A stretch of DNA of 23,684 bases. It comes from Gemmatimonadota bacterium. Its GTDB lineage: Bacteria; Gemmatimonadota; Gemmatimonadetes; Longimicrobiales; Gaopeijiaceae. The notes under the pieces are model-generated. The model was not told the origin of the DNA. It did no database searches and saw only the letters and a list, made by a program, of their open reading frames with translations. Location: positions 1-23,684 of the forward strand of contig JBDHHQ010000068.1 of assembly GCA_039589315.1 (NCBI GenBank), given 5' to 3'. This document shows positions 1 through 23,684 of this stretch, one piece after another. The first letter of the stretch is position 1. Each line of letters starts with the position of its first letter. The position numbers were made by a program, and so were the translations under genes.

Positions 1-126
1 CTTCTGGCCCTGGCCAGTGATCTCTTCCACCCGTTCCCTGATGGCGCGCATGTCGCTGGCCTCGATCCTCCGGTCCAGGCGGATCGCGATGACGTTCGGT
101 GCGTCGTCCGTGGGGATAATGTGCAT
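1..126 (-). CDS. Partial (5' end) STAS/SEC14 (SpoIIAA-like) domain protein, runs off the left edge
   Basis: Not in the ORF track. ATG at 126 with GGGAGA upstream; translates MHIIPTDDAPNVIAIRLDRRIEASDMRAIRERVEEITGQGQK, which resembles the SpoIIAA-like N-terminus (NVIAIRL.G.I...D). Confidence 0.6.
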   Translation of the reverse strand, partial: MHIIPTDDAPNVIAIRLDRRIEASDMRAIRERVEEITGQGQK

Positions 127-181
127 TCGGTGTGTCTCCCGTGAGCGGTCGGTGCGGCCGGGGCCGTCCGGCGTCTACCCT

Positions 182-2278
182 CTAGGCGTCTCCTGTCCCT
201 GCCCCTGTGGATCTGGTGGCCCGGAGCCACGCGCCGGCGGCGAAGAGCAGCCCGAACAAGGAGGCTGCCGCCCCGAGCCTCTCGGCGAGACCCGGCCGGA
301 AGGTCAACTGCACCTCGTTCGCCGTGGGGACGACCATCATGAGGGAGGGTCCGGCCCGGTAGGGGCCCAGCGCCCCTGTGGCCCGCCATCTCGGGAAGTA
401 GGGCACGCGCACGACATGTGCTCGGCCCACCGCGGTCGTGTGGAAGGTCAGTCGCTCGGCGGCGGTGAGAATGACCTCGACGGTCGGTGGCCGATCGGCC
501 TGGGCCGGGTCCGGCCCCGGCGACTCCGAGCCCACGACGACCTCTTGCCACTCGGCGGCGTCGGCCTCGACAGGCCACGGCCCACTGGCCCCCTCGTCCC
601 ACCACGCCAGCGCAGCGGCGGGGAAGGCGTCCGGGCTCACGGGTGCGGCGGGTCCCGGCGCCACCTCCACGATGGGCACAGCACCGACATCGAAGAGCGT
701 CCACGAGTCGCCGGAGCCCACCTCACGGAGGCCGGGCTCCGACCGGGCGGCCTCGGCTACACCCTCGGTGAAGGCCAGGAGGTACCGCACGCCCAGGACC
801 TGCATGTGGTCCCTGCCGCGAGCCAGGTCCAGTCGGGCGGTCGGCAATTCGAGGTACGTCCGGGTATGCACGCGGGTGGCCGTCTCGCCTCGGAGACGCA
901 GATGGAACGGCGTCACCCGGGAGGACTCAGCCCAGAGCCCCCCCAACACCGGATGGTCGGGTCGCCAACGGGGGAGGGCCGTCATGGCGTAGGGAGAGCC
1001 GAAGCGTGAGATCTCGTCGGTATCCTCCCAGTGGATTCGGCCCGGAGGCAGCTCGCCCAGACGGTCCAGGAGAGCCTGGTAATCCGGCCAGGCATCCCTC
1101 GCCTCCATGCCCCCGTGGTTCTGCACGGCCCACCGGACGATGGGCGCTGGATCCCTGAGGACGTTCTGGAGTGAGAAGCAGCCCAGCGCCACTGCCGCCA
1201 GGATCAACGCCAGGGGACTCCGGCTTCGCATCCACCAGCCGGCTGCCGCCGCGAGCCCGAACCCGGCCAGGAGGTGCACGCCCAGGAACCAGTACGGCAA
1301 CAACCTGGCACGCATGAACGCGCCTTCAGGCGCCAGATACGCCAACAAGCCCAGGGCCATGACGGTGGCCATGGGGCCGATGGACCAGCGTTGGCGCGCG
1401 ACGGCGACTCCGCCAATCGCGGCCGGTAACAGCAACCAGGCGAGCTCCCCCGGCATCACCTCGGCGAAAGACCGTCCGAACTCCCAGGGCAGCGTTGCCA
1501 TCTCGGCCCGGTAGACCAGGAAGGGCACGCTCCAGAATCCGGACACCAGGAAGCCCAGACCCCAGCCCGCCAGAAGCTCGCGGCGGCCACCATGGCGCAC
1601 GAGCAGAGGAACGATGCCGGCCAAAGCCGCCAGGGTAGGAATCAGGTGACTGGTGGCGGTCGCCGCCAGGAGCAGCGACGCACCGATCCACCAACGCCCC
1701 CCGTGGCGGCTGGCTCGAAGGGCGCAGCCGAGGTAGAGGAGCGAGAAGCAGAGGCCCAGCGAGTAGGCGAACTCGCCGTTCAGCGTGGACAGCGCGTTGC
1801 CGCCGAACAGCTCGTAGCTGGTCATGAGCGCCAACGAACCGCCAGCGGCACTGGCCACACCGGCCGTCCCCCGCCCCACGCCCATGGAGCGAACCAGGAA
1901 GTAGGCCGCGAACGGGAGGACCACGAGCCCCGTGATCCCCACGACCTTGAGGGCCACATTGAAGCCCAGGAGGGGAGCGAGCAGGACCACCATCAGGCCG
2001 GGGAGCGGGAAGTAGAAGTAGAAGAGGGGGAAGCCCCCGAACCACCCACCGCTCCAACCCAGGATCGCCTGCCCCCGAGCCGCGCGGTCCACCAGCTCGC
2101 CGAAGGGAAAGACGTGTCCCGCGAAGTCCCCCAACGCAGGGGTCGTGTCGGTGAGGACCAACCGGGGCTGGAGGAGGCCGAGCACGACGGCCGCCATCAG
2201 CAGGGGCCAGATCAGGTGGACCCGCCCGCGCGCTCGATCCTCCGACCCGCCGTCTCGCCCCTCCGATCCGTGGCTCAC
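182..2278 (-). CDS. Polytopic membrane protein, GT-C-like (PTPS-related / YfhO-like membrane glycosyltransferase family)
   Basis: 698 aa with many TM helices, an N-terminal GD...H..W...WFGGFPLFYFYFPLP motif, a C-terminal extracytoplasmic domain with YFPRW and a final TM helix. Confidence 0.7.
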   Translation of the reverse strand: MSHGSEGRDGGSEDRARGRVHLIWPLLMAAVVLGLLQPRLVLTDTTPALGDFAGHVFPFGELVDRAARGQAILGWSGGWFGGFPLFYFYFPLPGLMVVLLAPLLGFNVALKVVGITGLVVLPFAAYFLVRSMGVGRGTAGVASAAGGSLALMTSYELFGGNALSTLNGEFAYSLGLCFSLLYLGCALRASRHGGRWWIGASLLLAATATSHLIPTLAALAGIVPLLVRHGGRRELLAGWGLGFLVSGFWSVPFLVYRAEMATLPWEFGRSFAEVMPGELAWLLLPAAIGGVAVARQRWSIGPMATVMALGLLAYLAPEGAFMRARLLPYWFLGVHLLAGFGLAAAAGWWMRSRSPLALILAAVALGCFSLQNVLRDPAPIVRWAVQNHGGMEARDAWPDYQALLDRLGELPPGRIHWEDTDEISRFGSPYAMTALPRWRPDHPVLGGLWAESSRVTPFHLRLRGETATRVHTRTYLELPTARLDLARGRDHMQVLGVRYLLAFTEGVAEAARSEPGLREVGSGDSWTLFDVGAVPIVEVAPGPAAPVSPDAFPAAALAWWDEGASGPWPVEADAAEWQEVVVGSESPGPDPAQADRPPTVEVILTAAERLTFHTTAVGRAHVVRVPYFPRWRATGALGPYRAGPSLMMVVPTANEVQLTFRPGLAERLGAAASLFGLLFAAGAWLRATRSTGAGTGDA

Positions 2279-2926
2279 TGGGCCACGATTTCCAGCTGGT
2301 ACCGTGCCGGCGCCCCGGAGCCTGTAAGCCGGACGGATCGCGGACCGTACTTCATTGGGTGAGCACCCGGGGGTGCCGTGGGGTGGATGGGGCGCGCTCC
2401 GTGGGGACCCAGGATTGGGTGGTTGAGTCGAATGAGCCCGAATTGGGTACGGCGCATGGCTGGGAGGTGGAAGTCCTCTGGGGGCCTCGAGTGACAGGAA
2501 CCCCTAGCCGGCCGACGGCCGCGTCCCCGTGGGGGGAGGCGCGAGCGGGAAGCCCAGGCAATGCTCCGTCGCATCTGCAGTCGAGCCGTGACGTCCGGGG
2601 GCGAGAGGGTGCTCTCACCTCGAAGCCCCATGTCACTGGAGTACAGACGACCGGTGATGCGATGCGAGTGGAGCAAGAGTCATGTGTCCGTGCCCGTTGG
2701 GATCACCGCGGTGGCAGGTATCCGCCGGCAGCACACGCCTGCGCGACACTGATCTGGCAGTCACCCGGCCAAGGGTACCGCCCCTATTCTCAGGCCACGC
2801 GCAGGGACGCGCCAGCTCCGCCGTGAACCCGGGTCATCGGACACACGTCGGGCACCGGACCCATCTCGGGGATAGACGCCCGCCAATTCCCCGGTGAGCG
2901 GAATGGAAGGGATGGAGGATTCCGGT

Positions 2927-3703
2927 TCAGTCGACCGCGGCCGCGGTTCGGGCCAGCTCCATCAGCTCGCGCGAAGGCACATCGCTGACAAGTGCTTGCT
3001 CTAATGAGGCAGACGCCCAGGTGATCACCGACGGCCCACCGTCCCCGGCCTGCAGGCTCTCCCCCAGCGCCGGCGCTCGGTCGTCGCCTCCAGCCCGGGG
3101 TACCACGTAATGCGAGATGATCTCACCCTCTCGCTTGTACACGATCATGGCCCCGCGCCGGCCCTCGAGCAGGCAGATCTCCGCCCGCTCGAGCTCTAGC
3201 CCGGCATGGCGCAGGGGCGCCAGCGGCACACCGAGCTCCCGTGTCAGGAACCGCTTCACCTCGCCGGGATCGGACGTTTCGATGTGGTCCGCGCCTACTG
3301 CCCGCCGTACGTAGTCCTCGACGAACATGGCGTCGCCCGAGATCTGGGCTGGATCTCGGTTCGTCAAGATCGCCGTGGTTCCGAGGGCGACGAAGGCGAC
3401 GGCAGCCGCGGCCAGCGACGGAGCCCAGCGCTTCCAGCCCGTCACGGCCGAGTCGGTCGTGATGGCCAGCCCTGCTCGCTCCCGGGCGAGCACGTCGAAC
3501 ACGCGTTCTCGCACCCGACGTGGAGCCTTACCGCGCCGGATCCGATCGTACGCATCGAGCAGCATGCGGTCCTGCTCGAAGTACTCCCTACACCCGGGAC
3601 ACTCAGCGATGTGATCCCGTGCCCGCGTGACATCGCGGTTGGCCAGACGGGGCCGTTCGGGCGGCCACACTCCGGCTCTGGCTTCGTAACAATCCATGGT
3701 CAC
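2927..3703 (-). CDS. Zinc-binding (ZAS, zf-HC2) transmembrane anti-sigma factor
   Basis: HIAECPGC matches HxxxCxxC; single TM (WAPSLAAAAVAFVALGTTAIL); lies 2 nt downstream of the sigma-like gene. Confidence 0.85.
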   Translation of the reverse strand: MTMDCYEARAGVWPPERPRLANRDVTRARDHIAECPGCREYFEQDRMLLDAYDRIRRGKAPRRVRERVFDVLARERAGLAITTDSAVTGWKRWAPSLAAAAVAFVALGTTAILTNRDPAQISGDAMFVEDYVRRAVGADHIETSDPGEVKRFLTRELGVPLAPLRHAGLELERAEICLLEGRRGAMIVYKREGEIISHYVVPRAGGDDRAPALGESLQAGDGGPSVITWASASLEQALVSDVPSRELMELARTAAAVD

Positions 3704-3705
3704 CT

Positions 3706-4224
3706 CTATGCCCCCGAGGCCCGGCGGGCCCCGGCCTTACCACTGAGCCCTCCCAGGATCGCGCCCATGAGCGTGTGGCGGTACCTGAGCAGGTCCTTCA
3801 AGACTCCTTCGTCGACGCCCATCACGTCGGACGCGTCGGCGTAGGGCCATCTTCGCAACAGAACCAGCCAGAGGGCCGCTCGTGCAGCCCACGGGACCGC
3901 GGCAGCAGCCATGTGCAGGCCCGGAGCGTCCAGGCCTGCGAAGATCTCGTGGCTATGCGTCGGTATCCGCTCCAGAGGCGCGGCCGGTCGCCCAGCTCGG
4001 GCGTCGCGGGGATGCGTCTCCAGGAACGTCGACACGAGTCGCCCCTCGAGCCACCGGCTGATGTCCTCGACGTCCTGGCTCGCCCGAAAACGGTTGAAGG
4101 AGCGACCCAGGGTGTCCAGGAGCAGGTTCTCGGCGTCGTCCTCGTCGCCGGCGGTAAGGAAGAGAGCTCCCTGGTAGAGACCGTCGATCTCCCGCGTCGC
4201 CAGTTCTTCGAATGTCCGCGACAT
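3706..4224 (-). CDS. Divergent ECF (sigma-70 family) sigma factor-like protein
   Basis: Start revised to ATG 4224 (MSRTFEEL..., G-rich SD). Region 2-like LYQGALFLTAGDEDDAENLLLDT...RWL and region 4-like PWAARAALWL...YADASDVMGVDEG; paired with the anti-sigma. Confidence 0.7.
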   Translation of the reverse strand: MSRTFEELATREIDGLYQGALFLTAGDEDDAENLLLDTLGRSFNRFRASQDVEDISRWLEGRLVSTFLETHPRDARAGRPAAPLERIPTHSHEIFAGLDAPGLHMAAAAVPWAARAALWLVLLRRWPYADASDVMGVDEGVLKDLLRYRHTLMGAILGGLSGKAGARRASGA

Positions 4225-4326
4225 TGCACCCCCGATTCGCGCCACCCCGGCCGGCGCAGTGTGCTCCGACCTGCAGCCGGGCTCTCTCGCCGGTTGACCG
4301 GGCCTATTCACCGGTTCACAGGACGT

Positions 4327-4351
4327 AATACGGGAATCCCGTCAAAGGTTC
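4327..4351 (-). promoter_or_regulatory. Possible ECF-type autoregulatory promoter
   Basis: Minus strand GAAC-N15-CGTATT about 100 nt upstream of the sigma gene; the spacer is 1 nt shorter than the usual AAC-N16-CGT. Confidence 0.3.
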
Positions 4352-4541
4352 TCCGCCAGCTGAGCTGTCCCTGGAAGGGATCCTGGGGCTGTGGCCCGAT
4401 GGTGACCGCCCTGGCCGCCCGACGCATATCCGGGCCATAATGCCCTCGTCCCGCCCGCGCCCTGTTGCCGAGATTCGCGAAGCACCAAGGGCGGGGTGCC
4501 GCGGGGACCGACACCCGTACCAACCCATTCAGTGAGACGTC

Positions 4542-5363
4542 GTGGTCGTGCCCGTGCACCTGAACCGGATCGGAGTCCAGATCCCCGAGGGCGAGGCCCG
4601 CCGGAGCTTCCCCTTTCACATCCCGGCCCTCCACGACGTGGAGGCCCTCACGCTCGAGGCCCCGATCACCTTCTTCGTCGGCGAGAACGGCTCCGGCAAG
4701 TCTACGCTCCTGGAGGCGCTTGCCGCCGCGACCTCGCTCCCCACCGTGGGCAGCCGCAGCGCCGCGACGGATCCCAGCCTCGAGGCACAGCGGCGCCTCA
4801 CACGTTGTCTCCGGCTCGCGTGGAGGCAGCGGACGCATCGAGGATTCTTTCTGAGGGCCGAGGACTTCTTCGGCTTCGCGCGCAGCATGTCCGAGATGCG
4901 GGCCCGGTTCGAGACGGAGGCCGAGGAAATGGCGGAGCGCTTCAAAGACCACTCGCCAATGGCGCGGATGCTGGCCCAGGGACCAGCACGGCGCTCGGTG
5001 CACGAGATCGAGCAGAGATACGGTGACGGGTTGGACGCCAACTCCCACGGCGAGAGCTTTCTGAAACTGTTTCGCACCCGGTTCGTTCCGGGCGGTCTGT
5101 ACCTGCTGGACGAGCCCGAGGCGGCGCTGTCACCCCAGAGCCAGCTGGCACTGATCGCCATGCTCCGCGACATGGTGGAGCAGGATTCCCAGTTCATCAT
5201 CGCCACTCACTCCCCGATCCTCATGGCCATCCCGGGATCGGTCATCTATTCGTTCGACGAGCGGCCCGCCGCCCGGGTGCCCTATGAAGACCTGGAGTCC
5301 GTGTCGCTGATGCGGGACTTCCTCAACGCACCGGGGCGGTTTCTGGGACACCTCTGGGGTTGA
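4542..5363 (+). CDS. ABC-type/AAA ATPase (predicted ATPase, COG3910-like)
   Basis: Walker A GENGSGKS, signature-like SHGES, Walker B LLDEPE, H-loop ATHSP. Confidence 0.85.
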   Translation: MVVPVHLNRIGVQIPEGEARRSFPFHIPALHDVEALTLEAPITFFVGENGSGKSTLLEALAAATSLPTVGSRSAATDPSLEAQRRLTRCLRLAWRQRTHRGFFLRAEDFFGFARSMSEMRARFETEAEEMAERFKDHSPMARMLAQGPARRSVHEIEQRYGDGLDANSHGESFLKLFRTRFVPGGLYLLDEPEAALSPQSQLALIAMLRDMVEQDSQFIIATHSPILMAIPGSVIYSFDERPAARVPYEDLESVSLMRDFLNAPGRFLGHLWG

Positions 5364-5412
5364 GCACGCATCCGGCCTGTGGCGCGGCGATGGTCCGAGC
5401 CCGTCCGACACC

Positions 5413-6666
5413 TCAGGTATCCGCCTCGCTCCCCGGTTCGCACGGCTGATCCTCGTTCTGCTCGGCGGTGACGAAGTACTGTCCGGCCGACGAGGCCCTC
5501 AGGACCAGGTCTCCGTGCGCGTTCGTGCACCACGTCTCGATGCTCCGGGACAGAAGCTCGGCCGTGGCGCCCTGACGGGGGTGGCTGATGCCGTTGGCCG
5601 TGACCAGCGCGGCTTCGGGCCTCGTGTGGTCGAGCCAGATCGACGGCCCCGAGGAGCCGCTGTTGAAGATGGCGTCGTTGGCGCCGTGGTGGCCCACCTT
5701 CAGGACGTGCACCACGCGGGTCAGTGTGGGAAAGGTGTTGCGCCAGCGGTTGTTCGCCTCCAGCTCGCCGTCGCCCGTGAAAAACATCTTGAACTCGCCG
5801 AACACCACCAACGTCCCCAGCGAGCCCTCGTTGATCATCGAGTTGTCCGCATTGGGCAGACCCAGGAACGCGCTGAACGGCGACAGTACGGTCATGATCG
5901 GCGAGCCCGGGTCCTTGAAGCCCCGGACTACGGGCGTGGTGGGCACGAACGTCGTGTCCGCGGTGGCCTCGGCAAACGCGATCGTGGCATTGTAGCGGGC
6001 GAAGTCCCGGACCTGGCCGTTGTGGAAGAAGCGGCGCACGTGGACGTCCCGCATGACCGGCGGGATGCCATAGAAGTGGTCGCTGTGGGCGTGGGTGAGC
6101 ACCAGAGCCTCCAGCGTGTCCACGCCGAGCTCGCCCAGCCTCCGCGCCACCAGCGTGGAGTCGGCACCGTCGACTCCCGCCGGACCCGCGTCGATGAGGA
6201 CATGGAACATGCCCGTCGACGTTGAATCGGTCAGCACGATGGCGTCGCCGCCGCCGCCCGACTCGTTCGGACCCAGGTCCAGCATTCGGACGATCAGGAT
6301 GCGGTCGCCCGACAGGGTGATGAAGAAGACCACCTCCTCGCTGGACGTCGCTTCCCCATCCCGCGCGTCGACCACCAACCGGTAGGTCCCGACGTCCGAC
6401 ACCGTGGTGCCCGAGAGGAAGTCCTGCCCGTTGAGCGTCGCCTCATAGACGCCACGGTCCACGGAGATCCCGATCGTCACCGGCTCGGTGTAGGTCACGC
6501 CGTCCTCCACGCCGCTGATGGTGATCACGGGGGCAGGCGGCGGGGCAGTGCTGCTGTCGCTGCTGCACGCTAGGAGCACGAGCGTGGCCAGCGTCGCCAG
6601 GGCGACGGTGAGACGACGAAGGCCACCAAATCGTGACGATCTCAGGAGTGAGGAAGAACGCGACAT
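5413..6666 (-). CDS. Lipoprotein with Ig-like domain and ComEC/Rec2-type metallo-beta-lactamase-fold hydrolase (putative nuclease/phosphodiesterase)
   Basis: Signal peptide with lipobox VLLAC; motifs GDA..LIDAG, THAHSDH, FTGD, KVGHHG and HP are typical of the ComEC C-terminal MBL domain. No membrane channel domain. Confidence 0.8.
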   Translation of the reverse strand: MSRSSSLLRSSRFGGLRRLTVALATLATLVLLACSSDSSTAPPPAPVITISGVEDGVTYTEPVTIGISVDRGVYEATLNGQDFLSGTTVSDVGTYRLVVDARDGEATSSEEVVFFITLSGDRILIVRMLDLGPNESGGGGDAIVLTDSTSTGMFHVLIDAGPAGVDGADSTLVARRLGELGVDTLEALVLTHAHSDHFYGIPPVMRDVHVRRFFHNGQVRDFARYNATIAFAEATADTTFVPTTPVVRGFKDPGSPIMTVLSPFSAFLGLPNADNSMINEGSLGTLVVFGEFKMFFTGDGELEANNRWRNTFPTLTRVVHVLKVGHHGANDAIFNSGSSGPSIWLDHTRPEAALVTANGISHPRQGATAELLSRSIETWCTNAHGDLVLRASSAGQYFVTAEQNEDQPCEPGSEADT

Positions 6667-6813
6667 GGGGTCTCGCGGGAACGTACTTGTGAAACAGATG
6701 GCGGTTGCCTAGGCTGCGATTCCTGACCTGGCCCGAGACGCTGTCGGGACCCCCGCCCCTCGGCACTTCGGACCTGGCTTTCCTCAAGCTAACCGCCGCC
6801 GTCAGGTGCAACC

Positions 6814-9186
6814 ATGACACGCTTTCTGTACGCCCTCGGCGTCGCGTTCGTTGCTGCGGCGCTCACCTCGGCCTGCGATGAGGCCACGGCTCCGGCGGGC
6901 GACGCCAGTACGGTGGAGATCACGGTCTACGTGGACACCGACGGCTCCGGAGACTTCACGCCCCCCGACACTCCGGTGGCTGGACTGACCATTGGACTGG
7001 TGGGCGGGCCGCAGGCGCTGAGCGCCGAGACCGGCTCCGACGGCATCGCGCGCTTCGCCACGGTGCCTCCGGGCAGCTACCAGGCGGTGAACGACAACGC
7101 ACCACCCAGCGGCGCCACACTTGTCACGGCCACCACGCCCGTGGTGGTTGCCGAGTTCACCGGAGGGACGGTCAGGTCCGAGTTCCGGTACGCCTACCTG
7201 CCGGGTAACATCCGGGGCCTCGTCTACCGGGACGACGACGGGAGTGGCGACTTCGACCCGGAGCTGGACACGCCGGCCGCAGGCCTCACGGTGTCGCTCT
7301 CCTTCGCGGCCGGAGGCGAGGACATCGCCTCGACGACCACGGACGCGACCGGCGCCTACGCCTTCGACGGCGTGCGCCCCACCTCGTACAACGTGACGGC
7401 CACGCCCTTCGAGTCCATCGAGTTCCCCGCGGGGAACGCCCAGACGGTCACCGTTCCGCCTGACGGCACGGTCACCGCAGACTTCGTCTTCACCGGCAAC
7501 CTCGTTGTCGAGATCGCCGAGGCGCGGGCGAGAGACGCCGGATCGGTGGCGACGGTGGAGGCGGTCGCCACGGTGGGCACAGGCCCCTTCGGCTCAAGCT
7601 CCTTCTACCTACAGGACGCCACCGGAGGCATCGCCATCTTCGACGGCAGCCGGCCCGACGTGGAGATGGGAGACCTGCTCCGCCTCACCGGGACGGTGGG
7701 CGCGTTCAACGACGAGATCCAGATCTCGGGCAGCATCACGATCGAGAATCTGGGGGCCGGAACGGTGCCCGATCCCAGACCCACCAGCGGGGCCGACCTC
7801 AACGCCTTCATGTTCCAGGGTGAGCTCGTGGCCCTGAACGGGTTCACCGTGGAGTCGGTCTCCAACATCGACAGCTTCGACAACCACAATGTCAACGGGA
7901 AGGATACCGCGGGCACCGACATCGTACTCCGCGTCGACAGCCGCACCGGCCTCGGCTCGGCATTCTGGGAGGTGGGCACCACCTACTCGGTCGTCGGGAT
8001 CGCCAGCCGGTTCCGTGACACCTTCCAGCTCAAGCCCCGCATGCCGGACGACATACAGGCGGGCGGCGCCCAGAGCATCCAATCCGCGCGGGACGCCGAC
8101 GAGGGCACCGTAGTCACGGTGGAGGGGACCGTCTCCGTCGATCCCGGACCGTTCGGCAGCTCCAGCTTCTACTTCCAGGACGCCAGCGCCGGCATCGCCG
8201 TCTTCCAGCCCGGCGCACCCGAGATGGACATCGGCGACGTGATCCAGGTGACCGGCACGCGCTCCTCGTTCAACGACGAGATCCAGTTGGGCAACGTCAC
8301 CGTCACGATCATCGAGGAGGACGCGGGCGAGCCCCAGCGAAGAGCCATCAGCGCCGCCGACCTGAACGCCGACATGTTCCAGGGCGAGCTGGTCACCGTT
8401 GCAGGATTCACGGTGGACTCGGTCACGAGCGTCGACGGCTTCGACAACCACAACGTCAACGGCAAGGACGCGAACGGCGACGACATGGTGGTCCGGGTCG
8501 ACAGCCGCACCGGGATCGGATCGGCCTTCTGGACGGCGGGCATGACCTACACCGTCAGCGGTGTAGCGAGCCGGTTCCGCGACACTTTCCAGCTCAAGCC
8601 GCGCATGCCCGAGGACGCCGTCGGCGGAGCCACCTCGACCGTCGCTCAAGCACGAGCGTTGGCCGACGGCGAGCTCGTCACTGTCGAGGGTGTGGTGGGC
8701 GTAGGCCCCGGCCCCTACGGCAGCTCGGTCTTCTACTTCCAGGACGCCACCGCCGGCATCGCGGTGTTCATGTCCGGGGCTCCACCCCTCTCTCCCGGCG
8801 ACATGATCTTGGTGACGGGTCAGCGGAGCTCGTTCAGCAACGAGCTCCAACTGGGCAACACCACGGTCAGCGTACGTGGATCAAGCGATCCGCCCACGCC
8901 CCGCGTCGTGACGGGTGCGGAGATCAACGCGGGCCAGTTCCAGGGTGAGGTGGCCAGCCTGGCCGGCTACACCGTCACCGGCATCGAGGTGCTGAGCTTC
9001 GACAACCACGTGCTCACCGGGACCGCTGGCGGAGAGACCGTCACGGTGTTCGTGGATAGCCGATCGGGCATCGGCTCGGCGGACTGGACGGTGGACAGTG
9101 CCTACGACCTGGTGGGAATCCTGCGGACCAGCGGAGACTCGTTCCGCTTGAGTCCCAGGGGCCCCGCCGACGTGACAGCCCAATGA
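6814..9186 (+). CDS. Surface lipoprotein: two SdrD-B/Cna-B-like domains plus three tandem double OB-fold repeats (YhcR/extracellular-nuclease OB-like)
   Basis: Lipobox LTSAC; two D.DGSGDF Ca-loop B-domains; three 188-aa repeats carrying FYxQDAxxGIAxF...GD....G..xxFxxExQ and xxRVDSR...QLKPR..DD/ED motifs. Confidence 0.75.
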   Translation: MTRFLYALGVAFVAAALTSACDEATAPAGDASTVEITVYVDTDGSGDFTPPDTPVAGLTIGLVGGPQALSAETGSDGIARFATVPPGSYQAVNDNAPPSGATLVTATTPVVVAEFTGGTVRSEFRYAYLPGNIRGLVYRDDDGSGDFDPELDTPAAGLTVSLSFAAGGEDIASTTTDATGAYAFDGVRPTSYNVTATPFESIEFPAGNAQTVTVPPDGTVTADFVFTGNLVVEIAEARARDAGSVATVEAVATVGTGPFGSSSFYLQDATGGIAIFDGSRPDVEMGDLLRLTGTVGAFNDEIQISGSITIENLGAGTVPDPRPTSGADLNAFMFQGELVALNGFTVESVSNIDSFDNHNVNGKDTAGTDIVLRVDSRTGLGSAFWEVGTTYSVVGIASRFRDTFQLKPRMPDDIQAGGAQSIQSARDADEGTVVTVEGTVSVDPGPFGSSSFYFQDASAGIAVFQPGAPEMDIGDVIQVTGTRSSFNDEIQLGNVTVTIIEEDAGEPQRRAISAADLNADMFQGELVTVAGFTVDSVTSVDGFDNHNVNGKDANGDDMVVRVDSRTGIGSAFWTAGMTYTVSGVASRFRDTFQLKPRMPEDAVGGATSTVAQARALADGELVTVEGVVGVGPGPYGSSVFYFQDATAGIAVFMSGAPPLSPGDMILVTGQRSSFSNELQLGNTTVSVRGSSDPPTPRVVTGAEINAGQFQGEVASLAGYTVTGIEVLSFDNHVLTGTAGGETVTVFVDSRSGIGSADWTVDSAYDLVGILRTSGDSFRLSPRGPADVTAQ
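7504..9174 (+). repeat. Three intragenic tandem repeats, 564-nt (188-aa) period
   Basis: The TTCTAC...CAGGACGCC anchor recurs at 7603, 8167 and 8731. Copies 1 and 2 share long blocks (FDNHNVNGKD, RVDSRTG, ASRFRDTFQLKPRMP). Confidence 0.9.
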
Positions 9187-9245
9187 CGGCGGCGAATGAG
9201 CACGACGATCACACCGGATTCGGGTGCGCGCGAATGGACACGGGA

Positions 9246-10295
9246 ATGACGAAACGGCGAAGGGGCAGGGAGGCGCGACCCGGCAGAGCAGTGGTTCTCG
9301 CCCTCATGGTCGGAGCGAGCCTGGCTGCTGGCGCGTGCGACGACGATCCCGCGCCCCAGATCGTGATCACGGAGAGGGGCGCCCTGGAGGGGTTGCTCTA
9401 CTTCGACAACGACCGGAACGGTTCCTTTGATCCCGCCGGTGGCGACTTCCCGGTCGTGGGTACGCAGGTGGCGGCGCGGAACCGGGGCAGCACCGAGAAC
9501 GTGGACGGGGCCACCACCGGCACCGACGGGCGATTCGTCATCCAGGGTCTTCCCGTAGGCACGCACGACCTCTGGATCGACACAGCGACCGTGGCCGAGG
9601 GCGTCGTCTACTGTCAGAACCCCATCCCGTTCACGATCTACATCAGCGAGGTGCGATTCCAGGAGTTCGTGGGTTTGAACGGCTGCGTCATCACCATCGC
9701 CGAGGCCGAGTCGAAGGACCCCACCGCGGGTGAGTTCGTGACCATCAAAGGCATCATCACCTCGGCCCCAGGAGAGATCGACGGCGGCGTCGGTGCCATT
9801 CAGGACGCCACGGGCGGGATCAAGACGTTCGACAGCTCGCTGGATGGCGCCGGTCTCGAGCGAGGGGACCTCGTCGAGCTCTCCGGCACGCTGGGCGCCT
9901 TCAGCAACGAGCTCCAGCTGAACGGCGTTACGGTGAACGGCGTCGAGAAGGCAGTGGGCGAGCTCGCACCGGAGCTCACCACCACGGGGGCCATTGCGGC
10001 CGCCGGCCCCCAAGCCAGAGACCGTCTCCAGGGGCTGCTGGCGAAGGTCGAAAAGGCCGAGCTGGTCGAGGCCTTCGGCTCGGGCAGCTTGAACATCCAG
10101 AACGGCCGCATCAACGATGGCAGCGGCACGACCACGATCCGGGTGGATGACGGTGTGTGGGACCGAAACGACCTGGCCAACTTCATGCAGGCCGGAAAGT
10201 GCTACGACATCACGGGCATCCCCTCGAACTTCAACGGCGACGGGCAGATCTTCCCCCGACGCGCGGACGACGTGACCGAGGTTCCTTGCAGCTGA
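9246..10295 (+). CDS. Lipoprotein: one SdrD-B-like domain plus one double OB-fold unit (paralogous to the upstream gene)
   Basis: Probable start ATG 9246 (alternative 9183 overlaps the upstream stop as ATGA); lipobox LAAGAC; DNDRNGSFD loop; IQDATGGI..GDLVELSGTLGAFSNELQL..IRVDD..QIFPR. Confidence 0.75.
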   Translation: MTKRRRGREARPGRAVVLALMVGASLAAGACDDDPAPQIVITERGALEGLLYFDNDRNGSFDPAGGDFPVVGTQVAARNRGSTENVDGATTGTDGRFVIQGLPVGTHDLWIDTATVAEGVVYCQNPIPFTIYISEVRFQEFVGLNGCVITIAEAESKDPTAGEFVTIKGIITSAPGEIDGGVGAIQDATGGIKTFDSSLDGAGLERGDLVELSGTLGAFSNELQLNGVTVNGVEKAVGELAPELTTTGAIAAAGPQARDRLQGLLAKVEKAELVEAFGSGSLNIQNGRINDGSGTTTIRVDDGVWDRNDLANFMQAGKCYDITGIPSNFNGDGQIFPRRADDVTEVPCS

Positions 10296-10360
10296 CCGAG
10301 ACGGGGCACATTGACCCGGCCCCTGACGACGGATCGAATATCCCGAGTGGTGGATCGGAT

Positions 10361-13300
10361 ATGAAGATGACGATTGGAACGCGCAGGCTTCCCCTCACGG
10401 GCCTTTGCACGCTGGTGCTCCTGCTCGGCGCCGACGTCCTGGCGGCTCAGGTCACCACCACCGGAGCGATCCGTGGGCGTGTGATGTCGGCCGAAGGGGC
10501 CGTGATCGGCGAGGCGGCGGTCACCGCGACCGGCATGGAGACGGGCTTCGCCCGAAGCGCCCTCACCAACTCGGAAGGCGTGTACATGATCCGCCTGTTG
10601 CCGCCGGGTCAGTACTCCATCCGGGTCGAGATGGTGGGCTACGGGACCGAGATCCTCGAGGGGATCAACGTCACGCCGGGCACCGTCTCCAACGGGAGCG
10701 TCACGTTGACCGAGCAGGCGCTGGCCGTCGAGGGGATCACGGTCACCAGCCAGCGACGGGAGATCGACGTCACCGACGCCTCGGTCGTCCAGTACGTGGA
10801 GCGCCAGCAGATCGAGGAGCTCCCCTCCAGAGGCCGCGACTTCACGGACTTCATCAACCTGTCGGGTCTGGTGGCCCCGGACCCGGGCGCGACGACCGGT
10901 GGACAGTTCTCCATCGCGGGCCAGCGGGCCTCCCAGACCAATGTCCAGATCGACGGGGTCGACGCGAACAACTCGTTCTTCGGGGAGAACCGGGGCGGCT
11001 CCAGGGTGCCGTTCACGTTCTCCATCGAGTCCATCGAGGAGTTCCAGATCATCACGAACGGCTATGACGTGGAGTACGGTCAATACTCCGGAGGCATCGT
11101 CAACGTGGTGACCCGCGGCGGTCAGAACGACTTCGAGGGCGTGGCCTACGTCAACTACCGAGGCGACGCGCTCACCGGCAGCGACTTCACCGGGGCGGAG
11201 GCGGCCGACTTCGAGGCCACGCAGTTCTCGGTCCGTGCCTCGGGTCCCATCATCCGGAACAAGCTGTTCTACAACGTGTCCGTCGATGGCCAGCGCCGCC
11301 GCGACCCGCAGATCCCTCTGACCCGTGACCGATTCGCCCCCGGAGGAGAGCAGGAGAACCCGGTCGTCTTCGACGAGATCGGGGAGTACTGGAGGATTCT
11401 CGAATCCAACTACGGCATACAGGATCCCGACCTCGGCTACCAGCAGTTCCAGACGACCAACGACGAGCTGGTGTTGTTCGGCCGGGTGGACTGGACCATC
11501 GACAACGTCCACCGCCTGACGGCTCGGTACAACCTCGCCAACTTCGAGAACAAGGACGAATGGGACGGCAACTTCGACTTCCTCTACGGCCAGTCTCGCG
11601 CCGAGCTGTTCGAGAGCAAATCCCACTCGTTCGTGACCGAGCTCCAATCCGTCTTCAATGACAGGGTCTTCAACGTCGCCCGCCTGCAGTTCGCGTACGA
11701 GGATCGGCCCCGGAACGGCAACGACCTGCGTCCCACCCTCACGGTCAACCTCTCGGACGGTCAGCAGATCCGCTACGGCGGCACTTTTGCTGCGTTCCAG
11801 AACCTGCTGCAGGAGCGGAAGCTCCAGTTCATCGACAACCTGAGCATCGTTCAGGACGACCATACGGTGAAGCTGGGTGGGACGGTGCTGTTCACCAACA
11901 TCCGCAACCAGTTCCAGAACTTCGGATCGCAGTTCCAGGGCGCCGGGGCCTACAGCTTCCCCAACCTCGAGGCGTTCGAGAGCTTCGCTCCGTCCTCGTA
12001 TTTCCGGCCTGTCCGGTCAGGTGGTGGCGTCCCCTTCGCGGACTTCGGCGTCATCGAGTGGGGGCTCTACATCCAGGATGAATGGCGTGTGACGCCGCGG
12101 CTGACGGCAACGGCCGGGATTCGGTGGGATATTGCCAAGTACACGGACGCCCCCGGACGGGTGATCGACGCCGAACGGGCGTTCGGGATCCAGACGGGGA
12201 TCGCGCCGGTCGACAACAACAACGTCTCGCCCCGTCTGGCCCTGGCCTACGACTGGAATGGTGAGGGGCGTAGCGTTCTCCGGGCCGGCGTGGGGTACTT
12301 CTACGGCAGGGCGCCCTACGTGCTGGGCGGCAACGTGCAGCAGACCGAGCGACCGGTCCTCGAGGTCAACTGCCTGGGGTCGATCCAGGACGGGGACGCC
12401 AACGCGCCGCCGTCTCCCTCTGGATTCTCGGGCTGGAGCACCAACGGCGACGACAACCCTACGCAGTGTGCCCAGACCGCGGCCGCAGGGATTCCGACCT
12501 ACACGTTCTGGCAAGACAAGTTCGAATACCCCGAGACCTTCAAGGCCAACCTGGGCTTCTCGCAAGCCGTCTCGAACAGCGCGGTGCTCTCCCTGGATCT
12601 TCTGTTCGCCCAGAGCACCAATCTGTACACCGTACGGAACCTCAACCTGCGTGACGTGCAGTTCCAGGTCAGCGGCGAGTCGGGACGCCGAATCTTCCAG
12701 CCCGAAGAGGTCTTCGATCCGTCGGCATCGGACGCCACCGCCAACCTCATCCGTTCCCGGCGCAACCTGGAGCTGGGCGACGTCTTCGTGAACTTCAACG
12801 ACGGCCGCGCCCGTGCGTTCTCGGGAACCGTCGAATGGAGCCAGCGATTGACCGAGACGATGTCCCTGCAGGGTTCGTACACCTACACGAACTCCAGGGA
12901 CAACTCGTCCTACTCGTGCTGCACGGCCGCCGGGGGCTTCACCGATCCGCAGGTGGGCGCGTTCGGTCCGAACGACGTAGGTGGCATCGGGGCCAACGAG
13001 CGTGCGTGGGGTCCCAGCAACTTCATGCGGGAGCACACCTTCATCTTCGCCGGCAACTCCATTCTGCCGTGGGACATCCGCTTCAACTGGTTCTGGCGCT
13101 GGCAGAGCGGCCGGCCGTGGACCCCTGCGGTGTCCGGCGATCTGAACGGAGACGGTGTGCGCTTCAACGACCGGCCTTTCGTGTTCACGCCGGAGTCCCT
13201 GCCGCTGGCCTCGACCGGTACCGAAGCGGAGGAGGAGCGGGCGCTGTACCGGCAGTACCTGGCCGACTGGAGCTGCGTGAGCGACGCCCAGGGTGGAATC

Positions 13301-13618
13301 ATCGATCGGGGCGCCTGCAAGTTCCCCTGGTTCAACAGCCTGGACATCCGGCTGGGGCGCCGGTTCCCGACCGTGAACAACCAGGCCGTTGAAATCCAGA
13401 TCGATTTCTTCAACGTGCTCAACGGGATCAACAGCGACTGGGGCCGTTTCGTGGGCGTGTTCGGCTCGGACCAGAACCTCCTGAACGCCGTGTCCTACGA
13501 TCAGGCCAATGATCAGATCCTGTACTCGGTCCCTTCGGGTTTCGGCGAGGAGGACCAGATCGGAAACAACCTGACGCTGCAGTTCGGCATGCAGCTGGGG
13601 CTCCGGTACTTCTTCTAA
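10361..13618 (+). CDS. TonB-dependent outer-membrane transporter, Oar-like, with N-terminal carboxypeptidase-regulatory-like domain
   Basis: Start revised to ATG 10361 (signal peptide MKMTIGTRRLPLTGLCTLVLLLGADVLAAQ); GAIRGRV...G.Y..LLPPGQY; plug motifs IEELP..GRDF, QIDGVD and EYG..SGG.VNVVT.GG.N; YIQDEW; SPRL; terminal Phe. Confidence 0.92.
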   Translation: MKMTIGTRRLPLTGLCTLVLLLGADVLAAQVTTTGAIRGRVMSAEGAVIGEAAVTATGMETGFARSALTNSEGVYMIRLLPPGQYSIRVEMVGYGTEILEGINVTPGTVSNGSVTLTEQALAVEGITVTSQRREIDVTDASVVQYVERQQIEELPSRGRDFTDFINLSGLVAPDPGATTGGQFSIAGQRASQTNVQIDGVDANNSFFGENRGGSRVPFTFSIESIEEFQIITNGYDVEYGQYSGGIVNVVTRGGQNDFEGVAYVNYRGDALTGSDFTGAEAADFEATQFSVRASGPIIRNKLFYNVSVDGQRRRDPQIPLTRDRFAPGGEQENPVVFDEIGEYWRILESNYGIQDPDLGYQQFQTTNDELVLFGRVDWTIDNVHRLTARYNLANFENKDEWDGNFDFLYGQSRAELFESKSHSFVTELQSVFNDRVFNVARLQFAYEDRPRNGNDLRPTLTVNLSDGQQIRYGGTFAAFQNLLQERKLQFIDNLSIVQDDHTVKLGGTVLFTNIRNQFQNFGSQFQGAGAYSFPNLEAFESFAPSSYFRPVRSGGGVPFADFGVIEWGLYIQDEWRVTPRLTATAGIRWDIAKYTDAPGRVIDAERAFGIQTGIAPVDNNNVSPRLALAYDWNGEGRSVLRAGVGYFYGRAPYVLGGNVQQTERPVLEVNCLGSIQDGDANAPPSPSGFSGWSTNGDDNPTQCAQTAAAGIPTYTFWQDKFEYPETFKANLGFSQAVSNSAVLSLDLLFAQSTNLYTVRNLNLRDVQFQVSGESGRRIFQPEEVFDPSASDATANLIRSRRNLELGDVFVNFNDGRARAFSGTVEWSQRLTETMSLQGSYTYTNSRDNSSYSCCTAAGGFTDPQVGAFGPNDVGGIGANERAWGPSNFMREHTFIFAGNSILPWDIRFNWFWRWQSGRPWTPAVSGDLNGDGVRFNDRPFVFTPESLPLASTGTEAEEERALYRQYLADWSCVSDAQGGIIDRGACKFPWFNSLDIRLGRRFPTVNNQAVEIQIDFFNVLNGINSDWGRFVGVFGSDQNLLNAVSYDQANDQILYSVPSGFGEEDQIGNNLTLQFGMQLGLRYFF

Positions 13619-16080
13619 TGGGGTGGTTCGAGGGTCTAGGTCAGGACATCAGGTACGGGGTCCGCACGCTGGTGCGGGCCCCGATCTTCACGGCCACCGC
13701 CCTGATCACGCTGGCTGTGGGTATCGGTGCCACCACGGCCATCTTCTCGGTGGCGCGAGCAGCCCTGCTCGAGCCGCTTCCCTACCCGGACGAATCTCGG
13801 CTCGCCCGCGTCCAGCAGTCGTGGGAGGGTACGCCGGCAGCCGCCATCTCGCCGGCTGAGTACCTGGATTACGTCGAGGGACTGGAAGGTTTCTCCGATT
13901 TCGGCGTGTATGTGCACGAAGGCTTCGAGGTCGTAGCCGAGGGAGTCCCGGTTCGGGTCCGGGGAACATGGATGAGCCCAGGAGTTCTGGAGGCCCTGGG
14001 AGTCACGCCGACGCTGGGTCGATTCTTCACAGCGGATGAGGACGCCAGGGAAGCTCCAGTGGTCCTCATCAGTGCCGCCATTTGGCGGGAGCGCTTCGGT
14101 GCCAGCCCGGACGTTCTGGGTCGGACGATGGTTCTGAACGGCCGCGAGACCGAGATCATCGGCGTCATGCCGTCCAGCTTCAGGATGCCCGAGCTCGTGC
14201 TTTCCGGGGTGAGCGGGCAGGTCTACCGGCCGCTCGGGATCACGGCGGACGAGATTTCCATGCGCGGCAGCCACTTCCTTCGCGGCGTTGGTCGACTCGC
14301 CTCCGGCGTCACGATGGAGCAAGGTGCAGAGTCCGTAGCGCGTACTGCGGGGCGGATGGGGGAGTCCTTCCCTGACGACTACCCCACGGACATGCGCTTC
14401 GAGGCCACAGCTTTCCCCCTGGCAGAGGACATCCGTGGGCCGGTCCGCTCACCCGTGGTCGCGCTCCTCGGAGCGGTCGTCCTCGTCCTGCTCGTGGCGT
14501 GCGCCAACGTGGCCGGGTTGCTGGTGGCCAGAGGCGAAGGCCGGCGGCAGGAGTTCGGCGTCCGGACCGCTCTCGGCGCAGGGCGGCGCCGACTGGTGGG
14601 ACAGGTCCTGGTGGAGAGCGCCCTTCTCGCGCTGATGGGCGGGGCCCTGGGCGTGTTGCTGGCGCTCTGGGCCACCGCCGCGGTCGGCGCCTTCCTTCCG
14701 CCGAGCCTGGCCTGGCTGGCGGGAGTCCGGGTAGACGGACCCGTGTTGTTGTTCGCCTTGGGGACCACGCTGGTGACAGGGCTCGTGTTCGGGCTCCTTC
14801 CGGCGGTCCGGTCTTCGGCCGGGTCCCTGGTCGCGGCGCTGCACGACGGAGGACGGGGAACCTCGACGGGACCGGGCCGGCAGCACCTTCGGAGCCTTCT
14901 GGTCGTTGCCGAGCTCGCGACCGCACTGGTCCTCCTGGCTGGCGCCGGCGTGCTGACGCGAAGCTTCCTGGGCCTCGTATCGGTGGACCCTGGGTTTCGG
15001 ACCAACGGCGTCACGGCGGTACGCGTCGAGCTGCCGACGGGTCGATATGCAGCCGACGACGACCAGATCCGGTTCTTCCAGCGCCTGGTCCCCCGGCTCG
15101 AGACCATCCCGGGGGTGTCATCGGCGGGGGGAGCCACGGGTCTCCCCCTTACTGGCAGCCTTGGGGACCTGAACTTCCGTATCGAAGGGCGGCCCGTCCC
15201 GGAGGGGGCAGTATCGCCGGCCGCCGACTGGCAGGTCGTGACGCCCGGGTACCTGGAGACAATGAGCCTGCGACTCGTGCGGGGGCGGACCATCGACGAC
15301 CGGGATCGAGCGACTTCGCCGGGAGTCGTGGTCATCAACGAGACCCTGGCCAACCTCCACTGGCCAGGGGAGGACGCGATCGGTCGACGATTCGAGCTCG
15401 GGGGCGGTGCCAGCCCCGGCTGGGTGGAGGTCGTGGGTGTCGTCGGTGACGTTCGGCACGGTCGCCTGGACGAGGCGCGCCGACCCCAGATGTACCTGGC
15501 ACACCCACAGTTCCGGTTCTGGGGTGGCGGAGGCACGGTTCGGTGGATGGAGATAGTGGTGGCATCGTCCCTTCCCTCGACCGAGCTCATCACGCAGATC
15601 CGCGCAGCCATCGGGAGCATCGATCCGGTGCTGGCCGTGGGTCCGTTCCGGACCATGGACGAGGTCCGGTCCACCGCCGTCGCCCTGCCGCGACTGCTCA
15701 TGCTGCTGATGGGTGCTTTCTCGCTGGCGGCCGCCCTGGTGGCAGTCGTGGGGATTTACGGGGTCACGGCGTACGGGGTCGGGCAGAGGAGGAGGGAGTT
15801 CGGCATTCGGATGGCGTTGGGCGCGACTCCGGGTGAGGTGCGGCGCATGGTGTTGGGCCAGGGTCTCCGACTGGCCGGGGTGGGGATCCTGTTGGGCCTA
15901 CTCGGGACGTTGGTGTCGAGGCGTTTGCTCCGTGGGCTCCTGTACGGCGTAGGGACGGGAGACCCAGCCACGCTGGTCGCTGCCGCGACGCTGCTTGCCG
16001 GTGCCGCGCTGGCAGCCAGCCTCGCGCCTGCTCGCCGCGCCACCCGGGTGCAGCCGTCCGAGTCACTCCGGGCCGAGTAG
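13618..16080 (+). CDS. MacB/FtsX-type duplicated ABC permease (ADOP-like orphan permease)
   Basis: QDIRYGVRTL.RAP.FT...TLA.GIGATTAIFS, LLVACANVA.L, two R..EFG.R.ALGA motifs and a PARRA....P...LRAE end; start overlaps the TBDT stop (TAATG). Confidence 0.92.
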   Translation: MGWFEGLGQDIRYGVRTLVRAPIFTATALITLAVGIGATTAIFSVARAALLEPLPYPDESRLARVQQSWEGTPAAAISPAEYLDYVEGLEGFSDFGVYVHEGFEVVAEGVPVRVRGTWMSPGVLEALGVTPTLGRFFTADEDAREAPVVLISAAIWRERFGASPDVLGRTMVLNGRETEIIGVMPSSFRMPELVLSGVSGQVYRPLGITADEISMRGSHFLRGVGRLASGVTMEQGAESVARTAGRMGESFPDDYPTDMRFEATAFPLAEDIRGPVRSPVVALLGAVVLVLLVACANVAGLLVARGEGRRQEFGVRTALGAGRRRLVGQVLVESALLALMGGALGVLLALWATAAVGAFLPPSLAWLAGVRVDGPVLLFALGTTLVTGLVFGLLPAVRSSAGSLVAALHDGGRGTSTGPGRQHLRSLLVVAELATALVLLAGAGVLTRSFLGLVSVDPGFRTNGVTAVRVELPTGRYAADDDQIRFFQRLVPRLETIPGVSSAGGATGLPLTGSLGDLNFRIEGRPVPEGAVSPAADWQVVTPGYLETMSLRLVRGRTIDDRDRATSPGVVVINETLANLHWPGEDAIGRRFELGGGASPGWVEVVGVVGDVRHGRLDEARRPQMYLAHPQFRFWGGGGTVRWMEIVVASSLPSTELITQIRAAIGSIDPVLAVGPFRTMDEVRSTAVALPRLLMLLMGAFSLAAALVAVVGIYGVTAYGVGQRRREFGIRMALGATPGEVRRMVLGQGLRLAGVGILLGLLGTLVSRRLLRGLLYGVGTGDPATLVAAATLLAGAALAASLAPARRATRVQPSESLRAE

Positions 16081-16158
16081 GTTCGGGCGTTGGCACCCGC
16101 GGCGCGTGGCGTACGAGCCGTGCGGTGCGTCGTCCGATGACATCGTCCCCTCACGAAG

Positions 16159-16194
16159 AAGGCCCCCGGGATCTCAGAGATCCCGGGGGCCTTT
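16159..16194. terminator. Probably bidirectional intrinsic terminator between the permease operon and the tRNA array
   Basis: Perfect 16-bp stem AAGGCCCCCGGGATCT/AGATCCCGGGGGCCTT with a 3-nt loop and short T runs on both strands. Confidence 0.85.
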
Positions 16195-16206
16195 GTTCGT
16201 GCGAAG

Positions 16207-16288
16207 CGGAGCGGGAGGGACTCGAACCCCCAAGCCCGTTAGGGCGCCCGCTTTCGAGGCGGGTGCATTACCATTCTGCCACCGCTCC
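16207..16288 (-). tRNA. tRNA-Ser(CGA)
   Basis: Cloverleaf GGAGCGG/CCGCTCC; anticodon arm CCCGC-CTCGAAA-GCGGG; long variable arm; G73. Confidence 0.93.
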
Positions 16289-16355
16289 GGAGCGGTAGTG
16301 GGGCCCGAGGATTCTCTCCGGCTCCCGGCTCGACCACGATGGGTCGTCCACCATA

Positions 16356-16472
16356 CCAGTCGGGGCGCCCGGATTGATCTGCGGTCGGCTCGCGCCGATC
16401 CTCGATCGTCTCGCGGACCACCCCTCGAATTCGCCTTCGCTCTACACCGGCCAGGCCGCTCGGCTCGAACCG
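16356..16472 (-). repeat. 3'-end copy of tRNA-Pro(CGG) with a 90-nt insert in the T-loop (tRNA-linked repeat)
   Basis: 20-bp direct repeat CCAGTCGGGGCGCCCGGATT at 16356 and 16517; insert 16375-16464; T-arm 5' side TCGAACCG at 16465-16472. Confidence 0.8.
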
Positions 16473-16520
16473 TCTGTTCGAACCCGGGCGCCGTCAACGG
16501 TCAGGCGTCTATCCTTCCAG

Positions 16521-16594
16521 TCGGGGCGCCCGGATTCGAACCGGGGACCTCTGCGTCCCGAACGCAGCGCTCTACCGGACTGAGCCACGCCCCG
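16521..16594 (-). tRNA. tRNA-Pro(CGG)
   Basis: CGGGGCG/CGCCCCG acceptor; anticodon arm CTGCG-TTCGGGA-CGCAG; A73. Confidence 0.95.
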
Positions 16595-16609
16595 TCTTTG
16601 TCGTTCCCG

Positions 16610-16768
16610 CCAGGCGCCCGGATGGAGCTCGTCGGCTGCGCCTCCTCGCTCGTCTCGCGGACGATCCTTCTGATTCGCTTTCGCTCTGCCACCTGCTGGG
16701 CCGCTCGGCTCGAACCGGGGACCTCTGCGTCTCGAACGCAGCGCTCTACCGGACTGAGCCACGCCCCG
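16610..16768 (-). pseudogene. Interrupted tRNA-Pro-derived copy (anticodon CGA, 86-nt T-loop insert, damaged acceptor 3' strand)
   Basis: 16710-16768 matches 16536-16594 at 58/59 nt (only the anticodon differs, CGG to CGA); insert 16624-16709; the remainder at 16610-16623 matches the tRNA 3' end at 12/14. Confidence 0.8.
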
Positions 16769-16820
16769 TTCCCTGCTGTCGACCCGAAGACGTACGTCGG
16801 CTTCGGGGCCTTCCTACGAG

Positions 16821-16906
16821 CGGACGGGGTGGGATTCGAACCCACGAGGGTGTTTAGCCCCACACGATTTCCAATCGTGCGCCTTAAGCCACTCGGCCAC
16901 CCGTCC
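16821..16906 (-). tRNA. tRNA-Ser(GGA)
   Basis: Anticodon arm CACGA-TTGGAAA-TCGTG; long variable arm. Confidence 0.95.
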
Positions 16907-17004
16907 GAAACCAAGGCTGAGGCAAGGGAACCTCGCGGTTCCTGGGCGCCCCCTGGAACGGAGTCGGCCAGGTCCGGCTGGCGCCGCCAACCGCGGGATT
17001 GGAA

Positions 17005-17090
17005 CGGAGGGGGTGGGATTCGAACCCACGAGGCGATCTCTCGCCAACGCCTTAGCAGGGCGCCGCCTTAAGCCACTCGGCCACCCCTCC
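17005..17090 (-). tRNA. tRNA-Ser(GCT)
   Basis: Anticodon arm GCGCC-CTGCTAA-GGCGT; long variable arm. Confidence 0.95.
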
Positions 17091-17139
17091 AATGCGTACC
17101 GTACCCGAACGCTTGCCTCGCTCGGGCCGTTCTGTCAAG

Positions 17140-17212
17140 TAGCCCCGCCTGGGTTCGAACCAGGACTCTTCTGATCCAGAGTCAGACGTGTTGCCAATTA
17201 CACCACGGGGCT
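17140..17212 (-). tRNA. tRNA-Gln(CTG)
   Basis: Anticodon arm TCTGA-CTCTGGA-TCAGA; acceptor AGCCCCG/CGGGGCT. Confidence 0.93.
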
Positions 17213-17274
17213 ATTGATCCTCACCGCCATCGCCGCCGGCCCGGGTCGTCGAACCTACCCTGGCCGGCGACAAG

Positions 17275-17347
17275 AGCCACCACTCGGACTTGAACCGAGG
17301 ACCCCGTCATTACGAATGACGTGCTCTACCAGCTGAGCTATGGTGGC
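17275..17347 (-). tRNA. tRNA-Thr(CGT)
   Basis: Anticodon arm CGTCA-TTCGTAA-TGACG. Confidence 0.95.
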
Positions 17348-17358
17348 GCTTTCGTCAG

Positions 17359-17431
<73 letters not shown>

Positions 17432-17471
17432 GACCTCATCTTCTCGGGCGAATCAGACTCGTCGCCGTGCA

Positions 17472-17545
17472 TGGGCGCGAGAGGACTCGAACCTCTGACC
17501 TCTACGATGTCAACGTAGCGCTCTAACCAACTGAGCTACGCGCCC
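17472..17545 (-). tRNA. tRNA-Val(GAC)
   Basis: Anticodon arm CTACG-TTGACAT-CGTAG. Confidence 0.95.
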
Positions 17546-17580
17546 TCTCGACCCGCTCCCCGTGCTCGGGGAGAACAATA

Positions 17581-17654
17581 CGCGCCCGGGAGGACTCGAA
17601 CCCCCAACCTCCTGGTCCGTAGCCAGACGCTCTATCCAATTGAGCTACGGGCGC
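17581..17654 (-). tRNA. tRNA-Arg(ACG)
   Basis: Anticodon arm TCTGG-CTACGGA-CCAGG. Confidence 0.95.
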
Positions 17655-17697
17655 ACGCTGTGATCTGTTCCGTCGACTCGGTCGACCGCCCCATACG

Positions 17698-17838
17698 GTG
17701 GGACTTTTGGCTAAGCGATTCGGTGCAGATCAAGGCGGGCAAGGCGAGCGAGTGAGGCGTACTGCGCTACGCCGCAACGAGCCGAGTCCGCAGCCCAACG
17801 CCGAGCCTGCGCCAAATATCGACGCCAAAAGTGCCCAC
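17698..17838. repeat. ~140-nt long imperfect palindrome (MITE/REP-like element)
   Basis: Ends GTGGG-ACTTTTGGC / GCCAAAAGTGCCCAC; nested pairings CGAT/ATCG, GGTGCAG/CTGCGCC, GGCG/CGCC; apical GGCGTA/TACGCC. Confidence 0.7.
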
Positions 17839-17915
17839 GACAGGACTCGAACCTGTACGCCGTTTCCGACACTGGTCCCTCAAACCAGCCTGTCTACCAA
17901 TTCCAGCACGTGGGC
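17832..17915 (-). tRNA. tRNA-Leu(GAG)
   Basis: Anticodon arm CTGGT-TTGAGGG-ACCAG; variable arm; A73. Confidence 0.95.
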
Positions 17916-17973
17916 AACCTGATCCATCCTGGCCTTGCTGACCGGGTCCCTACCATGCTGGGCCCGGCCAAAA

Positions 17974-18058
17974 TGCTCGGGGAGGGACTCGAACCCTCAC
18001 CGGGGTAACCCCGACAGGATCCTGAATCCTGCGCGTCTACCAATTCCGCCACCCGAGC
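17974..18058 (-). tRNA. tRNA-Leu(CAG)
   Basis: Anticodon arm CAGGA-TTCAGGA-TCCTG; variable arm. Confidence 0.95.
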
Positions 18059-18081
18059 CGGGTTCTCTCAGCGAGAAACAG

Positions 18082-18154
18082 TGGAGCTGAGGGGAATCGA
18101 ACCCCTGACCTCCTGAATGCCATTCAGGCGCTCTCCCAACTGAGCTACAGCCCC
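18082..18154 (-). tRNA. tRNA-Ala(GGC)
   Basis: Anticodon arm CCTGA-ATGGCAT-TCAGG; G3.U70. Confidence 0.95.
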
Positions 18155-18240
18155 AGCGCATTCCGACGACCTGGTCGGTGAGTCGGATGCCCTCCGCTGG
18201 GGTCGGCATCCGTCACCTGCTTTTCAAATCAGCGATCCAG

Positions 18241-18314
18241 CGGGGCTGACGGGACTCGAACCCGCGGCCTCCGGTGTGACAGACCGGCACTCTAACCAAC
18301 TGAGCTACAGCCCC
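18241..18314 (-). tRNA. tRNA-Asp(GTC)
   Basis: Anticodon arm CCGGT-CTGTCAC-ACCGG. Confidence 0.95.
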
Positions 18315-18349
18315 CGTTCCTACGCAGGACCTCGTACCGGCGTCCTCAA

Positions 18350-18421
18350 TGCCCCCACGGGGAATCGAACCCCGGTCTCCACCTTGAAAGAGTGGTGTCC
18401 TAGCCGTTAGACGATGGGGGC
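18350..18421 (-). tRNA. tRNA-Glu(TTC)
   Basis: Anticodon arm CCACT-CTTTCAA-GGTGG. Confidence 0.95.
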
Positions 18422-18452
18422 TCCCAGACAGCGGGAACCGGCCACCTCGACA

Positions 18453-18525
18453 CAGGCCCGGAGGGACTCGAACCCCCAACCGCCGGTTTTGGAGACCGGT
18501 GCTCTACCAATTGAGCTACGGACCT
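18453..18525 (-). tRNA. tRNA-Trp(CCA)
   Basis: Anticodon arm CCGGT-CTCCAAA-ACCGG. Confidence 0.95.
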
Positions 18526-18562
18526 ACGAGCACCCTCTCCGATTCCCCTCGGCGGGTGCTGA

Positions 18563-18635
18563 TGGCTAGGGACGGAATCGAACCGCCGACACCGCGGTTT
18601 TCAGCCGCGTGCTCTACCAACTGAGCTACCTAGCC
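18563..18635 (-). tRNA. tRNA-Phe(GAA)
   Basis: Anticodon arm CGCGG-CTGAAAA-CCGCG. Confidence 0.95.
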
Positions 18636-18636
18636 G

Positions 18637-18671
18637 AAAAAGCCACCCGGGCTCGTGAGCCTCGGGGGGCT
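18637..18671 (-). terminator. Terminator-like hairpin with U-tract immediately before tRNA-Phe
   Basis: Minus strand AGCCCCCCGAGGCT-CACG-AGCCCGGGTGGCT-TTTT. Confidence 0.5.
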
Positions 18672-18812
18672 GCCTGCGGGACTCGCCGGTCGGTCCGTCG
18701 TCCGGTGCGCCCCGCCCGCCCGATCCTTCGGGCCCTTCACAGGTCGGCCCGCACGCGCGGGTACCTGTCCAACGTCACGAAAGCGCCGCCACTGGCGACG
18801 CTTCCTTTCAAA

Positions 18813-18886
<74 letters not shown>

Positions 18887-18898
18887 ACAAGGGGTGTT

Positions 18899-18928
18899 AA
18901 GTTAGTCGCCGTTCCGGGGGAGTGTCAA
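18899..18928 (-). promoter_or_regulatory. Sigma-70-type promoter of the tRNA array
   Basis: TTGACA (18928-18923), 18-nt spacer, TAACTT (18904-18899), 12 nt before tRNA-fMet. Confidence 0.7.
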
Positions 18929-19082
18929 CCCTGACCACCCGCCCTCTCAAACCGGCTTTGTGCATGTCCCGCGCGGGTTTGACCGGGGCTACTGACCGTC
19001 GCCCAGCGGCCCGCGCTCGGCACGAATCACGGGTCTCTGAGCACGGTTGCGCCAACGGCCCCACGACCCCACCCATGAGTCC

Positions 19083-20501
19083 ATGAGCACACCTCTACAC
19101 TACCTGTCCGTCCGCGAGCTCTCGCGCCTGATCCATCGCCGTGACCTGTCGCCGATCGAGCTCTGGGACCACTGCCTCGCGAGGGCAGATACCTTCGACC
19201 CGGACCTGAACGCGTTCCGTCTGATCCCGGGCAACCGGGCCGGAGCTCGAGCCCGGCAAACGGAAACGGCCCTCGGCCGGGGTGAGCCCGCCGGGCCCCT
19301 TCACGGCATACCGTACGCGGTGAAGGACCTGATCGATGTCAAAGGGCTCCCCACGACGGCCGGATCCTCGCTCCTGGCAGACAACATTGCCGGCGCGGAC
19401 GCGGCGGTGGTCGAGCGTCTGGACGCGGCCGGCATGGTGCTGATGGGCAAGACCAACATGGTCCAGTTCGCGTATGGCGGTGCCGGGGTGAACCACGACC
19501 ACGGCACGCCCCGGAACCCGTGGGCGTCCGAGCACCACCTTCCGGGCGGGTCGAGCTCCGGATCCGCGGTCGCCGTCGCTGCCGGCCTGGTCCCCGCCGC
19601 CCTGGGAACCGACACCGGCGGCTCGGTGCGGATTCCTGCCAGCCTGTGTGGCATCACCGGCCTCAAGACGACGGTGGGGCAAGTGAGTCGCGCCGGCGTG
19701 TACCCGCTTTCGAAGAGCCTCGACTCGGTGGGGCCCCTGTGCCGGACTGTCGAGGACGCCGCTCTCCTCTATGCGGCCATGGCGGGGCCTGACCCACGGG
19801 ACGACAGCACCCGTGGCCGCGATCCCCGGGATGTCCTCGGGAATCTAGCGGCCGGCGTGAAGGGCATGCGCATCGCGTTTGCGGAGCGGACGTTCTGGGA
19901 CGATGCGGACCCGGAAGTCGCCGCCGCAGTGCGGGCAGCCGGCAAGGTGCTGGCCGAGCTCGGCGCGCAGGTCGAGTCCATCGAATTCCCCGAAGCAGAG
20001 CGCGCTCGGACGTTGAACCCGAAGGGGCTGGTCATCGCCGCCGAAGCCTACGCCGTGAATCGAGGCTGGGTGGACGATCACCTCGACGAGCTCGACCCCA
20101 TCGTGGGCACCCGGTTGACAGCCGGTCGGTCGATCTCGTCCGCGGACTATCTGGAGACGGTCGATGCGTGGGATCGCCTCCGGGCGGAAACGATGGAGAC
20201 CCTGCGCGGATGGGACGCGCTCCTCTGCCCGACGACACCCATCGCGGCCAAACCCCTCGCAGCGGCCGACGAGGATCTCGAGACCTACCTGGCCCACAAT
20301 CTCCTGTATCTCCGGAACACCACGGTCGGAAACATCCTGGGCCTCTGCGCCCTGAGCGTCCCGTGCGGGTTCACATCGGAGGGACTTCCCATTGGCCTGA
20401 TGATCTACGGCGCAGGGTTCTCGGAGGACCTGATCCTCCAGGTGGGCCATGCCTACCAGGAGGCCACCGATTGGCATCGCCGAGTCCCTCCCCTGGACTA
20501 G
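19083..20501 (+). CDS. Amidase-signature family enzyme (GatA-like amidase)
   Basis: Ser-cisSer-Lys triad motifs YAVKD, GGSSSGS and GTDTGGSVRIPA; probable start ATG 19083. Confidence 0.9.
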   Translation: MSTPLHYLSVRELSRLIHRRDLSPIELWDHCLARADTFDPDLNAFRLIPGNRAGARARQTETALGRGEPAGPLHGIPYAVKDLIDVKGLPTTAGSSLLADNIAGADAAVVERLDAAGMVLMGKTNMVQFAYGGAGVNHDHGTPRNPWASEHHLPGGSSSGSAVAVAAGLVPAALGTDTGGSVRIPASLCGITGLKTTVGQVSRAGVYPLSKSLDSVGPLCRTVEDAALLYAAMAGPDPRDDSTRGRDPRDVLGNLAAGVKGMRIAFAERTFWDDADPEVAAAVRAAGKVLAELGAQVESIEFPEAERARTLNPKGLVIAAEAYAVNRGWVDDHLDELDPIVGTRLTAGRSISSADYLETVDAWDRLRAETMETLRGWDALLCPTTPIAAKPLAAADEDLETYLAHNLLYLRNTTVGNILGLCALSVPCGFTSEGLPIGLMIYGAGFSEDLILQVGHAYQEATDWHRRVPPLD

Positions 20502-20867
20502 ACGGGCATAGACGCGGCCGCCCGGTGGGCGATGCGTCACCCGGCTCGGGCTTACCCCGAGCCCAAGCCGGCGATCGCGCTAGCGCCCGGCGGGAGCCAC
20601 GGTCGACGAGGCTCGTCCCCCGAAACCGGTGCGAACCGGCTGCTGTCGAACGACGCCCGAGAGCCCGTCCTCTGCAACTTTTTCGCCCCGAAGCGAGTCG
20701 TATTGGATGTGCGGGGTGTTTCCGCACGCCGATGTGGGTGACGCCGTGGTGGCGCCGGGGGCGGACTGTAGTCTCCGAGCGGCAGTTACGTATACCCACT
20801 TGGTGCGTCCAGGGGGATGCGCCGCAGGCGCTATGGGGATGACGTGGACGACGGGAGGAGGCGCGCC

Positions 20868-20918
20868 ATGACGAGGTGTGTTGAGTGGTGGCTGATGCGG
20901 AGGAGGTGGTGCCGATGA
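20868..20918 (+). CDS. Candidate 16-aa leader peptide MTRCVEWWLMRRRWCR
   Basis: GGAGGAGG SD ending 6 nt before ATG 20868; the stop overlaps the regulator start as ATGA. Confidence 0.35.
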   Translation: MTRCVEWWLMRRRWCR

Positions 20919-21679
20919 TTGCTCCGGTGCGGTCGGTTGCGGCAGGGCGATTGCGGGAGGCGAGACCCGGGGCATCCATCTCCACCGTTCTGGTGGGGTG
21001 TGGGCGGCTGACCCATGCCCTCGGTCTTGCCCTGGAAGAGGAGGGCGTAAGGGCATACGGCTTCGAGAGATCGGTGCATGCCCTGGACGAGGTCAGCCGG
21101 TTCCCTCCGACGTTCGTGGTCGTGGGAACCTGGATCACGGACCAAGACCCCTTCGACTTCCTGGCGAAGCTCCGAGGCATGAATCCAGAGATGGGGGTCC
21201 TGTTTCTGGCGGACAGGGCCGACCGTCAGCTCGCCACCGAGGCTCTGATGCGAGGGGCCGACGACGTACTACCCCCGCCCCATTCCGTGTCCGCCATCCT
21301 GCTGCGGGCCCAGGTGCTGGCGAACCGGCAGAGGATCGCCCCACCTGCGAATGGCAGAGAGGCGGGCGATCAGGTGCGGGTCGGTCATTTCAAGATCGAC
21401 ATGAGCAGCCGACGGGTGCTGCACGGCGACGCGCCGGTCTCGCTGACCGGACGCGAGTTCGAACTCCTGAATCGGCTCATACGGGCAGGTGGCCGTGTGG
21501 TCAGTAGAGAAGAGCTCATGGAGGACATCTGGGGTGGCTCGCCCCGGGAGGGCGTGCTCGATGCCACCATCCATCGGCTTCGGAAGAAGCTCGAGAAGAA
21601 CCTGTCCGAGCCCCGGTTCGTCACGACGGTGCGGGGAATCGGGTACCGTCTCGAGGTAGGGGCGTTGGCCACGGGCTGA
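20915..21679 (+). CDS. OmpR/PhoB-family winged-helix regulator with degenerate receiver domain
   Basis: AGGAGG SD at 20901-20906; C-terminal LTGREFELL...VVSREELMEDIWG...LDATIHRLRKKLE...TVRGIGYR. Confidence 0.85.
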   Translation: MIAPVRSVAAGRLREARPGASISTVLVGCGRLTHALGLALEEEGVRAYGFERSVHALDEVSRFPPTFVVVGTWITDQDPFDFLAKLRGMNPEMGVLFLADRADRQLATEALMRGADDVLPPPHSVSAILLRAQVLANRQRIAPPANGREAGDQVRVGHFKIDMSSRRVLHGDAPVSLTGREFELLNRLIRAGGRVVSREELMEDIWGGSPREGVLDATIHRLRKKLEKNLSEPRFVTTVRGIGYRLEVGALATG

Positions 21680-21701
21680 GCGTGGGAGGCGGCGCTCGAG
21701 T

Positions 21702-21738
21702 GACGGCGGTCCCGGGTCTCTCGGCCGGGACCGCCGTC
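21702..21738 (+). terminator. GC-rich hairpin downstream of the regulator
   Basis: 14-bp stem GACGGCGGTCCCGG/CCGGGACCGCCGTC; no U-tract. Confidence 0.55.
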
Positions 21739-21808
21739 CCCGTTCCGGGATGGCCCTACCGAGCCCCCAGGGGCCGCGCTATGTTTGTGGTCCCTTGATA
21801 CCGGGGGA

Positions 21809-21882
21809 CGGGACGTGGCGCAGCCCGGTAGCGCACCTGAATGGGGTTCAGGGGGTCGCCGGTTCGAATCCGGCCGTCCCGA
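21809..21882 (+). tRNA. tRNA-Pro(GGG), probable integration site
   Basis: CGGGACG/CGTCCCG acceptor; anticodon arm CCTGA-ATGGGGT-TCAGG. Confidence 0.95.
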
Positions 21883-21894
21883 CTGTTAGAGGTT

Positions 21895-21927
21895 GAAGCC
21901 CTGCAACGACTTGCGTTGTGGGGCTTC
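21895..21927. terminator. Hairpin between tRNA-Pro and the convergent integrase
   Basis: GAAGCCC-TGCAACG...CGTTGTG-GGGCTTC. Confidence 0.6.
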
Positions 21928-21976
21928 TCTCGTCCCGGACCCGGTGGTGTGAGTTTTGTTGTGAGTTTCCTCACGC

Positions 21977-23146
21977 CTAGGGACTTGAAACGCGCTGCGT
22001 CGGGTGGAACACCACCTTCCGCACAGTCTCAGCGTCGGCCTGTTGGTACGCCCTGAGCACCGTTTGCTCATCCCGCCAACCGCCAGCCACCGCCACGTCC
22101 TTGAGCGGGTAACCCTTACGCTCCGTGACCCACTTCCGACGGATGGGGTGCCAGAGCCCGCCTGGCCGGGGTCTCATCTTCGCCTTCCGGTAGGCTCGCC
22201 GCAGCCAGTCGTCCAGCAGGTGCCGGCTGCAAGGTCTCGTGGGATCCCTCGGAGCCGGGAAGACCGGTGTATTGCCGATCGACTGCTGACTCCGCCGTAA
22301 TCCCCGCAAAGCCCCGCTGACCGCATCGCTCATCGGAGCGACCTGCTCGTACCCCATCTTGTCGTGCTTCGCTCGCCAACGGATGGTGCCAGCCCTGAAA
22401 TCGACGTCCTCCCATCGGAGCGTCCGCACAGCGGAGATCCGACGGCCCGTTCCTTCGGCCAACACGAGGGCGACCTCAAGGAGCGAGTGCACGCTGTCTG
22501 CCACCTTCAGAAGGCGCAGGTACTCGTCGTGCCTCATCACCGGTTGCCGAGGATTCGCCTCCCGAGGAAGGCTCACGCCCGCGAGGGGGTTCTCACTCAG
22601 CAACCGATCCCCCACGCGAGTCCGCTCCCCGGCTGCCCAGCGAAGCGCCGATACCAGACAAACCAGATCGGCTTGGACCGTTCGGTCGCGAATCCGCTCG
22701 CCAGGGACCACCGCAACGAGAGAGGCATCCCCCCGGCGTCGCGCAACGACGAAACGCGCCACGTCGGACTCGCACAGGCTCTTCACATTACGGTCCTGAC
22801 CGAGGAACGCGACCACCCTCTTCAGCTTCGTGGCATCGTCGCGCTGAGTACGCTTCTTCTTCCTCTCGTGCCTTGGGCTTTCCAGATAGAGCCTCGCCAG
22901 CAATCCAAGCGTGAGGCTTTCCTGGTCGATCGCCGTCTCGTTCGCGAGTAGCGCGCTGAGCAGCTGGTACGCTTGTCGGATGGCCACCTCTCGATCGCGG
23001 TGCCCTAAGCTCTTCCGATCCTCCTTTCCGTTGATGTAGACCGACCGCATGATGGGGCCGCCGGGTCTCGCCTCGTAGAGTCGAACTCGGTGCCCCCGTT
23101 CGCCGATGGACCTCGACCAGCACCGTCCAAGTTTCCTCTTCGTCAT
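21977..23146 (-). CDS. Tyrosine recombinase / phage-type integrase
   Basis: Catalytic set R (GTGRRISA), K (HDK), HxxR (WHPIRR), W (GGW), Y (RAY). Confidence 0.9.
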   Translation of the reverse strand: MTKRKLGRCWSRSIGERGHRVRLYEARPGGPIMRSVYINGKEDRKSLGHRDREVAIRQAYQLLSALLANETAIDQESLTLGLLARLYLESPRHERKKKRTQRDDATKLKRVVAFLGQDRNVKSLCESDVARFVVARRRGDASLVAVVPGERIRDRTVQADLVCLVSALRWAAGERTRVGDRLLSENPLAGVSLPREANPRQPVMRHDEYLRLLKVADSVHSLLEVALVLAEGTGRRISAVRTLRWEDVDFRAGTIRWRAKHDKMGYEQVAPMSDAVSGALRGLRRSQQSIGNTPVFPAPRDPTRPCSRHLLDDWLRRAYRKAKMRPRPGGLWHPIRRKWVTERKGYPLKDVAVAGGWRDEQTVLRAYQQADAETVRKVVFHPTQRVSSP

Positions 23147-23394
23147 GGAAACTCTCTCCGGAGTCTGGCGATGTCCTGGGCATCGGCGTTGGGATCATAC
23201 TGAGTGCTGCTCTGGGCATCAAATCTATGGAGATCGCCCCGCCGGATCCTGTGCCGACCTCGCCCGCTCGGGCGCCGATCCGGCAACTCACCGCGGCGCA
23301 CCTGGCGGCGGATGGTCTCGCTGCAGACACCGACTGTTCGAGCTGCCTCGTTCACACCGATTTCCGTATCGAGCCAGGCGGTCGCGGCGGTCAC
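23143..23394 (-). CDS. Excisionase-like helix-turn-helix protein, possibly 5'-truncated
   Basis: IGVNEAARTVGVCSETIRRQVRRGELP HTH; stop overlaps the integrase ATG (ATGA). Confidence 0.7.
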   Translation of the reverse strand: MTAATAWLDTEIGVNEAARTVGVCSETIRRQVRRGELPDRRPSGRGRHRIRRGDLHRFDAQSSTQYDPNADAQDIARLRREFP

Positions 23395-23684
23395 TAGTAC
23401 ACCGTTTCGGAAGTTCGATGACGTATTCTCATGCGGCCGCCTTGAGCGAGGAAGTGCTGGAGTCGGCCCAGTGAGCCATGAGACGGTCGAGGTCGGAGCG
23501 CGTGAACCTCCACTCGAACGGCTTGGCGACTTTCTGATAGTGATGCTGGAAGCCGACGATACGAGCGGCGACCTCCTCCTGGGATCGGAAGTCCGAGGGC
23601 GTGAGCGCTTTGCGCTGGAGCACAGAGAAGTAGATCTCGATCTGGTTGAGCCAGCTGGCGTGGGTGGGCAGATGCACGAGCGAG
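23395..23684 (-). mobile_element. IS630-family insertion sequence, 3' end
   Basis: Transposase C-terminus followed about 30 nt later by ...GGTGTACTAG, containing the TA target typical of IS630. Confidence 0.75.
23429..23684 (-). CDS. IS630-family DDE transposase, C-terminal part (runs off the right edge)
   Basis: HLPTHASWLNQIEIYFSVLQRK...KPFEW.FT motif. Confidence 0.9.
   Translation of the reverse strand, partial: SLVHLPTHASWLNQIEIYFSVLQRKALTPSDFRSQEEVAARIVGFQHHYQKVAKPFEWRFTRSDLDRLMAHWADSSTSSLKAAA

Follow-up and report, generated by a model that had tools for sequence, protein, structure and literature searches.

The two inserts that break tRNA-Pro sequence in the window (the whole 23,684-nt stretch of Gemmatimonadota DNA analysed here) are members of a real, undescribed family of gene-less repeats of 80–95 nt. 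Insert A (16709-16624, minus strand, 86 nt) and insert B (16464-16375, minus strand, 90 nt) both lie between GGTTCGA and ATCCGGGCGCC, exactly at the T-loop point GGTTCGA^ATCC. A preliminary description of this DNA had reported two related inserts of about 86–90 nt at one T-loop position, and both its coordinates and the position proved exact. Their identity is 81.7% over 82 nt, and blastn against the genome gave an E value of about 1e-13, far above chance. Read along the minus strand, the locus runs from a tRNA-Pro 5' part through insert A, an 11-nt tail, the intact tRNA-Pro(CGG), a mirror copy and GGTTCGA to insert B and a 19-nt tail repeat:

16710..16768, minus strand: 5' part of a dead tRNA-Pro copy, the host of copy A; 58 of 59 nt as in the intact gene, with the anticodon changed from CGG to CGA at 16732
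16624..16709, minus strand: element copy A, 86 nt; covariance model score 60.4 bits; predicted fold with arm P1 formed by 16709-16701 and 16660-16652, a 40-nt loop enclosing a central mini-hairpin (16686-16675), and a 3' arm (16651-16625) that has a GCA triloop and whose internal loop is decayed
16613..16623, minus strand: truncated tRNA tail after copy A, comprising the T-stem 3' strand and part of the acceptor strand
16521..16594, minus strand: intact tRNA-Pro(CGG), 67.7 bits; the sole intron-less Pro(CGG) call by ARAGORN in this assembly
16476..16492, minus strand: mirror (inverted) copy of T-arm and tail, 94% complementary to 16525-16541
16465..16471, minus strand: GGTTCGA, the 5' side of the T-loop and left junction of copy B
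16375..16464, minus strand: element copy B, 90 nt; covariance model score 81.7 bits; orthologue at locus L029 in genome G022; predicted fold with P1 formed by 16464-16456 and 16416-16408, a 39-nt loop with a mini-hairpin (16442-16431), arm P3 formed by 16407-16404 and 16379-16376, and a terminal hairpin with a GCGA loop
16356..16374, minus strand: direct repeat of 19 nt from the tRNA-Pro 3' tail, identical to 16535-16517

Both hosts had been described as copies of tRNA-Pro(CGG). For copy A the complete tRNA-Pro 5' part bears this out except in the anticodon, which reads CGA after the one change, and ARAGORN labels the copy tRNA-Ser(CGA). Its acceptor 3' strand ends after ATCCGGGCGCC; because of this cut and the CGA anticodon, the copy is dead with or without the insert. 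Acceptor strands cut after about 9–12 nt, as behind copy A, also occur at L033, L052, L108, L135, L208, L209, L250, and L304. The host piece of copy B is a fragment rather than a tRNA copy, consisting only of GGTTCGA and the 19-nt tail repeat. It had also been stated that removal of the inserts restores the T-arm exactly; for copy B the T-loop is indeed restored, yet just three of the five T-stem pairs form. The mirror copy at 16492-16476 can fold back on the GGTTCGA/ATCC tail surrounding copy B. An assembly artefact is unlikely for copy B because an orthologue is present in G022 (L029) and because a contig from sequencing run X1 spans 16347-16535 with 21 differences. No long piece from the runs covers copy A, but the same layout is found at L033, L208, and L209.

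The surroundings of the locus hold further features. The region 16206-18887 carries 17 co-oriented tRNA genes in addition to the dead copy A, and the Ser-Pro-Ser order is the same in many relatives. An imperfect long hairpin lies between tRNA-Leu(GAG) and tRNA-Arg(ACG) at 17700-17835; by eye it has the CAGTACGCCTC core of a second repeat family that hosts inserts (L034, L041), and kin of it occur on contigs C85, C3, and C199 of G000. At 21809-23146, a plus-strand tRNA-Pro(GGG) has a phage integrase gene (21977-23146, minus strand) right behind it, likely an island junction.

Homologues are dispersed through this genome and its relatives, as the BLAST and profile check proposed earlier has shown. 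Iterative nhmmer found 17 copies in this genome and the covariance model found 19. Among the 17 nhmmer copies, 14 run straight into ATCC and a tRNA tail, two into decayed tails and one into none. Four of the 17 are on contigs C184 and C142, whose match coordinates are identical to those of contigs C104 and C209 of genome G313; this suggests that C184 and C142 may be co-binned, the same contigs standing in two genomes. Of 201 genomes in the Gemmatimonadota family to which this genome belongs, 45 contain a match to a right-arm pattern and none a match to the reversed-pattern control; the right-arm pattern also matched at least 122 metagenome stretches. With a left-end pattern, 9 of 41 relatives gave a match, this genome being counted in and one of the nine matching by chance. 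In the species-genome collection, the left-end pattern matched 106 stretches, and 70 of the 80 listed with titles were named Gemmatimonadota; the other ten listed comprise, by our reading, six without the right arm, which resemble chance matches, and four true copies in records titled as other phyla. A stricter covariance-model search across the phylum matched 5 of 151 genomes, four of them from this family. All 39 loose-pattern matches in IMG/VR lacked the right arm and the T-loop context, giving no true copy there, and the plasmid and phage collections yielded short chance matches but no true copy.

An Rfam search of the inserts, including RtT as the preliminary description had advised, returned tRNA only, both at the gathering score and down to E 10, and no intron or other family was matched. 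We found no publication that describes such a family, or T-loop inserts that lack genes, in a mostly open-access literature. The available text of PMC7002104, PMC4129139, and bioRxiv 10.1101/2022.07.05.498093 does not treat the element, and TRIP1 repeats are not described as tRNA-linked in the available text of PMC10888264. Nothing points to recent spread: variable loops at different targets of one genome have an identity of 0.52, as compared with 0.51 for loops from different genomes. Shorter or different inserts with GNA hairpins lie beside duplicated Pro(CGG) tails at L211, L212, L213, L218, and L227, some at the same T-loop point; possibly they form a graded series of related elements.

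Insertion is precise to the base where empty alleles exist. Parsing gave 121 rows (24 further ones had no callable right end), of which six were dropped as chance or mis-parsed matches, leaving 115 rows with 110 distinct inserts. At the junction GA^, the right flank of the 115 rows reads AT in 94, CT in 9, and GT in 2; the search patterns themselves dictate the left GA and a large part of the preference for T-loops. The intact T-loops of this genome (n = 39) read GA^GT in 22 cases and GA^AT in 9, and a strong preference for T-loops reading GA^AT over those reading GA^GT is thus shown. An exact empty site within the same locus was found for 62 of the 115 rows (53 upstream, 7 downstream, and two self-matches) by a test that required 11 exact letters and so missed decayed tails. 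A similarity ranking against a query containing copy A gave 29 orthologous Pro(CGG) loci, of which 5 were filled and most were empty.

Looser searches revealed sites outside the T-loop: in the anticodon arm of Pro(GGG) (L032, L092), in tmRNA tails, in a palindrome behind gidA (L028), in another copy of the element (L020, L115), and in the second hairpin repeat (L034, L041), of which empty copies exist. The copy at L028, near position 1500, is inserted in a repeat of the palindrome directly behind gidA/mnmG, a palindrome that resembles parS. Copies also occur in protein-coding DNA, on either strand. An IS91-like transposase gene at L424 contains a 90-nt copy at a point where three homologues are uninterrupted, and L018 is filled at the same site. 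A second site in such a gene (L423) carries a copy on the opposite strand, and eight alignments span its junction; no alignment spans the junction at L021 or L028. The insert at L424 (1955-2048) leaves the transposase reading frame open and adds 30 codons to it. Target duplication was not seen in any comparison of empty alleles. Base-precise insertion without target duplication is shown where empty alleles exist. The proposal of a mini-element that targets T-loops has gained a dispersed family, covariation, precise insertions, empty alleles and the lack of an Rfam match; the targeting extends beyond tRNA.

At host tRNA genes, copies lie in duplicated or broken pieces, commonly adjoining an intact gene. 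Among 173 inserts with flanks, removal of the insert gave a D-arm or an ARAGORN call in 17: three are the genes of L048, ten are full-length host-type copies, and four are fragments. In all ten of the full-length host-type interrupted copies the acceptor strand is cut shortly past the T-stem. Joined flanks gave any ARAGORN call in 13 of the 115 rows. At L048, three different copies cleanly interrupt one Asn and two Pro genes of a foreign tRNA array, with acceptor stems intact and no duplication, and splicing out the insert would turn each of these three genes into a perfect tRNA. The array (L048:1550-3650) is dense and foreign-looking, and lies in a closed Longimicrobiales chromosome.

A fold-back motif stands in front of 72 of 191 copies, as compared with 7 of 40 intact tRNAs, a modest excess; at L232 and L235 it tracks the local T-loop variant. 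Arrays built of tail, spacer, fold-back and insert, in units of 140–200 bp, begin at the T-loop and often end within the last unit. A bare left end stands behind the last copy in at most 24 of 133 cases, an upper bound. The filled tRNA genes L092 and L093 have opposite orientations a few kb apart on one contig, and there is therefore no strict dependence on replication direction. Other arrangements were noted at tRNA-Ser genes. L007:3750-6900, beside an integrase remnant, is made up of repeated modules of 1.3–1.5 kb, and at the end of each stand arm-like AGACGCA repeats and a tRNA-Ser fragment with an insert. A tRNA-Ser(TGA) call at G000:C1:164791-164868 is just 78 nt long and seems to be without most of its variable arm, and attR-like fragments of tRNA-Ser(TGA) on C27 and C184 keep theirs.

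Next, we consider the fold of the element, which shows only through covariation. Single-sequence folding of inserts A and B was not significant against shuffles (z of 0.13 and 0.44), and the structure emerged in the family alignment. RNAalifold was applied to an alignment of 94 of the 110 distinct inserts, from which short and irregular ones were omitted, and predicted two arms. A C-G pair, then tandem G-A mismatches, then four pairs join the insert 5' end to CCGCGAGAC in the first arm (P1), which closes a variable loop. The second arm (P3/P4) has a 4-bp helix followed by a GA/GCA internal loop, two more pairs and the terminal hairpin. Over the 94 copies the covariation score was 0.230, compared with 0.066 in shuffled alignments and 0.014–0.069 in slid controls, and none of 500 shuffles scored as high, though relatedness among copies can inflate this value. 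Of the small hairpins first noticed, GGC-GC(G)A-GCC is real, while GUC-CGCGA-GAC is not part of the conserved fold, since CCGCGAGAC pairs with the insert 5' end.

P1 was invariant in the first set because the search pattern had fixed it. In a set selected through the other arm (n = 88), P1 is fully paired in 68 copies and occurs in six types: GCGG/CCGC (44), GGCG/CGCC (13), GCGA/TCGC (5), GGGG/CCCC (4), and two singles. It varies in step likewise at loci picked by tRNA similarity. The X1 orthologue of copy B carries a compensatory double change, altering both sides of one pair (16378 and 16405), which shows selection in place. This weighs against a spent passenger, because such a passenger would not need selection in place. 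The variable loop spans about 29–44 nt overall and 31–33 nt in 70 of the 110 distinct inserts, and is about 51–54% alike between loci. It has no self-complementarity (mean z of −0.04, 77 copies). A role as a guide or captured spacer was rejected, as the loops of 109 copies did not match the adjoining 250 nt, on either strand, above expectation.

C(GNA)G triloops form the terminal cap in 90 of 110 copies and GNRA in one, and G-T pairs make up 4 of 532; in the first set, the counts were 72 of 110 for C(GNA)G and 10 of 570 for G-T. Copy B itself has a GNRA cap. According to the available text of PMC13037366, GCGNAGC/GCGNNAGC mini-hairpins are extra-stable in DNA and much weaker in RNA, the RNA counterpart melting at just 39 C, and are found at phage and plasmid priming sites, including those of G4 and RSF1010. 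The dominance of C(GNA)G caps and the rarity of G-T pairs point to a fold that would act as single-stranded DNA rather than as RNA. In six RNA runs coverage was confined to tRNAs, with none over the inserts, which has no bearing on expression or splicing; the sequencing runs each contained 0.20 or less of the sequence words.

We consider it probable that the family is a non-autonomous single-stranded DNA mini-transposon, comparable to PATEs or SMRs, which is aimed at GA^AT, is moved by an enzyme acting in trans, and is accompanied by duplications that rescue the tRNA. The fold would form in single-stranded DNA exposed by transcription, replication or rolling-circle intermediates, and an HUH- or Ssn-like enzyme supplied in trans would cut and join at GA^. 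Insertion into an essential single-copy tRNA gene would be tolerated only if a tandem duplication restored an intact gene. Two layouts would follow from such a rescue, and both are present in the window: layout A, with the filled copy upstream of the intact gene, and layout B, with the intact gene upstream of the fold-back and the filled tail. The arrays of 140–200 bp units may have been built later by unequal exchange or re-replication. Several results weigh against this reading: neither a mobiliser nor an ORF-bearing version turned up, recent spread left no trace, selection acts in place, the L048 genes would give perfect tRNAs on splicing, and copy B has a GNRA cap.

Our search for a mobilising enzyme found none among the candidates examined. 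Y1_Tnp is absent from this genome and was found in 10 of 201 family genomes, three of them element-bearing. No covariance-model match lay near 14 Y1 loci or one small GIY-YIG locus. The small GIY-YIG gene was rejected as mobiliser, being present in one of ten element-bearing genomes tested and carrying other repeats there; at E 1e-10, a search of the 201 genomes found one short frame at a contig end. At L198:1150-2000 in genome G190, a different palindromic repeat occurs in several copies on both sides of a stand-alone small GIY-YIG gene with a 102-codon frame, a unit resembling Ssn-SRM. The UvrC-like GIY-YIG protein was rejected as near-universal (145/201), and a weak model match inside its gene in G001 was set aside as a codon coincidence. 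IS110 (above cut-off in 2/5 element-rich genomes) and RVT_1 (2/5) were likewise discarded. The 109 flanking ORFs shared no common mobile-element family, and none of 110 right-arm matches revealed an autonomous version with an ORF between the ends. Y2_Tnp was found in 34 of 45 element-bearing and 48 of 156 other genomes (Fisher p 1e-7, kin not being independent); because of this non-independence, and because mobile-element load is a confounder, the link was not accepted as evidence. The ends of the IS91-like element of G010 have no resemblance to the repeat family (no HMM match at loci L380-L414). That element is about 2.5 kb long (L415:1005-3498), has seven identical-scoring transposase copies, and repeats its left end in inverted form about 80 nt inward of the right end.

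Several known systems resemble the family in part. PATEs of Haloquadratum derive from IS605 ends, and SMR-A of the same genus, about 110 bp long, targets other mobile elements by a mobilisation left unexplained in the available text of PMC3119063. As far as that text goes, our family is like both in being short, transposase-free and palindrome-bearing, in making no target duplication, and in landing in mobile elements; PATE-type features found here are the lack of terminal inverted repeats and of target duplication together with near-terminal palindromes. Unlike PATEs as presented there, the family has no parent IS that we could find, with neither homology to IS200/IS605 ends nor a Y1 TnpA in this genome. 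SMRs, by the same source, have terminal inverted repeats and more than 95% identity between copies, whereas the fold of this family is branched and covaries, its free loop measures about 32 nt, and tRNA T-loops are its preferred target. In REP/REPIN systems the RAYT gene is flanked by the repeat, which has hundreds of copies; here there is no Y1_Tnp in the genome, no model match at Y1 loci, and 17–19 copies.

In the Ssn system, a small GIY-YIG gene is bordered by SRMs of 20–50 nt (Chenal et al. 2025, PMC11893778, in its main text, where the word tRNA is absent). Like Ssn NTS/SRM in that account, our elements are oriented hairpin repeats that would be read as single-stranded DNA, and this enzyme class could plausibly cut beside a hairpin; unlike them, the family element is flanked by no small GIY-YIG gene. 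For the IS91 family, the available text of PMC13181058 gives a single-stranded DNA intermediate, no target duplication, one fixed and one leaky end, and a GTTC or CTTG target. The lack of target duplication is shared, a single-stranded DNA intermediate and a fixed end paired with a leaky one would be too, and Y2_Tnp co-occurs, confounded as described above; unlike IS91, with its oriIS and terIS ends, our family inserts after GA and inside such genes rather than flanking them.

Host enzymes might do the work unaided. We regard as unlikely, though worth keeping in view, that the family is minimal selfish DNA without a transposase of its own, whose branched single-stranded fold would be read by host replication or repair enzymes, would be inserted base-precisely into T-loops and other single-stranded DNA hairpins, and would drive the duplications that save the tRNA. 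Distinctly improbable, in our judgement, is a signal for primosome assembly or priming that the host reads in single-stranded DNA, at which replication-restart proteins would cause local re-replication, tail duplication and spread without an own transposase. There is room for such a signal because no near-identical copies occur at different targets and because copy B is under apparent selection in place; the ragged array ends, the bare left ends behind up to 24 of 133 last copies and the failure to find a dedicated enzyme also agree with it. By eye, the phiX174 F-G intergenic stretch has GA mismatches flanking a GCGG/CCGC stem followed by a GAA mini-hairpin, and we take this stretch to be a PriA assembly site. 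We know of no insertion of PriA primosome sites into tRNA genes. The likeness by eye to the phiX174 stretch extends to folded single-stranded DNA, G-A mismatches and a GNA mini-hairpin; PriA assembly sites, among them phiX174 n'-pas and ColE1 ssiA, are covered in the available text of PMC3167613 and PMC5935869. Mini-hairpins also stand at the G4 and RSF1010 priming sites (PMC13037366, available text). The family covariance model gives nothing at the phiX174 stretch. Priming alone would, moreover, leave base-precise insertion into unrelated genes unexplained, and most relatives are without the element at the same locus.

Readings at the RNA level fare worse. A very small new tRNA intron, or an RNA capable of reverse splicing, that leaves the T-loop at the RNA level would account for the constant tRNA sense orientation and the single T-loop position, and for the three full-length L048 genes, whose acceptor stems are intact; tandem G-A pairs, moreover, are stable in RNA too. 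We consider it very unlikely, as host-type full-length copies have cut acceptor strands, the anticodon of copy A is changed, so few joined flanks yield an ARAGORN call, copies lie in protein-coding DNA on both strands, the loops are of DNA type, no Rfam intron matches, and RVT_1 occurs in only two of five element-rich genomes. Compared with tRNA group I/II introns, the family has inserts of 86–90 nt in the window, and copy A is dead after removal, the L048 genes being the exception. The preliminary description had offered a structured RNA released by tRNA processing as one of its two readings. Tandem units with a tRNA 3' end stand behind the intact tRNA gene in the tyrT trailer (rtT) of E. coli, and layout B, with its 140–200 bp tail units behind the gene, fits this arrangement; the unit of our family differs in holding a separately mobile T-loop insert. 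The window copies lie within a tRNA cluster and are probably co-transcribed with it, and the family covaries, as an rtT-like small RNA kept by the host in tRNA trailers would. Even so, such an RNA is no longer favoured and has, we think, a slim chance of being correct: RtT (RF00391, threshold 45 bits) had no score in the window or in five element-rich genomes while the E. coli control was positive, and the non-tRNA sites, among them coding sequence on either strand, the rare G-U pairs and GNRA loops, and the patchy distribution all stand against it. Least credible to us is a working part, or an inactivating plug, of the att sites of integrative elements that target tRNAs. Several copies do occur in attR-like fragments of tRNA-Ser, Pro and Met beside integrase remnants or cargo, but many are without a surrounding island (the window copies, L029, L044, L058), a phage integrase makes up 1 of the 109 flanking ORFs, IMG/VR gave no true copy among its 39 pattern matches, and the sites in IS91-like genes are not att sites.

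Gene-less hairpin elements with unidentified movers are already known; this family is set apart by base-precise targeting of the T-loop, a branched fold of DNA type, and the proposed rescue duplications. That an element of less than 100 nt inserts site-specifically into the best-conserved motif of tRNA implies a single-stranded DNA recombinase or nuclease with a short target read by structure. Such an enzyme would be of interest to groups working on mobile DNA and to those building tools. The family also explains a class of pseudo-tRNA calls, such as that of copy A as tRNA-Ser(CGA), and a class of tRNA-tail tandem arrays, and it provides a defined substrate for testing how tRNA-tail arrays originate.
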